Part shown: positions 1 through 64,000 of the stretch, in pieces
How positions within the stretch are numbered: position 1 is the first letter of the stretch
Layout of the letters: the number at the start of each line of letters is the position of its first letter
Source of the DNA: Candidatus Limnocylindria bacterium
GTDB lineage: Bacteria > Acidobacteriota > Terriglobia > Acidiferrales > UBA7541
NCBI GenBank assembly: GCA_035490055.1
Contig: DATHIB010000164.1
Coordinates: forward strand, 29,380 to 93,379
Direction: 5' to 3'
Length of the DNA: 64,000 nt
Translations under genes and position numbers: made by a program
The notes under the pieces: model-generated
Told to the model about the DNA's origin: nothing
Database searches by the model: none
What the model saw: the letters and a program-made list of their open reading frames with translations, nothing else

Positions 1-909
1 CTGCCTTCCGGGAGCGGCGAGACCGAGGCGTCCACTTCTACAAGACAAGAAGCTACCGAGCAGCAGCCGCAGGACTTCAATGCGCGCTGCCACACGGCGG
101 GAGTCGTGGTATGCCAAGGTTTCGATTCTCCCCTCATCAATATTGCTGCAAGGTGGCCCGCTCCCGGCCTTTATCCGGGTGGAGACAATTCCATCCACGG
201 AAAGTTCGACCGATCAGAAAAAGCTTCCGGAGAAGGATCGCTGCAATTTGAAATTCTCACGCACACCGGGGCGAACGCAGCGGGGTACTGGCGGCAACCC
301 CTGGGCACGAATTTCGGGGCGGGCGCAACGTTTTATGTTCAGTTCCGTGAGCGTTTTTCTCCGGAAATGTTGACGAACAATTGGGGCGACACGACGTGGA
401 AACAGATCATCTTTCACAACGAGAGCGCCACATGCGGGCAAGTGGAGCTATCGACAGCGCAGTATTACCATGCAGGTTTTCCAATCATGTACACCGACTG
501 CGGCGGCCGCGGCGTGGTCACCAACGACGGCACACCCCCTTACAAACTTGAGCAAGGTGACTACAATTGCTGGTACGGAAGGACGAATGCGAAGGACTGC
601 TTCCTCTATCCCGCGAATCAGTGGGTGACTTTCTATTACCAAATTTCCATCGGACATTGGGGCAAGCCGGACAGCACTATCAACGCTTGGGTCGGCCTGG
701 ATGGAAAGCCGATGCAGGAATGGATCAAGATGGCAAACTTCATTCTGAAGAATGACAACCCAGGACACGACTACGATTGCGTGACGCTGCTCACTTACAT
801 GACGAACAAAAGCGCGGGCCTCGACCTTCCCACCGCCTATGCCTGGTACGATGAACTGATCGTTTCCACCAAGCCAATCGCCCCGCCAACGCCGACAAGA
901 GCGCATTGA
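1..909 (+). CDS. 5'-truncated protein with polysaccharide-lyase-like / ConA-type beta-sandwich domain
   Basis: Frame 1 is open from base 1 (LPSGSGETEAST...ARCHTAGVVVCQGFD), so the ORF starts before the window. Beta-strand motifs FYVQFRERF, WKQIIF, NQWVTFYYQI and AWYDELIVST resemble PF14099-like lyase/jelly-roll proteins. Confidence 0.5.
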   Translation: MPSGSGETEASTSTRQEATEQQPQDFNARCHTAGVVVCQGFDSPLINIAARWPAPGLYPGGDNSIHGKFDRSEKASGEGSLQFEILTHTGANAAGYWRQPLGTNFGAGATFYVQFRERFSPEMLTNNWGDTTWKQIIFHNESATCGQVELSTAQYYHAGFPIMYTDCGGRGVVTNDGTPPYKLEQGDYNCWYGRTNAKDCFLYPANQWVTFYYQISIGHWGKPDSTINAWVGLDGKPMQEWIKMANFILKNDNPGHDYDCVTLLTYMTNKSAGLDLPTAYAWYDELIVSTKPIAPPTPTRAH

Positions 910-959
910 GGTGCGCGCGGCGGGGAGCAGACTGGGGCGGGGATTTCAGAGCGGAAGCA

Positions 960-2912
960 TCAGGAATGTCTGGCGAAGACTACCTGCGGTGTGCGGACTG
1001 ATTCCCACTCATTGCCATCCAGAACAATCTGACACCAGAGTTCCAGCATGACGAGTGCAAACAAATGATCCGTGTGATCCGTGCGCTCAGCGCCATGGTC
1101 GGAAATCAGCCGCTGAATCGCCGGCCAGTGGAACAGTCCGCGGTGGCGAATTTGATCTTCGGAAAGCAGTTCAGAAACCATCGGCTGGAGATCCTTGCGA
1201 AGCCAGGCGCCGATCGGTGCGCCAAACCCACGCTTCTTTCGCTTCAGGATTTCGCGGGGCAGCCAGGGCGCTACCGCCTTTTTCATCAGATACTTCATGG
1301 TGAAGCCGCGGACTTTGAACGATGAAGGCATGCGAGCCATCAGTTCGACCAGTTCGTAATCCACCAGCGGTGCGCGGCATTCGAGGGACGCCGCCATGCT
1401 CATGCGATCGGTCATGGCCAGGAGATCATCCGGCAGGGAAGTCTTCAAATCCGCGTAAAGGATACGATTGAGGCTATCCGGATCAGTGCAGCGGGTGAAG
1501 CAGCCTTGGAGAGCAGCCGCGGCCAGATTCGAGACGCGAGAGTCCGTCGACGTTGCGTGCCGGAGTAGTTCGTGCTGCACTTGGGGAGCAAAGAGGGTGG
1601 CGTAGGCCATATAGCGCGAAGCGGGCTCAAGCTCGGCTGACTTCACGAATGCCGCGGCATACCGCGCATAGTCTTTCCAGGTGGAGTGGCGGTCCTGGGG
1701 TATCCGATCGAGCAGCGCTGGAAGCCATTTCCTGCGCAGGGGTCCGGGAAGGAAACTGTAATAGCGCATCAGACTGTTGCCGAGGTAACGACGGTAGCCG
1801 CCGAAGAGCTCGTCGCCTCCCACGCCCGAGAGAATCACCGTTACGCTTTCGCGCGCGAGCCTTGAAACGAGATAGGTGGTGAGACATGCGGAGTCGGCCA
1901 CGGGCTCATCGAGATGCCAGACAAGCTTCGGCAGGAGTTCGCTAACGGCGGGCCGCACCACGATCTCGTGATGGTCGGTGTTGAAAGCTTTTGCGACCAC
2001 ACTCGCGTACGGGAGCTCGTTGTAGTAGCTGTGCTCACCCTGATACCCAATCGAGTAAGTCTTCACGGGTCGGCCGGTCAGACCCGCCATTACCGCCACG
2101 ATGGTGCTTGAATCCAACCCGCCGCTCAGGAACGCACCGAGCGGCACGTCGCTGACCAATTGCATACGCACCGCTTCTTGAATCTTGACGCGAATTTGTT
2201 CGATCCATTCCTCTTCGCTGTGCTTTTCGGGCTGGCCAAAGGGCACATCCCAGTATTGGCGGATTTCTGTGCGGCCTTTTTCGGCGACGAGATAGTGGCC
2301 AGCTGGCAGCTTCTCCATTCCTTCAAGCAAGCACAACGGGGCGGGAACATAGCCTAGCGCAAGGTACTCTTCGAGGGCGGCGTGGTTCAAACGCCGCGGA
2401 ACATCCTGTACCTGCAAAATGGACTTCAGTTCCGACGCAAAGAGGAGCCGCCCTGGTTCGCGGCGGATATAGAGCGGCTTTTCGCCGACGCGGTCACGGC
2501 CAAGGACGAGACGTTCGAGTTTGGCATCCCAGATCGCGAGGCCAAACATCCCGCGAAGGCACTTGAAGAATTCAAGACCCTCTTGTTCGTAGAGATGGAC
2601 GATCACTTCGGTGTCGGTGAGCGTGCGGAAAATATGGCCTTTTGTCTCCAACTCGTCCCGGAGCGATTGGAAGTTGTAAATCTCACCATTGAGAACGATC
2701 CAGATGCTCTCATCCTCGTTGCTGATGGGCTGGTGGCCGCCGGAAACGTCAATGATGGAAAGCCGTCGCATGCCCAGCCCGATGCCGCGGCCGCGATATT
2801 GGCCGAAGTCGTCCGGGCCCCGATGCGTGATGACCCCTCCCATGGCGGCGAGAATGGAGTCGGAGGGCTGCTCAGGACGGTCGAAATTCAGGATGCCGTA
2901 GATTCCGCACAT
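960..2912 (-). CDS. asnB: Asparagine synthase (glutamine-hydrolysing)-family amidotransferase, paralogue 1
   Basis: N-terminal MCGI (Cys1), HRGPD, NGEIYN, PP-loop LSGGLDSS, SGVGGDELFGGY. Confidence 0.93.
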   Translation of the reverse strand: MCGIYGILNFDRPEQPSDSILAAMGGVITHRGPDDFGQYRGRGIGLGMRRLSIIDVSGGHQPISNEDESIWIVLNGEIYNFQSLRDELETKGHIFRTLTDTEVIVHLYEQEGLEFFKCLRGMFGLAIWDAKLERLVLGRDRVGEKPLYIRREPGRLLFASELKSILQVQDVPRRLNHAALEEYLALGYVPAPLCLLEGMEKLPAGHYLVAEKGRTEIRQYWDVPFGQPEKHSEEEWIEQIRVKIQEAVRMQLVSDVPLGAFLSGGLDSSTIVAVMAGLTGRPVKTYSIGYQGEHSYYNELPYASVVAKAFNTDHHEIVVRPAVSELLPKLVWHLDEPVADSACLTTYLVSRLARESVTVILSGVGGDELFGGYRRYLGNSLMRYYSFLPGPLRRKWLPALLDRIPQDRHSTWKDYARYAAAFVKSAELEPASRYMAYATLFAPQVQHELLRHATSTDSRVSNLAAAALQGCFTRCTDPDSLNRILYADLKTSLPDDLLAMTDRMSMAASLECRAPLVDYELVELMARMPSSFKVRGFTMKYLMKKAVAPWLPREILKRKKRGFGAPIGAWLRKDLQPMVSELLSEDQIRHRGLFHWPAIQRLISDHGAERTDHTDHLFALVMLELWCQIVLDGNEWESVRTPQVVFARHS

Positions 2913-2919
2913 GGCTTGT

Positions 2920-4281
2920 CTAGTGTCTCGATGTTTTCGCGTTGAGCGGGTGCACTGTCAACTCGCAACTCTCTCCGTCCGCACGATTTTCCGCGCGCGG
3001 CGACTTGCCGGTCAATCCATCCAAGACCTTCGCCAACTGGCCTGTCTGAGCCTCGCGTGTATAGCGCTGGATCTTATCCTTGTCGGGAAGAGGATGAGTG
3101 CCAACTCGCAAAGTATCAACAAATGTGGACAATCCCTCATAAATCTCATCTTCGGATGCGATGTTGACGACCGTGGCTCCGCCGACTTCGCGCAGGAGAG
3201 CCGCGGTGTCACCGGTCTGCGTTGTCAAACCAAGAATGGGCTTGCCAATTCGAAGGTACTCGTAGGCTTTCGCGGGAATCTGCTTATCGCAATCTGCGGC
3301 CTGGAAGAGCAAGAGCCCATCGGCGTCGGCACATTCCTGCAAAGCCTGACGGTAGGGCATGTGGGGTTCAAGAACGATCAGATCCTCGATGTCCCTCTCC
3401 GCGAGGAGCCTGCGGTACAAGTCTTCCGAGCCAGGTGCGCGAAAAACAATTTGAACTTTATCGGCGCTGAGGCGGCCCATCTTTTTCAGGCGACCGACCG
3501 CGCTGAACATAGGTCTTGGGTCACGCTCGACGGGATAGATCAGGCCGGAGTGAACGAGCCGGATGGGACGGCCCACCGGAACAGGACCTGGCGTGGGAAT
3601 ATGCAGGTATCGAAAATCTTCTTCGTCATAACCATTTGAAATGAGGACACACATGTCTGGCGTGAGCAAATCCGGGTAACGCTCGAGGTACATCTGCCGG
3701 GTAGCTTCCGCCGTAAAAATCACGCGGGAGACACGTCGCATGCAGGCGTGCTCAATGGCGCCCCACACGCGGCGGACCAGGAGATCGTGAGGGTAGTCGT
3801 CCTGGCGCATGGGATCGCGAAGATCGAGAACCCAAGGTAAACCGGTCAGGCGCTGCAATCCAAGCCCGATCGCAGCCGCCGACATAATCGGAAAGGTAGA
3901 GTAGAGCACGTCGGTCTTATGAACTCGAACCGCGCGCAATCCAGCAGGGACTCCTCCGAGAATCCAACTGACCCAGCGGTCCGGCAAGGCCATGTACCTG
4001 AGATAGCGGCCCCCGATGCCCATGTGCTTCTTTGTGTCTAACGCGAAAGCGCGAATGACCGGCACATTCCTGGGAATGGAATCCAGGCTCCTCTCGTCGA
4101 TTTTCTCATACGCACGGGCGTGCGGAGTCAGCACCGCGGGCTGCCAGCCGAAGGTGGGCAGGTAGCGGGAATACTTCAGCGATCGCAGTAGACCGCTGCT
4201 GCCTGCTTGGGGCGGAAAGTGGTACGCGATGATTAGAACATTTCCCAAGGGGTCCAATCTCACTATACCCGGCCGGTGCAA
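2920..4281 (-). CDS. Glycosyltransferase family 4 (GT-B)
   Basis: LIIAYHFPP N-terminus, LISNGYDEEDF, IPAKAYEYLRIGKPIL. The true start may be a few codons downstream of 4281. Confidence 0.85.
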   Translation of the reverse strand: MHRPGIVRLDPLGNVLIIAYHFPPQAGSSGLLRSLKYSRYLPTFGWQPAVLTPHARAYEKIDERSLDSIPRNVPVIRAFALDTKKHMGIGGRYLRYMALPDRWVSWILGGVPAGLRAVRVHKTDVLYSTFPIMSAAAIGLGLQRLTGLPWVLDLRDPMRQDDYPHDLLVRRVWGAIEHACMRRVSRVIFTAEATRQMYLERYPDLLTPDMCVLISNGYDEEDFRYLHIPTPGPVPVGRPIRLVHSGLIYPVERDPRPMFSAVGRLKKMGRLSADKVQIVFRAPGSEDLYRRLLAERDIEDLIVLEPHMPYRQALQECADADGLLLFQAADCDKQIPAKAYEYLRIGKPILGLTTQTGDTAALLREVGGATVVNIASEDEIYEGLSTFVDTLRVGTHPLPDKDKIQRYTREAQTGQLAKVLDGLTGKSPRAENRADGESCELTVHPLNAKTSRH

Positions 4282-4321
4282 TTTCTTTGAAGAGCCTATC
4301 TGGGGCCGTGTGTGCGTCTAT

Positions 4322-5596
4322 TCACCGTTCATTCCTAGTGTGTAGTTCTGCGTCAACCCAAATTTCCGCCGGCAAAGGGTGGCTGAGGAAACCCACCGGG
4401 CTCGCTGACCGGCCGTAAGCGCCGGACTGAAAGATGCCGACAAGGTCGCCGATTTCCGCGTGCGGGAGGACGATCCCGCGCGCGAGGGTATCGAGCGGGG
4501 TGCAGAGGGGGCCTACAATATCCACGGCTTCGTCCGCTGGCGCGGTCAGCTTATTCACCAGGGCTATGGGGTAATTTCGTTTGATAGTCTGGCCAAGATT
4601 GCCGGAAGCCGCCAAATGATGGTTCATTCCACCATCGACAATGAGGAATTTCTTGCCGCGTGAAATCTTGATGTCGCTGATGCGTGTCAGGTAGACGCCT
4701 GCTTCGCCGGCGAGAAATCTACCGGGTTCGACGAGAAACTGGGTGCCCTCGAAGCACCGATGGGCATCCACTTCCTCACAAAGCGTCAGCAGTCCTTTTC
4801 GCAAACAATCAAGATTCAGTTCCTGCTCATGCGCGAAGTACGGGATTCCCAGACCTCCGCCGAAATCCAGCGTGCGGAGCGGGCGGCCCAGCCGCTCAAC
4901 GACGCGCCGGGCGAGGCTCAACCCGTGGCGATACTGATTGTGCAGAGTTGCCGCATCCAGAATCTGAGTTCCGGTGAACAGGTGGATTCCGCAGAGATCG
5001 AGCGCTGGCTCGGCAAGAACAGCCTCCAGTACTTGATCGAGGATCTCTTCGTCCATGCCAAATGGCGCCGGGCGGCCACCCATGCGCATCGCTCCGCCTT
5101 CGGCTTCGGCTGCTGGATTGATGCGGACGGCAACCTGAGCGCGGCGACCAAGAGGTCGGCAAATTGTGGCGATGCGCTTGGCTTCTGTGAGCGACTCCAT
5201 GTGGATCTCACCGATGCCATTCAAGAGCACCAGTTCGAGTTCCGCTTCGGATTTTCCAGGTCCGGCAAACAAAATTCGTTCCGGTGGACAGCCCGCCTCC
5301 AGCGCTTTCCGGAACTCACCCGCCGATGCAATTTCGATCCCGCAGCCCCGGCTCAGGAAATGCTTCACAACGGCAAGACAAGGATTGGCCTTAATAGAGT
5401 AGTAGATGGCGAAGCGTTCCGGAAGAGTGGTACGAAGCGCGTCATACTTCAGATCCAGCACGGCACGGTCATAAACAAACAGCGGTGTGCCGTAGGATTC
5501 CACGAGTTGATTGACCGGCAACTCACCGATGACCAGTGACTTCCCAGACTTCGGGAAATACTTCGCTGTCAGATATGCCGCCAGATCAGCCATCAA
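4322..5596 (-). CDS. Fold-type III PLP-dependent decarboxylase (LysA/BtrK-like; exosortase-A-associated TIGR03099-like)
   Basis: PLP lysine in YYSIKANP, plus HLFTGTQ, DFGGGLG, EPGRF, GPLCTPLD and SGAYG. Start overlaps the ligase stop (TGATG coupling). Confidence 0.88.
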   Translation of the reverse strand: MMADLAAYLTAKYFPKSGKSLVIGELPVNQLVESYGTPLFVYDRAVLDLKYDALRTTLPERFAIYYSIKANPCLAVVKHFLSRGCGIEIASAGEFRKALEAGCPPERILFAGPGKSEAELELVLLNGIGEIHMESLTEAKRIATICRPLGRRAQVAVRINPAAEAEGGAMRMGGRPAPFGMDEEILDQVLEAVLAEPALDLCGIHLFTGTQILDAATLHNQYRHGLSLARRVVERLGRPLRTLDFGGGLGIPYFAHEQELNLDCLRKGLLTLCEEVDAHRCFEGTQFLVEPGRFLAGEAGVYLTRISDIKISRGKKFLIVDGGMNHHLAASGNLGQTIKRNYPIALVNKLTAPADEAVDIVGPLCTPLDTLARGIVLPHAEIGDLVGIFQSGAYGRSASPVGFLSHPLPAEIWVDAELHTRNER

Positions 5597-7161
5597 AGCC
5601 CTTCACGGCGCCGCAACGCTGGGTAGTCCACTTTTCCGCTCGAAGTTTTCGGCAGCTCGCCCAGGATTTCAAATGTTTTCGGAACCATATAGCGGGGCAT
5701 TTTCCCCGCGCAAAAAGCAAGTAGCGCGTTGATGTCCAAGGAATTGCCGTCTTTCGATACAACAAACGCTTTAATAGCCTGTCCGAGAGTGTCGTCGGGA
5801 ATGCCGATGACGGCTGCCCCGCGTAATTCTCCGCTCTGGAAGAGCACCTCTTCCACTTCGGTGGGGCTGATGCGAAATCCACTGGACTTGATCATCGTAT
5901 CGCGCCGGCCAATGAAATACAGAAAACCGTCTTCATCCATTTTTACGAGGTCGCCCGAATAGCAAACCTTTTCGCAGTCACCCAGTTCCGGTGACAACTG
6001 CGGATTCGGCCGAAGGGCACGGGCTGTGTCTTCCGGCCGGTTCCAATAGCCGAGCGAAACCGTCGGCCCGCGGTGCACAAGTTCACCAGGCTCGCCAGGT
6101 TTGCAAAGCTGACCTTGCTCGTTGAGCACAAGAATTTCAGTGTCTGGAATGGCTTTGCCCATCGAGGTCGGCCGCCGATCGAGTTCTTCCGGCGGAAGAT
6201 AAGTCGAACGGAAAGCTTCGGTGAGCCCGTACATCAGAAACACTTTCGTTGCGGGAAGCACTTCTCGCAACACTTTGAGGACCGCCTGCGGCATTGCGCC
6301 ACCCGTATTCGTGATGTAGCGCAAGTGAGGCACCGGTTGCTTGGCGAGAGTTGCATTGGGCTGCGTCAGCAGGCTCCACAAAGTGGGCACGCCCGCGAGA
6401 CCGGTGATTTTTTCCTTGAGCAGGACCTGAACGATTTCGCGCGCAAAAATAAAATTGATGAGCACGCAGGTGCCGCCCTTTTCGAACGCGGTCATCAATT
6501 GATTCATTCCGGCGTCGAAACTGAAAGGCAGAACGGCGAGGATACGCTCGCCGTCGGTGATGCCAAGATAAGTGGAGACGATCCGGCTGCCGGCGACCAC
6601 GTTCGCATGACTCAGCATCACGCCTTTAGGCTTGCCGGTTGAACCGGAGGTGTAGAGGATGGCCGCTAGATCCTTTTCGATGCTCGTCTCGCGCCAGTCT
6701 GCTGGGAGTGTCCGGGCGCAGAACTCATCAAAAGGGTGAACCGTGAGTTGCGCCGTCACTTCTCCAGAACCGACCACCACTAGAAACTCGAGCGAGGGAA
6801 TCTGTGGGAGCACCTCAGCAAGCGAAGCGAGTTTCGCTGCCGTGCTAATCAGACCTTTCATCCCGCAATCCCGAGCGATATGCATTACCTGCTCGGCGTG
6901 CAAAAGTGCGTTGATGGGAACATAGACAGCCTCTGCGCGCGAAATGCCAAAGATGGAGATGACCTGGGGGACAGAGGCTTCCAGATAGATGCCCATTCTG
7001 TCGCCGCGGCGGAGTCCGGCGCTTCGCAAGCCAACGGCGAGTCCTTCGACGCGGCGTGCAACTTGACCGTAAGTCAGCCGCTCTTCTCCGTGTGCGAGGG
7101 CTTCTTTTTCCGGTGAACGCCTAGCGCTCTCACGCAATAGATGCCAAATCAGGAAGTCCAT
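5593..7161 (-). CDS. Adenylate-forming (ANL) acyl/aminoacyl ligase (TIGR03098-like)
   Basis: ILYTSGSTGKPKGVMLSH, MYGLTE, SGDL, GRRDTMIKSSGFRISPTEVE, PKTSSGKVD. Start placed at ATG 7161 (MDFLIWHLL) rather than 7254. Confidence 0.9.
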   Translation of the reverse strand: MDFLIWHLLRESARRSPEKEALAHGEERLTYGQVARRVEGLAVGLRSAGLRRGDRMGIYLEASVPQVISIFGISRAEAVYVPINALLHAEQVMHIARDCGMKGLISTAAKLASLAEVLPQIPSLEFLVVVGSGEVTAQLTVHPFDEFCARTLPADWRETSIEKDLAAILYTSGSTGKPKGVMLSHANVVAGSRIVSTYLGITDGERILAVLPFSFDAGMNQLMTAFEKGGTCVLINFIFAREIVQVLLKEKITGLAGVPTLWSLLTQPNATLAKQPVPHLRYITNTGGAMPQAVLKVLREVLPATKVFLMYGLTEAFRSTYLPPEELDRRPTSMGKAIPDTEILVLNEQGQLCKPGEPGELVHRGPTVSLGYWNRPEDTARALRPNPQLSPELGDCEKVCYSGDLVKMDEDGFLYFIGRRDTMIKSSGFRISPTEVEEVLFQSGELRGAAVIGIPDDTLGQAIKAFVVSKDGNSLDINALLAFCAGKMPRYMVPKTFEILGELPKTSSGKVDYPALRRREGL

Positions 7162-7207
7162 AGCGACTATTCGAAAACCCTTTCTCCTTTGATTCAGCGA
7201 TTTCTGC

Positions 7208-8422
7208 TTATACCGTGCTGTTCCGCGATTTGCCGCGTCGGAATGGACTGGCAAGCGACATGGCTGCGCGCTTCACGGCGCGTCCACCGACGTGACGCGC
7301 GATGGCCAGAACGCCCCTTGGCGTGCGGGGGTTCAGCGCCAGAATTCCCCAGCGCTCCCGCCGCTGAGACATCCAATCTTTCTTGTACGCATCGTCTCCG
7401 GACAGGTAATCCACCTCGGTGACCTTATCCACGTCCAGAGCATGCTCGAAGAGTGCCGCGGAGAGAATCGTGCCCACGGACAATTCCCCGAAACGTTCGT
7501 CATAGGCGAGCTTGTAGATCAACGCGTTTCCGTGGTGAACGATCCAAAGTTGAACTGCCGCCGGCTCGCCGTCCACGTAGATGATCCCCAGACGCAACGC
7601 TCCCATTGCCGCGCACATGCGGATGAGTCCTGGGATGAATTGCGGGTAAAGCTCAGGTTGTTTCCAGCTTGAAAGATAAACTTTCATATAGGCATCAATC
7701 GCAGCATCGAGCCCTTGCCCCCCGGTCACGATTTCTATTTTCGCTCGTCCGCTCTTTCCCAGTTTCTTTCTTTTGCGGTTCAGTGTGTTTTTCAGCACCG
7801 AAGGCAGGCTTTCCGAGTATTGTGCGAAACTCCGTCCGTTCACGGGCAGGTACCAGTTGCCAAAAGAAAAGAATGTCTGCACGATGAATCCGGCCGCCTT
7901 AAACGCTCCGACGAGTTCGGGAAATTCTGTCGAGTTGACGTCCATTGGCTTGACTTCGACCGCGTCCCAACGTGGATTTTCCTGGGCCATCGCTAATGTA
8001 AGGGCCCGAATGGTCTGGTGTGATTCACTCGCAGAAACAGCAAGGTGCGGTGCGTAAAAACAGCTGTAATAGTTGGCCAGTGCTTCAAGCTTTCGGGGAG
8101 AAGAGAATGAGTTCGAATTGCTCGAGCCGCGCATTAGCAGCATTCCTGCAGGCGTTCCTTGCCCACCTACTGCTGTGGCACAATAAATCCGCACACGATC
8201 TTCAGGGCCCATCGCGGTCTGAATGAAATTTTGAAACCAAGGCTGGGCCAAGAAGATGCTTTGACGCCCTGCTTCCTCGAAAAGATTCAGGAAAGACTCG
8301 GGTAGTTCCTCCAATCCCGAGTACACCCGTACATGAGGGGGGACTCCGGCTCCGCGCGCCGTGAAATCGGCGGGCACCGCGCCCGTAATTTGATCTTCGG
8401 TCTTTGCCAGAGGAAGGCTCAT
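7208..8422 (-). CDS. GNAT-family (CelD/BcsL-like, Fem-fold) acyltransferase
   Basis: LPSVLKNTLNRKRKKL, YKLAYDERFGELSVGTIL and VDYLSGDDAYKKDW are typical of GNAT_6/CelD proteins. Confidence 0.8.
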   Translation of the reverse strand: MSLPLAKTEDQITGAVPADFTARGAGVPPHVRVYSGLEELPESFLNLFEEAGRQSIFLAQPWFQNFIQTAMGPEDRVRIYCATAVGGQGTPAGMLLMRGSSNSNSFSSPRKLEALANYYSCFYAPHLAVSASESHQTIRALTLAMAQENPRWDAVEVKPMDVNSTEFPELVGAFKAAGFIVQTFFSFGNWYLPVNGRSFAQYSESLPSVLKNTLNRKRKKLGKSGRAKIEIVTGGQGLDAAIDAYMKVYLSSWKQPELYPQFIPGLIRMCAAMGALRLGIIYVDGEPAAVQLWIVHHGNALIYKLAYDERFGELSVGTILSAALFEHALDVDKVTEVDYLSGDDAYKKDWMSQRRERWGILALNPRTPRGVLAIARHVGGRAVKRAAMSLASPFRRGKSRNSTV

Positions 8423-8724
8423 TCACTCTTTCCGGTCTTTTTCAGGACGAACGCAGAGAGAGTGCCGAGCGTATGAAAATTTTCCGGCATCAGCTCATCA
8501 TCGCTGACCACGATCGAGAATTCGGTTTCGAGAAAGCTCACCACGTCGAGAATTCCAAGGGAATCCAGGATTCCCTTTTCAAGCAGTGCCGTGTCTTTGC
8601 CGACTCCAGACTTCCGTGCGAGCGGGAATTTTTCCAGCAGAAACGCGTGAATTCTCTGTTCGATTGAGCCTGTTGTGGTCTGATTCATTTCTTCGTCCTC
8701 GCTGCTAACTTTCTCTGTCTCCAT
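8419..8724 (-). CDS. Acyl carrier protein
   Basis: Small acidic protein with phosphopantetheine-site motif GILDSLGILDVV and C-terminal PENFHTL. Alternative start MNQ at 8688. Confidence 0.9.
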   Translation of the reverse strand: METEKVSSEDEEMNQTTTGSIEQRIHAFLLEKFPLARKSGVGKDTALLEKGILDSLGILDVVSFLETEFSIVVSDDELMPENFHTLGTLSAFVLKKTGKSE

Positions 8725-9772
8725 GCGTTAGATACCAGTGATCGGCGCCCTGATCGTCTTGGCGATTCGCCGCCCAGGGCAGGGTAAGCAAGATGACGGG
8801 AGCCGACTCCCGCGGCTGGAATCCGCAATCTTCAAGAATCTCTCGGCCGGCATGCGAGAGAAACGGAGCGCTCAAGGTGCTGACGGCTTTGCGCCGCATT
8901 ATCGTAATCGTCTCAACGAGCAGCGCCTTACTGACCGGGTCTCCTTCCGCGAACAGATCAACAACGGTCGCATCCTCTCCGGCCCAATGATAAATCAGAA
9001 AGCCACAAAGCCTGCCGTCCTTACGAGCCGTCAGAAATTGGTAGCGTCGTTGCGGATGCTGCAAGAATCGCCAATTCAGGTAATCGGCGTTGCGGCCGGC
9101 GCATACACCCATTCCGGGAGCCCACCGCTGAGTTGCAAGCGTGAACTCTTCACCGCACGGTTCGCTCTCCTCCGAAATTTTCCATGCGCTGGATCGTCTC
9201 AGGCCAGCATCACGTAAACGCAATGCCGCATTCGCAGCAACAGCCAGAGTGCGTCCGGCTGCTTTGTTAGGGACGCGCTTCTGGACCTGTCGGTCCGCTC
9301 GCAACGGCTTGGCGAATCGGATCACTGATTCCTGAGGTTCGATGCGAAGTCGTTTGTAGATTGCCAGCATCGAAGTACTGGGAAAGTCAAATACAAATCC
9401 CGCGCCTTCCCTGGAGAGATCTTCAAGAGAGCTTCTTTGCAGAGCCAGGGCGGGCCCGAGACTGCGATAATCCGGATGAATACAAAAATCACCCAGAACG
9501 TAGCCCCGCACTTCTTTTCCGTGGCGGAGGATTCGCCTGGGGAATGCTGCCGCAACTCCGATAATCATGCCTGTCTCAAACTCGCAAGCAACCCACACTC
9601 GCGCCATCCCTTCGGGATTCTTGCAGTATAACCACTCGTAACGGGCCTCGTTCGCATCCGGCGAGAGATACCTTGAAAGAAAAGCGGTAAGGGTTGTTTT
9701 CTCCCGATCGACTCCTGCGCGACGAACTAGGTTGGCCATTTTTGGGACACTTTGATTGAAGCCTGCGGTCAC
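8705..9772 (-). CDS. GNAT-family N-acyltransferase
   Basis: YEWLYCKNPEG, GDFCIHPDYRSLG (motif A), RNADYLNWRFLQHP. Confidence 0.75.
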   Translation of the reverse strand: MTAGFNQSVPKMANLVRRAGVDREKTTLTAFLSRYLSPDANEARYEWLYCKNPEGMARVWVACEFETGMIIGVAAAFPRRILRHGKEVRGYVLGDFCIHPDYRSLGPALALQRSSLEDLSREGAGFVFDFPSTSMLAIYKRLRIEPQESVIRFAKPLRADRQVQKRVPNKAAGRTLAVAANAALRLRDAGLRRSSAWKISEESEPCGEEFTLATQRWAPGMGVCAGRNADYLNWRFLQHPQRRYQFLTARKDGRLCGFLIYHWAGEDATVVDLFAEGDPVSKALLVETITIMRRKAVSTLSAPFLSHAGREILEDCGFQPRESAPVILLTLPWAANRQDDQGADHWYLTHGDRES

Positions 9773-9881
9773 TCAGTCCGAAGAGCCTGAGATGCAGGGT
9801 CCGAAGCCATCGCTCCAATCGTGAACGACCGGAGTACAGCACACCTCTCCTGTCATGGAAGTGGGGCTCATGGACTTGGAA

Positions 9882-9897
9882 AGCACGCTGTCTGCCA
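9882..9897 (-). promoter_or_regulatory. sigma54-type -24/-12 box for the leftward tailoring operon
   Basis: Minus strand reads TGGCAGACAGCGTGCT (GG-N10-GC), ~110 bp upstream of the 9772 start. Confidence 0.55.
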
Positions 9898-10113
9898 AAG
9901 AGACTTATGTGTCTATGGCATTCATAAGATTGAACTTAACAAAACATTGCAGTCCTAAGCCAATCTTGAATCCAAGTTTGGCGACCTCCTCGACAATCCC
10001 GTGCCTCCATTGGCGCGGGTATGGGGACACTTTACGCCCAGATTTCGCGGTAAGTCCTTCAAATTCAATCCGGCGTAACAAAGTTGCAATCGTCTACACA
10101 GGAAGTTTGACCT

Positions 10114-10129
10114 GGAACAAATATTTCCC
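10114..10129. promoter_or_regulatory. Candidate enhancer palindrome (degenerate GGGAAA-N4-TTTCCC)
   Basis: GGAACA-AATA-TTTCCC, ~138 bp upstream of the sigma54-like box at 10267. Confidence 0.3.
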
Positions 10130-10204
10130 ATGTGAGTAAGTCGTTTCCCTGGAAAAGAAACTGAGATCTCGTGAGACGGTCCACAGGCTACCCATGAGAT
10201 TCTC

Positions 10205-10217
10205 TAAACTATTGACA
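10205..10217 (-). promoter_or_regulatory. IHF-like site
   Basis: Minus strand TGTCAATAGTTTA, one mismatch to WATCARNNNNTTR. Lies between the candidate enhancer and the sigma54 box. Confidence 0.3.
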
Positions 10218-10266
10218 ATAAATATACTTAGAGAGGTCTTAGTACGAGGAATCTTGGATGCCTCTT

Positions 10267-10282
10267 TGGATGGTGAGTTGCT
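10267..10282 (+). promoter_or_regulatory. sigma54-type -24/-12 box for the priming transferase
   Basis: TGGATGGTGAGTTGCT (GG-N10-GC, TTGCT), ~128 bp upstream of 10410. Confidence 0.55.
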
Positions 10283-10409
10283 TTCTTTCCAAACATGGTT
10301 GAGGGGCTGGTGTGCCGTCAGAGGCCCAGTCTCCTTATCAAAGATTCGAAGCGATTGAGAATCAATCTGGCGGAAGCGACGCTACTACCATAGTACCCCA
10401 ACAGAACCC

Positions 10410-11807
10410 ATGCTAAAAATTGGTGGCCAAAAGATTCCGATGACAACCAAAGTACTGATTGTTGGCGATGCATGCCTGATCGCACTCGGTCTTTGCTTGG
10501 CGATTTTGATTCGTTTACATGGTTACCACTCAGTGTTGCACTATCTCCGCCTGCCCGACATGCCCTTTCGATTTGGTATTGTCTTAGCAACATGCGGAAT
10601 ATCTCTCTATTACAATGATCTCTATGCTTCGCGTGTGGTGAATAGGCGCAGCGAGTTGTTTGTTTATCTCTTCCAGGCTGTGGGAACTGCCTGGGTCATT
10701 CTCGCGATTCTGTATTACCTAATCCCGGACCACAGTCTTGGACGGGGCATTGCTGTCCTCTCCGCGCCAACGGTACTCCTGTTCTTGCTGTGCTGGCGCC
10801 TGGTCTTGCTTGAAGCTGACTTTCTCTTGCCAAGACAGCAGCGCGTTCTCGTCGTTGGCACGGGGCCTCTCGGGATTTCTTTGGTTCGTGAGATCCTCCA
10901 CCGTCCTGAACTCCACCTCAAGGTCGTGGGTTTTCTCGATGAGCGTGGAGAGAACATTGGCAAGTCATTAGTCAATCCCGGCATCATTGGTGCGACAAGG
11001 GACCTAGAAGAGATAACCGCTCGGGAAAAGATCGATCGCATCGTGCTTTCCCTCAAAGAGAGGCGCGGTCAGACGCCCTTACGAGAACTCCTGCACCTAA
11101 AGTTCGCCGGCATAGCGGTGGAAGATGCTCACACGGTGAGCGAACAGATTGACGGACGAATTCGTCTGGAGCATTTGTCGCCGAGCTGGATGATCCTGTC
11201 GGAAGGTTTTCGCAAGTCCGCACTCTTGCTCGCCGCAAAGCGCATGTTGGATGTTCTGGTCTCGCTGCTCCTCCTGATCTTTGCCTTGCCAATGATGGGA
11301 ATCGTGGCGCTCGCGATTTGGCTGGAGTCGGGCAGTCCGATGCTCTTCCGTCAGGAACGAATCGGATTGGGCGGACGCCCGTTCCAAATCCTGAAGTTTC
11401 GCTCGATGAAGCACGATGCCGAGGAGCATGGCCCCAAGTGGGCCGCGGATGGCGATCAACGCATCACGCCGGTGGGCCGCATCATCCGCAAACTGCGTCT
11501 CGACGAGCTTCCACAGGTGGTGAACGTACTGCGGGGTGAAATGAGTTTTGTGGGGCCGCGACCTGAGCGAGCGATCTTCTGCCGGATGATCGAGACTGAG
11601 ACGCCATTTTATGCCTTGCGATATTCGGTTCGTCCGGGAATTACGGGCTGGGCCCAAGTGAAGTATCAATACGGGGCCAGCATCGAAGAGGCAAAGACAA
11701 AGCTCGAATACGATCTTTTCTACATCAAACACCTTTCTCTGACGTTGGATCTCGCCATTCTTTTTGAGACCGCGAAAGTTGTATTGTGGCAGCGCGGAGC
11801 GAAATAG
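10410..11807 (+). CDS. Priming undecaprenyl-phosphate sugar transferase (WcaJ/EpsL-type, TIGR03013-like)
   Basis: Four N-terminal TM segments, CoA-binding-like middle (RVLVVGTG), and Bac_transf C-terminus [44 protein letters not shown]. Confidence 0.93.
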
Positions 11808-11867
11808 AGACTCTGGGGCAGGGAACCTGCTGGATTTCAACTCAGTAAAGTTTCGAGGACACAAGAT

Positions 11868-12059
11868 ATGGCCTATCAGAGTCAGCCACGACGCGCCACA
11901 GACACTATGCTGCTTGCGGTTTGGTTCATCGGGTACCACGCGCTGATTCTGTCGTTTGCGGCATTGCAGCGAGTCGAGAGGCTGCTAGCTGGGTCCAAAC
12001 GAGAAGGCCCGAAAGAGGCCGCCGTTCTTGGTCACCGGAGAGAACGATTCGATCTCTAA
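11868..12059 (+). CDS. Possible small membrane protein (63 aa)
   Basis: GAGGA RBS at 11855-11859, 8 nt before the ATG. One hydrophobic segment (MLLAVWFIGYHALILSFAAL). A weak GG-N10-GC box at 11816-11831. Confidence 0.35.
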   Translation: MAYQSQPRRATDTMLLAVWFIGYHALILSFAALQRVERLLAGSKREGPKEAAVLGHRRERFDL

Positions 12060-12125
12060 GGGATTCTCGGTTCTTCGATCTTTAGGAGGGTGGCTTCCCG
12101 AGTCGTGGAGGCGACTTCATAATTC

Positions 12126-12141
12126 GGGAAACTGGTTTCCT
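12126..12141. promoter_or_regulatory. Candidate enhancer palindrome
   Basis: GGGAAA-CTGG-TTTCCT, 71 bp upstream of the sigma54-like box at 12212. Confidence 0.4.
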
Positions 12142-12211
12142 GTGGTGTTGAGCACACCCCGCCGGTGTCCTCTAAATGCCATCGCTTCAACAGATACGGG
12201 CAGAAAAGGTT

Positions 12212-12227
12212 TGGCCGGAACATTGCT
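12212..12227 (+). promoter_or_regulatory. sigma54-type -24/-12 box for wza
   Basis: TGGCCGGAACATTGCT, 35 bp before the TTG start, with a GGAGG RBS between. Confidence 0.6.
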
Positions 12228-12261
12228 CTTGAGCTTACATACTGTGGAACGGAGGTAGCGA

Positions 12262-12981
12262 TTGTCTTCTCGACACTTCATTGGAAGGGTAGCGGTTTCC
12301 CTCTTGTTTAGCTTCCCGGTTTCGGTGCTTCTGGCTTGGCCGTCTGAGAAACTTTCTACAGCGCATCAACAATCATCGCAGTCTGGCCCGAGTCCTACTC
12401 CGGCAGACGACAAGAATGACAAAGATAGAGCCGAAAAACAGCCGGCGGACAAGGCCGCGAAGCCGGAATCTGTACCGCAATCGGCGCTGACTCCCGAACA
12501 GAGACTGACGTATATCATCGGAGTCGAAGACGAACTTCAGATCTCCGTATGGCGCGAGCCGGAACTCTCGACCGTGGTCGTTGTCCGGCCGGACGGAATG
12601 ATCACGCTGCCTCTGGTAAATGATGTGAAGGCGGTGGGATTGAAGACCGAGGAATTGCAGAATGTCCTGATGGACAAGCTCAAGAACTTTGTCAACGAAC
12701 CGCAAGTCACTGTCATCGTTCGAGCTATCCGCAGCCGAAAAGTTTATCTGGTTGGCGAGGTCGGACATCAGGGAACGTATGCTCTCAATGGGGATATGAC
12801 GGCGCTGGAGTTGCTGGCCGTGGCTGGAGGAGTTGGACCTTTTGCAAAAGCGGACTCCATTTATATTCTCCGCGAACAGAATGGCAAAAAGATACGCATC
12901 CCATTCCACTACAAGAAAGCAGTGGCGGGTAAAAGCGAAAACGTAACGCTCGAGCCAGGTGACGTGGTTGTTGTCCCTTGA
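12262..12981 (+). CDS. wza: Polysaccharide export protein (Poly_export + SLBB)
   Basis: Signal-like N-terminus, YIIGVEDELQISVW, VRPDGMITLPLVNDV, LEPGDVVVVP. TTG start after GGAGG. Confidence 0.88.
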   Translation: MSSRHFIGRVAVSLLFSFPVSVLLAWPSEKLSTAHQQSSQSGPSPTPADDKNDKDRAEKQPADKAAKPESVPQSALTPEQRLTYIIGVEDELQISVWREPELSTVVVVRPDGMITLPLVNDVKAVGLKTEELQNVLMDKLKNFVNEPQVTVIVRAIRSRKVYLVGEVGHQGTYALNGDMTALELLAVAGGVGPFAKADSIYILREQNGKKIRIPFHYKKAVAGKSENVTLEPGDVVVVP

Positions 12982-13015
12982 TGGTGTGTTGCCTTAGCCG
13001 AATTCTTCGAGGTGA

Positions 13016-14416
13016 GTGAGAAACATGCAGGACAAGAAACATCTTCGTATCAGCATCTGGCTGATCTTCTTCCCGATCCTTGCGACTTTTTTGCTGCCGA
13101 ATTTGGGATCGGCGCAAGAAGCAGGTCAGGCCACGGGAAAACAAAAGCCTGCTGCACAGGACGCTTCAAAGGATACAGACCGCAAGGATGCCGAGCCCGC
13201 AAGTCCTTACGCGCTGGCCTGGGCGGATTCGTACATCCGGCAAATCGGAACTTCCGGATTATTGGCTGGAAACCGAGAAGGCGTTGGCTGGGGCAGCATT
13301 TACATCCCCTCGGCGGGAGTCAGCGGAATTGTGGACCAGTTTGAGGGAACGAAGACGGCGCCCGGCGCTTCGTATACAGCGACCGTTTTCCAGACTACCG
13401 TGGTCTACGACCACAAGATTGGCACCACCAGGCTTGCGCTCCAATACCAGCCGAGTATGGCTATCGCCCAAGGGCAGGTTGTTGGTAATTTTTCAAATCA
13501 GAATACCAGTTTGGACTGGTTGATTTACACCCGTCCACGATGGAACATAAGATTCAGCGATGGCTTTCGTTACTACTATACCCAGCAGTCGATTGGTTTG
13601 TCGTATCTCGATGTGAACACGGTTACCTCGGGCGTGGCCACCAACAATTTCCTCGATGGGCCCAGTCGTTGGCTCTCGAACAATGCCTATATGTCCGTGG
13701 CGTACGCTTTGTCCAGGCGATCATCGATTGCCATCACTCCGAACTATACTTTTTCAGAGGCTGGAGCGCATGCCAACCTCATCCGCGGTTCGTCCTACGG
13801 CGGCAGTGTGGGTTGGAACTACCGTATGAGCGAGAGGCAGACCGTCGGTATCCAATATACGGGCCAACTTCTCCATGAAGCGGGGCTGGGGACTTCGACG
13901 ACAGGTACGCCGACCGACACAATTTTTCACACCATCGCTGGCACTGCGGGACGCCAAATGAGCGCGACCTTGTTCGCGAGAGGTTCATTAGGTGTCACAA
14001 CTTCTGCGCTGGCTCAGAACACTCGGGAATGGTCTGTTTACGGAACATTCGGATTGGTAAAGCAATTGCGGCGATCTTCGCTGAGTCTCAACTACTCACG
14101 CGGAGACACACTCTCAAACGGATTGATCGCCAATCAATATGCGGATCGCGTCGACCTCACGTACCAAAATCAGATTAGCACCAGACTTAACTGGTCCGCC
14201 GGAGGCGGTTATTTGCGACAGGTTCAATCGGGAGGAGTCGCTGGTTGGTATGCAACATCCAATGTGCAATTTTTGCTGGCGCCCAGAACTGGTCTTTTTG
14301 CCACTTTCGATTATTACCGGAAGAATCAATCAGCGAGCACGACTAGCCTGTTCAGCGGCAATCGGAATATCTATTCTTTCGGACTGCGCTGGCAACCCGG
14401 TCGCGTGGCCAACTAA
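13016..14416 (+). CDS. Outer-membrane beta-barrel protein of the EPS export module
   Basis: Signal peptide, alternating aromatic beta-strands, C-terminal YSFGLRW, position directly after wza. Confidence 0.65.
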   Translation: MRNMQDKKHLRISIWLIFFPILATFLLPNLGSAQEAGQATGKQKPAAQDASKDTDRKDAEPASPYALAWADSYIRQIGTSGLLAGNREGVGWGSIYIPSAGVSGIVDQFEGTKTAPGASYTATVFQTTVVYDHKIGTTRLALQYQPSMAIAQGQVVGNFSNQNTSLDWLIYTRPRWNIRFSDGFRYYYTQQSIGLSYLDVNTVTSGVATNNFLDGPSRWLSNNAYMSVAYALSRRSSIAITPNYTFSEAGAHANLIRGSSYGGSVGWNYRMSERQTVGIQYTGQLLHEAGLGTSTTGTPTDTIFHTIAGTAGRQMSATLFARGSLGVTTSALAQNTREWSVYGTFGLVKQLRRSSLSLNYSRGDTLSNGLIANQYADRVDLTYQNQISTRLNWSAGGGYLRQVQSGGVAGWYATSNVQFLLAPRTGLFATFDYYRKNQSASTTSLFSGNRNIYSFGLRWQPGRVAN

Positions 14417-14562
14417 GTAATTCCCCTAATCTCTGTCGAAAGATGATTTTGCACTCTCATAGTGGCTGCTTGATTGTCAGATCCCATCTCTTCTTGGCTT
14501 CCCGAGCCTAACTAACTCATTCCTTATCTGGAGACAAAGCCTCGGATAGAAGATGGATATAT

Positions 14563-14578
14563 GGGAAATGGGTTTCCC
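14563..14578. promoter_or_regulatory. Candidate enhancer palindrome (perfect)
   Basis: GGGAAA-TGGG-TTTCCC, 112 bp upstream of the sigma54-like box at 14690. Confidence 0.45.
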
Positions 14579-14630
14579 TTGGGCGTGACTCCGCATCCGG
14601 ACACCAGGAAGACGAATGGGTCTCTGGCCA

Positions 14631-14643
14631 TAAGTATATGATA
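14631..14643 (-). promoter_or_regulatory. IHF-like site
   Basis: Minus strand TATCATATACTTA, one mismatch to WATCARNNNNTTR, between the palindrome and the sigma54 box. Confidence 0.3.
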
Positions 14644-14689
14644 ATGGGCTATTTAAATTTAAGGGCAAGAAAGTTCCGCCTCGAATTTC

Positions 14690-14705
14690 TGGAAGACAAC
14701 TTGCT
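14690..14705 (+). promoter_or_regulatory. sigma54-type -24/-12 box for the wzc operon
   Basis: TGGAAGACAACTTGCT, 58 bp before the 14763 start. Confidence 0.6.
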
Positions 14706-14762
14706 AGATGAGTTGTGTCGGAAATTTGTTGACAGAGCGAGCAACCACTTGGAGGAAGATCT

Positions 14763-16331
14763 TTGAACGAGCAACCAGTCTTCACCGCTTCCGGCGATGC
14801 GGCGATTAACGTGCAGATTCGAGAGTACTTAGATCTAGCCCGCCGCCGCAAATTGTGGATTATCCTGCTTACTCTGGGTATCTCGGTCTGTATTGCGGTG
14901 GTGGCGATACGGCTCCCGAGTATCTACCGAGCAGAAACTGTCATTCTGGTCGACCCTCAAAAGGTACCCGACAGCGTCGTTCCGACCAGCGTGAGCGGTA
15001 CTGTCGCCGATCGTCTCTCCACGATCCGCCAGGAAGTCATGTCCCCGACACAGCTCGGGTTGCTGACGAAGGAGATGGGTCTGTATCCCCAACTGCGCGA
15101 CAAGGTGTCCGAACAGGAGCTCGTCTCCCGCATGCAGAAGTCGACGACCATTGAGGTGGTGGACTCTGGGGGACAGCGGCTTAGCGCGTTTCGCATCGCC
15201 TTCACGGACACGGATCAGCATCAAGTGGCGCGCGTTGCCAATCGCCTCGCATCGTTGTTCATCGAGCGGAACCTCAAAGCCCGCCAGCAGCATTTCAACG
15301 GAACGTCCCAGTTCCTCGAAACTGAATTGCAGGAAACGAAACGTCAACTCGAAGAGAAAGAGCACCTTTTGCAGGACGTCAAGAGCCGCTACATCATGGA
15401 TCTACCAGAGTCCAAGCAGTATCACCTGGAAGCCATGAACACCCTTAGGGATCAGTTGCGGAACAGCCAGGATCAAGTGAACCGCGATCGCCAGAGCAAG
15501 GTATATATCCAATCCATGGCAGGGATGTCAGCGCAGACGATCGATCTCGATCAGCAGGCGGGTGCCTCCAAATCTCCTTATCAGGCGCAGTTGCAGAAGT
15601 TGGAACTGCAGCTAAAGGACATGCAGGTTCGCTACGGGCCAAATTATCCGGATGTTCGCAAGTTGCGCAATGAAATCAATCAATTGAAAGCCAAGGCGGA
15701 AAGTGAGAAAACCGCAACAGACGCTCCGGACCCGCAATTGAGTACCCCGACACATCAAGCTCACAATCCAGTGGTAGAAGCCGAAGTAAACAAACTCGAC
15801 CAAGACATCGAGGACCAAACCAAGATCCAGGCTGAACTCGAAAAGCAGATCCAATACCACGTTGGTAAGCTGCAGCAGGTTCCCGTGTTCGAACAACAGA
15901 TCGCCGGGCTGATGCGTGACTACGACACGCTGAGGAACCACTATAACCAGCTCCAGGCCAAGAAGCTGGACGCGGTGATGGCAGGCGAGCTGGAAACGCA
16001 TCAAGCCGGAGAGCGTTTCGAAGTATTGGACCCAGCGATTCCACCCGATGGGCCTGCGGGACCAAGGCGCGGAATCATGATCATCGGTGGCCTGTTTTTC
16101 GGACTGCTGTGTGGAGTTGGTGTGGCTTTCCTCGTCGAGGTCAGCGATGAATCTGTGAGGCACGAGAGGGAAGCGGCGCAAATCTTCGGTAAGCCAGTGC
16201 TCGCTGGAATTCCAATGATCACCAGCGATAAGGAACACGCCTGGGCCCTTTGGCGGATCGCGAGCTTGACGGCCGGCACCGCCGTCGCAGCCGTCGCATT
16301 CGGCCTGGCGATTTCTCGGTTCGTTTCGTAG
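14763..16331 (+). CDS. Polysaccharide co-polymerase / chain-length determinant (membrane part of a split Wzc; TIGR03007-like)
   Basis: N-terminal TM (LWIILLTLGISVCIAVVA), coiled-coil periplasmic region, YGPNYPDV, ERFEVLDPA, C-terminal TMs, no kinase domain. Confidence 0.88.
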   Translation: MNEQPVFTASGDAAINVQIREYLDLARRRKLWIILLTLGISVCIAVVAIRLPSIYRAETVILVDPQKVPDSVVPTSVSGTVADRLSTIRQEVMSPTQLGLLTKEMGLYPQLRDKVSEQELVSRMQKSTTIEVVDSGGQRLSAFRIAFTDTDQHQVARVANRLASLFIERNLKARQQHFNGTSQFLETELQETKRQLEEKEHLLQDVKSRYIMDLPESKQYHLEAMNTLRDQLRNSQDQVNRDRQSKVYIQSMAGMSAQTIDLDQQAGASKSPYQAQLQKLELQLKDMQVRYGPNYPDVRKLRNEINQLKAKAESEKTATDAPDPQLSTPTHQAHNPVVEAEVNKLDQDIEDQTKIQAELEKQIQYHVGKLQQVPVFEQQIAGLMRDYDTLRNHYNQLQAKKLDAVMAGELETHQAGERFEVLDPAIPPDGPAGPRRGIMIIGGLFFGLLCGVGVAFLVEVSDESVRHEREAAQIFGKPVLAGIPMITSDKEHAWALWRIASLTAGTAVAAVAFGLAISRFVS

Positions 16332-16338
16332 AGAGCAT

Positions 16339-17475
16339 ATGTACACCACCTTCTACAACCTTCGCGAAGAGCCTTTTCGGCTCACTTCGGATCCGAGGTT
16401 CTTTCACCTTGCGGAACCACATGCGGCCGCGCTGGCGACGCTGGTTGAAGCAGTGATGCGCCGCAAGGGCTTTGTCCTGCTGACTGGTCCGATTGGAACT
16501 GGCAAAACGACAGTTGTTCACACGGCTCTGCAAATCCTCACGGAGAGAGCCGCGACCAATCACCCAATTTCTTCGGCATTCATTCTTAACCCGACTCTCA
16601 GCCGCGAGGAATTCCTGGAAATGCTCCTCTCGGAATTTGAGATCCCGTGCACATCAACAAGTAAGCCGGCGCGTCTCTCCGCTCTTCAGCGGATGCTCCT
16701 GGAGACACAAAGAAAGGGCGGCACATCGCTCCTGCTGGTGGACGAGGCGCATTTGCTGACGCCCGAACTCCTGGAAGAAATTCGCCTGCTCAGCAACGCG
16801 GATACCTACCAGGAAAAACTGTTGCAGATCGTTTTGTGTGGTCAGCCGGAGCTTCTCGGCATACTTCGGAAGCCCGAATTGCGTGCACTCCGGCAGCGAG
16901 TCGCGAGCAGTTGCTCGCTTCGGCCCTTGAGTTTGTCCGAGGTACGCGCGTACATCGCCGAGCGGCTTCATTCCGCAGGTTTTCGCGGCGCCACTTCTCC
17001 ATTTCCTACCCAGGTGCTCGAAGAGATTGTGCGGCTTACCGAGGGCGTTCCCCGGCTCGTGAACTTGCTTTGCGATGCCTGCCTGGCCATCGGTTGCAAG
17101 GCACGCCGGGCGGTCATCGATCTGGTCATCGTAGCGGAGGCTGCGTCCGAGCTTGGATTGAACGAGACCCACATCGAGCCAGCGATTGAGGAGAGGAGTG
17201 CTGCTTCCGGAAACGGGACCGCCGGCAAAGGAGTTGCAGGGGATGCAGTCATTGGGTCGGCGCTTGACCTGCTGGTTCAAGCCATGAAGAGGCGCCGTGC
17301 TCTCGTGCCCGAGGTAAATGAAGTCCGTTCCGAGATGAGCATCAAGGAACAAGTCGCGGTGTCGGTGAACGCGGTGCACGAAAAAGACCCTGCCGGCGAC
17401 AAGGTCATCGAATCGGCTGTCGACGTTTTGGTTCAAGCCATGAAGCTGCGCCGTAATTCCACCCTGGAGTTATAA
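16339..17475 (+). CDS. ExeA/GspA-family AAA ATPase (PEP-CTERM-locus type)
   Basis: MYTTFYNLREEPFRLTSDPRFF, Walker A GPIGTGKT, Walker B LLVDEAH, IVLCGQPEL. Confidence 0.88.
   Translation: MYTTFYNLREEPFRLTSDPRFFHLAEPHAAALATLVEAVMRRKGFVLLTGPIGTGKTTVVHTALQILTERAATNHPISSAFILNPTLSREEFLEMLLSEFEIPCTSTSKPARLSALQRMLLETQRKGGTSLLLVDEAHLLTPELLEEIRLLSNADTYQEKLLQIVLCGQPELLGILRKPELRALRQRVASSCSLRPLSLSEVRAYIAERLHSAGFRGATSPFPTQVLEEIVRLTEGVPRLVNLLCDACLAIGCKARRAVIDLVIVAEAASELGLNETHIEPAIEERSAASGNGTAGKGVAGDAVIGSALDLLVQAMKRRRALVPEVNEVRSEMSIKEQVAVSVNAVHEKDPAGDKVIESAVDVLVQAMKLRRNSTLEL
17239..17454 (+). repeat. Duplicated 20-codon motif in the ATPase C-terminus
   Basis: GDAVIGSALDLLVQAMKRRR (17239-17298) and GDKVIESAVDVLVQAMKLRR (17395-17454). 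They share the exact 17-mer tggttcaagccatgaag. Confidence 0.85.
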
Positions 17476-18327
17476 ATGAGCAAGTTCTTCAACGAAACGC
17501 AGAAGGCAAATCAGTGGGCGCAGCAGAAACTTGCGAACCAGGACATGGACGTCAAGGAATTGCTGGAGTCGCTCAAGCGCGGGCCAGGCTCCGACACGCA
17601 GTTGGCGGACAAGGGTCTCAGCCAATGCCGGCAAGTTCACGTCGGAAATGGGAACGCCGCACGACTAGTCCTCCATCAAGGTGAAGCATCAAGGGCAGCT
17701 CTAGAGGCCTACCGTGGATTGCGCACGAGACTGATGCGCGCCCAGGCAAAAACCGGCTTGAAGTCGATCGCGATCACAAGCTCACTGCCGGGCGAAGGCA
17801 AGACTTTGACAACCATGAATCTAGGTTTGTGCTACGCGCAACTTCCTCAGCAACGCGTGCTGGTCATTGATGCTGATCTGCGGATGTGCGGGCTTACGTC
17901 GATGCTTGACCATCCGAGCACACCAGGACTGGCGGAAGTTCTGGCGGGCGATGTTAGCCCGGACGAAGCCATCGTGTCGACCAATCAAAAGAACTTGTTC
18001 GTTTTGCCTGCCGGGACCGTTTTGTCATCTCCACCGGAGCTTTTCATCGGATCGCGCTGGCAGGAATTCATGGGGCGCTGCAGCGAGCTCTTCAAACTCA
18101 TCCTTATCGATACGCCGCCGATTCTTCCTCTGGCCGATTTCGAGCTGATCAGCGCGGCCTGCGACGGTGTTGTGATGGTGGTGCGCGCGCACCATGGGCA
18201 GCGGGAAACGTTGCAGAAGACCGCAGGAGCGTTGGATCCAAAGAAATTACTCGGTGTGGTATTTAATGCCACCGATGTCAGTGGGAAGGACTACGACGGG
18301 TATGGTTACGGTTCCGGCAAGAGCTGA
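17476..18327 (+). CDS. BY-kinase (CpsD/CapB-type tyrosine autokinase)
   Basis: Walker A SSLPGEGKT, VIDADLR, ILIDTPP, C-terminal Tyr cluster DYDGYGYG. Confidence 0.9.
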   Translation: MSKFFNETQKANQWAQQKLANQDMDVKELLESLKRGPGSDTQLADKGLSQCRQVHVGNGNAARLVLHQGEASRAALEAYRGLRTRLMRAQAKTGLKSIAITSSLPGEGKTLTTMNLGLCYAQLPQQRVLVIDADLRMCGLTSMLDHPSTPGLAEVLAGDVSPDEAIVSTNQKNLFVLPAGTVLSSPPELFIGSRWQEFMGRCSELFKLILIDTPPILPLADFELISAACDGVVMVVRAHHGQRETLQKTAGALDPKKLLGVVFNATDVSGKDYDGYGYGSGKS

Positions 18328-18369
18328 CGCAAATTTTCAGCAAGGTCCCTATTCGTTCCGACTTGGATG

Positions 18370-18406
18370 TGGACAGTGTCCAATACAGCGTCGGCTGTAT
18401 TGGGCA
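18370..18406. promoter_or_regulatory. Overlapping inverted repeats before the HTH gene (operator or RNA hairpin)
   Basis: Perfect 10-bp stem CCAATACAGC-GTCG-GCTGTATTGG (18380-18403) overlapping TGGACA-G-TGTCCA (18370-18382), just upstream of the RBS of 18422. Confidence 0.5.
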
Positions 18407-18421
18407 GTTTGAGGCGATGCC

Positions 18422-18682
18422 ATGTATCCAAACTTAAAATTACAACTGTTTCGCAGCGCAGTTCGGCAGAACTTCCTGGCTCGCGAGCTGGGGATCGACG
18501 AGAGCATTCTGAGCAAAATCATTCACGGCTATCGCGAGCCCTCGCCAGAACAGCGGCAGAGGCTTTCCGGCTACCTAGGAGTGGAAGAGTCCTGGTTGTT
18601 TGAAAAGTACGAGAATGCCTCGCCGGCGCGCGCGGCGGGCAATCATGGTTCCCCCCACGGAATGAAAGATGACATCACTTAG
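18422..18682 (+). CDS. XRE-family helix-turn-helix protein
   Basis: QNFLARELGIDESILSKIIHGYREP is a classic XRE HTH pattern. Confidence 0.8.
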   Translation: MYPNLKLQLFRSAVRQNFLARELGIDESILSKIIHGYREPSPEQRQRLSGYLGVEESWLFEKYENASPARAAGNHGSPHGMKDDIT

Positions 18683-19763
18683 CGTTCAGGCGGCGAATTT
18701 CCCGATTACCGATCCTCCCGCTTCTCCCGCGCCGGTTGTGGTTCGCGCGTTTGAGAGTCAGGATGCGGAGCGCTGGGATCGCTTCGTTTTAGAGCATCCC
18801 CAGGGGACCTTTTTCCACCAAGTGGCATGGAAGCGGGTTGTCGAAAGAACATTTGATCATCAGGCCCAGTATGTTTTCGGAGAGCGCGATGGTCGAATCG
18901 TTGCGGTTGCACCTGTATTCAAGGTTTCGAATTGGATGGTGGGCCGGTGTCTAGTGTCATCTCCATTGGCTTCGTACGGTGGCATTTGCGCCGAGGACCC
19001 CGAGGCTGAAAAGGCCCTGCTCGAATTCCTCAAACGGCAGGCGCAAGAGCAGCAAGTGGACTATTTAGAATTGCGGAATCCGATCGGCGGGACGCTGCCT
19101 GGATTTGTTCCCAATCCGCGCTATTCCAGTTTTTCGATGGCTCTCTCGAAGGACCCGGAAGCGGTGCTGAAGGGACTTCCCAAAGATATCCGTTACATGA
19201 TTCGCAAGGCTGAAAAGGCGGACCTGCATGTGCATCGCGGCCCGGAACTTCTCGACGAATTCTATAAGCTCTTTACGATTAACATGCGCCGTCTCGGCAC
19301 GCCGGTGTTTCCTCGGGCGCTTTTCGTGAATCTTCTCGAGGAGTTTGGCAAGCAGATCGATGTGCTCGTTGTGTATGCGGGTTCGGAACCCGTGGCAAGT
19401 GCGGTGTCTTTTCTCTTTCGCGACACCATGCACCCGTACTATATCGGGGGCCTGCCGCTGGCGCGCGCGCTGGCCGCCAATAATTTCCTATGGTGGGAGC
19501 TCATGAAGTTTGCGGCCCAATCCGGCATGAACACCTTTGATTTCGGACGCAGTAAGAAAGGCACCGGAGCGTACGCCTTCAAGAAGAAGTGGAATCCCAA
19601 GATCACGGACCTGGACTACCAAGTATTTCTGGTAAAGCGCAAGACCGCTCCAAACTTTTCCCCTGCCAATCCCAAATTTGAAGTTGCGACCCGAGTCTGG
19701 AGCCGCCTGCCGTTGTGGCTGACGAACAGGTTGGGACCGCGAGTCGTACGCTGGATTCCATGA
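18669..19763 (+). CDS. FemAB-related protein (TIGR03019-like)
   Basis: WDRFVLEHPQGTFFHQVAW, LVSSPLASYGG, FDFGRSKKGTGAYAFKKKW. Confidence 0.87.
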   Translation: MTSLSVQAANFPITDPPASPAPVVVRAFESQDAERWDRFVLEHPQGTFFHQVAWKRVVERTFDHQAQYVFGERDGRIVAVAPVFKVSNWMVGRCLVSSPLASYGGICAEDPEAEKALLEFLKRQAQEQQVDYLELRNPIGGTLPGFVPNPRYSSFSMALSKDPEAVLKGLPKDIRYMIRKAEKADLHVHRGPELLDEFYKLFTINMRRLGTPVFPRALFVNLLEEFGKQIDVLVVYAGSEPVASAVSFLFRDTMHPYYIGGLPLARALAANNFLWWELMKFAAQSGMNTFDFGRSKKGTGAYAFKKKWNPKITDLDYQVFLVKRKTAPNFSPANPKFEVATRVWSRLPLWLTNRLGPRVVRWIP

Positions 19764-19831
19764 CCGGAATAGAGCGCCTTTGAATCGCCGGTAACCGGCC
19801 CGCGCGGGATTCCGGTGCGGATTCTCTGAAA

Positions 19832-21067
19832 ATGCAGACCCAACCTGAAATCGAACGCAATCTTACCTCGCATGCCGTCATCACCGGCACGCCTTCCGAG
19901 GATGCCAATCTTTTGCGTATTCTGCATGTCATCAGCTACATGGGCCGCGGTGGCGCAGAGATGGGTATTCTGAAACTTATCGCCGGCCTGGGCGAGGGGT
20001 TCGAACACCGGATCTGTACTACCCGTGGTTTCGATGCAGACTTTGTGCGATCGTCCTTTTCCGAGGAAAAGATGTATGTTGCAGGAAGCTCTGACCTCAA
20101 GTTGCAATTCCCGCTCTTCCGGCTGGCTCGCATCATGCGCCGATACCGCCCACATATCGTGCACGCGCGCAATTGGGGAGCGATCGAGGCCGTGGCGGCG
20201 GCCAAACTGGCCGGCGTTCCTGTGGTCATTCATAGCGAGCACGGATATGAAATCGACATGTTCGCTGGCCTGCCCATCCGCCGCCGTCTCTTTCGTCGCG
20301 CAGCTTACGCCATGACGGATGCAGTTTTCGCTGTCACTCGCGAACTGCGCAATTTTCATGCACGCCAAACGTGGATCCACCCAGAGCGCATCGGCGTGAT
20401 TTACAACGGCGTGGATACCCAGCGTTTTGCACCCCACAGAGAAACGCGGGTCGCGGTGCGCAAAGAATTGGGTTTGTCCGAAGAATCTTTCGTAGTTGGC
20501 GCCGTTGGACGATTGGTGCCGATCAAGGATCAACAGACGCTGCTCAAAGCGGTCGCGCTGCTATCGGGAACCGGGATTGATGTGCGAGTTCTGCTAGTTG
20601 GTTCGGGACCCGAGCGCGAAAAACTCCAGGGCCGGGCCACGGATGCTCTTGAAGGCCGAGTTTGTTTCGCAGGCGATTCCGACCGCGTCCCCGAGATGCT
20701 GAACGCTATGGACGTTTTCGTGCTGCCCTCGCTCGGGGAAGGGATGTCCAATACTTTGCTGGAAGCCATGGCCTGTGGCTTGCCGGTCCTCGCGACAAAT
20801 GTCGGCGGCAATCCAGAAATCATAGAAAACCACGTTAACGGCTGCTTATTTGCACCGGGAGACGCCGAATGGCTTGCAAGCATGCTGAAGCTCCTGGCGC
20901 GGGATCCAGCCCTCATTCACCAGTTGGGCACGGCGGCTAGGAACCGGGCTATCGAGTCGTTCAGCTTGAGCCGCATGCTGGAGACATACCGCAGCTTTTA
21001 TCTTGATCTCACTGCACGCCGGGGGATCGCGGCCGTAAGGACGGATACCGCACATGTGCGGAATTAG
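19832..21067 (+). CDS. Glycosyltransferase family 4 (TIGR03088-like)
   Basis: HSEHG, IYNGVDT, GRLVPIKD, PSLGEGMSNTLLEAMACGLPV. Confidence 0.9.
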   Translation: MQTQPEIERNLTSHAVITGTPSEDANLLRILHVISYMGRGGAEMGILKLIAGLGEGFEHRICTTRGFDADFVRSSFSEEKMYVAGSSDLKLQFPLFRLARIMRRYRPHIVHARNWGAIEAVAAAKLAGVPVVIHSEHGYEIDMFAGLPIRRRLFRRAAYAMTDAVFAVTRELRNFHARQTWIHPERIGVIYNGVDTQRFAPHRETRVAVRKELGLSEESFVVGAVGRLVPIKDQQTLLKAVALLSGTGIDVRVLLVGSGPEREKLQGRATDALEGRVCFAGDSDRVPEMLNAMDVFVLPSLGEGMSNTLLEAMACGLPVLATNVGGNPEIIENHVNGCLFAPGDAEWLASMLKLLARDPALIHQLGTAARNRAIESFSLSRMLETYRSFYLDLTARRGIAAVRTDTAHVRN

Positions 21068-22928
21068 CGGCATCTTCGAATTTGAGCGCCGGGAGCCATT
21101 CCCCCAGGAAGTCGTCCACCGGATGAACGAAACTATCGTTCATCGTGGCCCGGATGACGAGGGCATCTATTGCGGCGAAGGAATTGGCTTCGGATTCCGG
21201 AGGCTCAGCATCATCGATCTGGCGGGAGGCCACCAGCCAATCTCCAACGAGGACGGCCGCTTCTGGGTCATGTTGAACGGGGAGATCTACAACTATTCCG
21301 AACTGCGGCGTGAACTGGAGAGCCGCGGCCACCGCTTTGCCACACGTTCGGATACCGAGACGATCGTTCACCTCTACGAGGAATACGGTGAGGGCTGTTT
21401 TCGAATGCTCCGGGGAATGTTTGCCATTGCCCTCTGGGACTCAAAAGAGAGAAAGCTACTGCTCGCGCGGGACCGCGTGGGCAAAAAACCGCTGTTCTAT
21501 GCGGCGGACTCCAAACGCATCATCTTCGGCTCCGAGTTGAAAGTGTTGCTCGCCGCCGGCGGGATGTCCCGCGAGATCGACCGGGAAGCGCTGTGCGACT
21601 ACTTTTCGTGCGGCTATATTCCGGCGCCCAAGACCATCTATCGCGCTGCCCGCAAAGTTCGACCGGGGCACTATCTGGTGGCTTCGAACGGAAACATTCG
21701 CGAAGTCTGCTATTGGGATCTTTCCTTCGCCGAAGTGGAAAACCGCACCGAGGATGAATGGTGCGAACTACTGCGCCACGAATTGTGCGAAGCGACCCGG
21801 GTGCGCCTGATGAGCGACGTACCGCTCGGCGCTTTCTTGAGCGGCGGCATCGATTCTTCCGCGATCGTCGGCACGATGAGCCGCCTCATGAAGCGGCCCG
21901 TCACAACCTGCTCGATCGGATTTGAAGAAAAAGAATTTGATGAGGCCGGGTACGCCCGGGAAGTTGCGAATCTCTTCCATTCGGAGCATCACGAAGAAAC
22001 GGTGCGGCCCAGCGCGCTGGAGGTCATGGAGAAGTTGGTCTGGCACTTTGACGAACCGTTCGCGGATTCCTCTGCTATTCCCACGTATTACGTCTCCCGG
22101 GTGGCGCGGCGCCACGTGACGGTCGCTCTTGGCGGTGACGGAGGCGACGAGAATCTCGCGGGCTATCGCCGATACATGCTGGACTACTATGAAAACCGCC
22201 TGCGGAGCAACGTGCCGCAATTCGTGAGGTCGGCCGTGTTTGGTCCGCTCGGCCGCTGGTATCCCGCGCTTGCCTGGGCCCCGCGCGTCGTTCGCGGCAA
22301 GGCCACTTTTCAGAGCCTTTCACAAACGCCGTTGGAAGGTTATTTCAATTCGATTTCTTATTTCCGTCCCGACGAAAAGCAGCGGCTGTTCACACCAGAA
22401 TTCCAGAAGAGTCTCGGTGGTTACAACACCATCGAGGTTTTCCGCGAGCATTACAACCGCGCCGACACAGATGACCTCCTCTCGAGAATCCAGTACCTGG
22501 ACATCAAAACGTACCTGACAGACGACATCCTCGCGAAAGTGGACCGCGCCAGCATGGCCGTCTCGCTGGAGGTCCGAGCTCCCCTCCTCGACCATCAGTT
22601 GATGGAAAAAATCTCGCGCATTCCCTCTTCCCTCAAACTGAATGGCCGCTCCGGGAAGTACATTTTCAAGAAAGCCATGTCCTCCATGCTTCCGGACCAA
22701 ATCCTTCACCGCCGCAAGCAGGGCTTCGCCATTCCGCTGGGTCAATGGTTCCGCCAGGAACTCAAGGAAATGACGGAGAAAACGCTTTTCGATTCGAACG
22801 ACGGAATTCTCGATCCTGGTTTCCTCCGGAAGATCTGGAATCAGCATCAGCGCGGACACTATGACCGATCGGCGCACCTTTGGTCGGTCCTGATGTTCCG
22901 TAAATGGAAAGAAACGTTTGCAGTTTAA
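21054..22928 (+). CDS. asnB: AsnB-family amidotransferase, paralogue 2 (TIGR03108-like)
   Basis: MCGI, HRGPD, NGEIYN, LSGGIDSS, GDGGDENLAGY. Confidence 0.92.
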   Translation: MCGISGIFEFERREPFPQEVVHRMNETIVHRGPDDEGIYCGEGIGFGFRRLSIIDLAGGHQPISNEDGRFWVMLNGEIYNYSELRRELESRGHRFATRSDTETIVHLYEEYGEGCFRMLRGMFAIALWDSKERKLLLARDRVGKKPLFYAADSKRIIFGSELKVLLAAGGMSREIDREALCDYFSCGYIPAPKTIYRAARKVRPGHYLVASNGNIREVCYWDLSFAEVENRTEDEWCELLRHELCEATRVRLMSDVPLGAFLSGGIDSSAIVGTMSRLMKRPVTTCSIGFEEKEFDEAGYAREVANLFHSEHHEETVRPSALEVMEKLVWHFDEPFADSSAIPTYYVSRVARRHVTVALGGDGGDENLAGYRRYMLDYYENRLRSNVPQFVRSAVFGPLGRWYPALAWAPRVVRGKATFQSLSQTPLEGYFNSISYFRPDEKQRLFTPEFQKSLGGYNTIEVFREHYNRADTDDLLSRIQYLDIKTYLTDDILAKVDRASMAVSLEVRAPLLDHQLMEKISRIPSSLKLNGRSGKYIFKKAMSSMLPDQILHRRKQGFAIPLGQWFRQELKEMTEKTLFDSNDGILDPGFLRKIWNQHQRGHYDRSAHLWSVLMFRKWKETFAV

Positions 22929-22937
22929 AGGCACCAG

Positions 22938-24827
22938 ATGAGCGGCATTTGCGGAATCTGCGAACCGGGCCGGTCTCTGAGTCCGGCGGGCATCAAAGCG
23001 ATGCTCGCCGCTCTCAGTTTGCCGGACGAGACCGGTCAACTAGCGCCTGGCAAAGATTCCGTGGCGCTGGGTGTATCGCAGCGCTGGCACTTCCAGCAAG
23101 TGGCCAGTATTCCCGGCGTTCGTATCGCTGCAGACGCAGAACTCTTCAATCGCCAGGAACTCACAAAGTCTCTCCAAGGCGGAACTTACGATCCCGCCTG
23201 CCTTACATCCGCTGAATTGCTGGCACGCCTCTATCGAGAGCGCGGAGTTTCCTTCGTCGAACTGCTGGATGGCGTTTTCTCCTTCGCCCTCTGGGATGAA
23301 GTGCACCGCCGTTTAGTGCTGGCGATTGACCGCCTTGGGGTCAACAGTCTGTATTGGCGCAAGGAAGGTGACCGCATCCTTTTTGCTTCGCGGGTGGGAG
23401 CCATTCGCAGTACCCAGGAAGCGCAGGCGACAGTCAATCCGGCCGCACTTGTGCAGTACATGCTTTTCAGTGCCGTCCCTGCTCCAATGGTGATTTATCA
23501 GGGAATCGAGAAGATTCGCCCTGGGTTTTGCCTGGTGTATGAGGCTGGCCAGATTCGCCAGACTCGCTACTGGGATCTCGAATATCGTGAGAGCGACAAT
23601 CGGGACGTTGCCCACTGGGCGCACGAAGTCCGCGAAGGGATGCGCTCCGCAGTCCATCGTCAACTGGCCGATCTCGCTCCGGAAAATACGGGGGCCTACT
23701 TAAGTGGGGGCACGGATAGTAGCAGTGTGGTCGCCTTCATGAATGAGTATCAGTCTCCCGTCAACACCTACTCGATTTTTTTTGCCGAAGCGGTCTACAG
23801 CGAGGTCGGCTTTGCTCGCACCACAGCAAAGCATTTCCGCGCCAACCACCATGAACTTAGCCTGACTTCCCGTGATACGTACGACGCTATTCCGAAGATC
23901 ATGGAGTATTACGACGAGCCCTTCGCGAACTCTTCCGCCATTGGGGCCTACCATTGTGCCCGCATGGCACGCGAATCTGGTGTGACCACATTGCTTGCTG
24001 GAGATGGAGGCGACGAACTCTTCGCCGGCAACGAGCGTTACGCGACCGACAAGCGCTTCGCGCTGTATCAACAAGTGCCAGCCTGGCTCCGCAAGGGAGT
24101 CATCGAACCGATCGCCGCTTTGCTCCCACAAAATGAGAGCCATCTCAGTCTGCCTCGGCGCTACGTCCGGCGAGCCAACATTCCTCTCCCGCGGCGGATT
24201 TTTTCTTACCATCTTCTACTGAGCACTCCGCCGGAGGAAATGTTCGAGCAGGGTTTGCTGGAGAGCGCTCCGCCCGAAACATGGCTTGACGTTGCTGAGG
24301 GGCATTTTCGTTCCGCCGTGGCGGAAAGCGATCTGAACAGGCTGCTTTATCTCGACGTCAAGATGACTTTGGCCGACAATGACCTCCGCAAAGTGCTGGG
24401 CACTGCTGAATTGGCGGGTGTCCGCGCGCGCTTTCCGCTGCTCGATTACACGCTCGCCGAGCTTTCCGGACGCGTCCCCGCGGCGTTGAAGATGCGGGGC
24501 TTTGAAAAGCGCTTCATCTTCAAAGAAGCCATGAGGGAAATCCTGCCGCACAATATCCTTTACAAGAAAAAACACGGTTTTGGTGTGCCTGTCGCGCTAT
24601 GGTTTCTGCAAGATCCCCGACTGGAAACGCTCGTTGCGGACGTTTTGACGGATTCACGCACCCGGCAGCGAGGTTACTTTCGCCCCGCCTTTCTGGACCA
24701 TTTGCTGCGGCTGCACCGCGGCAAGGACGCCCACTTTTACGGCGAGATTCTTTGGTATCTGGTGGCCTTGGAGCTTTGGCATCGTCAGCACTTGGAGCGG
24801 TCTCTGGAGAGTGTTTGTGCGGATTGA
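22938..24827 (+). CDS. AsnB-like ATP-dependent amide ligase with degenerate glutaminase domain, paralogue 3
   Basis: Starts MSGICG (no Cys1). HRGPD is replaced by SLPDE and NGEIYN by DAELFN. The synthetase motifs LSGGTDSS and GDGGDELFAG are intact. Confidence 0.85.
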   Translation: MSGICGICEPGRSLSPAGIKAMLAALSLPDETGQLAPGKDSVALGVSQRWHFQQVASIPGVRIAADAELFNRQELTKSLQGGTYDPACLTSAELLARLYRERGVSFVELLDGVFSFALWDEVHRRLVLAIDRLGVNSLYWRKEGDRILFASRVGAIRSTQEAQATVNPAALVQYMLFSAVPAPMVIYQGIEKIRPGFCLVYEAGQIRQTRYWDLEYRESDNRDVAHWAHEVREGMRSAVHRQLADLAPENTGAYLSGGTDSSSVVAFMNEYQSPVNTYSIFFAEAVYSEVGFARTTAKHFRANHHELSLTSRDTYDAIPKIMEYYDEPFANSSAIGAYHCARMARESGVTTLLAGDGGDELFAGNERYATDKRFALYQQVPAWLRKGVIEPIAALLPQNESHLSLPRRYVRRANIPLPRRIFSYHLLLSTPPEEMFEQGLLESAPPETWLDVAEGHFRSAVAESDLNRLLYLDVKMTLADNDLRKVLGTAELAGVRARFPLLDYTLAELSGRVPAALKMRGFEKRFIFKEAMREILPHNILYKKKHGFGVPVALWFLQDPRLETLVADVLTDSRTRQRGYFRPAFLDHLLRLHRGKDAHFYGEILWYLVALELWHRQHLERSLESVCAD

Positions 24828-26052
24828 GCGCACTTCAACAAGCGGGCTCCCCGCTCTTCGGCCCGAAAGCCAGGGCTGGGTGCACGCTTCGATCCCGCGC
24901 AAGCCGCTGTTCGATTGGCGGGAACTCCTCATCAAGGGCATGCACTACAGTGGAGCCTTGAATCTCGCCCGTCGTCTCTCCAAGTCCCATGAAATTCACC
25001 CGCACTCTTCCCTTCCGTTTCCGCGCTTCGAACGCGTCAAGACTCCCAGATTTGTGATCCTGTGCTACCACGGAATTGGCGAGTCCGGAAATCCGCTCTG
25101 CGCTGCGCTCACCCGCGAACTCTTCGAAACGCAAATGCGTTTCCTGCGCGAGAATTATCGGGTAGTTTCCCTCGATGAAGCGTGTCGTGAATTACGCAGC
25201 GGCGCGAAGCCCGAGCCCGGAGTCGCTATTACCTTTGACGACGGCTATCGCAGCGCCTACACCGTAGCCTTTCCGATTCTGCAAAGGTACCGCCTGCCGG
25301 CCACGGTTTATTTGACTATCGAGCCCGTCGAGACCGGCCAGGTTGCCTGGTATGACCGCGTTTTCCTGGCCATGGCTGTGGCCCCCAGCGGCGAACTCAA
25401 GCTCAACCTCCAGGGCCCCTGGCTTTTCCAGGTGAATTCCCCGGAGGATCGCTTGCGCGCGGCTCTAGAAGTAGTTGCCTTCCTGCGTACACTTCCCAAT
25501 TCACAGCGTCGCGAGTGCTGCGCCTTACTGGAGAATAAGATTGGTCTGCCTCAAAATAAGCTCTCCAGCCGCGTTTTGACATGGGATGAGATTCACACCA
25601 TGCACCAGGCGGGAATTGCCTTTGGCTCGCACACCCTCACCCATCCGGTGGTGAGCCAGTTGGCGCCTCAGGAATTGGAGCAGGAGCTTGGCGCCTCCAA
25701 ACGCCTTCTTGAGAAAATGCTGGGAATTCCCGTCCTGGATTTTGCGTTTCCCTTCGGCAAAGCTTCCGATTGCAGCAGCGCAGCCCTCGATATGCTTGCG
25801 CGCTGCGGATATCGTTCCGCCGCAACCACCGTTCCCGGCGCGAATACTCCCCAGGTCAATCTTTTCGAACTGCGCCGCTTGCAAGTCGGCTTGGATGGCT
25901 CACTCGCCCGTTTTGCCTTCGATCTTGGCCGGGCGTTTCTGTGCGCCGAAGAGCTTCGTGCGTTGAACGTTTCGCCGGCCGGTTCTTACAGTGCTCAAGA
26001 AGTTCCCATCCCGGTCGGCATGGGCGGCGCATTGGGAGACTCCGATGCGTGA
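24811..26052 (+). CDS. Polysaccharide deacetylase (NodB/CE4)
   Basis: ITFDDGY, GSHTLTHP, FAFPFG. Confidence 0.87.
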   Translation: MFVRIERTSTSGLPALRPESQGWVHASIPRKPLFDWRELLIKGMHYSGALNLARRLSKSHEIHPHSSLPFPRFERVKTPRFVILCYHGIGESGNPLCAALTRELFETQMRFLRENYRVVSLDEACRELRSGAKPEPGVAITFDDGYRSAYTVAFPILQRYRLPATVYLTIEPVETGQVAWYDRVFLAMAVAPSGELKLNLQGPWLFQVNSPEDRLRAALEVVAFLRTLPNSQRRECCALLENKIGLPQNKLSSRVLTWDEIHTMHQAGIAFGSHTLTHPVVSQLAPQELEQELGASKRLLEKMLGIPVLDFAFPFGKASDCSSAALDMLARCGYRSAATTVPGANTPQVNLFELRRLQVGLDGSLARFAFDLGRAFLCAEELRALNVSPAGSYSAQEVPIPVGMGGALGDSDA

Positions 26053-27394
26053 CCTGATTCTGTTCATTATCATCGCGATCTCCATCCCGATCAGCTTTTT
26101 TCGGCCCTACTTCGGGATTTTGATCTGGACGTGGATTACATTCTTTAACCCACATCGATACACGTGGGGTTTCATGTATAACTTCCCGGTGGCGGCGGTC
26201 ATTGCCGTGCCCACTCTGATCGGCTGTCTGTTTACTTCCAACATCAACAAGCAGTTTCTGAAGCGGGAAACATTTTTACTGGCTGTCCTGTGGATCTGGT
26301 TTTGCATCACCTTTTTCTATGCGATGCAGGTCCCATTCTTTCAGGGACATATCCTGGACGCGAAGCTGGAGTGGGTGAGAGTCAGCAAAGTCCTGTTAAT
26401 CACATTCACTATGATTTTGTTGGTCACTTCGCACCAGAGATTGAAGTCTCTTGTCATGGTTACGGCATTGAGCTTTGGAGCCCTGGCCGTCAAAGGCGCG
26501 ATCTTCGGAGTTCGTACCGGCGGAGAGGCTCGCGTCTGGGGACCGCCGGATTCTTTCATTGCTGACAACAACTCATTTGCCCTGGCCGTCAATATGTCTC
26601 TTCCGATGCTCTTTTTCCTCGCGCGCGATGAGAAAACGCGCACTTACCGATGGCTTCTGCATTTAGCTTTTGCTTGCGGAGTTCTCTCCGTGGTGCTCAC
26701 TTATTCGCGCGGCGGCCTGCTCGGACTGGCCGCGGTGCTCCTCGCGATCACGTTTAAGTCGCGGTATAAACTTGTTGGCGTTTTTCTGGTGGCCTTATCT
26801 TTTGCCGCCGTGATCACTTTCGCGCCGCCCCAATGGATGAATCGTATGGGAGGGCTTGTCCGCGGCGATGTGGACATGTCCGGTCACCAGCGGCTCGTGT
26901 CTTGGGGAACTTCCTGGAATTTTGCAATGGACTACCCCGTCACCGGCGGTTCCTTCAATGCGCTTCCGGATGTCGAGATTTTCCAGCGTTACCAGAATGA
27001 GCCGTTGCCAGGAGGCTTCCTCTCTTCCGGTCCCCATAGCATTTATTTTCAGATCCTCGAAGAGCAGGGTTTCGTTGGGCTCGCGCTTTATCTCAGTCTC
27101 GTCGCCAGTTGCTGGGCAAGTCTGCTCGGCTTGCGGCGCCGCTCCGGACGTTCGCCTTCTAGCCGGTGGATCGTTCCCTATACCCATATGATCGAAGTCT
27201 CTCTTTTCGGTTTTCTGGTGAGCGGCGCATTTTTGGGTTTAGCCAATTTCGATCTTTTTTATCAGCTCGTCGCCATGGTCATCATTCTCAAAATGCTCTA
27301 TCGCTCCGAGACTCCGGTAGCGGCTCCCGTTCGTGCGGAGGAAACGGAGCCTATCAAAGTAGCGGAGGAATCGTTGATCGCTCGGGAAGCCTGA
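26045..27394 (+). CDS. O-antigen ligase/polymerase-family membrane protein (TIGR03097-like O-glycosylation ligase)
   Basis: Multi-TM, DNNSFAL, TYSRGGLLGL, HSIYFQILEEQGFVGL. Start at ATG 26045 (MRDLILF). Confidence 0.85.
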   Translation: MRDLILFIIIAISIPISFFRPYFGILIWTWITFFNPHRYTWGFMYNFPVAAVIAVPTLIGCLFTSNINKQFLKRETFLLAVLWIWFCITFFYAMQVPFFQGHILDAKLEWVRVSKVLLITFTMILLVTSHQRLKSLVMVTALSFGALAVKGAIFGVRTGGEARVWGPPDSFIADNNSFALAVNMSLPMLFFLARDEKTRTYRWLLHLAFACGVLSVVLTYSRGGLLGLAAVLLAITFKSRYKLVGVFLVALSFAAVITFAPPQWMNRMGGLVRGDVDMSGHQRLVSWGTSWNFAMDYPVTGGSFNALPDVEIFQRYQNEPLPGGFLSSGPHSIYFQILEEQGFVGLALYLSLVASCWASLLGLRRRSGRSPSSRWIVPYTHMIEVSLFGFLVSGAFLGLANFDLFYQLVAMVIILKMLYRSETPVAAPVRAEETEPIKVAEESLIAREA

Positions 27395-27449
27395 TCGAGC
27401 CCGCAGCAGCGGGGCGCGCTCGCAGAATTTCGGGAGGTTCTAAGTCGGG

Positions 27450-28637
27450 ATGTCAGAAATGTTGATTCGAACTCTCAAACTTGTTTCGCGCTCCGTCGCT
27501 CGGGCCGCTGCGCTGCTGTTTTTCTTTTTTCTCGTTTCCGGGAGCACTCGCGCCCAATCCTGGTCCTGGACCTATGATCTGATCGATCTGCCCGCCAAAT
27601 TTCCTTCCCTGGCTGTGGACTCCGGTTCGAATTTGCACATCAGCTACGCGGACAACACTGGCGCCCTCAAGTATGGATTTCGGCCTGCCGGATCGGCTAA
27701 ATGGTTCTTCATGGTGCTCGACAAGCAGCTCGGCGCGTTCACCACGAAGCTGACGCTCGATTCGAGCGACAATCCCCATGTCTGCTACACGCCTGGAATC
27801 ATCAAGTATGCCCATTTTGACGGCAAGCGATGGCAGTCCATTCAGATCGCAAAGGATAGCGGCGAAATCGGATACACCTGCTCGATCGTGATCTCCAAGG
27901 AGGGCGTCCCCCATTTGACTTGGTACCAGCTCTCCGGCCCAACTCCCAACTATCTGCACATCCGCTACGCCGTCTTCAAGGACAACGCGTGGCTGGCCCG
28001 CACTCTGGACTTCGACAATGAAACCGGCAAGTGGAATTCCATGGTCCTCGATGCCCAGAGCAATCCGCTCCTCTCTTACAGTGCCTGGTACGACGGCGAA
28101 CTGCGGCTCGCTCATTGGAATGGCAAGCAATGGGAGTTCAGCACCGTGGACTCTCGCACGCGAAGCCATGGAGAGTTCAACATCGGCGAAGGCAACTCTC
28201 TAATTCTTGATTCCGAGGGAAAACCGCACATTAGTTTTTACAGCGAAAAAGCGCTGAAATATGCCCATCTTGTGGGAGAAAATTGGAAAATCGAAACGGT
28301 AGACCAGTTCACTTGGCTCGGCGGCTGGGCGCATTTCCGGAGTGCCATCGTACTGGACAAGCAGGCACGTCCACACATCTGCTATGACGACGCCGGTCTG
28401 CTGAAGCATGCTTATTGGGACGGCAAGCAATGGCACATTCAGGTGCTCGCGAGAAACGGCATGGAATCGCTCCGCTACGCCACCATGGCCATCGGCCGGG
28501 ACGACACCATCTACATCGCCTTCCGGGATCCGGAGGACAACACATTGAAACTGGCGACCGGCCGGCCAACGCCAGGGCAAGAGGATACGGCGTCCAAGAA
28601 AGAAGAGAAACAGGCAGTGCCTCAGAAACAGGAGTAG
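27450..28637 (+). CDS. Secreted 7-repeat beta-propeller protein
   Basis: Signal peptide, then seven S-[LI]-x-[LI]-D-x3-P-H-I-x-Y...LKYA...W repeats. Confidence 0.7.
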   Translation: MSEMLIRTLKLVSRSVARAAALLFFFFLVSGSTRAQSWSWTYDLIDLPAKFPSLAVDSGSNLHISYADNTGALKYGFRPAGSAKWFFMVLDKQLGAFTTKLTLDSSDNPHVCYTPGIIKYAHFDGKRWQSIQIAKDSGEIGYTCSIVISKEGVPHLTWYQLSGPTPNYLHIRYAVFKDNAWLARTLDFDNETGKWNSMVLDAQSNPLLSYSAWYDGELRLAHWNGKQWEFSTVDSRTRSHGEFNIGEGNSLILDSEGKPHISFYSEKALKYAHLVGENWKIETVDQFTWLGGWAHFRSAIVLDKQARPHICYDDAGLLKHAYWDGKQWHIQVLARNGMESLRYATMAIGRDDTIYIAFRDPEDNTLKLATGRPTPGQEDTASKKEEKQAVPQKQE

Positions 28638-28852
28638 GCGCACCTGAAGAAATCGCTGGAAATGTCAGACCCGATGAACTTATTACTTGGGTGTCCTGCG
28701 AGCCGTTTGGCGCCGGCTCACTTTCGCCGCCTCTCTTCGTTAGGGCCACTTCACGATTCCCGAAGCGGCCGTGGCATTCTCACGCTCTGCAGAGAGGTCT
28801 GCCTCCGGCGAGGAAATCGCCCGAGCTGGCGCCCGAACAAGAGGCTGCACGC

Positions 28853-30031
28853 TTGGAACTAGCGAGAATATTCGAATTCGTCTTTTGGGTCTGTGCGGGA
28901 CTCTTGGCTTATATCTATTTCGGATACCTCGTTCTGCTGACGTTGCTAGCTCGCTTATCGGAGAAAGCTACGCCTTCGGCTGATGTTCCTGAACCTTCGG
29001 TTACTCTTCTCGTTTCCGCATTCAACGAAAGCCAGGTAATTGCCGCCAAGCTGGAGAACGCGCTTGCCCTGGAGTACCCCTCTGATCAGCTTGAGATCCT
29101 GGTGGTCTCAGATGATTCGGATGACGGGACGGATGAAATCGTTCAACAATTTGTTTCTCAATCGAATGTGCGCTTGATCCGCCAGCATCCGCGCATGGGA
29201 AAGACGGCTGGCCTCAATCTTGGAGTTCCTCAGGCAAAGGGTCAAGTCCTCGTCTTTTCGGACGCCAACGCCCTCTACCAATCGGACGCGATTCGGCGTC
29301 TCGTGCGACATTTTTCAAACCCCAAGGTGGGGTATGTCGTGGGGAACGCAAGGTACTGCGAAAAAAACACGGAATCGTCTTCAGCAGAATCCGAGGGGCT
29401 CTATTGGAAACTCGAGACGTATTTAAAGAAAAAGGAATCTCTCTTTGGCTCAGTCGTTGGCGGCGATGGCGCGATTTATGCTATCCGGCGTGAATTGTAC
29501 TCGCCACTCTTGCCCACCGACATCAACGACTTCTTGAACCCGCTTCAGATTATCGCTCGCGGTTACACCGGTGTGTTTGAGCCGGCAGCGGTGTGTTACG
29601 AGGAGGCCGCTGAGAATTTCAGCCAGGAATATCGCCGCAAAGTCCGGATCATCAGCAGGAGCTTGAACGCCCTGCGGCGCATCCCTTCCGTGCTGAATCC
29701 ATTGAACAACACGCGACATTGGTTTCTATTGGTTTCGCACAAACTGCTGCGCTGGTTCGCGCCATTCTTCATGATATTGCTATTTGTTTCGAGTCTCGCG
29801 CTCTTGCAGTTTCCGGTCTATCGGGCCGCTGCGTTGTTGCAAGCCATTTTTTACGGTATGGCGCTGGTAGGCTGGCTGTGGAAGCCGCAGAAGCTCGGAA
29901 AGATTTTCTCCCTGGTCTTTTATTTTTGTATGGTCAATCTTGCGTCGCTGGTCGGCTGTGTGAAGTGTTTTCGAGGCGACCTTTCAAGGCAATGGGCGCC
30001 GCCACGGCAAAAGGTGCAGAATCAAACATAG
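28853..30031 (+). CDS. Membrane glycosyltransferase family 2 (IcaA/PgaC-like)
   Basis: N-terminal TM, VSAFNES, VVSDDSDD, FSDAN, GDGAIYAIRR, RKVRII, C-terminal TMs. TTG start at 28853 preferred over the 28415 extension. Confidence 0.85.
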   Translation: MELARIFEFVFWVCAGLLAYIYFGYLVLLTLLARLSEKATPSADVPEPSVTLLVSAFNESQVIAAKLENALALEYPSDQLEILVVSDDSDDGTDEIVQQFVSQSNVRLIRQHPRMGKTAGLNLGVPQAKGQVLVFSDANALYQSDAIRRLVRHFSNPKVGYVVGNARYCEKNTESSSAESEGLYWKLETYLKKKESLFGSVVGGDGAIYAIRRELYSPLLPTDINDFLNPLQIIARGYTGVFEPAAVCYEEAAENFSQEYRRKVRIISRSLNALRRIPSVLNPLNNTRHWFLLVSHKLLRWFAPFFMILLFVSSLALLQFPVYRAAALLQAIFYGMALVGWLWKPQKLGKIFSLVFYFCMVNLASLVGCVKCFRGDLSRQWAPPRQKVQNQT

Positions 30032-30119
30032 AGTCTGATTGAGTCGGTGAATCGAAAAGTGCATTGGCGCAGTGGGAAAGTCGCAGTGAGGACTCTCCCG
30101 TATTAATCCGCGGAGCTCG

Positions 30120-31409
30120 ATGAATACGGAGACTTTACAAGAGAAAGTACAACAGCAGGCGGTGCGGCCCATCCGTGTGCTACACGTGCTGGACCACTCG
30201 TGGCCTGTGCACACGGGTTATAGCATCCGCAGTCTTCATTTGGTTGCCGCGCAATATCGCCTTGGACTGCGTCCAAGAGTGCTGACTGGTCCCCTCCAAC
30301 TGGTAGACGACCCTGAAGCCGCAGACGCCGTCGTGGAAGACATCTCTTACCGGCGAACCCCGTACAGCGGGAGTTTCTCGGAGTGGGCCATCGCCCATCG
30401 GCTGCCACTCATTCGAGGGGCGGCCGTTGTGCAGCTTATCCGCAACAGGATTCTCGAGTTGCTGGAGAGCGAGCCCGTCGACATCATTCACGCGCATTCG
30501 CCGGCCCTCTGTGGTTTGGGTGCGCTGCTGGCCGCTCGTTCGAAAAACCTCCCCTTCGTTTACGAGTTGCGCGCGTTCTGGGAGGACGCCGCCGTCGATC
30601 AGAATAAAACCACCACCCGTTCTCTCCGCTACCGCCTGAGCCAGAAGCTCGAGGACTACGTTGTGCATCGCGCCGACGCGGTCGTGGGAATTTCGCAATC
30701 GATACTGGACGAACTCAAGAAAAGAAAAACAGATTCTGCAAGACTTTTTCATGTCCCGAATGGGGTCGACGTGGAGAAATTCTCTCCGATTTCCCGCGAC
30801 GAAAGCCTTGCCGCGAAACTCGGGCTCGGCAGCGATCCCGTCCTGGGTTTCATCGGCTCCCTTTACCGTTGGGAAGGGATAGCCTGGCTGGTGCGGGCCG
30901 TCGCGGAGCTTCGCCGTCGCGGAACAGCTTGCAAATTGCTGATTGTCGGCGACGGCGAAGAAATGGCCGCGGTCCGCGAAGCGGTGCGCGAGTTGAATGC
31001 GGAAGACTTTGTTCAAATTTTGGGAAGAGTGCCGCACGATGAAATCGAGCGCTACTATTCTGTGGTCGACGTGCTGGTCTACCCGCGGCACAGCATCCGG
31101 CTGACGGAGCTAGTCACCCCTCTGAAGCCGCTGGAAGCGATGGCGCTCGGGAAGGCCATCCTCGGAAGCGACGTGGGGGGGATGCGCGAACTGGTAAAGT
31201 CTGAGAGGACCGGCATCCTGTATCGTGCTGATAACGTTGAAGATTTTTGCCTGCAGGCCAAAAGGCTCCTGTCGCAGCCTAGTTTGCAACGCAAACTAGG
31301 CGAGGAAGCCCGGGAATTCATTTTGCGCGAAAAAGACTGGAAAGTACTCGCCCAGCGCTACATAGGCATCTACGACTCCGCGATTCGCAATCGCCAATGC
31401 TCAAATTGA
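30120..31409 (+). CDS. Glycosyltransferase family 4 (TIGR04063-like)
   Basis: RVLHVLDHSWPVHTGYSIRS, YELRAFWEDAAVD, TPLKPLEAMALGK. Confidence 0.9.
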   Translation: MNTETLQEKVQQQAVRPIRVLHVLDHSWPVHTGYSIRSLHLVAAQYRLGLRPRVLTGPLQLVDDPEAADAVVEDISYRRTPYSGSFSEWAIAHRLPLIRGAAVVQLIRNRILELLESEPVDIIHAHSPALCGLGALLAARSKNLPFVYELRAFWEDAAVDQNKTTTRSLRYRLSQKLEDYVVHRADAVVGISQSILDELKKRKTDSARLFHVPNGVDVEKFSPISRDESLAAKLGLGSDPVLGFIGSLYRWEGIAWLVRAVAELRRRGTACKLLIVGDGEEMAAVREAVRELNAEDFVQILGRVPHDEIERYYSVVDVLVYPRHSIRLTELVTPLKPLEAMALGKAILGSDVGGMRELVKSERTGILYRADNVEDFCLQAKRLLSQPSLQRKLGEEAREFILREKDWKVLAQRYIGIYDSAIRNRQCSN

Positions 31410-31995
31410 TTTTCAACTGACTGGTTCGCGCAGATCCTCCCGGCCGTGCAGATGCCATTTTTGTTCTCGCTGGATTCAAGGTCCGCAAACTCTACGCAAT
31501 TCAACTCTTGCACCAGTCAATTGCGCCGCGCGTTCTCTTCAGTGTCGGCTGGTTCGAGATTCGCCGCTTTCCGGAATTGGGATTGCCGCAGAGAATCGAT
31601 TTGCTGCAGAGGGCGCAGAGCACCCCCCCGCCGCAACGCCATTTCTTTGTTCTGTTCGAGAATCAACAGTTCAGCGTACAGCGCATCCCCGTCAGGACTC
31701 TGGGCACGCTGGGCGAAATCGATGCTCTCGCGGATTGGCTCGGCGCGCATCCGGAAATTTCGTCGCTGCTGGTCGTTATTGCCGCGGCCCGCACCAGTGG
31801 CGCTTGCGCATCTGTTGCCGCGTGATACTGCCTCGAAATATAAAAACCGGTGTTCTCGTCGCGCCTGAAGAAAGCGCTGAACCGAATCAGCGAAATTGGT
31901 GGAATGACGCTCCAATGCGCAAGATCGTCTTTTCCGAATGGATCAAGATTCCCTGCTACCTGGTTTTTCTGCCGTTCTGGAAATTGGCGAGGTAA
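31397..31995 (+). pseudogene. YdcF/DUF218 (ElyC/SanA-like) pseudogene with a nonsense codon and a frameshift
   Basis: ATG 31397: MLKLIFN*LVRADPPGRADAIFVLAG (TGA at 31418 where Trp is expected) ...GTLGEIDAL...SLLVVIA. A 1-nt deletion near 31784 then shifts into GPHQWRLR...WW...FSEWIKIPCY, ending TAA 31995. Confidence 0.75.
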
Positions 31996-32053
31996 TAGCG
32001 ATCGAAAACGGTTTCATCGACCGCGCCCCACTGATTCTCGAGACTCGCTCTCG

Positions 32054-33253
32054 CTATTGCCGCACTTTCGATTCGAGAAAAGCTTGGACCTCCGCGGCAA
32101 CTGCATCCCAACTGCGCAATCGCGAGTGCCGTGCAATTTCCTCTCGATTCCACGTCTTGGTGAGAGCCCGTTCCAGTCCCGCCGCGATCGAATCCACATC
32201 TCGTTCGGCAAGAATTCCGAAATCGGAAGACGTGATAATTTCCGGAATTCCTCCCGTGCGCGTTGCCAAAACAGGCGTGCCGCAGGCGAGCGCTTCTGAA
32301 ACGACATTCGGCCAGCCTTCGCGCGAACTCATCAGACAACTAATATTCGCCGCGCTGAACCAGAGACTTAGTTCTTCATTTGGCCTATTGCCCAAGAGAA
32401 AGACGCGGTCTTGCAACTGCTGTTCGCGCACCAATTCTTCAAGTCTCGAGCGCAAGACTCCCTCGCCGATGACATATAGACGGAGTTTTGGTAAGCGCTG
32501 AGCGAGTTCGGCGACAGCAGCTATGAGCAGGTGATGCCCTTTGGATTCGATCAAGGAGCCGACCGAAAGGGCGATGGGTCCTTCTTCCGGCAGCCCTAAG
32601 CTTCTGCGCGATGCCTCGGCATTCTGGGGCTGAAAGCGCTCCACATCTACTCCATTGGAGATCACCCGAATTTTCTCATCGGGTACTCCCAATTGAGTCA
32701 TTTTGTTCTTCAGGTCCGCGGACACCGCAATGGCGCCAGCGGCGTTCCTAAGGGTCCACCGCAGCATCGGGCGAATGAGGGGAAAGGAAGGGTAAACATT
32801 GATGTCCGTGCCGCGCGCTGAAACGATGACTGGCAGGGCCAAGATTCTGCCAAGCAGAACAGCTGCAAACCCATCGGGATAGACGAAGTGAGCATCGATG
32901 CAGTCAAATTTCCTTTCCTTATGCAGCCGCTGCGCGAGTGCCAAGCATCCAAGGAATACCAGCATGCCGTGTAGTGGCATGCTGATACCTGTGGCGAGTG
33001 GATAGCGAGGATGATGGACGCGAATGCCGTCGATCTCCTCCAGGTGCGGGATCAGGCCGAAGTGTTGCCACCGTGTCAAGTGCCACCAAGATGGGAAATA
33101 GGGCACAGGAGCGATTACCTCTAGAGTATTTCCGGGACGGCGCGCGAGGTGGAGCCCACGTTGGTGGATGAAGACTCCCTGAAGGGGGTTGATCTTGTTG
33201 GGGTACAAACTTGTGAACGTCAGGATTCGCAAGCGCAATCCATAGGATCCCAA
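32054..33253 (-). CDS. Glycosyltransferase family 4 (TuaC-like)
   Basis: ILTFTSLYP, DAHFVYPDG, SARGTDIN, REGWPNVVSEALACGTPV. Confidence 0.9.
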   Translation of the reverse strand: MGSYGLRLRILTFTSLYPNKINPLQGVFIHQRGLHLARRPGNTLEVIAPVPYFPSWWHLTRWQHFGLIPHLEEIDGIRVHHPRYPLATGISMPLHGMLVFLGCLALAQRLHKERKFDCIDAHFVYPDGFAAVLLGRILALPVIVSARGTDINVYPSFPLIRPMLRWTLRNAAGAIAVSADLKNKMTQLGVPDEKIRVISNGVDVERFQPQNAEASRRSLGLPEEGPIALSVGSLIESKGHHLLIAAVAELAQRLPKLRLYVIGEGVLRSRLEELVREQQLQDRVFLLGNRPNEELSLWFSAANISCLMSSREGWPNVVSEALACGTPVLATRTGGIPEIITSSDFGILAERDVDSIAAGLERALTKTWNREEIARHSRLRSWDAVAAEVQAFLESKVRQ

Positions 33254-33572
33254 TTCGTTCCCGGAGGGACATCAAATTCGATCGCCCTGATACTTCCTAA
33301 AATTGCGAACGGTGGCATCACGACACCTTTTCGTTCCGTACTAGCGAGACTAGCATATTCGGACTGAGCCTTGACGAGGCTGCCGAGCCGGATCTTCCTC
33401 GCGACGCTATTTTCAGTCAGATCCCCGCACACCCGAGAAGGAAGTTGTTTTCTTATACTCTTCCAGATTGTGCTAAAAGATCCGCAGTTTCTTCGCTGGC
33501 GGCGCAAGCATCATTTCAATATCTTTTTTGTTTACAATCACTTATGGGCCTAGCCGGCTCTAGACCACCTCA

Positions 33573-33588
33573 TGGAAGGCCAATTGCA
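33573..33588 (+). promoter_or_regulatory. sigma54-type box for the deacetylase
   Basis: TGGAAGGCCAATTGCA. Confidence 0.55.
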
Positions 33589-33600
33589 CCATTTCTTCCA
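33585..33600 (-). promoter_or_regulatory. sigma54-type box for the leftward GT4
   Basis: Minus strand TGGAAGAAATGGTGCA. Shares its GC (33586-33587) with the plus-strand box. Confidence 0.5.
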
Positions 33601-33679
33601 AGTTGAAATATGAGCGAGAAACCAGCCGTTTGTACTGCAACAGGTGTCGGAGTCTAATGCTCAGATCTTGTCGCATTTG

Positions 33680-34537
33680 ATGAAAAACGCCCTCACAATC
33701 GATCTAGAAGATTACTTCCACGTCAGCGCCTACGCGGGTAAAGTGCGTATGGAGGAATGGGACTCTTATCCCAGCCGAGTGGAGCAAAACACCGATCGGC
33801 TTCTGGAGTTGCTGGCGGAGCATAACTGCCTGGCGACTTTTTTTGTTTTGGGTTGGGTGGCGGAGAAAAAGCCGGAGGTTGTGGCGCGCGTTGCCGACGC
33901 AGGGCATGAGATCGCCTGCCACAGTATGCTGCACCGACGCATTTTCGATTTGACACCCCAAGAATTCCGCGAAGATACGCGCCGCGCAAAAACCGTCATT
34001 GAGGACACGACGGGAAAGCAAGTTGTTGGATATCGAGCTCCAAGTTTCTCCGTGACAAAGAAATCGTCCTGGGCGCTGGATATTCTTGTCGAAGAAGGAT
34101 TTCAGTACGATTCGAGCATATTCCCGGTAGAGCACCCTTCCTATGGGATTCCCGATGCGCCTCGGACTCCTTACTGGATCTACACCGCCAGCGGACCAAT
34201 TCTAGAGTTCCCCATGCCGACGTTGGCGATGGGATCGAAGAGGTCGCCGATCGGTGGCGGAGCCTATCTACGGCTGCTGCCATATAGCTACACACTCAGA
34301 TCGATCCGGTACTTGAATCAGCACGAGGATTCTCCGGTCTGCGTCTACATTCATCCCTGGGAGCTGGATCCGGAGCAACCCCGGATGGGCGGGAGCCTCT
34401 CGGCGCGAGCGCGACACTATTTCGGTCTAGGAGGGACAGAAACCAAGTTGCGAAAGCTAATCCGAGACGTGGAGTTTTGCCCCCTTGCCGCGCTCGTCAG
34501 CCAACTCAGCCATGTCGAAGACCTTGTGTCGGTTTAG
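33680..34537 (+). CDS. Polysaccharide deacetylase, PEP-CTERM-locus subfamily (DUF3473, TIGR03006-like)
   Basis: NALTIDLEDYFHV, ATFFVLGWVAE, GYRAPSFS, GGGAYLRLLPY, YIHPWELDP. Start at ATG 33680 (GTG 33644 alternative). Confidence 0.9.
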   Translation: MKNALTIDLEDYFHVSAYAGKVRMEEWDSYPSRVEQNTDRLLELLAEHNCLATFFVLGWVAEKKPEVVARVADAGHEIACHSMLHRRIFDLTPQEFREDTRRAKTVIEDTTGKQVVGYRAPSFSVTKKSSWALDILVEEGFQYDSSIFPVEHPSYGIPDAPRTPYWIYTASGPILEFPMPTLAMGSKRSPIGGGAYLRLLPYSYTLRSIRYLNQHEDSPVCVYIHPWELDPEQPRMGGSLSARARHYFGLGGTETKLRKLIRDVEFCPLAALVSQLSHVEDLVSV

Positions 34538-34596
34538 AGCAGCCCGTCCTATAAGTGCCTCATTTCCCGCGTAGTGTGGGTCGAATTGAAGTAATT

Positions 34597-34721
34597 CTTT
34601 AGAATCAGCAAGAACTACCCCTCTACCCCTATATTTGATAAAGAGTGTGGAATTGATTGATTCTAAAAGAATTCACGAAAACGCCTCTGCAAAAGAGTGC
34701 GTAACTGACTGATTCTAAAGG
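34597..34721. repeat. Intergenic ~27-bp direct repeat plus an inverted core copy
   Basis: AAGAGTGTGGAATTGATTGATTCTAAA (34641) and AAGAGTGCGTAACTGACTGATTCTAAA (34693), 52 bp apart. CTGATTCTAAAG also occurs inverted at 34597-34608. Confidence 0.75.
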
Positions 34722-35149
34722 ATCAAGAATTGCATACGACCTCGCGCAAGGAGAGGAGTGCGCAATAGACAGAAAAGAAATAGGATACTTCAAAATTAAG
34801 AATAGGGTTGGGAATTGCCCCCGGAGAGGGCCGCAAATTCTGCGATGACTGGCAGTGCTCCCTAGCAGCAATTATGGCGCACAGGAATGCGAAGTCAAAG
34901 ATCACTCCAGCCATGTAGAGGCGAATTTGCCTCGACGGTGAAGCACCGGAAAGGGATTGCGACTCGAGAAGGCGGGGGTAGAGGCGGGATTCCTGCGCCA
35001 GGTCTCGGACGGTGGCGAGCGAGTGAAAATGGGTGCCGCTAAGGGGAAAGCGGTTGGACGTATCCTTTTGGAGTCCGCCTGGTAATTTGAGCGAATTTTC
35101 CTAAGTCCATATTATACAATGGTTTAGAATGTGCGAGACGAGGACCTGC

Positions 35150-35165
35150 TGGTACGCTGCATGCT
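35150..35165 (+). promoter_or_regulatory. sigma54-type box for the nucleotide-sugar/ABC operon
   Basis: TGGTACGCTGCATGCT, near-canonical TGGCACG-N4-TTGCT, ~160 bp before 35328. Confidence 0.55.
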
Positions 35166-35327
35166 TACTTGAAGGGGAGTGTGGGTGTCAGTCTGACTAG
35201 TCATTATGGTACAGGTTAGACTAGCTAGAACTGGCGCGGCCGACAGTCCGAGCAAGCACAATTCAATTGCTTTCGGTTTCAAGAGTTGGCGGGTTGATGG
35301 AATTCCCGAGAATCCAGGAATGGTGGA

Positions 35328-36389
35328 ATGCGGATACTTATCACGGGTCATAAAGGCTATATCGGAACGGTGATGGCGCCGCTGCTGGCGGATGCCGGGC
35401 ACGAAGTCGCCGGACTGGACAGCGATCTCTTCGAGAAATGCACATTTGGAGAGGCCCCGCGGGAGTTTCCTTCGGTACGAAAAGACCTGCGTGATGTTCA
35501 GGCTGCGGACCTGAAGGGATTCGACGCTGTGATTCACCTGGCGGGGCTCTCGAACGATCCGCTGGGCAACCTGAATCCGAACTTGACGTACGACATCAAT
35601 TACCACGCCTCGGTGCGGCTCGCGCGGCTTGCAAAGGAAGTTGGGGTCGAGCGCTACTTGTTTTCCTCATCCTGCAGCACGTATGGCGCGGCGGGCGACA
35701 AGATTCTGGATGAGACGGCGGAATTCAATCCAGTCACGCCCTATGGGCGCTCGAAGGTGCTGGTGGAACAGGAAGTGTCGCAACTGGCGAGTGCGGAATT
35801 CAGCCCGGTGTTTCTGCGCAACGCGACGGCGTACGGTGTGTCGCCGCGCTTGCGGTTTGACCTCGTGCTGAACAACTTGACGGCGTGGGCGCTGACGACG
35901 GGCCGCGTGTTCATCAAGAGCGATGGGACGCCGTGGCGGCCGATCGTGCATATCGAAGACATCTCTAGCGCATTTCTGGCAGCGCTCGAAGCGCCGCGCG
36001 AGCTGATTCACAATCAAGCCTTCAACGTGGGCCGCAGCGAAGAGAATTACCAGATCCGCGACCTGGCCGAGATCGTGAAGGAAACGGTTCCGGGCTGCAC
36101 GATTGAGTTTGCGGCGGATGCGGGTCCAGACAAGCGCTGTTACCGCGCTGATTTCTCCCGCATTGCCAGGACGCTGCCGGCATTTCAGCCGAAGTGGGAC
36201 GCCCGGCGCGGCGCGCGCGAACTTTACGAGGCCTACAAGAAGGTGGACCTGCGCGTCGAGGACTTCGAAGGTGCGCGCTACAAGCGCATCGACCATATTC
36301 AAGGATTGCTGGCATCGAGACGCTTGAATGCGGACCTGCGCTGGCAGGCTGTGGAAACCGAACACGTGCTGCAAGCGAAGAATTCCTGA
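35328..36389 (+). CDS. NAD-dependent epimerase/dehydratase (extended SDR)
   Basis: TGHKGYIG (GxxGxxG), SSCSTYG, YGRSK (YxxxK). Confidence 0.9.
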   Translation: MRILITGHKGYIGTVMAPLLADAGHEVAGLDSDLFEKCTFGEAPREFPSVRKDLRDVQAADLKGFDAVIHLAGLSNDPLGNLNPNLTYDINYHASVRLARLAKEVGVERYLFSSSCSTYGAAGDKILDETAEFNPVTPYGRSKVLVEQEVSQLASAEFSPVFLRNATAYGVSPRLRFDLVLNNLTAWALTTGRVFIKSDGTPWRPIVHIEDISSAFLAALEAPRELIHNQAFNVGRSEENYQIRDLAEIVKETVPGCTIEFAADAGPDKRCYRADFSRIARTLPAFQPKWDARRGARELYEAYKKVDLRVEDFEGARYKRIDHIQGLLASRRLNADLRWQAVETEHVLQAKNS

Positions 36390-36417
36390 AGTGCCCTCGA
36401 CGAGCGGCTGGTGAGAT

Positions 36418-36948
36418 TTGATTTTTACGGAGACTAAGCTGGCCGGCGCATTCCTCATCGAACTGGAACGACGCACGGACCGCCGCGGTTTTTTCGCCCG
36501 GACATTTTGCCAGAAGGAATTCGAGGCATACGGCCTGAATACCCAAGTAGTGCAGTGCAACGTTTCCTTCAACAAGCGGAAAGGCACGCTGCGAGGAATG
36601 CATTACCAGGCAGCGCCGTTCGCGGAGGCGAAGCTGGTGCGGTGCGCTTCGGGGTCAATCTATGACGTCATCATCGACTTGCGGCCTGCCTCGCCGACGT
36701 TCAAGCAGTATTTCGCGGTGGAACTCTCCGCGGAAAACCGCAGGATGCTGTACATCCCGGAAGCTTTTGCACACGGGTTTCAAACATTGCAGGACGACAC
36801 CGAAGTTTTCTACCAGATGGCGCAGCAATATTCGGCGGAACATGCGCGAGGCGCGCGCTGGAACGATCCAGCTTTCGGAATTGAATGGCCTGAGGGCGAG
36901 CGGATTATCATCGATCGAGATCAAAACTATCCCGACTTCGTTTCATGA
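36418..36948 (+). CDS. rfbC: NDP-4-keto-6-deoxyhexose 3,5-epimerase
   Basis: DRRGFFAR, GTLRGMHYQ, LYIPEAFAHGFQTL, ARWNDP. Confidence 0.92.
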   Translation: MIFTETKLAGAFLIELERRTDRRGFFARTFCQKEFEAYGLNTQVVQCNVSFNKRKGTLRGMHYQAAPFAEAKLVRCASGSIYDVIIDLRPASPTFKQYFAVELSAENRRMLYIPEAFAHGFQTLQDDTEVFYQMAQQYSAEHARGARWNDPAFGIEWPEGERIIIDRDQNYPDFVS

Positions 36949-36964
36949 GAGCGGCCAGGAAATC

Positions 36965-38302
36965 TTGAATCTAAGCGAACTCCAAAGCGGTTTAGATCCC
37001 CTGGCTGAGGGCCAAGCGATGTACAGCTTGATCTCCGAGCTCTATCCCATCTGCCGCAGCATCACCGGCAATGGCCTCCGGCAGAGCCTCCGGCTGCTCC
37101 AGCGGCAAATCCCCCTTGAGCTGCGAGAAGTTCCCACCGGCACGCTGGTGTTTGATTGGAGTGTGCCAAAAGAATGGAATATCCGCGATGCCTATGTGAA
37201 AAACTCCCGAGGCGAGCGGGTCATAGATTTCCAGAAGTCGAATTTGCACGTCGTCAACTACAGCGTTCCCGTCCGCGAGCGGATGCCGCTGTCTGAATTG
37301 AAAAAGCACTTGTTCACGCTCCCCGCTCATCCCCAATGGATTCCTTACCGGACTTCCTACTACAAGGAGACCTGGGGATTCTGCCTTTCCGAACGGCAGC
37401 TGACGGAGCTGAAAGACGAGGAGTACGAAGTCTGCATCGACTCCAGCTTGGAAGACGGTCAATTGACCTACGGCGAGTGCTACTTGCCGGGAGAGACGCA
37501 CGATGAATTTTTGATTTCCTGCCACGCGTGCCACCCGTCACTGTGCAATGACAATCTTTCCGGGATAGCGCTTGCCGTTTCGCTCGCGCGCTTCCTGGGA
37601 TCCGCGCCGCGCCGCTATTCCTATCGCTTTCTTTTCATTCCAGGCACGATCGGCGCCATCACGTGGCTCGCGAAAAATGAAGACAAGATTTCCCACATCA
37701 AGCACGGACTGGTGCTAACGGGCGTTGGCGATGCCGGACCGCTGCACTATAAGAAGAGCCGCAAGGGCACGGCAGACATCGATCGGGCGGCGGCCCATGT
37801 ACTCCAGCGTTTTGGACAACCGCACCAGGTTCTGGATTTCTCGCCCTACGGCTACGACGAGCGCCAATACTGCTCGCCGGGAATCAATCTCCCTGTTGGA
37901 AGGCTGTCACGCACTCCCCACGGTACCTTTCCGGAATACCACACTTCCGCCGACAACTTGGAATTCGTCCACCCCGATAAACTGGGTGAAGCATTGATGG
38001 TTAGCCTGGAAATTTTGTCAGTCCTGGAGAATAACGGAACTTTTGTGAATGTAAACCCCAAGTGCGAGCCGCAGCTTGGAAAGCGAGGCCTGTACCGCAT
38101 GGTTGGAGGCTCCGCCGACGCCGGACTGAGCGAAATGGCGATGCTGTGGGTTCTCAATCAATCCGACGGGAAAAACTCGCTGCTCGATATCGCGGAGCGG
38201 GCGGGAATGAGTTTCCATGTCATTCGCAGGGCTGCCGAAGCCCTTCAGGAACACCAATTGTTGCGGAAAGATTTCAAGTCTGTGCCGCAGGCCGCACGTT
38301 GA
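36965..38302 (+). CDS. DUF4910 / DUF2172 M28-like protein with C-terminal wHTH
   Basis: ELYPICRSITGNG, HACHPSLCNDNLSG, GYDERQYCSPG, EYHTSAD. TTG start at 36965 (ATG 37019 alternative); the 36662 extension overlaps rfbC. Confidence 0.82.
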   Translation: MNLSELQSGLDPLAEGQAMYSLISELYPICRSITGNGLRQSLRLLQRQIPLELREVPTGTLVFDWSVPKEWNIRDAYVKNSRGERVIDFQKSNLHVVNYSVPVRERMPLSELKKHLFTLPAHPQWIPYRTSYYKETWGFCLSERQLTELKDEEYEVCIDSSLEDGQLTYGECYLPGETHDEFLISCHACHPSLCNDNLSGIALAVSLARFLGSAPRRYSYRFLFIPGTIGAITWLAKNEDKISHIKHGLVLTGVGDAGPLHYKKSRKGTADIDRAAAHVLQRFGQPHQVLDFSPYGYDERQYCSPGINLPVGRLSRTPHGTFPEYHTSADNLEFVHPDKLGEALMVSLEILSVLENNGTFVNVNPKCEPQLGKRGLYRMVGGSADAGLSEMAMLWVLNQSDGKNSLLDIAERAGMSFHVIRRAAEALQEHQLLRKDFKSVPQAAR

Positions 38303-38323
38303 GCTTGCGGAAAGGATAACGTC

Positions 38324-39247
38324 ATGAATTCGATCATCATCGATGCGCCCATCCCAGATGACAAACGTCGCGAACTACTCTATCGCGGCCAATTGCTCGT
38401 CTATTCCCCCACGCCGAGCTCTCTCGCGCTCGTTGATTTTGCCCGCAAGATGGCCGAGGAGGCGTTCCACCCCCTCGACCCGGAAACCGCTCAATTCCAT
38501 TTGGCGGTGGAGCGTTACGCGGCAATCCTTTCCGAGCTTAAGCCAAAATTCATTCATGCTGCGGAATCCAAGAAATGTATCCAAGGGATGTTGCGCGAAC
38601 TCGGCGCCGATCCGGAGAAGACGTACTTTGACGTGCCGCGGATGCGCTCTTCCACAAGCGATGATTTCCTTACGTCCGGTATTGCCTACGCTTTCCACCC
38701 GCACCGCGACACGTGGTATTCCGCGCCGATGTGCCAGATCAATTGGTGGATGCCGATTTATCCGATCGTTTCGGAGAATGCGATGGCTTTTCATCCACAC
38801 TATTGGAGCCAGGCGGTACGCAACGGTTCCGCCGAATACAACTACGCCGAGTGGAACCGCACCAGCCGGCAGAACGCGGCTCAATTCCTCAAGCAAGACA
38901 CTCGAAAGCAACCCAAGCCAGAAGAGCCGATGGAACTCGATCCTCAAATCCGAGTGATCGCACCGCCGGGTGGAGTTCTGCTTTTCTCCGCCGCCCAAAT
39001 GCATTCCAGCGTGCCCAATAATTCGGGCCGCACGCGGTTCAGCATCGATTTTCGTACCGTCAACGTGGATGACGTTGTCGCACGGCGGGGCGCTCCGAAC
39101 GTGGACTCGGCTTGCACGGGAACGACGATGGGCGATTACCTGCGCGGGACAGACTTGGCTCACTTGCCGGAAAAATATTTTGAGTTGTACGAGACGCAGC
39201 CGCCGTTCGCGAAGCCGGAGGAATTCGAGACCGCGACGTCGGCATAG
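38324..39247 (+). CDS. Putative Fe(II)/2-oxoglutarate-dependent oxygenase
   Basis: HxD (HRDTWY), distal His (QMHSS) and RFSIDFR give the DSBH facial-triad pattern. Confidence 0.6.
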   Translation: MNSIIIDAPIPDDKRRELLYRGQLLVYSPTPSSLALVDFARKMAEEAFHPLDPETAQFHLAVERYAAILSELKPKFIHAAESKKCIQGMLRELGADPEKTYFDVPRMRSSTSDDFLTSGIAYAFHPHRDTWYSAPMCQINWWMPIYPIVSENAMAFHPHYWSQAVRNGSAEYNYAEWNRTSRQNAAQFLKQDTRKQPKPEEPMELDPQIRVIAPPGGVLLFSAAQMHSSVPNNSGRTRFSIDFRTVNVDDVVARRGAPNVDSACTGTTMGDYLRGTDLAHLPEKYFELYETQPPFAKPEEFETATSA

Positions 39248-39289
39248 CACCGTCGAGGTCATGCCTTTACTCAAATTCGACCAGGACTA

Positions 39290-40537
39290 TTGATGACTCC
39301 AGAGAACCAATCCGGATGCAGATTTTGCGGGACGAAGCTCGAACACACGTTCGTGGATCTGGGAATGTCGCCGTTGTGCGAGAGCTTTCTTCCCGGGGAC
39401 CACTTGAATCAGATGGAAGCGTTCTATCCGCTGCACGCATATGTTTGCGGTAAGTGTTTTCTGGTACAGCTGGAAGCATACGTCACGCCGGAACACATCT
39501 TCAGCGACTACGCATATTTTTCGTCATATTCGGACTCGTGGCTGGCGCATGCAAAGAAGTACACGGGCGGGATGATGGAGCAGTTTGGAATCGGCGAAAA
39601 GAGTTTTGTGGTGGAACTGGCCAGCAACGACGGATATCTGCTGCAGTACTTTGTCGAGAAGCGTGTGCCGGTGCTGGGAATTGAACCAGCGGCAAATGTT
39701 GCGGCGGTGGCGGTGAAGAAGGGTGTGCCGTCGCTAGTGAAGTTTTTTGGGAGAGAGACGGCCCGGGAGCTGGCGGTAGCGGGAAAACAGGCGGATTTGC
39801 TGCTCGGGAATAATGTTCTCGCGCAAGTGCCGGACCTGAACGACTTTGTGGCGGGTATGAAAATCCTGCTGAAGCCGTCGGGCGTGATCACCATGGAGTT
39901 TCCCCACCTGCAGCGGCTGATGGAAGAAAACCAGTTCGACACGATTTATCACGAACATTTTTCCTACTTTTCCTTTTTGACGGTGGAGAAGATCTTCGCA
40001 GAGCATGGAATCACGCTCTTCGACGTTGAGGAACTGCCGACGCATGGCGGATCGCTGCGGATTTACGGGCGGCATGCAGAAGATTCATCGAAACCGGTGG
40101 CGGAGCGAGTCAGGGAGTTGCGTAGGCGAGAAGAAGCGGCCGGAACCACGCGTCTGGAGACGTACTCGCGTTTTGCGGAGCAGGTGAAGGAGACGAAGCG
40201 GAAGCTGCTGGAGTTTTTGATTTCCGCGAAACGCAATGGGAAAAAGATCGCGGGGTACGGAGCGCCAGGGAAGGGCAATACTCTGTTGAATTACTGCGCC
40301 ATCCGCACGGATTTCCTGGATTACACTGTGGACAGAAATCCTTACAAGCACGGCAGATTCTTGCCGGGGACCCATGTTCCGATTTTTCCGCCGGACCGCA
40401 TCCGGGAGACGAAGCCGGACTTTCTGCTGATTCTTCCCTGGAATTTGAAGGACGAAATCATCAAGCAGAACGCGTTTATTCGCGAGTGGGGCGGGAAGTT
40501 CGTCGTGCCGATTCCGGAGGTGCAAGTTCATGAGTGA
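39290..40537 (+). CDS. SAM-dependent NDP-sugar C-methyltransferase
   Basis: Zn motifs CRFCG and CGKC, VELASNDG, HEHFSYFS, HGGSLR, YGAPGKGNTLLNY. Confidence 0.9.
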   Translation: MMTPENQSGCRFCGTKLEHTFVDLGMSPLCESFLPGDHLNQMEAFYPLHAYVCGKCFLVQLEAYVTPEHIFSDYAYFSSYSDSWLAHAKKYTGGMMEQFGIGEKSFVVELASNDGYLLQYFVEKRVPVLGIEPAANVAAVAVKKGVPSLVKFFGRETARELAVAGKQADLLLGNNVLAQVPDLNDFVAGMKILLKPSGVITMEFPHLQRLMEENQFDTIYHEHFSYFSFLTVEKIFAEHGITLFDVEELPTHGGSLRIYGRHAEDSSKPVAERVRELRRREEAAGTTRLETYSRFAEQVKETKRKLLEFLISAKRNGKKIAGYGAPGKGNTLLNYCAIRTDFLDYTVDRNPYKHGRFLPGTHVPIFPPDRIRETKPDFLLILPWNLKDEIIKQNAFIREWGGKFVVPIPEVQVHE

Positions 40538-40705
40538 TGCACCGCTGGCAGAAATCGTGAGCGCCGGGGAAGTTCCTGGCCCGTGTGCGCACCTCGTTTT
40601 CGAATCGGGACAGGGAACGAAGAACCAGATCAAGATCTATCGCTGGTATGGAAACAGCGCGTCCAGAGTTCTCGCGAGTTCTCAAGCGGTGAAGGAGTAA
40701 CGCAG

Positions 40706-41572
40706 ATGAAAGTGGTCATTTTTTGCGGCGGACTTGGGATGCGCTTGCGGGAATATGCCGACAATGTTCCCAAGCCAATGGTGCCCATTGGCTACCGGCC
40801 AGTGCTGTGGCACGTCATGAAGTACTACGCGCACTTTGGTCACAAGGATTTTATTTTGTGCCTGGGTTATCGCGCGGACGCCATCAAGCAGTACTTCCTC
40901 CATTACGACGAGTGCGTGTCCAACGATTTTTCGCTCTCAAAGGGCGGCAAGGACCTGCAACTCTTCAACAGCGATATTCACGATTGGAACATCACGTTCG
41001 CTGAAACCGGTATGCATTCGAACATTGGGCAGCGGCTCAAAGCCGTGGAAAAATACCTCGTGGGCGAGGAGGCATTCCTAGCGAATTATGCCGACGGCCT
41101 TACCGACCTGGAGCTTCCGAGACTCATCGAGTTTTCAAAGCAACACGACAAGATTGCCACGTTTGTTTCCGCGAAGCCGAATTTGACTTATCACCTTGTT
41201 TCTGCCGGGCCGGACGGTGTGGTGAGCGATATCAAATCCATTCGCGATGCTGAACTTCGTATCAACAGCGGATATTTTGTTCTCAAGCAGGATATTTTCA
41301 AGCATATGCGCGATGGAGAAGAACTGGTCCTCGAGCCTTTCAGGCGATTGATCCAGGAAAAGCAGTTGATGGCGTACGAACACAACGGCTTTTACGCCTC
41401 CATGGATACATTCAAGGACAAGCAGCAATTGGATGATTTGTATGCGCGGGGAGACGCGCCCTGGGTGGTTTGGAAATCCAACTCCCCGCAAGGTGCCGCT
41501 CCGGCGCCGGAGACCGTGAAAACCTCCGCTGGTGATTCTGCCGGCTACGTCGTGAGTCGTCGTGATGGTTGA
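40706..41572 (+). CDS. rfbF: Glucose-1-phosphate cytidylyltransferase
   Basis: MKVVIFCGGLGMRL, PKPMVPIG, NYADGL, MDTFKD. ATG 40706 follows an AAGGAG RBS. Confidence 0.88.
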   Translation: MKVVIFCGGLGMRLREYADNVPKPMVPIGYRPVLWHVMKYYAHFGHKDFILCLGYRADAIKQYFLHYDECVSNDFSLSKGGKDLQLFNSDIHDWNITFAETGMHSNIGQRLKAVEKYLVGEEAFLANYADGLTDLELPRLIEFSKQHDKIATFVSAKPNLTYHLVSAGPDGVVSDIKSIRDAELRINSGYFVLKQDIFKHMRDGEELVLEPFRRLIQEKQLMAYEHNGFYASMDTFKDKQQLDDLYARGDAPWVVWKSNSPQGAAPAPETVKTSAGDSAGYVVSRRDG

Positions 41573-42218
41573 GTTTCAACTGGGTTCTGCCCGGCAACCC
41601 CTGCGCCGAATCCTGTGCCTGGGTTCGCACTGCGATGACATTGAGATTGGGTGCGGCGGAACGATTCTGCACCTCCTGCGTGAACGTCGGGAAGTCGAAA
41701 TCTACTGGCTGGTATTCAGCTCGACTCCAGTTCGAAAGAAGGAAGCTCTGCGAGCGGCGAATCTCTTTCTTGCGTCTGCAAAGAAAAAGAGAATTGTGAT
41801 TCGCAGCTATCGCGACAGTTTTTTCCCTTCGCTTCACGCGCGGATCAAAGTGGAGTTCGAAAAACTTAAAAAAGAGTTTGTTCCCGATCTCATTCTGACG
41901 CACTACCGCCACGATCTGCATCAGGATCATCGAGTGGTTTGTGAACTGACTTGGAACACGTTTCGCAGCCATCTGATCTTGGAATACGAGATTCCCAAGT
42001 ACGATGGCGACCTGGGAATCCCGAACTTCTTTGTCGCACTGGATCGCGCCACTTGTGAACGGAAGTCGAAGCATATTCTGGACGCGTTTGCGTCTCAGCG
42101 GGCAAAGCAGTGGTTCACTGCGGACACCTTTATGGGTTTACAGCGAATCCGGGGCATCGAAGCGAATAGCCCAGGCGGATACGCGGAAGGTTTTCATTGT
42201 CGAAAGCTAGTATGGTGA
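41565..42218 (+). CDS. PIG-L/LmbE-family deacetylase
   Basis: LGSHCDDIEIGCGG (HxDD), THYRHDLHQDH. Confidence 0.87.
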   Translation: MVEFQLGSARQPLRRILCLGSHCDDIEIGCGGTILHLLRERREVEIYWLVFSSTPVRKKEALRAANLFLASAKKKRIVIRSYRDSFFPSLHARIKVEFEKLKKEFVPDLILTHYRHDLHQDHRVVCELTWNTFRSHLILEYEIPKYDGDLGIPNFFVALDRATCERKSKHILDAFASQRAKQWFTADTFMGLQRIRGIEANSPGGYAEGFHCRKLVW

Positions 42219-43060
42219 TACCGGATCAGAAATCGCTCCCGTCCATTCCGCAAGCTCGCGAAGAAATCACCGCCACAAAAGCGGAATGGATGTCGGAACT
42301 CTGGCATTTTCGCGAGCTGCTCTATTTCCTCGCGTGGCGTGACGTGAAGGTGCGGTATAAACAAGCCGCTTTCGGCGCTGCGTGGGCCATCATCCAGCCG
42401 CTTTTTACGATGCTGATTTTCACGTTCTTTTTTGGCCGGATGGCGAATATTCCCAGCGGCGGCATCCCCTATCCTCTTTTTTTCTACACCACGCTCGTTC
42501 CTTGGACATATTTTGCAGGAACGCTCGGCCAGGGCGGAAATAGTCTCGTGAGCAACGCTCCATTAATCACGAAGATCTATTTTCCGCGAATTCTGCTGCC
42601 TGCCTCTTCGGCATTGAGCAGCTTGTTGGACTTCGGTGTCGGCTCGTCCTTCCTGGTTGTAATGATGGCGTATTACCGGGTGAAACCCAGCTGGACGCTC
42701 GTGTTCTGGCCGCTGGCCGTTCTGGAAATGCTGCTGGTCACCCTGGGGATTAGCATGTGGTTCGCAGCGCTCAATGTCCGCTATCGCGACATCAAGCACG
42801 TCATTCCCTTCATGATCCAGCTCGGGCTCTGGGTGAGTCCTGTTCTTTACCCGGTGAGTTATCTCTCTCCCCGTTGGCGGCCGTTGCTTGCTCTCAATCC
42901 GCTTTCCGCCGTTATGGAAGGATTCCGCGCCTGTATTTTCCCCAGTCATCAGCTGGACTGGAAATTGATGGCAACTTCGCTGGGCACTTCGCTTCTTTTC
43001 TTCGTGATCGGAGTTCTCTATTTCCGCAAGGCGGAGCGGACCTTTGCCGACATTATTTGA
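42212..43060 (+). CDS. wzm: ABC-2 polysaccharide exporter permease
   Basis: RDVKVRYKQ, WAIIQPL, ITKIYFPR, VRYRDI, ERTFADII. Confidence 0.92.
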   Translation: MVIPDQKSLPSIPQAREEITATKAEWMSELWHFRELLYFLAWRDVKVRYKQAAFGAAWAIIQPLFTMLIFTFFFGRMANIPSGGIPYPLFFYTTLVPWTYFAGTLGQGGNSLVSNAPLITKIYFPRILLPASSALSSLLDFGVGSSFLVVMMAYYRVKPSWTLVFWPLAVLEMLLVTLGISMWFAALNVRYRDIKHVIPFMIQLGLWVSPVLYPVSYLSPRWRPLLALNPLSAVMEGFRACIFPSHQLDWKLMATSLGTSLLFFVIGVLYFRKAERTFADII

Positions 43061-43167
43061 TTTGGTTTTAAAGAAGGAAAGCTGCCGATGATAATTCAAC
43101 GCGCACACCGGGCAATCGAACAAGGAGAATGCACGCGCCCTCCTGCCAGAATGATCAAGGGACTCGC

Positions 43168-44493
43168 ATGAACGATTCGATTCGCGTCGAACATCTTTCG
43201 AAGGAGTACCGCCTGGGGAAAATGAGCCAGGAGACGATGCTCCGCGAGCGCCTGGCCAGCTTCCTGAAGAATCCCTTCACCAGGGAATCCGCTATTGCCG
43301 AGACGTTATGGGCGCTGCGAGATGTTACGTTCTCCATCAAACAAGGAGAAGTCGTCGGCATAATCGGCCGCAACGGAGCCGGTAAGAGCACCTTGTTGAA
43401 AGTGCTTTCCAAGATCACCTATCCGACCTCCGGCCGGGTAAAGGTTCGCGGCCGGGTCGCTTCCTTACTCGAGGTTGGCACTGGCTTTCACGAAGAGCTC
43501 ACCGGAAGAGAAAACATCTTTCTGAACGGCTCTATTCTTGGGATGAAGCAGAAAGAGGTCGAAGCCAAGCTCGACCAGATTATTGAATTCGCCGGAGTGG
43601 AACGTTTCATTGATACTCCCATCAAACGCTATTCCTCCGGCATGCGATTGCGGCTGGGTTTTGCAGTTGCTGCGCACTTGGAACCTGACGTTCTGATCGT
43701 CGATGAGGTGTTGGCCGTCGGTGACGCGGGCTTCCAGAAAAAATGCCTGAGCGTCATGGAAGATCTGCGAAAAGGCGGTAGAACCGTCTTGTTCGTCTCG
43801 CACAACATGGCGGCCGTGGAAAATCTTTGCACGCGCGGCATCTGGATCGACAGTGGCGGTGTCCGGCAAGACGGGCCGACCCGCCAGGTCATCGAATCGT
43901 ATTTGTCATCTTTCGCGGAGACTCAGCAGAGCGCTTCGGACTTGAGCGTGGTGGAATCCCGCCACGGCAACGGCGATATTCGCTACACGGGCATCTCGTT
44001 TCTCGGTCTGGATGGGCAGCCACAATTGGTTACGCGAAGCGGCGACAGCATCCGGTTGCGATTCCACTTTCATGCCAAGAAAACAATTCCGTACCCAAGT
44101 TTTGGATTCCGGCTTCTGACCGAGATGGGGACCCTCGTCACCGATACCAGCACCTGGCATCACAGCCTGGACATTCCTGAAATTGCTCCAGGAGAGGGCT
44201 ATCTAGACCTGGAGATCGATTTCCTGAATCTCCTCCCCGGCCGTTACGATTTGTCGCTCTGGATCACCGGCCTTAGCCAGATCGTCTACGACGGCGTTGA
44301 ACATTGCGCAAAGCTCGAGGTTGAATTGGCGAATGTCTACCGCTCCGGGAGACAGCTCGATTCGCGGTCCGGCATCGTCTACTTTCCTCAGAAATGGAAT
44401 TTGCAGGGACTGCACAGCGAGCGGCTGAGCCGCGCGGACGAGCCGTCTGAAGAGGAGCGCGAAAAGTGGAGCGCGCACCGAACACAACTCTAG
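43168..44493 (+). CDS. wzt: ABC polysaccharide exporter ATPase with C-terminal carbohydrate-binding domain (Wzt-C)
   Basis: GRNGAGKS, YSSGM, LIVDE, HNM, followed by a ~190-aa beta-sandwich extension. Confidence 0.92.
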   Translation: MNDSIRVEHLSKEYRLGKMSQETMLRERLASFLKNPFTRESAIAETLWALRDVTFSIKQGEVVGIIGRNGAGKSTLLKVLSKITYPTSGRVKVRGRVASLLEVGTGFHEELTGRENIFLNGSILGMKQKEVEAKLDQIIEFAGVERFIDTPIKRYSSGMRLRLGFAVAAHLEPDVLIVDEVLAVGDAGFQKKCLSVMEDLRKGGRTVLFVSHNMAAVENLCTRGIWIDSGGVRQDGPTRQVIESYLSSFAETQQSASDLSVVESRHGNGDIRYTGISFLGLDGQPQLVTRSGDSIRLRFHFHAKKTIPYPSFGFRLLTEMGTLVTDTSTWHHSLDIPEIAPGEGYLDLEIDFLNLLPGRYDLSLWITGLSQIVYDGVEHCAKLEVELANVYRSGRQLDSRSGIVYFPQKWNLQGLHSERLSRADEPSEEEREKWSAHRTQL

Positions 44494-45587
44494 AGAGCGA
44501 AAGACCGCTGGATCTCATTACCATGTCCTCCTATTCCATTGCCGATTTCTACGCTCACATACTGAGCCCAGCGCAACAGCCGCTCGTGAGTGTGATCACG
44601 CCGGTCTATAATGGCGAGGAATTCCTGCCGGAATGCATCGACAGTGTGCTTGCGCAGACCTATCAGAATTGGGACTACACCATCGTCAATAACCGCAGCA
44701 CGGATCGCACACTCGAGATCGCGAAGAGCTACGCGGCCAAAGATTTGCGGATTCGAGTCCGCGACAATCGCGATTTTTTGCCCATCATTCAGAATCACAA
44801 TCACGCGATCAGCCAGATTTCTCGCCTGAGCAAGTACTGCAAAGTCGTACTGGCCGATGACTGGCTCTTTCCTGAATGCATCATGAAAATGGTGGCTCTT
44901 GCCGAAGCGCACCCATCCGTCGGTCTCGTCGGGGCGTATGGCCTCTACGGCGACGGCATGCACGTGATGTGGCGCGGTCTGCCTTTCCCGCGGACCGTGG
45001 TGACTGGCAGGGAAGTCTCCCGATTGCGACTGCTCAACGGTCGCTATGTTTTCGGCGCACCGACCGCGACGCTCGTTCGTTCGGATTTTGTTCGCAAAGA
45101 GAAAAAGTTCTACGACGAGTCCAATCTTCATGCGGATTCTACAGTTTGTTTCAGAATTCTTCAGGAATCTGATTTTGGCTTCGTTCACCAGTTGCTGACG
45201 TTTACCAGAACGCAGGGCGAATCCAATACGACCTTCGCGGAGCAAATGAACAGTATTCAGTTGTCCTTTCTGACGGAACTCGTTCAGTACGGCCCATCCA
45301 GTCTCGACAAGAACGAGTATGAGGATCGTATGCGGGTCCGCCTGCGCGAGTACTACCAGGTTCTTGCGGAAGGACTCTTGCAGTTGCGCGGCAAGAACTA
45401 TTTTGAATTTCACAAAAACTGGCTGCGCAACCTGGAAATGCCTTTGAGCTGGAGCAGGCTCCTCCGCGGATTCTGCATGGCCGCCTGGAACGGCATATCG
45501 CACCCGGTAGCAGCCGTGAGAAGTCTTGCCCGCTGGTGGGGCAAAGCAACGGCCTCCAAGAAGACCAACACCGGGGCTCGGACATAA
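44466..45587 (+). CDS. Glycosyltransferase family 2
   Basis: VSVITPVYNG, NNRSTD, LADD. Start is GTG 44466 or ATG 44523. Confidence 0.88.
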   Translation: MERAPNTTLESERPLDLITMSSYSIADFYAHILSPAQQPLVSVITPVYNGEEFLPECIDSVLAQTYQNWDYTIVNNRSTDRTLEIAKSYAAKDLRIRVRDNRDFLPIIQNHNHAISQISRLSKYCKVVLADDWLFPECIMKMVALAEAHPSVGLVGAYGLYGDGMHVMWRGLPFPRTVVTGREVSRLRLLNGRYVFGAPTATLVRSDFVRKEKKFYDESNLHADSTVCFRILQESDFGFVHQLLTFTRTQGESNTTFAEQMNSIQLSFLTELVQYGPSSLDKNEYEDRMRVRLREYYQVLAEGLLQLRGKNYFEFHKNWLRNLEMPLSWSRLLRGFCMAAWNGISHPVAAVRSLARWWGKATASKKTNTGART

Positions 45588-45590
45588 GCC

Positions 45591-46553
45591 ATGGACTTGA
45601 CGGTCATCATCTGCACCTGGAATCGCTCGAAGTCCCTTGCTGTCGCTTTGAATAGTCTCAAGGCTTCCGTTGTGCCCGAAGGGCTCGAATGGGAAGTGCT
45701 GGTCGTTGACAACAATTCGAAGGACGATACCCGTGCGGTTTGTGAATCCTTTATCGCGAAAAACTCGCACCGGTTCCGGTACTTTTTTCATGGCACGCAG
45801 GGCAAGACCAACGCCTTGAATGCCGGCATTCGGGAAGCCCGCAGCGAGATTCTCGCTCTGACGGATGACGATCTGACCGTCGATCATCACTGGGTCGCCG
45901 AAATGTACGATGCGTTCCAGAAATATGATTGCGCGGCGGTTGGCGGAAAAATCATCCCTGTGTGGAGCTGCAAGAAGCCTTCCTGGATTGTCTTCGACGG
46001 TCCCTACCGTCACCCTGCCTACGGTGGGATCGTGAATTTTGACAAGGGCGATGTGCCGTGCCAACTCACGGCGACGGCGATCGGCGCAAACATGGGCCTT
46101 CGCAAATCCATTTTTAAAAAGTATGGTCCCTACCGGACCGACCTCAACCGAATCAATGACCTGTTGGGTGGAGAGGACACTGAGTATTGCCGGAGACTTA
46201 TGCACGCGGGCGAACGCCTGATGTACGCTTCCAAGGCTGTGGTTTACCACCCGGTGGAAGAGTACCGCACCACGCGAAAGTATTTTCGGTCCATGGCGTT
46301 TCACTATGGCCGGTGGTCTATTCTCGTCGAGGGAGTTCCGGACGGCGCGAAATGCTATTTCGGCGTTCCGCGTTACCTGTTCCCGATCGCTCTGCGGTTT
46401 CTCGGGAAGTGGATGTTTTCGCTGGGGGAGCAACGCCGTTCTTTTTACAGGCTGGAGTTATTTCAGACCTTTGGGAGAATGGCCGAAAGCAAGAAATGGT
46501 TGCGGAATCGTCAAATGCAACAACACCTTCAGGGACTCCATCCGGCAAAATGA
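45591..46553 (+). CDS. Glycosyltransferase family 2
   Basis: VIICTWNRS, VVDNNSKD, LTDDD, GGEDTE. Confidence 0.9.
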   Translation: MDLTVIICTWNRSKSLAVALNSLKASVVPEGLEWEVLVVDNNSKDDTRAVCESFIAKNSHRFRYFFHGTQGKTNALNAGIREARSEILALTDDDLTVDHHWVAEMYDAFQKYDCAAVGGKIIPVWSCKKPSWIVFDGPYRHPAYGGIVNFDKGDVPCQLTATAIGANMGLRKSIFKKYGPYRTDLNRINDLLGGEDTEYCRRLMHAGERLMYASKAVVYHPVEEYRTTRKYFRSMAFHYGRWSILVEGVPDGAKCYFGVPRYLFPIALRFLGKWMFSLGEQRRSFYRLELFQTFGRMAESKKWLRNRQMQQHLQGLHPAK

Positions 46554-46615
46554 TTGTAGCAAGCGAAAGAACAGGGAAAGGCGAAAGTCAGCACCACGAT
46601 TCGCAAAGTTTCAGG

Positions 46616-47515
46616 ATGAAGCTCAGCATCATCATCGCCAGCTACAATCGAGCCGATAGCTTGCTCAAGTTTCTGCGCGGACTTTCGCATCAGGTTGTGC
46701 CGGACGGCGTGGATTGGGAGGTTGTGATCGTCGATAACAATTCCTCGGACGGGACAAAAAGTGCGATTGTGCCGTTCGTCCAAGAAACCCCGCCACGATG
46801 CATTTACCTGCTGGAAAGCCGGCAAGGAAAGTCAATCGCGCTCAATGCCGGGCTTCGCGCAGCCACCGGCGAAATTCTGGTTTTTACCGATGACGATTGC
46901 ATACCCGATCCGAAGTGGCTGGCCACGATTGCGCGGGAATTCGCCTCCGACCCCTCCCTGGGCGTGCTCGGAGGGAGAGTCGAGCTTTTTGATAAACAAG
47001 ATCGGCCCATAACCATCCGGAGCTTCCCCGAGAGGACGCCCATTGAATCGCGCGATCAGCTTTTCTTGTTCCTGATTGGCGCCAACATGTCGATTCGCCG
47101 GAAGATTTTTGATGTGGTGGGAGATTTCGATCCCTTCCTTGGTCCTGGATCAAGAATCGGCGCGGTGATGGAAGATCTCGATTTTCTCTATCGAGTCTTC
47201 CGGGAAAAATTCAAGATCATCTATTCGCCCGACGTCCTTGTCTATCACAATCATGGGCGAACCACCGACGCTCAAATTCAGGCTCTGAATCACCGGTACG
47301 TTGTGGGCCGCGGGGCGTTCTACTGCAAGCACATCCTGGGAGGCGACCGGAAAGTACTCAAAATGGCCTACTGGGAGGTCTCCTCTTTAACCAAAGGCAT
47401 GCTGAAGGATTTTTTCGCAGGCAGGAAGTTCCGGGAGCAGCGCAGCCTTCTCTGGGCACTATTGGTGGGCGCCGGTGGCCGTCTCGCGTGGAATCCCAAG
47501 GTCCGCCGGATTTGA
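46616..47515 (+). CDS. Glycosyltransferase family 2
   Basis: MKLSIIIASYNR, IVDNNSSD, FTDDD, EDLDF. Start at ATG 46616; the 46187 extension overlaps the previous gene. Confidence 0.9.
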   Translation: MKLSIIIASYNRADSLLKFLRGLSHQVVPDGVDWEVVIVDNNSSDGTKSAIVPFVQETPPRCIYLLESRQGKSIALNAGLRAATGEILVFTDDDCIPDPKWLATIAREFASDPSLGVLGGRVELFDKQDRPITIRSFPERTPIESRDQLFLFLIGANMSIRRKIFDVVGDFDPFLGPGSRIGAVMEDLDFLYRVFREKFKIIYSPDVLVYHNHGRTTDAQIQALNHRYVVGRGAFYCKHILGGDRKVLKMAYWEVSSLTKGMLKDFFAGRKFREQRSLLWALLVGAGGRLAWNPKVRRI

Positions 47516-47563
47516 ACGCTCTTCTTTTTTTAAGGACGATGAGAGGAAGGATCGCGAGATAGG

Positions 47564-48835
47564 ATGATCTCCATGCAGGTTGACGTAGCTCCTCCAAAAA
47601 AAACGGCCAGCAAGCCCGTGCTGGAAGACGTCGGCATCCTTGCGCTTGTTCCTGATCACTGGAACCCGCGCTGGATGGTGCGCCATCACATCATGGCGCG
47701 CCTGGCGAGCTACTTTCATATGGTCTGGGTAAATCCCGCGCACCACTGGCGGGATACTCTCAAGAGCCGGCCAGAACCATCACAAACATCCGGCATGGCC
47801 CAATATCCGGGGTTTGCCGAATATACTCCGGAATTCTGGCTTCCGGACTTCTACCGGCCAGCCTGGCTGGCGCGATTTACGTTGCAGCAGCGCCTCTTGC
47901 AGGCTAGCCGCATCCTTCGGGACCGTGGCTGCCAGAAGATCATTCTCTATCTCTGGCGTCCCGAATTTGAACCCGTCCTTCGGATGATTCCTTTCGATCT
48001 GAGCTGTTATCACCTCGAAGATGAATATTCTTTTTCGCGCGTGGAGTGCCCCATAGATCCTGTCGAAGCCCGATTGCTCGCTGCCGTGGATCACGTATTC
48101 ATCCTTTCACCTGCTCTCTACGAGAAAAAGGGAAAAATCAATCCACAAACCACCTATCTTCCCGGCGGCGTTGATTTTGAAGCCTATTCGCGGCCGTTCG
48201 ACGAACCCAAGGATCTTGCGCCCATTCCTCATCCCCGCGTCGGGTACGTGGGATCCCTCAAATGGCAAATCGATTGGGACCTGCTTCTCAAGCTGACTTG
48301 CGAGCATCCGGAATGGTCATTCGTGTTGGTGGGACCCGCAAGCCCGCATCCGGAAATTGACGGCGCTCTTCAGGAACTCATGGGACGCCGCAACGTTCAT
48401 TTCCTCGGAGGAAAGCCTTCAGCTGAGATGATGGCGTACCCGCAGCATTTCGATGTGTGCATCATGCCTTACGGGGATAATGACTACACCAAGTACATTT
48501 ATCCGCTCAAATTGCATGAATATCTGGCGAGCGGCAAGCCACTCGTGGGAACGCCAATCGCGTCGCTCGCGACCCTTGGGGACATCGTGTTGCTTCCAAG
48601 AAGCGCCGAACAATGGTCCTCCATGCTCGCACAAGCCCTAAGCCGGGCGGAAAACACGGAAGAGCGGCGCGTAGCCAGGCAGAATTTCGCGCGGCAGCAT
48701 GATTGGTCGAATCTCACGCGGCAGATCGCCGGCACAATGGCCCGGCGGCTCGGCCCTGCGTGCTCCGCTCGCGTTGAACGTCATTTTCAAGAGAGTACTG
48801 GAAAGACGGTCCCGGAAGAGACTGTCCAGTTGTGA
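47564..48835 (+). CDS. GT-B glycosyltransferase (TuaH-like)
   Basis: GGVDFEAY, GYVGSLKWQID, IYPLKLHEYLASGKP. Confidence 0.85.
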   Translation: MISMQVDVAPPKKTASKPVLEDVGILALVPDHWNPRWMVRHHIMARLASYFHMVWVNPAHHWRDTLKSRPEPSQTSGMAQYPGFAEYTPEFWLPDFYRPAWLARFTLQQRLLQASRILRDRGCQKIILYLWRPEFEPVLRMIPFDLSCYHLEDEYSFSRVECPIDPVEARLLAAVDHVFILSPALYEKKGKINPQTTYLPGGVDFEAYSRPFDEPKDLAPIPHPRVGYVGSLKWQIDWDLLLKLTCEHPEWSFVLVGPASPHPEIDGALQELMGRRNVHFLGGKPSAEMMAYPQHFDVCIMPYGDNDYTKYIYPLKLHEYLASGKPLVGTPIASLATLGDIVLLPRSAEQWSSMLAQALSRAENTEERRVARQNFARQHDWSNLTRQIAGTMARRLGPACSARVERHFQESTGKTVPEETVQL

Positions 48836-48901
48836 ATTGCCCTCTCTCTGGCTCTTTTACGACCGCGACCCTTTGACCCAAGGAAAGAGAGACAAACGGA
48901 A

Positions 48902-49957
48902 ATGGGACGATCAATCCCCGATCAGGAGCTCAACCTTCAGGCGGGAGAACTCGTCGAGGTTCGCTCTGAGGACGAAATCCTCGCGACACTGGACGATAAC
49001 GGCAGGCTCAATGCAATGCCGTTCATGCCGGAGATGCTCAAATATTGCGGGAAACGCTTTCGAGTCTATAAAATCGCGCATAAGACGTGCGACAACATCC
49101 AGCCCTGGAACATGCGGCAAGTGAAAAACGCTGTGCACCTGACGGGTGTGCGCTGCGACGGGAGAGCTCACGGGGACTGCGACGCCGGCTGCTTGATTTT
49201 TTGGAATGCGGCCTGGCTCAAGAGAGCCGTGGCGCCGTTCACGCAAGAGTCGCAGCTTGGTGAATGTGGTTCGTCCTTACAAAAGAGCCCTGTGGACCTG
49301 AAATCAGGAGCATCTATTCAAACCCCCGGAGTCCTGCTGAGAGGGAGCCGCGGGGGAACGGATCCAGCTACTGCAGAAGCAATCTATTCTTGCCAAGCGA
49401 CGAATCTAAGGGAGTTTACTTCGGATCTCCCCTGGTGGAATTTATGGCAATACATCAGGGATATTCGCTCCGGAAACTTGCACCGGGGATTGGGCGATTC
49501 CAAGGGCGAGAAGCTGTTGGAGACGTTGCTCGGTATTGTGGACGTGTTTCGCACTATCCTGATCGAAGTTTTCAACAAGTTTCAGTCCGTTCGCAAGGGT
49601 GTGCAGTATCCTCACATCCAGGCATTGCCTGCCGCCTCTCCGGCTGGTGAGTTGAAACTCCAGCCTGGCGAATTTGTCCAAGTAAGATCAAGGCAGGAAA
49701 TATTCGCCACCCTAGACCAAAAGAATCGCAACCGCGGCCTTTTGTTCGATTCTGAAATGCTCAAGTATTGCGGGGGGACGTATCGCGTTGCAAGACGCGT
49801 AAATCAGATCGTGGACGAAAAGAATGGCAAGATGCTCCGGATGAAGTCCTCTTGCATCATCTTGGATGGTTCCGCGTGCGCCGCCGATTACCACCGGCTG
49901 TGCCCAAGAGCGATTTACCATTACTGGAGAGAGGGATGGCTTCGTCGCGCGGACTGA
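48902..49957 (+). CDS. Hypothetical protein with two tandem Cys-rich SH3-like domains
   Basis: Internal duplication: LQAGELVEVRS..ILATLD..EMLKYCG..W..AWLKR and LQPGEFVQVRS..IFATLD..EMLKYCG..WREGWLRR. Confidence 0.8.
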   Translation: MGRSIPDQELNLQAGELVEVRSEDEILATLDDNGRLNAMPFMPEMLKYCGKRFRVYKIAHKTCDNIQPWNMRQVKNAVHLTGVRCDGRAHGDCDAGCLIFWNAAWLKRAVAPFTQESQLGECGSSLQKSPVDLKSGASIQTPGVLLRGSRGGTDPATAEAIYSCQATNLREFTSDLPWWNLWQYIRDIRSGNLHRGLGDSKGEKLLETLLGIVDVFRTILIEVFNKFQSVRKGVQYPHIQALPAASPAGELKLQPGEFVQVRSRQEIFATLDQKNRNRGLLFDSEMLKYCGGTYRVARRVNQIVDEKNGKMLRMKSSCIILDGSACAADYHRLCPRAIYHYWREGWLRRAD

Positions 49958-50636
49958 GCAGAGCCACGTTTCAAGACTGCTTTGAGGCGTTGCCACGACT
50001 TCGCTAACTAAGCGCATCCCTGAGAACTCCCTGCAGCGCGCTCTGGAAGTGGAATACAGGAATTCGCCATTCTGTTTCCCGCGAGTTCCACTGCCCTCGT
50101 GTAAAGTCCATGTTAACATCCTCTTTTTCAATAAGTTACGAAGAGTCATCTTTGGCTGACAAGTTGCACCGCATAGGGTGTGCATATCATCCTAGCATCA
50201 CTCTCAAACCTTCCCGAGACCATGGGGCTATTCCTAATTGGGCTTGTACTGATTCTTTCCGGTGTAGTGCTTCGCCGCGTATTCTTGACCTTCGAAACCG
50301 CAATACCCGCGCCAGCTCGGAGCTCAGAGTCGAACGAGCATCCCCTGAAGTAGCAAAACTCCTTCTTCTTTCCGATAGCTTTAGGAAAAAGCGCAACGGG
50401 AACATCTTTGCTGGGCGAAGCTGCCCATAGATTTAAGGAAAATTCTAATTCTGTGGAACGATCGGCAGAATCTGCTTGATTCGAAGCGTTTTTTTATCAG
50501 ATTGAAAGATCAACGCAGACTTCAATCCGTACATTAGCCCGTCTGCCCCATTTTATGGAAGCGGCCTGCACAATGATGCCCGTGAGTTTCTCTCGAACCT
50601 TGCGAGGGTGTTTTGGACCATGGCTAAGTCCAAATG

Positions 50637-50649
50637 AATCAATGAATTG
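50637..50649 (+). promoter_or_regulatory. IHF consensus site
   Basis: AATCAATGAATTG is an exact match to WATCARNNNNTTR, 14 bp upstream of a sigma54-like box. Confidence 0.45.
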
Positions 50650-50662
50650 GTCTTGCTGAATT

Positions 50663-50678
50663 TGGAAGGCGGGGTGCT
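50663..50678 (+). promoter_or_regulatory. sigma54-type box for the giant IPT protein
   Basis: TGGAAGGCGGGGTGCT. Confidence 0.5.
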
Positions 50679-50909
50679 TTGTCATTCTGCACTACTTAAC
50701 GGTTGGAGGTCTGTCGTTAGGGCACGAAACCAGGTCTTGAGCGGTAGCTGTATAGCAAGAGGGGAACCCAGCAGCCAGCAGGCGTGTCGCGATTCTGGAT
50801 GCGGCCGTACTTGCCAACCGTTGGTTCAGCCAAAGCTTCCTTACTCGCTCGTTGGCAGTCTTATTTACCGGAAAATTTTATTTGCTGCGTCTCCCGCGGA
50901 GGATGCTTC

Positions 50910-53900
50910 ATGTTGATTTGCTCGCGTCGTCACAATGGATCGACGCTTCAGGTTCGGCTCGCCCGATCGCTCGCGCTGCTCGTTCTCCTACTCGCGGCCG
51001 CTTCGGGACAGGCGCTGGCTGCCTCTGTCGCCTTCGTGCAGAGCAACTCCGCGACACCTCAGTCGCCGCAGGCAACGGTAACGGTCACTTACGCCGCAGC
51101 TCAGACGCTCGGAAATTTGAACGTCGTTGTCGTCGGCTGGAATGACTCGATTTCAACTCTCAGTTCCGTGACCGATTCACTTGGCAACGCGTACGTTCTG
51201 GCAGCTGGTCCGCTCGTACAGACTGGAACTGCTTCGCAGGCCATCTATTACGCAAAGAACATCTCCGCGGCCGCAGCGAGTGCGAACAGTGTCACCGTGA
51301 CCTTCAGCGTCGCAGCAGCTTTCCCGGACATTCGCATCGCAGAGTACGGCGGCTTGGATACCGTAAATCCTCTGGACGTTTCTGCCGGCGCGCAGGGCAC
51401 TACGACGTCAACGAGCAGTAGCGGATCAGTGACCACTAGCAGCGCGAACGATCTGCTCGTTGGTGCGAACCTGGTTCAGTCGACCACTACGGGAGCGGGA
51501 GCTGGTTATACCAGCCGGGGCATCACTGGCGATGGCGACATTCTTGAAGATCGCATCGTGACCGTGACCGGCAGTTACAACGCCACTGCCGCCCTGGACA
51601 AAGTCCAGTCGTGGATCATGCAGATGGTGGCCTTCCGCGCGGCTGGAGGCAGCACTCCCGCACCGTCCATTACCAATCTGAGTCCGACCACCGGGCCCGT
51701 CGGTACCTCTGTCACCATCGCGGGTGTAAATTTCGGCGCTTCCCAAGGAAGTAGCACGGTCACCTTTAACGGCACAGCAGCGACACCGACGGCATGGGGC
51801 GCCACGAGCATCACGGCTCCGGTTCCCACAGGTGCGACGACCGGCAACGTTGTGGTCACCGTAAGTGCGCAACCCAGCAACGGAGTGAACTTCACGGTTG
51901 GCGCAGGCTCTCCTATCGTCTTCATACAAGCCAATTCTGCGAGCCCACAGGCAACGCAAACGCCCGTGACGGTCACCTATACCGGCGCCCAGACAGCGGG
52001 CAATCTGAACGTCGTGATCGTCAGCTGGAATGATTCGACGGCGACCATCAGCTCCGTAACGGACTCCATCGGCAATACCTACGCCGTGGCGGCGGCTCCG
52101 GTTGTGCAAAGTGCTACGGCTTCGCAGGCCATCTACTACGGAAAGAATATCGCGGCGGCTGCGGCCGGCGCGAACACCGTGACCGTGACCTTCAACGTCG
52201 CCGCGCGCCACCCTGACATCCGCATCGCCGAATACAGCGGCGTCGACCCGTTAAATCCGCTGGATGCTTCGGTGGGCGCACAAGGAAATACGGCGACGAG
52301 CGACAGCGGCCCAGTCTCAACGACAAACGCAAACGACATTCTCATCGGCGCGAACGTTGTGCAGGCGACCTCAACAGGTCCGGGAACTGGATATAGCAGC
52401 CGCGGAATCACTGTGGACGGCGACATTCTCGAAGACCAAGTCGTCTCCGTGACGGGGAGCTATAGCGCCACCGCTACTTTGGACAAAGTGCAGCTTTGGA
52501 TCATGCAGATGGCCGCCTTCCGTGCCGCCACGAGCGGCGGCAGTCCGGCGCCGAACATCGCTAGCCTGAATCCAACGACGGGACCAGCAGGCACGTCAGT
52601 AACAATCACGGGCTCCAATTTTGGAACGTCGCAGGGGACAAGCATCGTCAACTTCAACGGGACGACCGCAACACCCACCAACTGGTCCGCTAACAGCATT
52701 GTGGTCGCGGTTCCCGCCGGCGCAACTTCCGGCAATTTGGTTGTAACTGCAGGAGGCGTGGCCAGCAATGGTGTGACCTTCACTGTCATTTCCACACCCA
52801 GTATTTCAAGTCTCAACCCCTCATCGGGTCCGGTGGGCGCCTCTGTCACAATCACCGGCGCAAACTTCGGCGCCAGCCAGGGAACCAGCACCGTTACGTT
52901 TAACGGGACCCCGGCGTCTCCAACGAGCTGGACGGCGACCAGCATCACTGTTCCCGTGCCGACGGGAGCCACCACGGGCAATGTCATTGTCACCGTCGGT
53001 GGACTACCCAGCAACGGGCTCAGCTTCATCGTCATGCCGATTCCGACAATCACCAGTCTGAATCCGGCTTCCGGCGCTATTGGCGCATCGGTCACAATCG
53101 CGGGCGCCAATTTCGGTGCTTCTCAGGGCACCAGCGCCGTAACGTTTAGCGGAATCGCCTCGACGCCCACGAGCTGGAGCGCTACCAGCATTGCGGCTCC
53201 CGTGCCGAACGGCGCAACGACCGGCAATGTCTTGGTGACCGTCAACGGCTTGGCGAGCAACGGTGTCTCCTTCTCCGTGACTTCGACCGCTCCCAGCATC
53301 ACCAGCCTCAATCCGACCTCTGGACCGATCGGCACCTCCGTTACGATTGCAGGCGTGAACTTCGGAGCCAGTCAGGGAACAAGCACAATCACGTTCAATG
53401 GGACCACTGCAACACCGACGAGTTGGAGCGCCACCAGCATCGCTGTGCCAGTGCCTACGGGCGCCACCACGGGCAATATAGTTGTCACTGTCGGAGGTCA
53501 GGTCAGCAATGGCCTAAACTTCACGGTCACAATTCCCGCGCCAAGCATCACCAGCCTCAACCCTGCGTCAGGAGTTGTAGGTACTTCCGTTACCATCGCG
53601 GGCACAAACTTTGGCGCAAGCCAAGGCACCGGCACCATCACATTTAATGGAACGGCGGGAACTCCCGCAGCATGGAGCGCCACCGGCATCACCGTCCCAG
53701 TGCCCACCGGCGCCACCACCGGCAATATCGTGGTCACCGCTGGCGGCGTCGCCAGCAACGGCATCAACTTCACCGTCACTACTCCACCAAGCATCACCAG
53801 CCTCACTCCAGCTTCTGGTCCCGTGGGGACATCGGTCACCGTTGCGGGCGCCAATTTTGGACCGACGCAGGGCACCAGCACGGTCACCTTCAACGGCATC

Positions 53901-56900
53901 TCTGCCACTCCCACAAGCTGGGGCGCGAGCGGCATCGTCGTTCCGGTTCCGGCCGCCGCAACAACAGGCAATGTTGTCGTGGCGGTCGGAGGTCAAGCCA
54001 GCAATGGCTCGAACTTCACGGTGACCACGTCAACTGCGGGGATCGCAGTCGTCCAGCATCGAAGCAAGGATGCCGGCGTCACCGCTTCTTCGACCCTGGC
54101 GTTTAATTCGACCAATTCCGTCGGGAACTGGATCGCCGTAGTCATTCGCGCGGGCAAGACAGGGCAAGTCTTGACGGTCTCAGACACGCGCGGAAATACC
54201 TACCGCAAAGCGATCCAATTTAACGTCACCACGGACACCCCGAACGGCGACACGCTCGGAATTTTCTACGCTGAAAATATCGCCGGCGGAGCGAACACGG
54301 TTACGGTAGCGGAGAGCATTAATGGCAATACCTTGCGGTTCGCCATACTCGAGTACTCGGGTGTTGCGCTCGCCAATTCGCTCGACGTGGTTTCCACCGC
54401 GCAAGGAACGAGCGCGACCGCCAATGGCGGCAGCGTGCTCACGACTGCCAATGGCGACCTGCTGCTCGGCGCGGTCCTGACGGGCAATCCCGCGACCTTC
54501 ACCGCGGCAACCGGCTATGCGATCGAAGAGAGAGTTCCCGCATCTCCGAACACCAAATTGGCCGCAGAAGACCAGATTCAGGCGACTGCCGGAACCGTTT
54601 CTGCGGGCGTCACGCTGGGCTCATCCGATAGCTGGGGTGCCGGACTGGCCGCGTTCAAGGCCGTCAGCGGCGGCGGGACCACCGGCCCATCAATCACGAG
54701 CTTGAATCCAACTTCGGGTGTCGTCGGCACATCCATAACCATCATGGGCGCAAACTTTGGCGCCAGCCAAAGCACCAGCACCGTGGCCTTCAACGGGACT
54801 GCCGCGACTCCCACAAGCTGGAGCGCGACGAGCATCGCCGTTCCGGTTCCGACGGGCGCGACCACCGGCAACGTCCTCGTAACAGTTGGCGGCGTGGCCA
54901 GCAACGGAGTCACGTTCAACGTCACCGTACCGCCGCCGAGCATCACGAGTCTAAATCCCACGTCGGGTCTAGTAGGGGCGTCCGTCACGATCACGGGCAC
55001 AAATTTCGGTGCTTCGCAAGGCACCAGCACGGTGAAGTTCAACGGGACCTCGGCTTCACCCACCAGTTGGAGCGCAACGAGTATCGCTGTGCTTGTTCCC
55101 ACAAGCGCCACGACCGGCAATGTCGTAGTGACCGTGGGCGGAGCGTCGAGCAACGCAGTCAATTTTACTGTCCTCGTTCCACCGAGCGTCACCAGTTTGA
55201 CCCCGAATTCGGGAATGGTCGGGACATCCGTGACCGTCGCGGGGGCGAACTTTGGAACGGCGCAGGGAACTAGCGCACTTACATTCAATGGGACTGCGGC
55301 GACACCGACAAGCTGGAGCGCGACCAGCATCGCGGTGTCCGTGCCTACTGGAGCGACGACTGGCAATGTTGTCGTCACTGTCGGCAGTTTGGCGAGCAAT
55401 GGTGTGAACTTCACAGTCGTTGTTCCGCCAAGCATCACCAGCTTGACTCCTAATTCCGGAACGGCCGGGACGTCTGTGACACTCGCCGGGGCAAATTTCG
55501 GCGCAACTCAGGGAACCAGCACGGTGACGTTCAACGGCATCGCCGCGACTCCTACAAGCTGGAGCGCGACGACCATTGCCGCCCTGGTTCCGAACGGCGC
55601 GACCACTGGCAACGTCATCGTGACGGTCAACGGTGTCGCCAGTAACGGCGTATCGTTCACGGTCACTTCGCCGGGTCCGAGTCTCACCTCGCTTGGCTTA
55701 ACCCAGGGTCCCGTGGGAGCGACCGTGACGATCACCGGTACGAACTTCGGCGCGACTCAGGGCACCAGCACTGTCACGTTTAATGGCGCCGCGGGAACAC
55801 CTTCCAACTGGACCGCCACGGGTATTGACGTGCCGGTTCCGACTGGCGCAACGACGGGAAATGTTGTCGTTACCGTTGGCGGCGTGGCCAGCAACGGACT
55901 GCCTTTCACGGTTACACCGCCCCCGAACATTTCGAGCATTAGTCCGCTATCGGGGCCAATCGGTGCTGTCGTCGCCATCAACGGCACGAACTTTGGACCC
56001 ACGGTCGGTACAAGAGTGAGCGGCGTGACGTTCAACGGCGTTGCCGCAAGAACGAACAGCTGGAATGACACGCAGATTCTCGTACCCGTGCCCGCAGGCG
56101 CGACCACTGGAAACGTGATCGTTTCGATCAGCGGTGTTGCCAGCAACGGCGTTCTCTTCACCGTCACGGCGGCCCCGGCGATCACAACAGTGGGCCCGAC
56201 AGGCGGACCCGTCGGCACATCGGTCACCATCAGCGGTACCAGCTTCGGCTCAAGTCAGGGCACCAGTACGATTACATTTAACGGCACGACCGCGACACCC
56301 ACGAGTTGGAGCGACACCAGCATCGTGGCGCCGGTTCCAACGGGCGCAGCAACCGGCAACGTCGTCGTATCCGTCGGCGGAGTCGCCAGCAATGGTGTCG
56401 CCTTCATCGTGACCGCAGGGTCGGGGACCATCAAGCTGGTTCAACACACCGGCAAAGACGCGGGCACCACCAACTCTTCTTCTTTGGCGTTCACTTCGAA
56501 TAACACTGCAGGAAACTTTATCGCCGTGGTCATCCGCGCCGGCAAATCAGGCCAAGTGCTAAACGTTTCGGACTCTCACGGGAACACTTATAAACAAGCA
56601 GTCCTTCTCAATATGACCCTAGATGGCGAAACGAACGCTGTCTACTATGCCGAGAACATTGCCGGTGGTGCGAACACCGTCACCGTCTCCGATAACATCT
56701 CGGCCGCAACGCTGCGCTTCTCCATCATGGAATACTCAGGAGTGGCACTGACCAACTCTCTAGATAACGCCTCTGCGGCAGAGGGCACGGGTACGGCGCC
56801 GAGCACGGCAAATGCTCCCACGTCGTGGGGCGGCGATTTGCTCCTTGGCGAAATCGTCACCGCAAATCCCGCCGCCTACACAGCCGGCGCCGGTTACAAG

Positions 56901-59135
56901 ATCGAAGATTTTGTTCCCGCGGAACCCAACACCAAGTTGATCGGCGAAGACCAGATCCAAACTACTGCCGGAAACGCCTCAGCGAACGCAACGATCGGCG
57001 CCTCCGACAATTGGGGGGCGGTTTTCGCGGCGTTCAAATCGGCCAATGGCATTCCGGCTCAACCCATCAGCGTTAGCATCTTACCCGTCAGCGCCAGTGT
57101 TCCAGCGACCTTTGGGACGCAGGTATTCACGGCGCAGCTGACCAACGATGTCCAAAACAAGGGCGTGACGTGGTCGATCTCCGGCACCGGTTGCAGTGGA
57201 AGCACGTGCGGCACGCTGACAAACGCAACCTCGACGTCCGTGACTTACAACGGGCCCTCAGCTATACCGAACCCAGCCACCGTCACACTTAAGGGCACTT
57301 CTCTCTCGGACAACACCAAATCGAGCACCGCGACGATCACTGTCGTCCAAGGCCTGCTCACCGTTTTCGTCAGTCCGAAGCGCGGCTCGATTACCACTTC
57401 TCAGGCGCAGCAATTTATGCCCACTGTCTTCAACGACCCGAATAACGCTGGCGTAACCTGGCAAGTAGATGGCAGCACAGGCGGCAATAGCACCACCGGC
57501 TCCATTAGCACATCGGGTCTCTTCACGCCGGGGACACAGCCAGGAGTGCATACCATTACGGCGGTGAGCGTCACAAACGCTTCGGTGACTGCTTCGGTGA
57601 CCTTTGCCGTCAGCGACATCGCGGGTGTTTTCATGCACCACAACGACGTCGCTCGCACCGGTCAAAACTTGAAAGAGTATGCATTGACGACCTCCAACGT
57701 CAATTCGTCTACGTTCAAGCAGCTCTTCTCTTGCCCGGTGGACGGTCAGATCTACGCCCAACCGCTCTACATGGCCAACCTGTTGGTCGGCTCCACCACG
57801 CGCAACGTCGTGTTTGTCGCCACGGAGCACGATAGCGTCTACGCCTTCGACGCTGATTCCCCCTCTTGCGTACAGCTCTGGAAGACCAGCTTTCTAGCGA
57901 CCGGGGTCACCACTATGTCTTGGCTCGATACTAGTCCTACTTACCCCACCAACGACGTATTCCCCGAGATCGGCATCACATCAACGCCGGTCATTGACAC
58001 GGCGACGAACACTATCTATATCGAGGCCAAGACGAAGGAATCGGTGGGCACAGGTTGTTCCACGAGCTCTCCTTGCTACGTTCACCGCTTGCATGCCCTG
58101 AACATCACCACGGGCGCAGAAAGATTTGGGGGCCCCGTTGTAATCTCGGATCCAAACTTTGTCTCGTTGCGCCATTTCAACAGGCCTGGTCTGCTATTGG
58201 CCAATGGCACCGTTTACATCGGCTTCGGATCACACGGCGATATATCAAACTGGCAGGGTTGGGTGTTTGGCTATGACCCAGCCACCCTGGCGCAGAAGTT
58301 CGTGTTCTCAACCTCGGATCCCAGGAGTGGGAGCAACGGCGCGTCCGTTTGGGATGCCGGCGCAGGTCCCGCTGCCGATGCGAGCGGTAACATCTACGTC
58401 ACGACCGGCAACGGCTCCTATGATGGTACGAAGAATTTCTCCGAGTCGGTATTGAAGCTTAGCCCCTCGGGAGCGTTGCTCGATTGGTTCACTCCGTTTA
58501 ACCGCAGCGTTCTCGACGCCAATGACGTTGACATGGGCTCCGCAGGCATCGTGGTTCTGCCCGACTCTGTCGGTTCCGCAACCCACCAACATTTGGTCCT
58601 CGCTACTGGCAAGATTGCCATTCTTTACCTGCTGGATCAGATCAGCTTGGGCAAGTTCAATTCCGGGAGCAACCAGGACGTGCAGGAAGTAATTCCTGTT
58701 CCTCCTCCCAACACCACGCAACTGGATGGCGGTATCTACGGCCTGCCAGCCTATTGGAACGGAAACATATACGTGACGGGACAGAACTTCCCATTGAGCC
58801 AATTCACGATCGCGAATGGCGCCATGTCCACAACGCAATCTGCCGTTTCGAGCAACACGTTCCCGCCGCGAGGCGCGATACCTGCCGTCTCCGCTAATGG
58901 GAATACCAATGGCATCGTTTGGATCCTGGATCTGAGCGCCTGGCCGTCAAACGGCGCGGCCGTCCTGTACGCTTACGATGCAACCAATGTCGCCAACTTG
59001 CTCTACAGCAGTCCTGCAAGCGGGACTGGCGCTGCCGGGGCCGCCGTAAAATTCACCGTGCCGACTGTCGCCAACGGCAAGGTTTACGTTGGCGGACAGA
59101 CTTCGTTCACTGTTTTCGGTCTGCTGCCGAACTAA
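50910..59135 (+). CDS. Giant secreted surface protein: 4 uncharacterised ~200-aa beta domains, 14 IPT/TIG repeats, 2 Ig-like domains, C-terminal PQQ-like beta-propeller
   Basis: GGAGGA RBS before ATG 50910, signal peptide ending GQALA, repeats PSITSLNP..G..GTSVTI.G.NFG, C-terminal HNDVARTGQN...PTVANGKVYVG. No PEP-CTERM or LPxTG tail. Confidence 0.9.
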   Translation: MLICSRRHNGSTLQVRLARSLALLVLLLAAASGQALAASVAFVQSNSATPQSPQATVTVTYAAAQTLGNLNVVVVGWNDSISTLSSVTDSLGNAYVLAAGPLVQTGTASQAIYYAKNISAAAASANSVTVTFSVAAAFPDIRIAEYGGLDTVNPLDVSAGAQGTTTSTSSSGSVTTSSANDLLVGANLVQSTTTGAGAGYTSRGITGDGDILEDRIVTVTGSYNATAALDKVQSWIMQMVAFRAAGGSTPAPSITNLSPTTGPVGTSVTIAGVNFGASQGSSTVTFNGTAATPTAWGATSITAPVPTGATTGNVVVTVSAQPSNGVNFTVGAGSPIVFIQANSASPQATQTPVTVTYTGAQTAGNLNVVIVSWNDSTATISSVTDSIGNTYAVAAAPVVQSATASQAIYYGKNIAAAAAGANTVTVTFNVAARHPDIRIAEYSGVDPLNPLDASVGAQGNTATSDSGPVSTTNANDILIGANVVQATSTGPGTGYSSRGITVDGDILEDQVVSVTGSYSATATLDKVQLWIMQMAAFRAATSGGSPAPNIASLNPTTGPAGTSVTITGSNFGTSQGTSIVNFNGTTATPTNWSANSIVVAVPAGATSGNLVVTAGGVASNGVTFTVISTPSISSLNPSSGPVGASVTITGANFGASQGTSTVTFNGTPASPTSWTATSITVPVPTGATTGNVIVTVGGLPSNGLSFIVMPIPTITSLNPASGAIGASVTIAGANFGASQGTSAVTFSGIASTPTSWSATSIAAPVPNGATTGNVLVTVNGLASNGVSFSVTSTAPSITSLNPTSGPIGTSVTIAGVNFGASQGTSTITFNGTTATPTSWSATSIAVPVPTGATTGNIVVTVGGQVSNGLNFTVTIPAPSITSLNPASGVVGTSVTIAGTNFGASQGTGTITFNGTAGTPAAWSATGITVPVPTGATTGNIVVTAGGVASNGINFTVTTPPSITSLTPASGPVGTSVTVAGANFGPTQGTSTVTFNGISATPTSWGASGIVVPVPAAATTGNVVVAVGGQASNGSNFTVTTSTAGIAVVQHRSKDAGVTASSTLAFNSTNSVGNWIAVVIRAGKTGQVLTVSDTRGNTYRKAIQFNVTTDTPNGDTLGIFYAENIAGGANTVTVAESINGNTLRFAILEYSGVALANSLDVVSTAQGTSATANGGSVLTTANGDLLLGAVLTGNPATFTAATGYAIEERVPASPNTKLAAEDQIQATAGTVSAGVTLGSSDSWGAGLAAFKAVSGGGTTGPSITSLNPTSGVVGTSITIMGANFGASQSTSTVAFNGTAATPTSWSATSIAVPVPTGATTGNVLVTVGGVASNGVTFNVTVPPPSITSLNPTSGLVGASVTITGTNFGASQGTSTVKFNGTSASPTSWSATSIAVLVPTSATTGNVVVTVGGASSNAVNFTVLVPPSVTSLTPNSGMVGTSVTVAGANFGTAQGTSALTFNGTAATPTSWSATSIAVSVPTGATTGNVVVTVGSLASNGVNFTVVVPPSITSLTPNSGTAGTSVTLAGANFGATQGTSTVTFNGIAATPTSWSATTIAALVPNGATTGNVIVTVNGVASNGVSFTVTSPGPSLTSLGLTQGPVGATVTITGTNFGATQGTSTVTFNGAAGTPSNWTATGIDVPVPTGATTGNVVVTVGGVASNGLPFTVTPPPNISSISPLSGPIGAVVAINGTNFGPTVGTRVSGVTFNGVAARTNSWNDTQILVPVPAGATTGNVIVSISGVASNGVLFTVTAAPAITTVGPTGGPVGTSVTISGTSFGSSQGTSTITFNGTTATPTSWSDTSIVAPVPTGAATGNVVVSVGGVASNGVAFIVTAGSGTIKLVQHTGKDAGTTNSSSLAFTSNNTAGNFIAVVIRAGKSGQVLNVSDSHGNTYKQAVLLNMTLDGETNAVYYAENIAGGANTVTVSDNISAATLRFSIMEYSGVALTNSLDNASAAEGTGTAPSTANAPTSWGGDLLLGEIVTANPAAYTAGAGYKIEDFVPAEPNTKLIGEDQIQTTAGNASANATIGASDNWGAVFAAFKSANGIPAQPISVSILPVSASVPATFGTQVFTAQLTNDVQNKGVTWSISGTGCSGSTCGTLTNATSTSVTYNGPSAIPNPATVTLKGTSLSDNTKSSTATITVVQGLLTVFVSPKRGSITTSQAQQFMPTVFNDPNNAGVTWQVDGSTGGNSTTGSISTSGLFTPGTQPGVHTITAVSVTNASVTASVTFAVSDIAGVFMHHNDVARTGQNLKEYALTTSNVNSSTFKQLFSCPVDGQIYAQPLYMANLLVGSTTRNVVFVATEHDSVYAFDADSPSCVQLWKTSFLATGVTTMSWLDTSPTYPTNDVFPEIGITSTPVIDTATNTIYIEAKTKESVGTGCSTSSPCYVHRLHALNITTGAERFGGPVVISDPNFVSLRHFNRPGLLLANGTVYIGFGSHGDISNWQGWVFGYDPATLAQKFVFSTSDPRSGSNGASVWDAGAGPAADASGNIYVTTGNGSYDGTKNFSESVLKLSPSGALLDWFTPFNRSVLDANDVDMGSAGIVVLPDSVGSATHQHLVLATGKIAILYLLDQISLGKFNSGSNQDVQEVIPVPPPNTTQLDGGIYGLPAYWNGNIYVTGQNFPLSQFTIANGAMSTTQSAVSSNTFPPRGAIPAVSANGNTNGIVWILDLSAWPSNGAAVLYAYDATNVANLLYSSPASGTGAAGAAVKFTVPTVANGKVYVGGQTSFTVFGLLPN
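51657..56414 (+). repeat. 14 diverged IPT/TIG repeats (~245 bp) in blocks of 1, 6 and 7
   Basis: Counted by hand from the translation; blocks at ~51657-51902, ~52545-54026 and ~54678-56414. Confidence 0.85.
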
Positions 59136-59140
59136 CTAGA

Positions 59141-59174
59141 TCGAAAGCGCAGTCCGCAAGGATTGCGGTTTCGG
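59141..59174 (+). terminator. GNRA-capped hairpin after the giant IPT gene (terminator or processing stem)
   Basis: TCGAAA-G-CGCAGTCC-GCAA-GGATTGCG-G-TTTCGG; only a short U-tract. Confidence 0.45.
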
Positions 59175-59302
59175 AACTGCTCGCAAGTGCTGATGTGCGG
59201 CTACCTTTCAGCCGAGGTTTCTTCCGCTTGCCCAGAGATTGGTGCCTGCGAACGGCTTAAACGGCTTTTATGATCGAACGCTACAGGCCGAAAGGATTTC
59301 CC

Positions 59303-62300
59303 ATGACCCCAGCGAGCAGACGCCGACTCGTTGCACTAGCACTCTTAACGTGCTCGCTATCCTCAATTCTCCTGGCTCCGCAGGCCGCTGGGCAGGCGAG
59401 CGTCCAGGGTCAATGGCAGACCTTGGTGACTCTGGCGCCGATTAATCCCGTTCACCTAGCGCTGATGCACAACGGGAAGATCCTATTCGCTACAGGGTCA
59501 GGAAACGACAAGACCGTTACGTTCTTTCAGGGGGGGGTCTTCGACCCGGTCACGGACACAACGACGACCCAGCCACTGACATGGGATCTGTTTTGCAACG
59601 GAATGGTGGTCTTGCCTGACGGTCGGCCATTCATCATGGGTGGCACGATCAATTACAACCCTTTCCAAGGCTCGAATCGCACCACTGCCTTTGATCCCGC
59701 CAGCGGAAACTTTGTTGATCTCCAATCGATGGCCCACGGTCGATGGTACCCAACGAGCACGGTGCTTCCGGACGGTCGCGTCATGGTGTTCTCTGGTTTG
59801 ACGGAAACCGGGGGTACGAATGTCGCAGTCGAGATCTACAAGGTCGGCGCCGGATGGAGCCAGCAGTACATGGCGCCGTTCACACCTCCTCTCTATCCCC
59901 GAATGCACGTGCTTCCGAATGGCAAAGTGTTTTTCTCGGGCTCGACCGCCCAGTCGTGGACCTTCGATCCCTCCAACCAAAGCTGGACCGCCGGCCCCAC
60001 CACGAACTATGGCAACACCCGAACCTACGGGTCTTCCGTTCTTCTTCCATTGACGCCCGCAAACGGCTACAACCCGAAAGTTCTGATCTTAGGAGGGGCT
60101 AGCCCTTCAACCGCAACAACGGAGCTGATCGATCTTTCCGCGGCCAGCCCAAAGTGGGTGAACGGCCCCAGCATGGTTCAGCCTCGCATCGAGATGAACG
60201 CGACCATCTTGCCAAATGGAAAGATTCTGACCTCGGGCGGCTCCCAGATTGATGAAGATGGCACAACTGCCAGTCTCAAGGCGGAGTTGTACGACCCAAC
60301 TGCCGGCGCTACCGGCGCATTCACTTCGGCCGGCTCAAATACCTACCCCCGTCTCTATCATTCCAACACCATCTTATTGCCTGATGCGACCGTGCTCATG
60401 GCAGGCAGCAATCCACGTCAGGGAGCCTACGACCCGCACATGGAAATTTACTCGCCTCCCTATCTGTTCAATTCGAACGGAACGCTGGCGACCCGGCCGA
60501 CAATTGCGAGCGTGACTCCTGGTGTGATTGGCTACAACGGCGCCTTCCAAGTGCAAACCCCCGATGCTGCAAATATCACCTCCGCTGTTTTGATCCGCGC
60601 CGGAGCCGTTACTCATTCCTTCGACATGGATCAACGGCTTGTCGGGTTGGTATTCACCGCGGGAAGTGGCGTGCTCAATCTCACATCGCCGCCGAATTCC
60701 AATATCGCGCCTCCAGGCTATTACCTGCTTTTCATTCTCAATTCTTCCGGCGTGCCTTCGGGCGCTCAATTCGTCCAGCTCTCCTTAACCCCCACGGACC
60801 TGTCGCCGACGGGGACGATTGTTACTCCCACTTCGAACGTGGCGATTGGCCCTGGACAGTCGGTTTCTTTCTCTGGAACAGGAAGCGACCCCGATGGCAC
60901 AGTTGCTGCATATAACTGGGTGTTTCCGAGCGGAAGTCCGAGCTCGAGTTCGTCGCAAAATCCCGGCTCGGTTAGCTTTGCGAATCCCGGTACCTACATC
61001 GCATCCCTTACGGTGACGGACAATGTTGGTCTGACGGATCCAAGTCCTGCGACACGCACAATCACCGTTACGCCGGATTTCTCTCTGACTTTTTCGCCGG
61101 CGACGCAAACTGTGGTCGCTGGCAACGGCACGAGCTACACCATCAACGTTGTTCCCGGTCCCAATTTCACCGGTTCCGTCAGTTTCTCGGCTTCGGGCCT
61201 TCCTTCCGGTGCCTCTGCCACTTTCAACCCTGCGACCGTCACTACCTCCGGTTCGACGACGATGACGGTATCGACGTCCGCGGGCACGCCGATCGGCAAT
61301 TCCAACCTGACTGTGACGGGAACGAGCGGTGCGTCAAGTCATTCGGTAACCCCCGTGCTTTCGGTGATCGTTTCGGCGGACACCATTCCGCCGACCGCGC
61401 CAACGAACCTGACGGCGACCGCATCATCCAATCTGCAGATCAACCTGTCCTGGACGGCAGCGACCGACAACGTCGGAGTGACCGGAAACAAAGTGGAACG
61501 CTGCCAGGGGGCGGGTTGTACCAATTTCGGGCAGATCACGACGCTGGGAGCAGTCACAAGCTACACCGACACGAGCTTGCAGCCCTCGACGTCCTACAGC
61601 TACCGCATCAGGGCCAATGACGCCGCCGGAAACATCGGTGCGTATTCGAATGTCGCCAGCGCAACGACGCCCGCGGCTCCCCCTCCGCCGATCAAGTTTG
61701 TGCAGCAAGTGGCATTGACGACGGGCTCCGGCGTCAGCACCGCCTCGCAAACTTTTACTATCCCGAGCGTCAGCGGTGACCTCATCGTTGTTGGCGTCAA
61801 GTGGGGCAACCAGGCCATATCCGTTGCCTCTATCGGGGACGACAAGGGCAACAACTACACCAACGCCGTCGGCCCCACCAACTGGAGTGGCACGGCGAAA
61901 CGCGCCCAGATCTTCTACGCCAAGAACATCATCGGCGGCGGTGCCCCGATCACCATCACGGTGACATTGACCGGAATCGCCACCAGTTCTTTCTACATTT
62001 ATCAGCTTGAATATTCGAACGCGGATATCAACGCGCCTCTCGATGTGGTCTCCGCCGCGATCGGCACGTCCACTTTCGTCAGTAGCGGATCCGCCACGAC
62101 CAATTTCCCGAACGAATTGATATTTGGCTTTTCCATTGCGGATTCTGTGGGGATAAACCCGGGACCGGGATTCACCGCCGAGTCCACGTTCCGCGGAAAC
62201 CTGGTCGAAGACATGACCGTCAGCACCACCGGATCTTACGCGGCACTCGGCACGGAGACCGGCGTCTCCAACTGGTTCATGCTGATGGCTGCGTTCAAGG

Positions 62301-64000
62301 CCGCCAACGCCGACACGACTCCACCGACCACGCCTTCCGGCTTGACAGCGCTCGCAACCGGCCCAACCCAGGTCAATCTCTCCTGGACCGCCTCGACCGA
62401 CAACGTTGGAGTCTCGGGCTACGTTGTGCAGCGTTGTTCGGGCTCGGGCTGCACGAATTTCGCTCAAGTAGCTTCTTTGCCGGGCAACACAACCGCGTAC
62501 GACGACACCAGCCTGGCGCCTTCCACAACCTACACCTATCAAATCGTTTCCACGGACGCAGCGGTCAATCTCAGTCTGCCTTCGAATCCAGCGAGCGCCA
62601 CGACGCAGGCAGACACCACTCCGCCGACCGCGCCAACCAACCTCGCCGCCACGGTCGCCGGCAACACTCAAATTAATTTGTCTTGGACGGCCTCGACGGA
62701 CAACGTTGGCGTCACCAACTACCTGATTCAGCGCTGCGCAACGCCCGGATGCTCAAATTTCGCTCAGATTGGAACCACCGGTGGTCCGGGAACAACCTAC
62801 AACGATGCGGCTGCTTCGGCCTCCACCAGCTACACCTATCAAGTGATCGCCACGGATGCGGCTGGTAATCCCGGCTTGCCCTCGAATACTGCCACGGCCG
62901 TCACCATGGGACCGCCAGCCACGCCTTCTGCTTTGACAGCTACTGCGGCCTCGGCTACGCAAATCAACCTCTCGTGGACCAACGACGCCATCAATCAATC
63001 TGGTTTTAAGGTGGAACGTTCGCCGGACAACGTTACATTTACCCAGATCGGCACAACCAGCGCCACCGCCTACTCGGATCCAAATTTGGCGCCGAAGATC
63101 CTCTACTATTACCGCGTTCGGGCCACGAACGCCTCCGGAGACTCCGGCTACTCCAATGTTTCCAGCGCCACAACGCTGCCAGACACGACCCCACCAACCG
63201 CGCCATCCAATCTGACGGCGACTGCCGCCAGCAGCACGCAAATTAATCTTTCCTGGACAGCCTCGACGGACAATGTCGGCGTGACCGGATACCAGATCCA
63301 ACGCTGCCAGGGTGTGAGCTGCACCACCTTGTCGCAAATCGCAGCACCCACGGGAACCGGCACAACTTATGTCGACACCGGCCTTTCACCTTCGACGAGT
63401 TATAGCTATGAAATCATTGCCGCGGACGCCGCGGGGAATCAGAGCCTGCCATCCAACCTTGGAACGGCAACGACGCTTGCCGGTCCGCCTGCCATACCTT
63501 CCAATTTGACCGCGACCGCTGCCGGTGCGACGCAGATCAATCTTTTGTGGACTAACAACGCCACCAATCAAACCGGGTTCAAGGTTGAACGCTCGCCGGA
63601 CAATGTGACCTTCACGCAAATTGCCACGACCGGCGCAACGATTACAACGTATTCCGACAGTCCTCTCGCACCCGTGACCCTTTACTACTATCGTGTGCGG
63701 GCCACCAACGGCTCAGGTGACTCGACCTATTCAAACCTGGCCAGCTCCACCACGCTTGCGGATACAACGCCGCCAACGGCCCCAACAAACTTGACGGCGA
63801 CGGCCACGAGCAGTTCGCAGAACGATCTTTCCTGGACCGCCTCGACGGACAACGTCGGCGTCACCGGTTATAAGATTCAGCGCTGTCAGGGGACGGGATG
63901 CACCACCTTTGCGCAGATTGCCACGCCGCCGGGAACAGGCACAACCTTCAGTGACACTGGTCTCTCTCCATCCACCAGCTACAGCTACGAGATCATCGCT
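59303..64000 (+). CDS. 3'-truncated giant secreted copper-radical oxidase (galactose/glyoxal oxidase, AA5-like) with DUF1929, PKD, Ig-like, one ~200-aa beta domain and >=7 FN3 repeats
   Basis: Hand-translated, open from ATG 59303 (AAAGGA RBS) to the window end (1566 codons). Signal peptide. Kelch repeats with DLFC (Cys 59594), RWYP (Tyr 59747), RLYHS (60356-60361) and VTHS (His 60614). Confidence 0.92.
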   Translation, partial: MTPASRRRLVALALLTCSLSSILLAPQAAGQASVQGQWQTLVTLAPINPVHLALMHNGKILFATGSGNDKTVTFFQGGVFDPVTDTTTTQPLTWDLFCNGMVVLPDGRPFIMGGTINYNPFQGSNRTTAFDPASGNFVDLQSMAHGRWYPTSTVLPDGRVMVFSGLTETGGTNVAVEIYKVGAGWSQQYMAPFTPPLYPRMHVLPNGKVFFSGSTAQSWTFDPSNQSWTAGPTTNYGNTRTYGSSVLLPLTPANGYNPKVLILGGASPSTATTELIDLSAASPKWVNGPSMVQPRIEMNATILPNGKILTSGGSQIDEDGTTASLKAELYDPTAGATGAFTSAGSNTYPRLYHSNTILLPDATVLMAGSNPRQGAYDPHMEIYSPPYLFNSNGTLATRPTIASVTPGVIGYNGAFQVQTPDAANITSAVLIRAGAVTHSFDMDQRLVGLVFTAGSGVLNLTSPPNSNIAPPGYYLLFILNSSGVPSGAQFVQLSLTPTDLSPTGTIVTPTSNVAIGPGQSVSFSGTGSDPDGTVAAYNWVFPSGSPSSSSSQNPGSVSFANPGTYIASLTVTDNVGLTDPSPATRTITVTPDFSLTFSPATQTVVAGNGTSYTINVVPGPNFTGSVSFSASGLPSGASATFNPATVTTSGSTTMTVSTSAGTPIGNSNLTVTGTSGASSHSVTPVLSVIVSADTIPPTAPTNLTATASSNLQINLSWTAATDNVGVTGNKVERCQGAGCTNFGQITTLGAVTSYTDTSLQPSTSYSYRIRANDAAGNIGAYSNVASATTPAAPPPPIKFVQQVALTTGSGVSTASQTFTIPSVSGDLIVVGVKWGNQAISVASIGDDKGNNYTNAVGPTNWSGTAKRAQIFYAKNIIGGGAPITITVTLTGIATSSFYIYQLEYSNADINAPLDVVSAAIGTSTFVSSGSATTNFPNELIFGFSIADSVGINPGPGFTAESTFRGNLVEDMTVSTTGSYAALGTETGVSNWFMLMAAFKAANADTTPPTTPSGLTALATGPTQVNLSWTASTDNVGVSGYVVQRCSGSGCTNFAQVASLPGNTTAYDDTSLAPSTTYTYQIVSTDAAVNLSLPSNPASATTQADTTPPTAPTNLAATVAGNTQINLSWTASTDNVGVTNYLIQRCATPGCSNFAQIGTTGGPGTTYNDAAASASTSYTYQVIATDAAGNPGLPSNTATAVTMGPPATPSALTATAASATQINLSWTNDAINQSGFKVERSPDNVTFTQIGTTSATAYSDPNLAPKILYYYRVRATNASGDSGYSNVSSATTLPDTTPPTAPSNLTATAASSTQINLSWTASTDNVGVTGYQIQRCQGVSCTTLSQIAAPTGTGTTYVDTGLSPSTSYSYEIIAADAAGNQSLPSNLGTATTLAGPPAIPSNLTATAAGATQINLLWTNNATNQTGFKVERSPDNVTFTQIATTGATITTYSDSPLAPVTLYYYRVRATNGSGDSTYSNLASSTTLADTTPPTAPTNLTATATSSSQNDLSWTASTDNVGVTGYKIQRCQGTGCTTFAQIATPPGTGTTFSDTGLSPSTSYSYEIIA
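61380..64000 (+). repeat. Seven fibronectin type III repeats of two subtypes
   Basis: Type A: DTTPPTAP.NL...WTASTDNVGV...RCxGxGC. Type B: PP..PS.L...WTN...GFKVERSPDNVTF. Order A,(insert),A,A,B,A,B,A. Confidence 0.88.

Follow-up and report, generated by a model that had tools for sequence, protein, structure and literature searches.

A conserved GGGAAA-N4-TTTCCC palindrome as a probable sigma-54 enhancer of exopolysaccharide operons in a putative soil acidobacterium, and a candidate for its activator

Results

The window, by which we mean the whole 64,000-nucleotide stretch analysed here, contains an XrtA/PEP-CTERM exopolysaccharide locus to which three copies of the palindrome GGGAAA-N4-TTTCCC belong (Table 1). 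In the sequence-only reading these had been described as a perfect copy at 14563, a one-mismatch copy at 12126 and a degenerate copy at 10114, and recounting yielded 0, 1 and 2 mismatches, respectively. The gaps of 112, 71 and 138 bp were likewise reproduced when recomputed to the TGG-N8-TTGC boxes at 14690, 12212 and 10267. An IHF-like site (YAA-N4-TTGAnA), said to lie between palindrome and box in two cases, is present and conserved in two of the three spacers, namely those of 10114 and 14563. The genome encodes three DNABII proteins, two of which score best to IHF models, yet below the cut-offs of these models.

Table 1. Candidate regulatory elements in the exopolysaccharide locus, with conservation in orthologous spacers (arms or elements vs background, where given).
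Feature	Sequence	Position	Strand	Conservation or match	Context
Candidate activator site C, perfect palindrome	GGGAAATGGGTTTCCC	14563-14578	.	53 spacers, arms 0.97/0.98 vs 0.53	Upstream of chain-length-determinant operon
IHF-like bend site	TAAGTATATGATAAT	14631-14645	-	Reverse-strand match to WATCAANNNNTTR, one mismatch; metagenome mean 0.76 vs 0.53, p=1e-5	Kept in three genomes
Predicted sigma-54 promoter	CTGGAAGACAACTTGCT	14689-14705	+	-24/-12 elements 0.95/0.96, bases between 0.71	Operon from 14763 (ChnLen, ATPase, Tyr kinase ...)
Candidate activator site B	GGGAAACTGGTTTCCT	12126-12141	.	36 spacers, arms 0.95/0.90 vs 0.68; central N4 no better than background	Upstream of export-protein/outer-membrane-protein operon
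Predicted sigma-54 promoter	TTGGCCGGAACATTGCT	12211-12227	+	0.95/0.96	Operon from 12262
Candidate activator site A1	GGAACAAATATTTCCC	10114-10129	.	Arms 0.94/0.90 vs 0.62	Arms one base wider apart than in B and C (GGAAC-N5-TTTCC)
Candidate activator site A2 with conserved extension	GAGTAAGTCGTTTCCC (10134-10149), extension TGGAAAAGAAA	10134-10160	.	0.93/0.92/0.97 and 0.84	Centre 20 bp from that of A1
IHF-like site	TAAACTATTGACAAT	10205-10219	-	0.78 vs 0.62, p=1e-4	Between A sites and plus-strand promoter
Predicted sigma-54 promoter	TTGGATGGTGAGTTGCT	10266-10282	+	-24 element 1.00, -12 element 0.96	Priming glycosyltransferase gene EpsB_2, 10410-11807
Predicted divergent sigma-54 promoter	TTGGCAGACAGCGTGCT (reverse complement)	9882-9898	-	0.91, p=1e-9	Minus-strand operon from 9772; A1/A2 block common to both divergent promoters
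Weak copy	AGGAAGTTGTTTTCTT	33439-33454	.		133 bp upstream of 33573 box

Counted at up to two mismatches, the palindrome is not enriched above chance in the window (6 matches vs 3.6 expected), and 6 matches were reached in 10 of 100 shuffles. Its significance derives from genomic context rather than from the count alone. Across the 5.9-Mb genome 31 matches with at most one mismatch were detected, 7 of them intergenic, gene calls beyond the window being those of a crude custom caller. When these were searched for co-occurrence with a sigma-54 box, a scan that the earlier reading had proposed, TGG-N8-TTGC was found within 300 bp for two copies only, both in the window. A weight matrix assigned 28.1 and 24.7 bits to two window copies and 20.4 bits to the runner-up in the genome, which is intragenic; the matrix had been trained on the window sites and their orthologues, i.e. 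on the very sites that it ranks top. The window copies are the sole strong copies genome-wide. A relaxed genome-wide count, admitting one mismatch in the core together with a loose sigma-54 pattern, performed no better than control patterns; only exact cores and conservation are informative. One further occurrence, at C111:34019 with a TTGGCAC box 140 bp away, was considered as a regulon member and dropped, since no convincing downstream gene was found. Within the window, the box at 26291 and the nearby GGGAAACATTTTTACT were taken as a chance match because they lie inside an O-ligase-like gene, in which the family match begins at ORF residue 20. A full-text literature search with the motif string returned no paper.

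Conservation of the motif in orthologous spacers had been named in advance as a refutation test, and the motif withstood it. We collected distinct orthologous spacers from soil metagenomes (53 for site C, 36 for site B and 22 for site A), in which the arms are conserved at 0.90-0.98 vs a background of 0.53-0.68 (Mann-Whitney p between 1e-3 and 2e-5), while the central N4 and the flanks vary. The boxes behave in the same manner: the -24 and -12 elements are conserved and the intervening bases are variable, and the boxes at 9882(-), 10266, 12211 and 14689 reach 0.91-1.00 with -24 GG and -12 GC at an exact 10-base spacing. The distance from site to box is constant as well, amounting to 84 bp in 32 of 33 spacers (B), 125-129 bp in 32 of 34 (C) and 152-154 bp in 15 of 17; the position of the palindrome tracks the downstream box and not the upstream stop codon. 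The sites are thus inverted repeats at a fixed distance about 70-200 bp upstream, as is characteristic of sigma-54 enhancers.

The sequence-only reading had further stated that the other five boxes lack a clear upstream copy. This is only partly correct: the box at 9882(-) shares the 10114-10160 block, and that at 33573, which belongs to a polysaccharide deacetylase gene, has a weak copy upstream. Weak copies are present before at least two of these boxes. The closest relative carries AGGAAACTGTCTTCCA equally far from its equivalent of the 33573 box (two genomes were comparable; in G061 no synteny was found at 33573), and its equivalent of the 35150 box is accompanied by a perfect copy of the core. 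For the promoters at 33573, 35150 and 50663 the comparison covers 2-4 genomes.

The genome carries rpoN (C146:76266), and the recommended search for NtrC-like genes identified 15 proteins with a Sigma54_activat domain. One of them is the product of a kinase/response-regulator operon (C164:12940-15666) on the same contig, 28 kb upstream. The response regulator (C164:14185-15666) comprises the Pfam domains Response_reg, Sigma54_activat and HTH_8, its gene is preceded by that of a histidine kinase (HisKA/HATPase_c), and its closest solved structures are the Aquifex NtrC-family proteins 4l4u and 1ny5; no NCBIfam equivalog cut-off was reached. Its GAFTGA loop is intact and its helix-turn-helix is identical genus-wide. 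The cassette has the order GGDEF gene on one side and kinase, response-regulator activator, (CBS gene) and a second, receiver-less activator (C164:17307-18431) on the other. The sequence-only reading had hinted at a second activator, and the receiver-less protein of the cassette may be one. Synteny of the cassette with the polysaccharide locus is preserved in G013 and G003, and in most genomes of the genus a chain-length-determinant homologue lies 2-10 kb away from it.

Each of the 18 congeneric genomes inspected has GGAAA-N4-TTTCC or GGAAA-N4-TTACC 35-52 bp before the start codon of the kinase gene. In most of them a conserved minus-strand sigma-54 box, reading into a PilZ gene and a GGDEF gene, is found 180-205 bp away from this site. 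A second site adjoins a conserved TTGACA, from which we infer a sigma-70-type promoter for the kinase operon. The kinase-operon site is kept in G005 (96% complete) and G017, both of which lack the receiver-less activator gene; this absence rests firmly on one near-complete genome. Because the core site occurs genus-wide beside its operon, even where the receiver-less activator is missing, the response regulator is most likely the activator that the sequence-only reading had postulated. It probably also drives the PilZ/diguanylate-cyclase operon and the gene of the second activator. Taken together, arm conservation, fixed geometry, conserved boxes, rpoN and the 15 activator genes support the proposal that the palindrome is an activator binding site.

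It could be argued that the receiver-less activator binds the polysaccharide sites and that the response regulator only switches on its gene, the two forming a strict cascade. This gene is part of the conserved cassette and usually the one nearest to the polysaccharide genes, and the recognition helices of both proteins are alike (ISYRALIYKI in the receiver-less activator, ISYKALLYKM in the response regulator), so that it could bind the same word. Moreover, a sigma-54 box with GGAAA..TTTCC-like sites upstream precedes the gene genus-wide; it could therefore be induced by the response regulator and might then autoregulate. However, retention of the core palindrome in G005 and G017 speaks against this arrangement, as does the sigma-54-contact loop, which in the receiver-less protein of this genome reads GSFTDA rather than GAFTGA. 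A single motif served by a single invariant DNA-binding domain is also the simpler reading, and we regard the receiver-less protein as an unlikely binder of the polysaccharide sites.

Far less probable is that the palindromes are operators of the XRE-type protein of the locus (18422-18682; HTH_3 domain), acting as co-regulator or repressor, with the true enhancer elsewhere. Dimers of small XRE proteins often recognise short palindromes, and this protein is found in G024 as well as in G000, G013 and G003, the three genomes that have the locus in this form. Yet the core word accompanies the kinase operon and polysaccharide promoters in many genomes devoid of it, placement at 84-154 bp upstream, on the far side of a bend site from the box, is the geometry of an enhancer and not of an operator, and in the 12126 and 14563 spacers no other conserved enhancer candidate was found. 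Chance matches, RNA hairpins or terminators are the least credible explanation, even though the window count fits chance and the palindrome can form a 6-bp stem. The predicted hairpins have little stability (-6.5 to -9.6 kcal/mol, z-scores +0.9 and -1.4) and are not followed by a T-run, on which grounds the terminator/hairpin reading was rejected; in addition, the arms are conserved in sequence beyond mere pairing, and a position tied to the box argues against a terminator.

Discussion

Our data indicate that the palindrome is very probably the docking site of an activator of polysaccharide genes. We consider it likely that GGGAAA-N4-TTTCCC is the sigma-54 enhancer of the assembly/export operons and that the response regulator of the kinase operon is the most likely activator. 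Conservation, geometry, synteny and distribution are observed; that an activator binds and activates here, and which protein it is, we infer from them. The enhancer would have the core word GGAAA-N4-TTTCC, and its host appears to be a soil acidobacterium (Terriglobia). Following established knowledge of NtrC-family activators, an activator dimer would dock on each palindrome through its Fis-type helix-turn-helix and, once active, assemble into an ATPase ring. With the intervening DNA bent, possibly at the IHF-like site where there is one, the ring would remodel the sigma-54 RNA polymerase poised at the -24/-12 box. Both back-to-back promoters of the divergent spacer would be served by its two sites 20 bp apart, and the site at the response regulator's own operon would also activate the divergent sigma-54 promoter of the PilZ and diguanylate-cyclase genes.

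Since degenerate copies are also found upstream of the sigma-54 promoter that serves the adjacent receiver-less activator gene, regulation may proceed as a two-tier cascade. More tentatively, and with somewhat less than even confidence, we suggest that one response regulator is the master switch of the matrix: acting through GGAAA-N4-TTTCC, it would repress its own sigma-70-type promoter and fire the other targets, i.e. the PilZ/diguanylate-cyclase operon (c-di-GMP), the sensor-less second activator and, directly, the assembly/export promoters. If true, this would be a sigma-54 cascade of two tiers that parallels proteobacterial PrsK/PrsR but is independent of it.

The mechanism of an enhancer-driven sigma-54 switch is textbook. 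Judged by sequence comparison, the enhancer element is real and of a known kind, and what is new is the motif and the assignment of a regulator; for this group, neither the word nor its likely regulator had been named before. Acidobacteriota rank among the most abundant bacteria in soil, and the slime polysaccharides they make are relevant to soil aggregation and to carbon, but regulation of acidobacterial polysaccharides is almost unstudied because most lineages are uncultured. The analysis yields a concrete 16-bp candidate binding word and a named candidate regulator with its kinase, both amenable to study on synthetic DNA with recombinant protein, so that the organism need not be cultured. 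The predicted regulon is small and well delimited: a single polysaccharide locus contributes four to six promoters, and the c-di-GMP operon and the second activator gene complete it. To our knowledge, no description exists of the acidobacterial cassette, in which the genes of kinase, response-regulator activator, CBS protein and receiver-less activator lie beside a PilZ/GGDEF operon.

The sigma-54 logic of proteobacterial PEP-CTERM systems would appear to have an independent counterpart in another phylum. In Proteobacteria, a PEP-CTERM cis-regulatory region with PrsK, PrsR and PrsT was reported, with a motif that was found in that phylum only (Haft et al. 2006, PMC1569441), and RpoN dependence of a PEP-CTERM gene was shown in Aquincola (PMC9850573). 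Both systems share an activator motif upstream of a sigma-54 -24/-12 motif, the link to exosortase/PEP-CTERM polysaccharide and a predicted binder of the NtrC family that is a response regulator paired with a histidine kinase. The motifs differ when compared by description and not by logo: a 16-bp palindrome here vs 17 nt ending in TTTACA. The spacing to the sigma-54 motif also differs, being 71-138 bp here vs a mean of 63. Haft motif 1, about 63 nt upstream of the sigma-54 motif, was not detected, GGGAAA-N4-TTTCCC being the conserved element instead. Targets here are polysaccharide biosynthesis/export operons and c-di-GMP genes, whereas there they are single PEP-CTERM protein genes; our sites do not precede genes of PEP-CTERM-tailed proteins but those of EpsB_2, the export protein and the chain-length determinant, and an operon led by a GNAT gene. 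Neither regulator model was matched: the best score in the genome for the PrsR equivalog (TIGR02915) is 428.8 bits and that of our candidate 374 (cut-off 502.6), and for the PrsK histidine kinase (TIGR02916) it is 104 bits vs a cut-off of 300, matching the kinase core only.

NtrC at enteric glnA/glnL and NifA with IHF and sigma-54 at nifH are the textbook cases of such promoters. The locus shares with them putative dimer-binding sites arranged as inverted repeats some 100-150 bp upstream and a tandem pair spaced by two helical turns; IHF-assisted looping would be a further parallel. As at the operon of NtrC itself, sites at the regulator's own operon are predicted to overlap a sigma-70-like promoter and to activate a sigma-54 promoter. 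The recognition words, TGCACC-N5-GGTGCA for NtrC and TGT-N10-ACA for NifA, are different, and so is the output, nitrogen there vs matrix polysaccharide and c-di-GMP here. In other bacteria, such as Myxococcus xanthus (EpsI/Nla24), sigma-54 activators reportedly control exopolysaccharide genes and form cascades, and sigma-54 as a controller of the cell exterior is said to be the general theme of Francke et al. 2011. NtrC-like activators near polysaccharide loci, of which one may drive another, are common to the Myxococcus-type systems and the present one; the binding words of EpsI/Nla24 are not comparable and the likeness is at family level.

Arm spacing varies among the sites. In the G003 counterpart of site C the arms are one base closer, with an unchanged DNA-binding domain of the regulator, and this narrower spacing, like the N5 of A1, is awkward for a rigid dimer. 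Among more distant relatives, G038, which belongs to a different family within the order, has a pair of N4 sites spaced 20 bp apart upstream of a sigma-54 promoter, the operon of which comprises the second activator gene and the polysaccharide genes. G001 has an N4 site upstream of a sigma-54 box that adjoins the PEP-CTERM ATPase gene, and at the equivalent place G026 has an N3 copy 131 bp before a TGG-N8-TTGC box.

Conserved palindromes at the head of an exopolysaccharide locus

The genome (5.9 Mb, 211 contigs) carries a large XrtA/PEP-CTERM-type exopolysaccharide locus, at the head of which the palindrome GGGAAA-N4-TTTCCC recurs. The sequence-only reading had described three copies (sites C, B and A1) lying 112, 71 and 138 bp upstream of sigma-54-like TGG-N8-TTGC boxes, and copies as well as distances were recovered exactly. 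By counting alone, the palindrome is not more frequent in the window than expected by chance. Genome-wide, 31 copies with at most one mismatch were found, 7 of them intergenic, and the proposed genome-wide scan for palindrome plus sigma-54-like box returned only two window copies near such a box. These two were also well separated from all other genome matches by a weight matrix, which was trained on the same two sites and their orthologues, so that their top rank arises partly by construction. A further pairing at 26265-26306, in which a two-mismatch copy lies 26 bp upstream of a box at 26291, is located inside an O-ligase-like gene (ORF beginning at 25991, TIGR03097 match from residue 20 of the ORF) and probably reflects chance.

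Features of the locus and of the upstream regulator cassette (bare coordinates, window positions; C164, contig DATHIB010000164.1; window, C164:29380-93379)
Feature	Position	Strand	Remark
GNAT-led operon	start 9772	-	
Sigma-54 promoter	9882-9898	-	
Sites A1, A2	10114-10129, 10134-10149		
Sigma-54 promoter (box 10267)	10266-10282	+	
Priming glycosyltransferase	10410-11807		TIGR03013
63-aa ORF	11868-12059	+	
Site B	12126-12141		box at 12212
Export protein	12262-12981		TIGR03027
Probable outer-membrane protein	13016-14416		without family match
Site C	14563-14578		box at 14690
Chain-length determinant	14763-16331		TIGR03007
ATPase, tyrosine kinase, FemAB, glycosyltransferases, amidotransferases, further genes	3' of chain-length determinant		
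43-aa hydrophobic ORF	50222-50353		
Regulator cassette	16 to 11 kb upstream of window		
GGDEF gene	cassette	-	
PilZ-domain genes	C164:~12330-12680, C164:16096-16430	-, +	Pfam PilZ, 36.8 and 42.3 bits
Histidine kinase	C164:12940-14169		
NtrC-type response regulator	C164:14185-15666		receiver, AAA+, HTH_8 domains
CBS gene	cassette, between PilZ gene and receiver-less activator		
Receiver-less sigma-54 activator	C164:17307-18431		about 11 kb upstream of window start

Conservation of the orthologous spacers, named by the same reading as the test that could overturn its proposal, was assessed in two syntenic genomes, G013 (83% protein identity) and G003 (44%), and in 67 soil-metagenome loci of 60-98% identity, leaving 53, 36 and 22-28 distinct spacers after removal of duplicates. 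The palindrome arms reached column identities of 0.90-0.98 against a background of 0.53-0.68 (p between 1e-3 and 2e-5), while the central four bases of the 12126 site were conserved no better than background; across orthologous sites, GGAAA and TTTCC stay invariant amid many different N4 sequences and flanks. Conservation was 0.95-1.00 in the -24 and -12 elements and lower in the bases between them. Palindrome and box were separated by 84 bp in 32 of 33 spacers, by 125-129 bp in 32 of 34 and by 152-154 bp in 15 of 17, i.e. the intervening sequence drifts while the distance stays fixed. The IHF-like sites noticed in two cases likewise held up, having the form YAA-N4-TTGAnA and being conserved in the 10114 and 14563 spacers.

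This arrangement of enhancer, IHF-like bend site and sigma-54 promoter is the classical one. The genome encodes rpoN and 15 sigma-54 activators, and two of its three DNABII proteins score best against IHF models, at values below the cut-offs of these models. When considered as hairpins, the palindromes would fold only weakly, and no T-run follows them on the 3' side. Conservation of arms, boxes, distances and IHF-like sites, the presence of rpoN, sigma-54 activators and IHF-like proteins and the weakness of the hairpins lead us to conclude that the palindrome is a real, conserved enhancer element of sigma-54 promoters, predicted from these comparisons to be bound by a protein that would activate transcription.

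Two further elements lie close to these sites. The sequence GTCGGAAATTTGTTGACAG at 14717-14735, which contains GGAAA-N4-TTGAC, coincides with the point where transcripts of the 14690 promoter are expected to begin, and its conservation is 0.90 (p=1e-9); it may act in the leader RNA or bind a further protein. The 63-aa ORF (MAYQSQPRR...WFIGYHALIL...), which lies in the interval from the glycosyltransferase gene to site B, is kept in the metagenome spacers as well as in G013 and G003 and resembles a small membrane protein; a Pfam search of it returned no match.

Probable extent of the regulon

In the divergent spacer 9773-10409, a conserved block (10113-10160) comprises GGAACAAATATTTCCC and GAGTAAGTCGTTTCCC, two sites whose centres are 20 bp apart, and then TGGAAAAGAAA; the arms of A1 are one base wider apart than those of sites B and C. 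The block is flanked by two conserved sigma-54 promoters, one on each strand. The claim that no clear copy precedes the other five boxes holds only in part: the minus-strand box, one of these five, shares this block, and the 33573 box has a weak copy, AGGAAGTTGTTTTCTT, 133 bp upstream, with AGGAAACTGTCTTCCA at equal distance in G013. The G013 counterpart of the 35150 box is preceded, at a distance of 171 bp, by a perfect copy of the core, of which the window retains only a decayed remnant at that position; the window spacer keeps another conserved block (35021-35051) with GAAAA and GGGAAA half-words. In front of the giant surface-protein gene, the promoter (box 50661-50678; 50663) has a perfect IHF consensus, AATCAATGAATTG, at 50637-50649 and, in comparison with one relative, a different conserved upstream element, TGGAAGCGGCCTGCACAATGATG, at 50556-50578, to which another activator may bind. 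A sub-regulon or a second activator may thus exist, but the split is less sharp than originally stated. A further sigma-54-like box (TTTGGCTGACAAGTTGCA, 50153) and the 43-aa ORF following it are both conserved in the related genome G061; the ORF had no match in a Pfam search.

More distant relatives also carry the palindrome word, in like geometry, at promoters of polysaccharide genes. In G038, the sigma-54 promoter of an operon comprising the receiver-less activator and polysaccharide genes is preceded by two N4 sites spaced 20 bp apart; in G001, the stretch from the receiver-less activator to a PEP-CTERM ATPase gene contains an N4 site together with a box; and at the equivalent place G026 has an N3 copy, GGAAAGCTTTTCC, 131 bp before a TGG-N8-TTGC box.

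Candidate binders of the palindrome

The cassette upstream of the window encodes two candidate binders, an NtrC-type response regulator and a receiver-less activator; its two PilZ-domain genes and GGDEF gene tie it to c-di-GMP signalling. Synteny of cassette and polysaccharide locus was found in G013 and G003; most of the genus genomes have a chain-length-determinant homologue within 2-10 kb of the cassette, as does a second family of the order. In 18 of 18 genus genomes examined, GGAAA-N4-TTTCC or GGAAA-N4-TTACC precedes the start codon of the kinase gene by 35-52 bp, and a second, weaker copy adjoins a conserved TTGACA. In most of the 18, a minus-strand sigma-54 box is conserved at 180-205 bp from the kinase-proximal site, and its promoter leads into the PilZ gene, which is followed by the GGDEF gene.

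The response regulator keeps an intact GAFTGA loop, and its helix-turn-helix does not differ by a single residue genus-wide. The recognition helix of the receiver-less activator is similar, and the gene of this activator has, throughout the genus, a sigma-54 box of its own that is preceded by GGAAA..TTTCC-like sites, so that a cascade or shared binding of the palindromes is possible. However, its sigma-54-contact loop reads GSFTDA rather than GAFTGA in this genome (GAFTDA in G013, G026, G001 and G010; GAFTGA in other genomes of the genus). Both G005 (96% complete) and G017 lack this activator yet retain the kinase-proximal site. A small XRE protein whose gene lies within the locus is present in only four genomes and cannot explain a genus-wide site. 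The site adjoins the operon of the response regulator itself, as is the usual logic, and this location together with the distribution across genomes makes the response regulator the best candidate, a plausible and testable assignment that we regard as somewhat favoured. Framed more broadly, so as to include binding by both activators as well as by the response regulator, the explanation appears very likely.

Among described systems, the proteobacterial PEP-CTERM regulatory region with PrsK/PrsR/PrsT comes closest (PMC1569441); RpoN dependence of a PEP-CTERM gene has been shown in Aquincola (PMC9850573). The locus studied here differs from the PrsK/PrsR/PrsT region in every defining feature tested, namely regulator family, kinase family, motif sequence and target genes, and no protein of the genome reached the PrsR or PrsK cut-offs. 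Our literature search returned no paper with the motif string, nor any that deals with how sigma-54 controls polysaccharide genes in Acidobacteria.

Just 3' of the minus-strand promoter beside the kinase gene, a direct repeat, TAGTAC-N8-TAGTAC (C164:12676-12695), is invariant across the genus and may serve a further regulator as its operator.

Follow-up and report, generated by a model that had tools for sequence, protein, structure and literature searches.

AsnB-family genes of the locus

The window, a stretch of 64,000 nucleotides from a soil acidobacterium, holds three AsnB-family paralogues. Two of them lie in tandem on the + strand of a locus annotated as an XrtA-type exopolysaccharide (EPS) locus, the gene for XrtA itself lying elsewhere in the genome, on a separate contig. 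The upstream member of the pair, AsnB2 (21054–22928, 624 aa), is by its TIGR03108 score and its motifs an intact XrtA/PEP-CTERM amidotransferase of the WbpS/WbqG type. After a gap of 9 nt follows AsnB3 (22938–24827, + strand, 629 aa), an AsnB-family protein without the N-terminal cysteine, characterised here from its ORF, profile matches, alignment and AF2 model. The third paralogue, AsnB1 (960–2912, − strand), is Cys-bearing and lies at the end of the ACP/decarboxylase operon.

The first large gene of the operon that carries AsnB2 and AsnB3 encodes a FemAB-family XrtA-associated protein (TIGR03019; 18669–19763, + strand). It is followed by a GT4 glycosyltransferase related to TIGR03088 (stp2; 19832–21067, + strand), which overlaps the start of AsnB2 by 14 nt. 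Downstream of AsnB3 lie, both on the + strand, a homologue of the CE4 polysaccharide deacetylases with TFDDG and HTLTH motifs and no signal peptide (24811–26052), and a Wzy_C/O-antigen-ligase-like protein associated with the exosortase A system (TIGR03097; 25991–27394), which belongs to the conserved synteny described below. All neighbours of AsnB3 that match a family are glycan enzymes; orf395 matches none. No prominent promoter- or terminator-like sites were seen across 18669–31409. The locus as a whole encodes two deacetylases besides its aminoacyl transferase of the FemAB type.

The TIGR03108 family is that of the WbpS/WbqG enzymes, which form uronamides (PMC7468200), examples being WbpS of P. 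aeruginosa and of P. gingivalis and WbqG of E. coli O121. AsnB2 scores 824 bits against this model (cut-off 816.9), AsnB1 scores 587 bits, and both carry the MCGI, HRGPD, RRLSIID, LNGEIYN and S/TDTE motifs, in agreement with the first-pass annotation, which had called these two paralogues intact. That annotation had also proposed that both make primary amides. For AsnB2, which would make an ordinary primary uronamide, the TIGR03108 match renders the proposal reasonable, but it does not carry over to AsnB1, whose score lies below the cut-off. AsnB3 reaches 330.8 bits, with a match that starts only at residue 61. It shares with AsnB2 the two-domain architecture, the length, the kind of locus, 33% sequence identity, the DEPFA[DN]SS and GDGGDE motifs and a helical insertion of ~100 residues that is absent from E. 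coli AsnB; however, it differs from the TIGR03108 enzymes in its sub-cut-off score, in lacking Cys1 and the glutamine pocket, and in falling on the opposite side of a branch with 100% support.

The JGI name of AsnB3, glutamine-hydrolysing asparagine synthase (TIGR01536, EC 6.3.5.4), is wrong. AsnB3 only just exceeds the TIGR01536 cut-off (268.6 against 267.1 bits), which explains the misleading automatic name, and it lacks the Cys1 and the glutamine pocket and oxyanion residues by which EC 6.3.5.4 is recognised. Nor is it an asparagine synthetase, because the aspartate-site residues Thr322, Thr323 and Arg325 of E. coli AsnB are replaced by Pro328, Phe329 and Asn331 (a numbering that may be off by one).

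Loss of the glutamine site and retention of the ATP site

Residues of AsnB3 were assigned by alignment to E. coli AsnB (1CT9). At the N-terminus, MSGICGIC (22938–22961, + strand), Ser2 replaces Cys1, the Ntn nucleophile; Asn74-Gly75 has become Asp66-Ala67, Asp98 has become Ser91, LPDET stands in place of HRGPD, and the glutamine-binding loop carries a 6-residue deletion. The equivalent of Arg49 is ambiguous, reading QRW here and RRW in most orthologues. The ex-glutaminase (Ntn) domain (residues 1–200; 22938–23537, + strand) has lost its glutamine pocket and kept its fold and length, and, judged by these residues, AsnB3 is glutaminase-dead. An in-frame TAA four codons 5' of the ATG makes an N-terminal extension or propeptide impossible. 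An alternative start at Ile4 (ATT), which would give M-C-G-I-C, was rejected because the M1/G3/I4/G6/I7 register already fits AsnB and because Cys5 is Tyr or His in the Acidobacteriaceae orthologues, the rest of the glutamine pocket being lost as well.

The cysteine is missing far beyond this genome. Among 104 full-length relatives at >=60% identity none has Cys at position 2 (103 have Ser and one has Asn), whereas the PP-loop is kept in 103 of them. Across 31 genomes position 2 is S, D, H or Q and never C, the D, H and Q being found in the Acidobacteriaceae orthologues. Similarly, C2, HRGPD, R50, Q61-P62, N75, E77, D100 and other residues conserved at >=90% in 41 Cys-bearing sequences fall below 50% in 48 Cys-less ones. 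The first-pass annotation had named the retention of Cys1 by orthologues as a finding that would refute its reading, and no orthologue retains it; on these counts the loss is neither chance nor local decay. Ser2 was also considered as a stand-in Ntn nucleophile and rejected, since Asp, His, Gln and Asn occur at the same position. The alignment revealed no new clade-wide motif in the ex-glutaminase domain of the Cys-less set, and the idea of an N-domain repurposed to bind an amine finds no support there.

The synthetase half is a different matter. The PP-loop SGGTDSS (residues 256–262; 23703–23723, + strand), GDGGDELF (residues 355–362; 24000–24023, + strand), which aligns with S346-GEGSDEV of AsnB, and Lys545 (24570–24572, + strand), which aligns with Lys449, the catalytic lysine of E. 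coli AsnB, and is invariant in 89 of the 89 sequences compared, are all in place. Indeed, neither the Cys-less nor the Cys-bearing set shows any variation in SGGxDSS, E289, DEP, GxGGDE, K485 (aligned with R387 of AsnB) and K545. AsnB3 matches Pfam Asn_synthase (PF00733) with 267 bits, and its AF2 model (pLDDT 91) has the two-domain AsnB fold, matches 7YLZ, 1CT9 and 1JGT, and fits AsnB, TsnB9, beta-lactam synthetase (BLS) and CarA. AsnB3 is therefore a member of the AsnB superfamily with a PP-loop ATP pyrophosphatase synthetase domain. The alignment thus bears out what the first-pass annotation had read from the letters, namely a paralogue without Cys1, HRGPD and NG in which the PP-loop and GDGGDELF survive.

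At six positions of the synthetase domain the two sets have different fixed residues (Cys-less/Cys-bearing: N331/D, C340/V, N365/Y, G494/S, R525/K and K543/R), and nine more residues, including F374, Y377, Y409 and R420, are fixed in the Cys-less set only. Several clade-specific residues map to the segment aligned with AsnB 386–401, which we take to be the lining of the ammonia tunnel and the acceptor site. Together, the six switched and nine gained residues point to a different site for the substrate or the nucleophile.

Clade structure, gene order and selection

In the tree, whose sequences were picked by similarity to AsnB3, a branch with SH-aLRT 100 sets the Cys-less proteins apart, so that a single change of state suffices. 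This clade spans two phyla and includes genes of proteobacterial XrtA loci, where they lie beside CE4 and TIGR03097 genes. The nearest 150 clusters (50% identity, from 1.84 billion proteins) are almost all Cys-less: among the full-length ones, Cys2 occurs in 3 of 140 and the PP-loop in 140 of 140. The possibility that AsnB3 is a recent degenerate duplicate of AsnB2 was rejected, because the proteins most similar to it lack the cysteine and come from other phyla, and because a long branch with 100% support sets off the clade.

The order stp2-type glycosyltransferase, AsnB2, AsnB3, CE4 and O-antigen-ligase-like gene is fixed in 31 Terriglobia genomes. True orthologues are rare in the Acidobacteriota, with 2 genomes in an even sample of 301. 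[quoted passage not shown] The cassette is predicted to yield an acyl donor rather than a free amine. Janthinobacterium, a genus related to the floc-forming Zoogloea and Aquincola and the only such genus checked, carries a single TIGR03108 gene together with one or more Cys-less genes. An obligate AsnB2–AsnB3 pairing has no support outside the Terriglobia, since the Cys-less gene of Proteobacteria lies 7–90 kb from the true TIGR03108 gene or, in one draft genome, on a separate contig.

These distances bear on the first alternative to be weighed, that AsnB3 is an ammonia-dependent amidotransferase: it would adenylate either a second carboxylate or, when conditions differ, the same one, and would make another primary amide from free NH3 or, less probably, from NH3 released by AsnB2. 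This is possible but doubtful. The synthetase site is intact, the Terriglobia gene stands in tandem with an intact glutaminase paralogue in one operon, and AsnB-family synthetase domains accept NH3 once Cys1 is removed: the C1A and C1S mutants of E. coli AsnB retain ammonia-dependent activity. Because they do, the loss of the cysteine does not by itself imply an organic amine. However, the ammonia tunnel of AsnB is intramolecular, the proteobacterial genes dispense with the pairing, and the fifteen switched or gained residues of the synthetase domain are more than a switch of nitrogen source alone would call for.

Selection has treated the two halves of AsnB3 differently. With dS values of 1–1.8, and therefore near saturation, the dN/dS of the synthetase domain is 0.04–0.06, the same as in AsnB2 (about 0.05 in both), whereas that of the ex-glutaminase domain is about 0.13, against 0.02 in AsnB2. 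The ex-glutaminase domain also diverges 2.1x as fast as its AsnB2 counterpart; it is relaxed yet still constrained. A purely non-catalytic role for AsnB3, as a pseudoenzyme that scaffolds or regulates AsnB2 or the glycosyltransferase/ligase complex, is very improbable. The dead glutaminase site and the faster overall evolution of AsnB3 relative to AsnB2 would suit such a role, but a scaffold needs neither SGGxDSS nor GxGGDE nor both lysines, and the residues for ATP binding and catalysis do not vary across a two-phylum clade, in a domain whose dN/dS matches that of an active paralogue. The same two observations support the first-pass description of AsnB3 as synthetase-intact.

Candidate reactions and significance

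Because the ATP-site and catalytic residues are invariant and the synthetase-domain dN/dS equals that of AsnB2, an active enzyme with a nitrogen of non-glutamine origin is the most economical explanation. We hold with about even confidence that AsnB3 is a working glutamine-independent enzyme that adenylates a glycan intermediate and forms an amide on it. Our proposal, which is drawn from sequence conservation, the tree, gene order and selection, is that an old AsnB-family clade lost the whole glutamine-hydrolysing site once, retained the PP-loop adenylation site, and would since have travelled with XrtA/PEP-CTERM-type EPS loci of Acidobacteriota and Pseudomonadota. AsnB3 would bind ATP and adenylate a carboxylate of a glycan precursor in the cytoplasm, the most plausible candidate being the uronic acid of a sugar linked to a nucleotide or a lipid. 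The acyl-AMP would then be attacked by a nucleophile whose nitrogen does not come from glutamine. By comparison with PdmN, an amino acid, an amine or an amino sugar freed of its N-acetyl group would probably serve as this nucleophile. The ex-glutaminase domain may stay as a structural domain, as it does in beta-lactam synthetase and carbapenam synthetase.

The amine-ligase idea has a real precedent in a published correlation among AsnB homologues, in which an N-terminal Ser goes with amino-acid ligation (PdmN) and an N-terminal Cys with amidotransfer (FdmV). PdmN, of the pradimicin pathway, is an AsnB homologue that ligates D-Ala or D-Ser to a carboxylate, and AsnB3 resembles PdmN as there described, with Ser instead of Cys at the N-terminus and a synthetase domain that is intact. 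By this analogy AsnB3, like PdmN, probably belongs to the ligase type. PdmN differs in acting on an aromatic polyketide in actinomycetes. Moreover, Ser2 is not strictly conserved among the AsnB3 orthologues, and because it varies (D, H, Q) in the wider set, the correlation with an N-terminal Ser may be incidental. E. coli AsnB and human ASNS (1CT9, 6GQ3) share with AsnB3 the fold, the PP-loop, GxGxDE and the catalytic Lys; AsnB3 differs from them in lacking the glutaminase site and in its replaced aspartate-site residues.

Beta-lactam synthetase (1JGT, 1MB9) and CarA (1Q15) offer a second comparison. They have the AsnB fold with a structural N-domain that lacks the N-terminal nucleophile, they form an amide by acyl-adenylation with an amine borne by the substrate, and the AsnB3 model matches them with Foldseek E-values of 1e-19 to 1e-21. 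In contrast to AsnB3, with which they share 15–18% identity, they are about 110–130 residues shorter, and they close a beta-lactam ring intramolecularly on small molecules. BLS and CarA possess a catalytic Tyr-Glu dyad. That the AsnB3 fold is as close to these enzymes as to AsnB raises the alternative that AsnB3 is, like them or the lasso-peptide cyclases, an intramolecular cyclase, or else a peptide/protein enzyme, forming a lactam either inside a substituent of a sugar or on a protein or peptide of the PEP-CTERM type. The locus is part of a protein-sorting (exosortase) system, and the FemAB-type transferase and the deacetylases could place an amine near a carboxylate. We nevertheless regard this alternative as rather improbable. 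AsnB3 matches part of NF033535, the lasso cyclase model, at 159 bits, far under the cut-off of 525, no precursor-peptide gene was seen adjoining AsnB3, and the family-matched immediate neighbours act on glycans. In addition, exosortase substrates are processed outside the cytoplasm, and AsnB3 has no signal peptide.

Returning to an enzyme that acts between glycan and amine, it is tempting to speculate further, although we consider this unlikely as it stands, that the Cys-less clade is an unrecognised class of glycan amide ligases, regular in XrtA/PEP-CTERM loci, which joins the uronate of the EPS to an amine made by the locus. The amine might be the amino group that the cytoplasmic CE4 deacetylase next door exposes, or it might be an amino acid that the FemAB-type transferase puts in place. 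The products could be amino-acid or amino-sugar uronamides, or amide cross-links from chain to chain that would give flocs and slime their cohesion, and such a product might serve as the acceptor for exosortase-attached PEP-CTERM proteins. Our literature searches turned up no Cys-less AsnB that has been characterised from a polysaccharide or PEP-CTERM locus, and Haft's 2006 paper does not mention the AsnB-like family. The floc-formation EPS cluster of Zoogloea/Aquincola, an XrtA/PEP-CTERM cluster of the same kind as the AsnB3 locus, is cited in later papers as having two asparagine synthetase genes, asnB and asnH, both reported to be required for flocs; one of the two may be of the Cys-less type.

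XrtA/PEP-CTERM loci are widespread among soil, sludge and sediment bacteria, and to our knowledge neither the chemistry of their polymers nor the mode of protein attachment has been established. What is new here is a coherent, cross-phylum clade of AsnB-like enzymes, glutamine-independent as judged by their residues, that is tied to these loci and is systematically mislabelled as asparagine synthase (glutamine-hydrolysing). AsnB3 belongs to this old and widespread Cys-less branch, which probably forms an amide bond of another kind on the polymer. With the clade defined, there is a candidate for an amide-forming step as yet unassigned, a set of residues that can guide annotation, and carriers in culture, among them Methyloversatilis universalis FAM5. 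If these enzymes do ligate organic amines to uronates, chemistry of the PdmN and BLS type would extend from natural products to polysaccharides.

Residues of the two halves of AsnB3

AsnB3 (22938-24827, + strand; 629 aa) follows AsnB2 (21054-22928, +) so closely that its ATG begins 9 nt past the AsnB2 stop. AsnB2 is intact, with the N-terminus MCGISGIF and the HRGPD, RRLSIID, LNGEIYN and SDTE motifs, and it scores 824 bits against TIGR03108 (cut-off 816.9). The third paralogue, AsnB1 (960-2912, -), also has the nucleophile Cys and an intact pocket; its TIGR03108 score of 587 bits is under the cut-off. In alignments to E. coli AsnB and to its paralogues in the window, AsnB3 has Ser2 at the position of AsnB Cys1, Asp66-Ala67 in place of Asn74-Gly75, Ser91 at the Asp98 position, LPDET where the paralogues have HRGPD, and six residues fewer in the glutamine-closing loop. 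An Arg near the AsnB Arg49 position may persist, as RRW in most orthologues. The synthetase half retains SGGTDSS (256-262, the PP-loop), GDGGDELF (355-362), K485 (aligned to AsnB R387) and K545 (aligned to AsnB K449). An N-terminal extension is ruled out by an in-frame TAA four codons 5' of the start. Thus, the first-pass annotation, which described AsnB3 as lacking Cys1, HRGPD and the NG motif while keeping the PP-loop and GDGGDELF, beside two intact paralogues, was correct in all points.

AsnB3 belongs to the AsnB synthetase superfamily. Its AlphaFold model is confident (pLDDT 91, pTM 0.91), and the structures it resembles most are TsnB9, AsnB, beta-lactam synthetase, human ASNS and CarA. 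We reject a glutamine-hydrolysing asparagine synthase, from which AsnB3 departs in its nucleophile, its pocket and its aspartate-site residues, and likewise membership of TIGR03108 (331 vs 816.9 bits) and of the lasso cyclases (159 vs 525 bits). AsnB3 passes the model for 'asparagine synthase (glutamine-hydrolyzing)', TIGR01536, at 268.6 bits (cut-off 267.1), and dozens of its relatives carry a name of this type at JGI; for a clade that has no glutaminase nucleophile, this name is systematically wrong.

Conservation of the tandem genes

Queried with AsnB3, a word index of 5.8 billion proteins gave over 100 clusters at 60-99% identity, almost all exactly 629 aa long. Conservation of the Cys1 loss, a check proposed in the first-pass annotation, was borne out: residue 2 is Ser in 103 of 104 full-length relatives, Asn in one and Cys in none, while the PP-loop is kept in 103/104 and GDGGDE in all 104. 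A species-representative genome collection holds the gene at 32 loci, the relatives bearing the names Candidatus Acidoferrum, Terriglobales and Acidobacteriaceae, and the order stp2-GT, AsnB2, AsnB3, CE4, O-ligase-like, orf395 is identical in all 31 with upstream flank. The orthologues there vary at position 2 (S, D, H or Q) and at position 5 (C, Y or H), so there is no conserved N-terminal nucleophile. Every one of the 32 loci has an Acidobacteriota label but for one, from a MAG labelled Dongiaceae (L023, DATJZF010000015.1). This contig carries the complete acidobacterial locus in unchanged order; its AsnB2 and AsnB3 each nest within acidobacterial clades, beside the loci L005 and L009. Mis-binning is the probable cause; otherwise the locus would have been transferred recently.

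The two halves of AsnB3 have diverged differently. Across 14 genomes with both genes comparable, the N-domain diverges at 2.1 times the AsnB2 rate and the synthetase domain at just 1.3 times. Nei-Gojobori dN/dS from three close pairs, approximate because dS (0.75-2.4) is partly saturated, is 0.04-0.06 for the AsnB3 synthetase domain against 0.04-0.05 in AsnB2, and 0.13 for the N-domain against 0.01-0.02. These values indicate that the ATP-using half is constrained like that of an active enzyme, and that the former glutaminase half is relaxed, yet far off neutral. A pseudoenzyme would be compatible with the dead glutaminase site and the faster overall divergence; given such constraint on the synthetase half, we regard it as very improbable. 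The most economical reading of the sequences is that AsnB3 is an active, glutamine-independent acyl-adenylating enzyme.

In an even sample of 301 Acidobacteriota, a true orthologue is present in two, in tandem in both; the tandem module is therefore lineage-restricted, whereas the Cys-less clade is broad. When 1.84 billion cluster representatives were searched exhaustively with HMMER, the closest 150 clusters proved to be nearly all Cys-less, usually with MSG[IL]CGW, MTGICGW or similar N-termini; Cys2 occurs in just 3 of 140 full-length members, and the PP-loop and GxGGDE in all 140. Searching with an alignment of Cys-less proteins recovered genes in Methyloversatilis, Thauera, Janthinobacterium, Ectothiorhodospira, Methylomonas, Sideroxydans and others, which share their EPS loci with TIGR03097, CE4 and stp3-related GT4 genes, a homologue of the CE4 gene often immediately adjoining. 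A true TIGR03108 gene (>1000 bits) is present in seven of eight such genomes, and in six it is on the same contig, 7-90 kb off and non-adjacent. Methyloversatilis universalis FAM5 has a second, more reduced AsnB-like gene (L061:5034-6695, 553 aa) two genes upstream of its Cys-less gene. Its TIGR03108 match is limited to model positions 120-402, meaning that most of the glutaminase domain is absent; proteobacterial XrtA loci can thus hold several Cys-less paralogues.

In a maximum-likelihood tree of 89 sequences (48 Cys-less, 41 Cys-bearing), a branch with an SH-aLRT support of 100 separates all 48 Cys-less proteins from the others; a single change of state is therefore enough. AsnB2 orthologues nest amid Cys-bearing TIGR03108-like proteins, and the AsnB2 and AsnB3 subtrees are alike in shape, as for a pair inherited jointly within Terriglobia. 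Compared column by column, about 40 positions invariant in the Cys-bearing set are free in the Cys-less set; the N-domain holds nearly all of these positions, and every known Gln-site residue is among them. No new motif common to the 48 Cys-less N-domains was found. The adenylation machinery is invariant across both sets. Six synthetase-domain positions are fixed for different residues (N331/D338, C340/V347, N365/Y371, G494/S504, R525/K535, K543/R553), and nine are fixed in the Cys-less clade only (F374, Y377, Y409, P418, R420, A493, G549, R578, E612). N331 aligns to the AsnB Thr322-Arg325 segment, and G494 and its neighbours to AsnB 386-401, in the segment bearing Asp384 and Arg387. From AsnB and ASNS structures, we take 386-401 to line the ammonia-tunnel exit too. 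The invariant adenylation machinery would also serve ammonia-dependent amidation by AsnB3; with residues in this segment fixed differently in the Cys-less clade, we consider such a reaction rather unlikely.

The exopolysaccharide locus

AsnB3 lies in a run of closely packed genes (18669-31409, +) within which no prominent promoter- or terminator-like sites were found. NCBIfam matches place the region in an XrtA/PEP-CTERM exopolysaccharide system, with a priming transferase (TIGR03013), exporter, chain-length determinant, ATPase, tyrosine kinase, FemAB-type protein (TIGR03019), O-ligase-like protein (TIGR03097), stp3-related GT4 and XrtA deacetylase (TIGR03006). The stp2-related GT4 gene overlaps the AsnB2 start by 14 nt, and AsnB3, 9 nt behind AsnB2, runs 17 nt into the annotated CE4 gene; these overlapping or near-abutting ends suggest that the GT/AsnB2/AsnB3/CE4 block is translationally coupled. 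The CE4 homologue (24811-26052, +) lacks a signal peptide, and its TFDDG and HTLTH motifs are intact. Its true start is probably 3' of the GTG at 24811, since matches to orthologues begin 30-120 nt past the AsnB3 stop, and some 80 inserted residues split its 124-position Pfam domain, which spans residues 132-335. Directly behind the O-ligase-like gene, in the window as in 31/31 related loci, orf395 (27450-28637) encodes 395 aa; its N-terminus (…AAALLFFFFLVSGSTRAQ) resembles a signal peptide, and blocks of about 45 residues, each ending Y-A/H, recur in the protein. It matched nothing in Pfam or NCBIfam.

Upstream, on the opposite strand, is an exosortase-associated AMP-ligase (TIGR03098) and PLP-decarboxylase (TIGR03099) cassette, which accompanies AsnB3 in 30 of the 32 genomes. 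As the two belong to a single super-locus, this co-occurrence says little about the suggestion in the first-pass annotation that the decarboxylase cassette may supply the amine. AsnB1 is the last gene of this ACP/AMP-ligase/decarboxylase operon; in the tree, its product lies nearest to a proteobacterial protein (L105). Directly before AsnB1, a 453-aa protein (2920-4281, -) has a weak GT4 N-terminal-domain match only, and no NCBIfam family. The XrtA gene is on a separate contig of the same 5.9-Mb genome (G000 contig C208:29401-30174), inside a 555-aa open frame. As the XrtA model (261 positions) covers only part of this frame, a C-terminal fusion is likely; the extra part is perhaps, we presume, an EpsI-like domain.

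Candidate chemistry of AsnB3

In a published correlation among AsnB homologues, Ser or Ala at the N-terminus goes with ligation of an amino acid to a carboxylate (PdmN and relatives), and Cys with transfer of glutamine nitrogen (FdmV) (bioRxiv 10.1101/2025.10.30.685158). In beta-lactam and carbapenam synthetases, the dead N-domain persists as structure, a precedent for AsnB3. On this correlation and precedent, we favour AsnB3 as an amide ligase that would join a cytoplasmic glycan precursor to an organic amine, and give this reading about an even chance. The coupling of an amine, proposed in the first-pass annotation, is thus a reasonable interpretation with precedent. The recurrent CE4 neighbourhood suggests a free sugar amine, from the predicted cytoplasmic CE4 homologue, as one candidate nucleophile. 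A cyclase or peptide-directed enzyme would be in keeping with the structural match to beta-lactam synthetase; in the setting of an exopolysaccharide locus, it appears improbable.

For AsnB2, the literature offers a solid anchor: WbpS and WbqG, both of TIGR03108, turn uronic acids into uronamides, and XrtA loci unite a FemAB/VimA-like transferase, a deacetylase and a TIGR03108 amidotransferase, like the Wbp/Vim pathway, through which type IX secretion cargo gets its linking sugar with an attached amino acid (PMC7468200). As cited in other papers, floc-formation studies in Zoogloea and Aquincola describe two asparagine synthetase genes, asnB and asnH, in the conserved XrtA cluster, each reported as required for floc formation. 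By analogy with gene content in Janthinobacterium, the one related genus checked, one of this pair is likely of the Cys-less type.

Judged by its residues, AsnB3 fits the operational definition of 'ligase-type' AsnB homologues. Its kind, AsnB-fold amide-forming enzymes without glutaminase, is already known; none of those studied before is known to come from a polysaccharide setting such as that of AsnB3.

Follow-up and report, generated by a model that had tools for sequence, protein, structure and literature searches.

The window analysed here is a stretch of 64,000 nucleotides (C164:29380-93379) from a 5.9-Mb assembly of 211 contigs that is most closely related, among named genomes, to Candidatus Acidoferrum/Acidiferrum MAGs (Acidobacteriota). 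It contains a complete XrtA/PEP-CTERM exopolysaccharide locus, with genes for a TIGR03013 priming transferase, an export protein, a chain-length determinant, an ATPase and a tyrosine kinase, as well as a FemAB-like protein, the stp2 and stp3 transferases and amidotransferases. Two genes of the window face away from each other. On the plus strand lies an XrtA-system polysaccharide deacetylase (33680..34537), which matches TIGR03006 with 355.8 bits against a cut-off of 276.2 and carries Polysacc_deac_1 and DUF3473 domains. Its true start is the ATG at 33680, because the orthologues begin with MKNALT, and the gene is apparently monocistronic. To its left, a GT4 glycosyltransferase of 399 aa with Glyco_trans_4_4 and Glycos_transf_1 domains is encoded as a lone minus-strand gene (32054..33253). 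A preliminary description of this DNA had placed a deacetylase to the right and a GT4 to the left of the site discussed below, and the domain matches uphold both identities.

The ~790 bp on the 3' side of the deacetylase (34538-35327) contain no convincing open reading frame and no Rfam match; an Rfam search of the whole window likewise returned nothing. This gap holds a direct repeat, AAAGAGTGYGKAAYTGAYTGATTCTAAARG, at 34640-34669 and 34692-34721, the copy number of which differs among close relatives, with a single copy in L023, L024 and L026 (L numbers denote loci in related genomes).

The genome encodes rpoN (401.7 bits against a cut-off of 277.35) and about 15 sigma-54 activators of the AAA+ type. 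The contig of the window also encodes two of these activators and a histidine kinase, at a distance of 11-16 kb to the left. In this segment (C164:12940-18431), the histidine kinase forms a pair with an NtrC/AtoC-type sigma-54 response regulator, and a small PilZ-like ORF and a receiver-less sigma-54 activator are present as well. The activators, at C164:14185-15666 and C164:17307-18431, are candidate regulators of the exopolysaccharide promoters. A further oriented sigma-54 box is located at C164:12119 on the minus strand.

The intergenic region between GT4 and deacetylase contains the 28-mer TGGAAGGCCAATTGCACCATTTCTTCCA (33573-33600). The preliminary description had read it as a -24/-12 box on both strands with a common TGCA, and the sequence is exactly so. 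On the plus strand, TGGAAGgccaaTTGCA has its GG at 33574-75 and its GC at 33586-87, a spacing of ten bases. On the minus strand, the GG of TGGAAGaaatgGTGCA is the complement of 33598-99, and the GC is that of the plus-strand box. Both strands fit GG-N10-GC, with TGCA (33585-88) common to the two boxes, and the outer arms, TGGAAG and CTTCCA, form a perfect 6-bp inverted repeat with 16 bp between them. The forward box, TGGAAGGCCAATTGCA (33573..33588, plus strand), has a predicted start at ~33599, which would give an 81-nt leader. For the mirror box, TGGAAGAAATGGTGCA (33585..33600, minus strand), the same geometry implies a start at ~33574, so that the two predicted starts are divergent and 25 bp apart. 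The cores of the boxes differ only at -15, which is T in the forward and G in the reverse box. A single match to TGG-N9-TGCA-N9-CCA is found in the window, where 0.05 are expected, and the 5.9-Mb genome has the pattern at two loci.

Orthologue loci were gathered from metagenomes (78) and GTDB (6), together with further contigs. Eleven sequences constitute the box class, namely the window, L023, L024, L025, L026, L105, L106, L027, L047, L049 and L018, and the forward box TGGAAG-N5-TTGCA is retained in all of them (examples are TGGAAGGGCAATTGCA, TGGAGGTGCAATTGCA and TGGCAGGTGAATTGCT). Substitution rates were expressed as parsimony changes per site in an 8-taxon clade. By this measure the forward -12 element changes at 0.14 and the forward -24 element at 0.5 changes per site, compared with 1.04 in the 5' UTR, 1.1-1.9 in neighbouring intergenic DNA and 1.0-1.9 in the flanks overall. 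Correctly spaced boxes are also present before the orthologues in L012, L021, L022, L086, L082, L078, L099, L070, L191 and L192; L191, L192, L070 and L099 are 75-78% identical. Before orthologues that are 55-63% identical, with upstream DNA that can no longer be aligned, boxes occur at -54 to -134 with a different sequence but the right spacing. Boxes of distant orthologues, in which GTGC is the usual form of the -12, are exemplified by TGGCAGCCTTCGTGCT, TGGCAGCTCCCGTGCT, TGGCCCCTTGCGTGCT, TGGCAGCCCTCGTGCT and TGGCAGTTTGCGTGCA. Among orthologues of 45-54% identity from other phyla, a box was found in 4 of 75 usable cases; these are uninformative on the mirror box, because the gene mostly sits within operons.

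Genome-wide, intergenic TGG-N8-TTGCW boxes are barely enriched (69 against 62 expected), and the case for a forward promoter therefore rests on conservation. Four of the genome's 34 gene-oriented intergenic boxes of this form fall within the 64-kb window. Two promoters had originally been proposed for the 28-mer. The plus-strand promoter of the deacetylase gene stands, given its conservation and a correctly spaced upstream element, and we consider the forward box a well-supported candidate for a real, conserved sigma-54 promoter; the proposed minus-strand promoter is not supported, as set out further below.

The upstream element is a 14-bp candidate UAS, that is, a putative enhancer-binding-protein site, with the sequence GGAAGTTGTTTTCT (33440..33453, plus strand). 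It is a degenerate copy of the palindrome GGAAAYNGGTTTCC found elsewhere in the locus and the most conserved upstream block, at 0.36 changes per site (parsimony, 8-taxon clade). In the window it lies 133 bp upstream of the forward box, and its distance to the TGG is 131-136 bp in ten box-class sequences; the eleventh, L025, fell outside the pattern searched for. This distance stays fixed while that between box and ATG varies from 65 to 108 bp. L018 carries GGAAACTGTCTTCC at the UAS position.

Between the candidate UAS and the box lies an AT-rich block (33508..33545, unstranded) with TGTTTACAAT (33529-33538) and CAA-N4-TTA (33535-33544), the latter resembling the core of an IHF site. TACAAT (33533-38) is kept in nearly all relatives of 80-95% identity; TGTKTACAAT has a single match in the window, where 0.07 are expected, and the similar TATACAAT precedes the sigma-54 box at 35150 by 36 bp. 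The block may serve as an IHF-like bending site, or it may be a -10 element of the sigma-70 type.

Other palindromes occur near the boxes of individual relatives. L021 has a hairpin, GCACGGCTTCGTGC, at about -100 to -84 from the ATG and directly downstream of its sigma-54 box, and L012 and L086 have a palindrome, TGGCAAAARTCCTRCCA, at about -257 to -205, some 130 bp upstream of theirs. Both may be enhancer or leader elements specific to their lineages.

The arrangement of palindrome and box recurs within the exopolysaccharide locus. An exact GGAAAYNGGTTTCC at 12127-12140 precedes a box at 12212-12227 by 85 bp, ahead of the export-protein gene, and a second copy at 14564-14577 stands 126 bp before the box TGGAAGACAACTTGCT (14690-14705), ahead of the chain-length determinant. 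Both palindrome-box pairs are also found in G041, a related genome, with spacings of 85 and 127 bp and in surroundings that have diverged. A further pair, GTAAGTCGTTTCC (about 10135-10148) and a box at 10267-10282, is situated ahead of the priming transferase, with a spacing of 129-132 bp that is likewise kept (the G041 comparison of these three sister promoters used loci L109, L107 and L195). Exact GGAAA-N4-TTTCC sites number 13 in the genome, and a box is nearby only at the 12127 and 14564 sites.

A fifth box, TGGTACGCTGCATGCT (35150-35165), has ATGC at its -12 and heads a nucleotide-sugar operon; the SDR/epimerase gene (35328) follows at a distance of 163 bp. Here, TGGYAY-N5-CATGCW is kept in all six relatives, with a variable spacer. 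Its surroundings include a strongly conserved block, GAGTGAAAATGGGTRCCGCTAAGGGGAAAG (35021-35062), ~100-130 bp upstream, and the copy of TATACAAT mentioned above at 35112-35119. All sigma-54 promoters of the locus except the mirror box face right. Together these sites point to a small locus regulon of at least four, probably five, predicted rightward sigma-54 promoters, four of which share the upstream element, in some cases as a degenerate copy.

The box is absent from many relatives. Most of those at 80-89% identity form a short class, in which ~100 bp including the sigma-54 box are missing, GT4 is still divergent and TACAAT lies ~55 bp before the ATG. Loci with TGTKTACAAT include L017, L019, L028-L045 and others. 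On the coding-sequence tree, loci with and without the box are intermingled (L047 against L046; L049 against L017), a pattern that suggests repeated deletion or recombination of the promoter segment. Since many short-class relatives have deleted the whole box, the predicted sigma-54 promoter of the deacetylase is dispensable in some lineages.

A rival reading is that neither box is used, that a sigma-70-type promoter at TACAAT drives the deacetylase and that the GG-N10-GC matches are fortuitous. The retention of TACAAT in nearly all relatives, many box-less ones among them, would agree with this, as would the slight enrichment of the bare box pattern in intergenic DNA. However, the forward -12 and -24 are the slowest-evolving bases of the region, the distance between UAS and box is fixed, non-homologous but correctly spaced boxes stand before the distant orthologues, and the sister promoters share the architecture of UAS plus box, which is maintained in G041. 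A scan of 33254-33680 for sigma-70 consensus elements found nothing convincing. We regard a purely sigma-70-type control of the deacetylase as very improbable.

We consider it likely that a conventional sigma-54 promoter, dependent on an activator, operates at this site and drives rightward transcription of the deacetylase gene. The geometry, conservation and spacing of the elements and the presence of rpoN and activator genes are observed, and from here we infer the choice of activator, the looping and the start site. RNAP-sigma54 would form a closed complex on TGGAAG-N5-TTGCA (33573-33588), and an NtrC-type enhancer-binding protein, possibly one of the candidates named above, would bind GGAAGTTGTTTTCT 133 bp upstream. 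The AT-rich block at 33508-33545 probably aids DNA looping between the two. ATP hydrolysis by the activator would then open the promoter, with transcription predicted to begin near 33599 and to produce the 81-nt leader.

The preliminary description had gone further and suggested an either/or switch between GT4 and deacetylase. In the form considered here, RNAP-sigma54 would bind in either direction, a shared activator would open whichever complex is present, and each cell or promoter copy would express either the deacetylase or a leftward GT4 transcript with a long leader. By sequence this is attractive, as both boxes fit GG-N10-GC around one TGCA and the reverse box falls only slightly short of the forward one. 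The mirror box is also the sole sigma-54-like candidate on the minus strand, no other minus-strand GG-N10-GC with a plausible -12 being present in the intergenic region. A back-to-back leftward box on the left side of the enhancer, as in zraP-zraSR, was considered as well and rejected, as none exists there. Enhancers act from either side of a sigma-54 promoter, so activation of the mirror box from an enhancer on its downstream side is physically possible. Competition between orientations, moreover, is documented at pseudo-symmetric sigma-70 promoters (PMC12825309).

Conservation in orthologues had been named as a check on this idea, and when the comparison is made the palindrome proves not to be conserved, with the right arm broken in most box-class relatives. 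CTTCCA is intact in the window, L023, L024 and L026. It reads CTTCCT in L025, CATAC in L106, CATTTG in L027, CGTCTA in L047, CTTGCT in L049 and CATGAG in L018, and in L105 the arm reads CTATCCA, with a 1-nt insertion that spoils the spacing. The CC that a reverse -24 needs is correct in 5 of the 11 box-class sequences. In L191 and L192 the right arm is missing too, though the TGCA of the -12 is kept there. The mirror -24 (33595-33600) changes at 1.0 per site, which is the background rate (compare the 5' UTR), and is repeatedly lost where the forward box is kept. On the coding-sequence tree the right arm looks ancestral to one clade and has been lost at least two times within it.

The surroundings of the mirror box offer little that would make it a promoter of GT4. 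A UAS-like motif (GGAAA-N4-TTTCC with up to two mismatches) is absent from 33600-33800, the upstream side of the mirror box, and the other sigma-54 promoters of the locus are all rightward. Between the predicted leftward start and the start of GT4 there are 321 bp, and GT4 is still divergent from the deacetylase in relatives without a sigma-54 box, as in those with one. An alternative target, a 95-aa ORF on the minus strand (33220-33507), was rejected, as no gene is called there in relatives and the region has indels that would shift the reading frame. Nor is the mirror geometry enriched across the genome: among 187 TGG-N8-TTGCA sites, CC stands at the mirror -24 in 8 (13.5 expected) and CCA in 1 (3.3 expected). 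Conservation thus sets the plus-strand box above chance, but the coincidence of a second box opposite it is no more than chance would give. For the GT4 promoter or regulatory region, we infer a better candidate than the mirror box in the block GCGAGACTAGCA (33344..33355, unstranded), which lies ~90-100 bp upstream of the GT4 start and is present in box-class and short-class relatives alike.

Taken together, these observations argue against the switch, which we consider improbable. The mirror box is probably accidental and non-functional. It probably came about by coincidence, as TGCA reads identically on both strands and a CTTCCA lies by chance around the start site of the forward promoter. 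It is under no detectable selection and most likely gives rise to no regulated GT4 transcript.

A narrower form of the switch would confine it to the Acidoferrum clade comprising the window and L023-L026. In this scenario the site would be a working bidirectional promoter, with a single enhancer at 33440-53 and competing starts at ~33599 and ~33574. In line with this, the right arm is kept in these closest sequences, with the one change in L025 noted above, while the adjoining spacer varies: in the 8-taxon clade, the six bases between the -12 and the right arm have undergone 12 changes against 6 in the arm. For this reason a weak, lineage-specific constraint on the arm may exist. The TGG-N9-TGCA-N9-CCA geometry has also arisen in an independent lineage, in L099 (78% identity), where TGGCAGGGCACTTGCAGTACTATTACCA at ~1470-1497 has unrelated arms. 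That box stands 32 bp before the ATG, and the forward transcript would be nearly leaderless. Were the narrow form true, expression of the glycan-adding GT4 and of the deacetylase would be anticorrelated, and the site would be a sigma-54 counterpart of the sigma-70 bidirectional promoters of Warman and Grainger. There is in our view only a small chance that the switch operates in this clade.

Alternatively, the mirror box may act as a non-productive decoy, where holoenzyme bound the wrong way round would reduce forward occupancy and so tune the output of the deacetylase while producing no useful leftward RNA. The two binding modes are physically exclusive, because the -12 is shared, and competition is known from sigma-70 bidirectional promoters at which one side is strongly activated (PMC12825309). 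Retention of the arm only in the narrow clade would be compatible with such a role; yet the arm bears no signature of selection, and the effect would be hard to tell from neutrality. A decoy function thus appears quite unlikely to us.

The inverted repeat also invites a reading in which TGGAAG-N16-CTTCCA is an operator for a dimeric factor that overlaps and controls the sigma-54 promoter, as the preliminary description had offered as an alternative. The factor would be a repressor, or the activator itself bound to two GGAAG-type half-sites two helical turns apart. The repeat is perfect over 6 bp, GGAAG and CTTCC resemble the enhancer half-sites GGAAA and TTTCC of the locus, and a second GGAAG-N15-CTTCC is found 133 bp upstream. 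However, the left arm is already accounted for by the -24 element, the right arm evolves at the background rate and is not conserved, and the conserved part of the upstream site is GGAAGTTGTTTTCT and not its distal CTTCC arm. Elsewhere in the 5.9 Mb, TGGAAG-N16-CTTCCA occurs at only two loci, both unrelated. An operator at this position is hence highly unlikely.

The main effect of this analysis is to remove the attractive but unsupported idea of a sigma-54 either/or switch. With a self-complementary -12 such as TGCA, chance alone will occasionally supply a mirror box, and a switch should be called only after conservation has been examined. The conventional rightward promoter that we favour instead places the deacetylase within a wider picture, in which an uncultured soil acidobacterium related to Candidatus Acidoferrum appears to run its XrtA/PEP-CTERM exopolysaccharide locus under sigma-54, without PrsK/PrsR, the system described for Proteobacteria. 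The concrete cis-element and the short list of candidate activators can be used in studying the regulation of matrix production in the abundant soil Acidobacteriota.

Enhancer-dependent sigma-54 promoters with a distal activator site and a bend in the intervening DNA are represented by glnAp2 with NtrC, Pu with XylR and IHF, and nifH with NifA and IHF. The deacetylase promoter resembles these in its GG-N10-GC core, a candidate activator site at a fixed distance of ~130 bp upstream and an AT-rich stretch between them, and in a host genome that encodes rpoN and NtrC-type activators. It differs in that its -24 reads TGGAAG and not TGGCAC, and in that the enhancer motif GGAAAYNGGTTTCC is uncharacterised. 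Furthermore, the host is an uncultured acidobacterium, and the promoter is a prediction from sequence.

Divergent sigma-54 regions with a shared enhancer are exemplified by zraP-zraSR and hyc-hyp of E. coli. As in these, two sigma-54 promoters would serve divergent genes from one intergenic region if the mirror box were active. However, in zraP-zraSR and hyc-hyp two separate outward promoters flank the enhancer, whereas here a single -12 is common to both boxes and the enhancer is on one side only. The geometry can also be compared with that of the pseudo-symmetric bidirectional sigma-70 promoters, where the two orientations of the polymerase exclude each other (PMC12825309; Warman, Grainger and colleagues, PMC10268837); sigma-54 is absent from the main text of PMC12825309. 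There, too, a self-complementary core element is read on both strands and the starts are divergent and a few tens of bp apart (25 bp in our case). The shared element of those promoters is a -10, and in the present site the second orientation is without conservation.

Control of cell-exterior and exopolysaccharide functions by sigma-54 is a described theme (PMC3162934). A related setting is that of the PEP-CTERM-box regulon, in which PEP-CTERM protein genes have sigma-54 promoters with an upstream motif, reported only in Proteobacteria and together with PrsK/PrsR (PMC1569441; PMC9850573); Aquincola pepA is a further case of the PrsK-PrsR-RpoN system (PMC9850573). The present locus shares with it the combination of sigma-54 promoters and an upstream motif inside an XrtA/PEP-CTERM exopolysaccharide system. 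Motif 1 of Haft et al. 2006 has 17 nt, ends in TTTACA and precedes the sigma-54 motif by 32-92 nt (PMC1569441). In the window, TGTTTACA (33529-33536) stands 36 nt before the box, and its comparison with motif 1 covers the TTTACA end, six of the 17 positions. Membership in the PrsR/PEP-CTERM-box regulon was rejected, as neither regulator reaches its cut-off in the genome: the best match to PrsR (TIGR02915) scores 428.8 against 502.6, and that to PrsK (TIGR02916) scores 104.4 against 300 and covers the kinase core only. The PrsK-PrsR-RpoN regulon acts on PEP-CTERM protein genes, whereas the targets here are genes for polysaccharide biosynthesis and export. The conserved enhancer of the present locus also differs in sequence from the PEP-CTERM box, and it is located 131-136 bp upstream. 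The small acidobacterial sigma-54 regulon predicted here, with this enhancer motif, is previously undescribed.

Follow-up and report, generated by a model that had tools for sequence, protein, structure and literature searches.

How does a sugar cassette that carries an RmlC-like epimerase, a C-methyltransferase and only one SDR build its product? This question is raised by seven genes in the window (the whole 64,000-nucleotide stretch of DNA that was analysed), which belongs to the 96%-complete genome of a soil acidobacterium of the Acidoferrales (Acidobacteriota). Profile searches recovered every gene of the run that a preliminary description of this DNA had listed, tightly packed on the + strand with intergenic spacings of -8 to 168 bp (Table 1). 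The cassette is the head of an ABC-transporter glycan operon and runs directly into wzm/wzt and four glycosyltransferase genes. Wzm and Wzt match galactan/teichoic-type exporters in NCBIfam, and together they are predicted to be the ABC exporter of the glycan. The 790-bp gap in front of the cassette contains a putative sigma-54-like box, which departs from TGGCAC-N5-TTGC at two positions and went unreported in a scan that allowed one mismatch.

Table 1. Features of the operon in the window and the evidence for their assignment.
Feature	Length	Position	Strand	Evidence
Putative weak sigma-54-like box (TGGTAC-N5-ATGC), possible operon promoter		35150..35164	+	By eye in the sequence
SDR1, extended SDR	353 aa	35328..36389	+	Pfam Epimerase 151 bits
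RmlC-like 3,5-epimerase of 4-keto sugars	176 aa	36418..36948	+	PF00908 222 bits; TIGR01221 174 bits (equivalog cut-off 155.75)
DUF4910/DUF2172/HTH_47 protein		36965..38302 (most likely; start codon in frame closest downstream of the RmlC stop)	+	Pfam 377, 142 and 99 bits
PhyH-like Fe(II)/2-oxoglutarate oxygenase	307 aa	38324..39247	+	Sub-threshold Pfam/NCBIfam; fold and triad
TylC3/TcaB9-type NDP-hexose C-methyltransferase	415 aa	39290..40537	+	Methyltransf_13 90 bits; Methyltransf_14 230 bits
NTase*, RfbF paralogue	288 aa	40706..41572 (most likely)	+	TIGR02623 215 bits; PDB 1TZF
PIG-L/LmbE-type zinc deacetylase (predicted)	217 aa	41565..42218 (start 41562/41565)	+	PF02585 55.7 bits (gathering cut-off 28.2)
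Wzm permease		42212..43060	+	ABC2_membrane 60 bits
Wzt ATPase with Wzt_C domain		43129..44493	+	ABC_tran 85 bits; Wzt_C 70 bits
Three GT2 and one GT4 glycosyltransferases, end of operon		44466..48835	+	Pfam Glycos_transf_2, Glyco_trans_1_4

The preliminary description had seen here a cassette for tailoring CDP-type nucleotide sugars, with a C-methyltransferase and three enzymes without an assigned role, whose pathway the standard enzymes fail to describe, and our analysis bears this out. We suggest, with a probability of roughly 0.55, that the product of the cassette is a C-methyl-branched hexose, activated with CDP and destined for the glycan that the same operon assembles and exports, and that no dehydratase would be required to make it.

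The textbook route, in which RfbF, a 4,6-dehydratase, an epimerase and a C3-methyltransferase lead to a 6-deoxysugar, was also implied for this cassette, but it does not fit the SDR. 4,6-Dehydratases carry an acid/base pair right after the catalytic Thr/Ser, T-D-K or, in RmlB, T-D-E. At this active-site position SDR1 reads S-S-C-S-T-Y-G, and an Asp/Glu or Asp/Lys pair following the catalytic Ser/Thr was absent in all 37 SDR1 orthologues, among which TGxxGxxG, SSCSxYG and YxxxK (with Y139 and K143) are invariant. SDR1 scored 25 bits against TIGR02622 (CDP-glucose 4,6-dehydratase, RfbG; equivalog cut-off 278) and 30 bits against TIGR01181 (cut-off 365). A profile search of the genome brought neither RfbG nor RmlB nor Gmd above its equivalog cut-off, the best TIGR02622 match anywhere being 70 bits, and RfbG was also absent from Nitrospira cassettes that have a canonical RfbF. 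The top PDB match of SDR1 was 6VO6, the non-dehydrating enzyme Cj1427 (E 1.9e-32 for a full-length alignment, residues 2-308), which ranked above all GalE entries, although the identity is only ~32%. On these motifs and scores we propose that SDR1 is a Cj1427-like NDP-hexose C4-dehydrogenase rather than a 4,6-dehydratase, and that the chemistry of the cassette most likely starts with C4 oxidation instead of the textbook dehydration. In some relatives there is a further SDR, which has an S-L-E-E motif and could dehydrate.

Cj1427 binds NADH tightly, and re-oxidation by 2-oxoglutarate yields L-2-hydroxyglutarate (PMC10680097). A gene for L-2-hydroxyglutarate oxidase is present in eight related cassettes (NF008726 620 and 320 bits, cut-off 299), and in five loci (one from Legionellales, two from cyanobacteria and two from Nitrospira) it occupies the position between the genes for RfbF and the SDR1 orthologue, directly upstream of the latter. 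This adjacency argues for net oxidation by SDR1, and the textbook route leaves it without explanation. The window's own cassette contains no such gene; a sub-threshold homologue (247 bits) is found elsewhere in the genome. Recycling of the NADH would enable one SDR both to open and to close the pathway. It had been correctly remarked that only one SDR is present, and a single SDR-like gene proved to be the usual state, found in about 25 of 40 complete cassettes.

SDR1 gave GalE-like NCBIfam matches (114 bits), and in Nitrospira its orthologue is as good a match to the UDP-GlcA 4-epimerase MoeE5 as to Cj1427. SDR1 might therefore do no more than epimerise C4 or carry out a terminal 4-keto reduction, while the 4-keto sugar for the methyltransferase would come from elsewhere in the cell. 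We consider this very unlikely: an RfbG, RmlB or Gmd equivalog that could provide the 4-keto sugar is missing from the genome, the cassette has its own nucleotidyltransferase and moves between genomes as a unit, and the position of the oxidase gene speaks for net oxidation.

Features of the epimerase and the methyltransferase speak for the textbook route. The RmlC-like protein exceeds the equivalog cut-off for dTDP-4-dehydrorhamnose epimerases. The methyltransferase contains the Methyltransf_13 Cys4 ribbon, the SAM domain and Methyltransf_14 (Pfam), and matches PDB 4RV9 (E 8.6e-86) and TcaB9 (E 7.7e-63). C10, C13, C53 and C56, together with Y220, E222 and H223, are kept in 40-45 of 45 cassette orthologues, and Y220-H-E222-H223 is equivalent to the catalytic set Tyr222/Glu224/His225 of TcaB9; the counterpart of TcaB9 His181 is Q179 in the window (Q in 15 and H in 30 of the 45 orthologues). 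Judging from the names of their PDB entries, the characterised TylC3/TcaB9-type enzymes all take 4-keto-6-deoxy substrates, and C-methyl 6-deoxysugars occur in bacterial O-antigens. If RfbF made CDP-glucose and the single SDR were a 4,6-dehydratase that perhaps carried out the closing 4-keto reduction as well, RmlC and the methyltransferase would give a CDP-6-deoxy-3-C-methyl-hexose, which the three remaining enzymes would decorate. A DUF4910 cassette of Kuenenia listed in the 2014 paper discussed below is annotated rfbF-rfbG (PMC4000134), suggesting that some cassettes may use true dehydration. For the window this reading is nonetheless unlikely in view of SDR1, and the nucleotidyltransferase also stands against it.

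The name RfbF given to that nucleotidyltransferase in the preliminary description was right only as to the family. NTase* is an RfbF paralogue (E 1.5e-54 to PDB 1TZF) that retains the N-terminal GGxGxR and KP motifs, but its score on TIGR02623 (glucose-1-phosphate cytidylyltransferase, RfbF) misses the equivalog cut-off of 300, and at the E-K-P positions of the F-x-E-K-P sugar-phosphate motif it has K-S-I. Each of these three residues is present in 18-19 of 20 canonical RfbF sequences, and the positions are variable across 26 type-A NTase sequences. The NTases of the Nitrospira cassettes reach 381-389 bits on TIGR02623; a bona fide glucose-1-phosphate cytidylyltransferase in sister cassettes supports the CDP handle.

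The genes for NTase* and PIG-L overlap by 8 bp, by which the latter is probably translationally coupled to the former. PIG-L has the invariant zinc/catalytic motifs H23-x-D25-D26 and D118-x-H120-Q-D-H123; across 26 sequences, H23, D25, D26, H120 and H123 never vary. A type-A NTase gene nearly always has a PIG-L gene behind it: the two are neighbours in 30 of 36 loci, against 1 of 24 for canonical RfbF (odds ratio 115, p = 5e-10). Such a tightly coupled pair, nearly exclusive of canonical RfbF, with the sugar/phosphate-binding residues lost from one partner and a complete deacetylase site in the other, would suit a pathway in which NTase* activates an N-acetylhexosamine-1-phosphate with CTP and PIG-L deacetylates it. 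The product would be a 2-amino-3-C-methyl-hexose with O6, on whose amine the DUF4910 protein would act as an amidase or transacylase. To our knowledge, all characterised PIG-L/LmbE members are N-deacetylases or amidases; we know of no precedent, however, for CDP-hexosamines. Furthermore, no acyltransferase is conserved in the cassette, and the downstream enzymes are 60-69% alike between PIG-L and RfbF cassettes, equal to the similarity inside each type, which argues that both work on the same substrate. An amide-directed role for DUF4910 was suggested by Das et al. (PMC4000134). We regard the hexosamine as a tentative possibility; it refines the hexose reading and does not exclude it.

The Fe(II)/2-oxoglutarate oxygenase stayed below the Pfam gathering thresholds (17.9 vs 22 bits for PF05721 and 20.4 vs 27 bits for PF13759), although some homologues carry a precomputed PF05721 match, and a sequence search of the PDB with it gave zero matches. 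Its AF2 model (pLDDT 92.6) gave 314 Foldseek matches in the PDB at E<=0.001, and the best 50 of them were almost all Fe/2OG dioxygenases (probability 1.0, TM 0.4-0.5). H127-R-D129, H227, R238 and S240 show little or no variation: in one alignment of the family (A1, 43 sequences) H127 and D129 are conserved in at least 90% and R128 in all, and in a second (A2) H127, D129, H227 and R238 are all invariant. From model and motifs together we are confident in predicting a PhyH-like Fe/2OG double-stranded beta-helix fold with an intact HxD...H triad and an Arg 2OG anchor. The family is largely unannotated (1,603 clusters at 50% identity), and its members are 60-75% identical across >10 phyla. The gene was found at at least 590 loci among 185,579 species genomes, with carriers that include Nostoc, Frankia, Kribbella, Nitrospira, Bradyrhizobium, Acidobacteriota and candidate phyla, and a search of 30 close relatives found it in none of them.

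Among 80 loci with an oxygenase homologue, drawn from >10 phyla, most have these genes again in its surroundings, though not in a fixed order. The arrangement is thus not due to chance; the cassette is common, spread between phyla and, to judge from these comparisons, horizontally mobile.

The DUF4910 protein matches PDB 3K9T (CA_C2195) with E 4e-166 and has the same three-domain architecture (DUF4910, DUF2172 and HTH_47). Its residues H190, S192, D196, P226 and H326 are the same in all 45 sequences compared and correspond to H189, S191, D195, P225 and H324 of CA_C2195 (PMC4000134). It is thus predicted to be an M28-like protein with a single zinc site and His/Asp/His ligands, in which Ser and Pro replace the catalytic Asp and Glu of M28.

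Assembled from homology, motifs and gene context, the dehydratase-free route would run as follows. NTase* and the coupled PIG-L would supply a CDP-hexose, possibly of the hexosamine type, in place of the CDP-glucose that canonical RfbF presumably provides in sister cassettes. SDR1 would oxidise C4 in the manner of Cj1427, keeping O6, with 2-oxoglutarate or the finished 4-keto sugar serving as oxidant for its bound NADH. The RmlC-like enzyme, by its family, would epimerise C3 and/or C5 of the 4-keto sugar, and the methyltransferase, whose family is clear, would probably methylate C3. As an optional addition, the oxygenase may oxidise a C-H bond of the CDP-sugar, for example in the new methyl branch, and the single-zinc DUF4910 protein would perform a further step. 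The product would keep its 6-OH and thus would not be a 6-deoxysugar. Fully specified, the proposal is a previously undescribed, redox-neutral and dehydratase-free pathway whose CDP-linked product, a hexose or hexosamine with a 6-OH, bears a 3-C-methyl (or 3-C-hydroxymethyl) branch. It would combine a ping-pong SDR that has the finished 4-keto sugar or 2-oxoglutarate as oxidant, a PhyH-type oxygenase and a single-zinc M28-like enzyme that work on the nucleotide sugar, and an EKP-less RfbF paralogue that with PIG-L replaces CDP-glucose synthesis; this complete combination is doubtful.

If the dehydratase-free reading is true, the ping-pong mechanism of Cj1427 would be a general entry to 4-keto sugars that keep O6 rather than a Campylobacter oddity, the puzzle of the missing reductase and the single SDR would be explained, and a first functional frame would become available for DUF4910 and for a large oxygenase family that has no name. 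We know of no characterised PhyH-type oxygenase that acts on nucleotide sugars; such an activity would be new chemistry for this family, as it would be for single-zinc M28-like enzymes.

The link between DUF4910 and sugar-modification cassettes is not new: Das et al. drew it bioinformatically in 2014 (PMC4000134). The available text and supplementary tables of that purely bioinformatic work place the same protein, with the same single-zinc ligands, beside a nucleotidyltransferase, an SDR, RmlC, a C-methyltransferase, LmbE and export genes. The window thus adds one oxygenase-bearing example to a cassette that was already known, and it is of value for the mechanism rather than for the locus itself. 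As far as the available text and supplementary files go, they do not contain the words 'oxygenase' or 'dioxygenase', and leave unmentioned the 2OG oxygenase family, the Cj1427-like SDR, the link to L-2-hydroxyglutarate oxidase and the split between NTase*/PIG-L and RfbF (PMC4000134).

Among PhyH-clan enzymes, the sugar-moiety oxygenases EvdO1/EvdO2 (orthoester synthases) and SnoN/SnoK, as well as PtlH, SptF and EctD, share with the cassette oxygenase the fold, the HxD...H triad and the Arg/Ser 2OG anchor, but identity is only 10-17% (TM 0.4-0.5) and the likely substrate of the cassette enzyme is a nucleotide sugar. The dTDP-sugar pathways of TylC3, TcaB9, KijD1 and MycC3 have the same three-domain methyltransferase (Cys4 ribbon, Tyr/Glu/His; E 1e-62 to 1e-85) and an RmlC-type epimerase. 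They serve secondary metabolites, whereas the cassette has a CDP context and serves a surface glycan; the window lacks the 4,6-dehydratase, the 2,3- or 3-dehydratase and the aminotransferase, and has Q179 in place of TcaB9 His181.

The capsular heptose pathway of Campylobacter jejuni comprises the C4-dehydrogenase Cj1427, the RmlC-like C3/C5-epimerase Cj1430 and the C4-reductase Cj1428. The cassette differs from it in using CDP, not GDP, and a hexose, not a heptose, in usually having no separate C4-reductase, and in its additional C-methyltransferase, oxygenase, DUF4910 protein and PIG-L. The two would nevertheless share a common logic, in which C4 is oxidised with no 6-deoxygenation and an RmlC-type enzyme then epimerises the 4-keto sugar, and the by-product of Cj1427 matches the L-2-hydroxyglutarate oxidase of the sister cassettes.

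Open reading frame listing and profile searches confirmed the seven-gene cassette of the preliminary description, with all genes lying co-directionally at 35328-42218 on the forward strand and separated by -8 to 168 bp (see the table). Upstream is an exopolysaccharide locus with a priming transferase, Wza, a chain-length regulator, a FemAB-like protein, AsnB paralogues and polysaccharide deacetylases, and an unbroken run of wzm, wzt (with a Wzt_C domain), three GT2 genes and one GT4 gene follows downstream. Close homologues carry the names Candidatus Acidoferrum and Acidoferrales, which makes the host an acidobacterium. No sigma-54 site was detected ahead of the cassette in a strict scan; TGGTACGCTGCATGC at window positions 35150-35164, 164 bp ahead of the SDR1 start, is similar to a sigma-54 -24/-12 element but has two mismatches to it.

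Cassette genes in the window, and extra genes recurring in related loci (L-numbers). Partner counts refer to the 55 loci having at least 8 kb on both sides of the oxygenase.
Feature	Position	Strand	Evidence or remark	Partner of oxygenase (loci)
Extended SDR (SDR1)	35328-36389	+	profile search	33/55
RmlC-like epimerase	36418-36948	+	TIGR01221 174 bits, over its cut-off	40/55
DUF4910+DUF2172+HTH_47 protein	36965-38302	+	TTG at 36965 most likely start	37/55
307-aa oxygenase-like protein	38324-39247	+	2OG-oxygenase profile matches all sub-threshold	
C-methyltransferase	39290-40537	+	Methyltransf_13/14	42/55
RfbF-like nucleotidyltransferase (NTase)	40706-41572	+	ATG at 40706 most likely start	46/55
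PIG-L protein	41565-42218	+	profile search	29/55
L-2-hydroxyglutarate oxidase	L026:1380-2594; L028:5792-7027; L037:1643-2857; L061:2758-3975; L078:4445-5641			
GSA-aminomutase-like aminotransferase	L025:10789-12267; L060:10962-12302; 16 further loci		NF004856 >730 bits	

Several concordant lines of sequence evidence indicate that SDR1, the single extended SDR of the cassette, is not a dehydratase. Its scores were 25 bits for the CDP-glucose 4,6-dehydratase profile (cut-off 278) and 30 bits for that of dTDP-glucose dehydratase. 4,6-Dehydratases rely on an Asp/Glu or Asp/Lys pair; no such pair was found in the SDR1 active-site stretch of 37 orthologues, in which SSCSxYG is invariant and accompanied by YxxxK. 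The best solved relative, 6VO6/6VO8 (E 1.9e-32, residues 2-308 aligned), ranks above every GalE. PMC10680097 describes 6VO6 as Cj1427, a Campylobacter jejuni C4-dehydrogenase that converts GDP-heptose to a 4-keto sugar with no dehydration; its tightly bound NADH is re-oxidised by 2-oxoglutarate, giving L-2-hydroxyglutarate, and the next enzyme in its pathway is an RmlC-like C3/C5-epimerase.

We searched the window's own genome, which is 96% complete, and found nothing above the curated cut-offs for RfbG (best 70 bits) or RmlB (best 160 of 365 bits), while a Gmd search gave zero matches. Because no equivalog-level RmlB, RfbG or Gmd is present, the organism may make no classical 6-deoxyhexose at all, and the supply of a 4-keto-6-deoxy sugar from elsewhere in the genome was rejected. 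A second SDR hidden elsewhere was rejected as well, since SDR2, the additional SDR of relatives' cassettes, has no orthologue there (best 29% identity). The preliminary description had cited RfbF, a dehydratase, an epimerase and a C3-methyltransferase as the established route to C-methyl-branched 6-deoxysugars, and had inferred an unusual sugar whose pathway the standard enzymes do not describe. This reading is partly supported: the C-methylation cassette with NDP-sugar enzymes stands, but on these scores and absences the implied dehydratase step is not supported. It had also been puzzled by a single SDR. There is indeed one, and this is the normal layout, because about 25 of the 40 cassettes carrying SDR1, methyltransferase and oxygenase hold just one SDR-like ORF. 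Since Cj1427 is a ping-pong enzyme, reduction of the finished 4-keto sugar by the NADH form of SDR1 would be a natural explanation, and we infer by analogy that the pathway would then be redox-neutral.

Clustering of all neighbouring ORFs of the related loci revealed recurrent extra genes. A gene for L-2-hydroxyglutarate oxidase was present in eight loci (NF008726 620 and 320 bits, cut-off 299), and at the five tabulated positions it fills the interval that separates RfbF from the SDR1 orthologue, 10-15 bp 5' of the latter, in hosts belonging to Legionellales, cyanobacteria and Nitrospira. A Cj1427-type reaction leaves a by-product that this oxidase, by analogy, would recycle; we see no alternative reason for its placement, and its adjacency is the strongest support for the C4-dehydrogenase reading of SDR1. 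The 409-aa 'nucleotidyl sugar oxidoreductase' Chro_0221, in the same position in the Chroococcidiopsis table of PMC4000134, may correspond to this oxidase. A class-III (GSA-aminomutase-like) aminotransferase was found in 18 loci; in about eight of these, including L025, L046 and L060, it stands immediately after the oxygenase, which hints that the oxygenase yields a carbonyl that is transaminated afterwards. In 18 loci the gene after the oxygenase is a second SDR. The window contains none of these three extra genes.

The nucleotidyltransferases of the cassettes fall into two groups. Type B, the canonical RfbF-like group, is 36-43% identical to the window's enzyme; in the two Nitrospira loci scanned it is a bona fide glucose-1-phosphate cytidylyltransferase (TIGR02623 381-389 bits), and RfbG is absent from both of those cassettes. 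Type A, to which the window's enzyme belongs, scores 215 bits on TIGR02623. Its N-terminal nucleotide loop is intact, but it no longer has the F-x-E-K-P motif, whose E, K and P are found in 18-19 of 20 canonical RfbF sequences and are replaced by K-S-I in the window. A PIG-L gene lies directly 3' of type A in 30 of 36 loci, compared with 1 of 24 for type B (odds ratio 115, p = 5e-10), and the HxDD and HxxH zinc site of PIG-L is complete. This coupling, the motif loss and the intact zinc site together argue that the type-A/PIG-L pair stands in for canonical CDP-glucose synthesis. A hexosamine start, in which N-acetylhexosamine-1-phosphate is activated and then de-acetylated, is attractive but unproven; a point against it is that the downstream enzymes differ across the two cassette types no more than they do inside either one. 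No publication treating RfbF jointly with LmbE turned up in a literature search.

The C-methyltransferase is of the TylC3/TcaB9/MycC3 type (4RV9, E 8.6e-86). It shares the Cys4 ribbon and the Tyr/Glu/His set with TcaB9, but carries Q179 where TcaB9 has His181; we rejected this substitution as a marker of a new substrate because the position varies inside the cassette family (15 Q, 30 H). The DUF4910 protein is very close to CA_C2195 (3K9T, E 4e-166) and retains its unusual single-zinc site. The oxygenase belongs to a distinct family, annotated mostly as 'hypothetical' and in a few cases as 'phytanoyl-CoA dioxygenase family'. A PDB sequence search with it gave zero matches. H127-R-D129, H227 and R238/S240 are invariant or nearly so, and its structural model is confident (pLDDT 92.6); nearly all of the best 50 of 314 structural matches are PhyH-clan Fe/2OG dioxygenases (TM 0.4-0.5, 10-17% identity), and the sugar-modifying EvdO1/O2 and SnoN are among the matches at low TM. 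A minimal variant in Frankia sp. QA3 (L040:6892-11697) and other Frankia loci consists of an RfbF-like nucleotidyltransferase, DUF4910, an IspD-like cytidylyltransferase, the oxygenase and a classical SDR, and lacks the C-methyltransferase, RmlC and SDR1. Because it pairs the oxygenase and DUF4910 with cytidylyltransferases and no methyltransferase, this variant suggests that both proteins recognise CDP-linked substrates in general.

Oxygenase-like proteins form 1,603 clusters at 50% identity in a library of 1.84 billion proteins. Scanning species-representative genomes with a 12-sequence alignment as seed yielded 590 loci or more. In the best 80 of these the oxygenase is 60-75% identical to the window's, and the hosts come from many lineages: Acidobacteriota, cyanobacteria (Nostoc, Calothrix, Scytonema), Actinomycetota (Frankia, Kribbella, Microbispora), Nitrospira including Ca. 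N. defluvii, Bradyrhizobium, Gemmatimonadota, Bacteroidota, Rokubacteria, Myxococcota, Saccharimonadales, Legionellales and others. Tblastn with the window's proteins recovered the same partner genes round the oxygenase in shuffled order. Two metagenomic copies (L009:10996-11967 and L010:8827-9798) have an oxygenase about 80% identical to the window's; there a Wzx flippase replaces Wzm/Wzt, and an FkbM-family methyltransferase and a second SDR are inserted between oxygenase and C-methyltransferase. None of the 30 relatives searched, 18 of them species of the same genus, has the oxygenase. DUF4910 was found in 3 of these 18 congeners, where the arrangement is SDR1-RmlC-DUF4910(-NTase-PIG-L) and the oxygenase is missing. 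This patchy distribution among congeners and the Wzx/Wzm-Wzt exchange indicate, at the level of gene content, that the cassette is an accessory, horizontally mobile module to which the oxygenase is an optional addition. One congener cassette (L102, genome G014, contig C17:93297-94307) looks decayed: a TAA interrupts the DUF4910 reading frame, and the RmlC alignment is split into two segments that lie in different frames and overlap at the DNA level, the pattern a frameshift would leave. SDR1 of this cassette shares 87% identity with the window's.

The full cassette was also found in Bradyrhizobium aeschynomenes 83002 (L076), a photosynthetic Aeschynomene symbiont, and in Bradyrhizobium sp. SSBR45G (L092), where the surrounding Wzx-type locus also encodes GFO/IDH/MocA, a further SDR and AsnB; the former locus also has a priming transferase. 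An 11-gene 'gdh' operon is required for the bradyrhizose O-antigen of photosynthetic Bradyrhizobium (PMC4743980). A link between the cassette and bradyrhizose was not supported: strain 83012 and 'unclassified Bradyrhizobium' were the sole sources of named Bradyrhizobium homologues, with none from ORS278, BTAi1 or ORS285.

Das et al. (2014, PMC4000134) solved the structure of CA_C2195, found the M28 catalytic residues missing, and described a conserved neighbourhood of nucleotidyltransferase, epimerase/dehydratase, methylase and export genes; the supplementary tables list C-methyltransferase, cytidylyltransferase and LmbE as neighbours. As far as could be found, what is new here is the recognition of Cj1427 as the SDR's best solved relative, combined with the linkage to L-2-hydroxyglutarate oxidase; the statistics on how type-A/PIG-L and RfbF divide the cassettes, with the loss of the EKP motif; and, for the oxygenase family, its size, its fold and how patchily it is distributed. 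We regard the roles of DUF4910, PIG-L and the oxygenase, and the final sugar, as hypotheses. The locus adds one more member to a cassette already known from bioinformatics, and the best reading of its predicted pathway is NDP-sugar C-methylation in a Cj1427-like form that uses no dehydratase.
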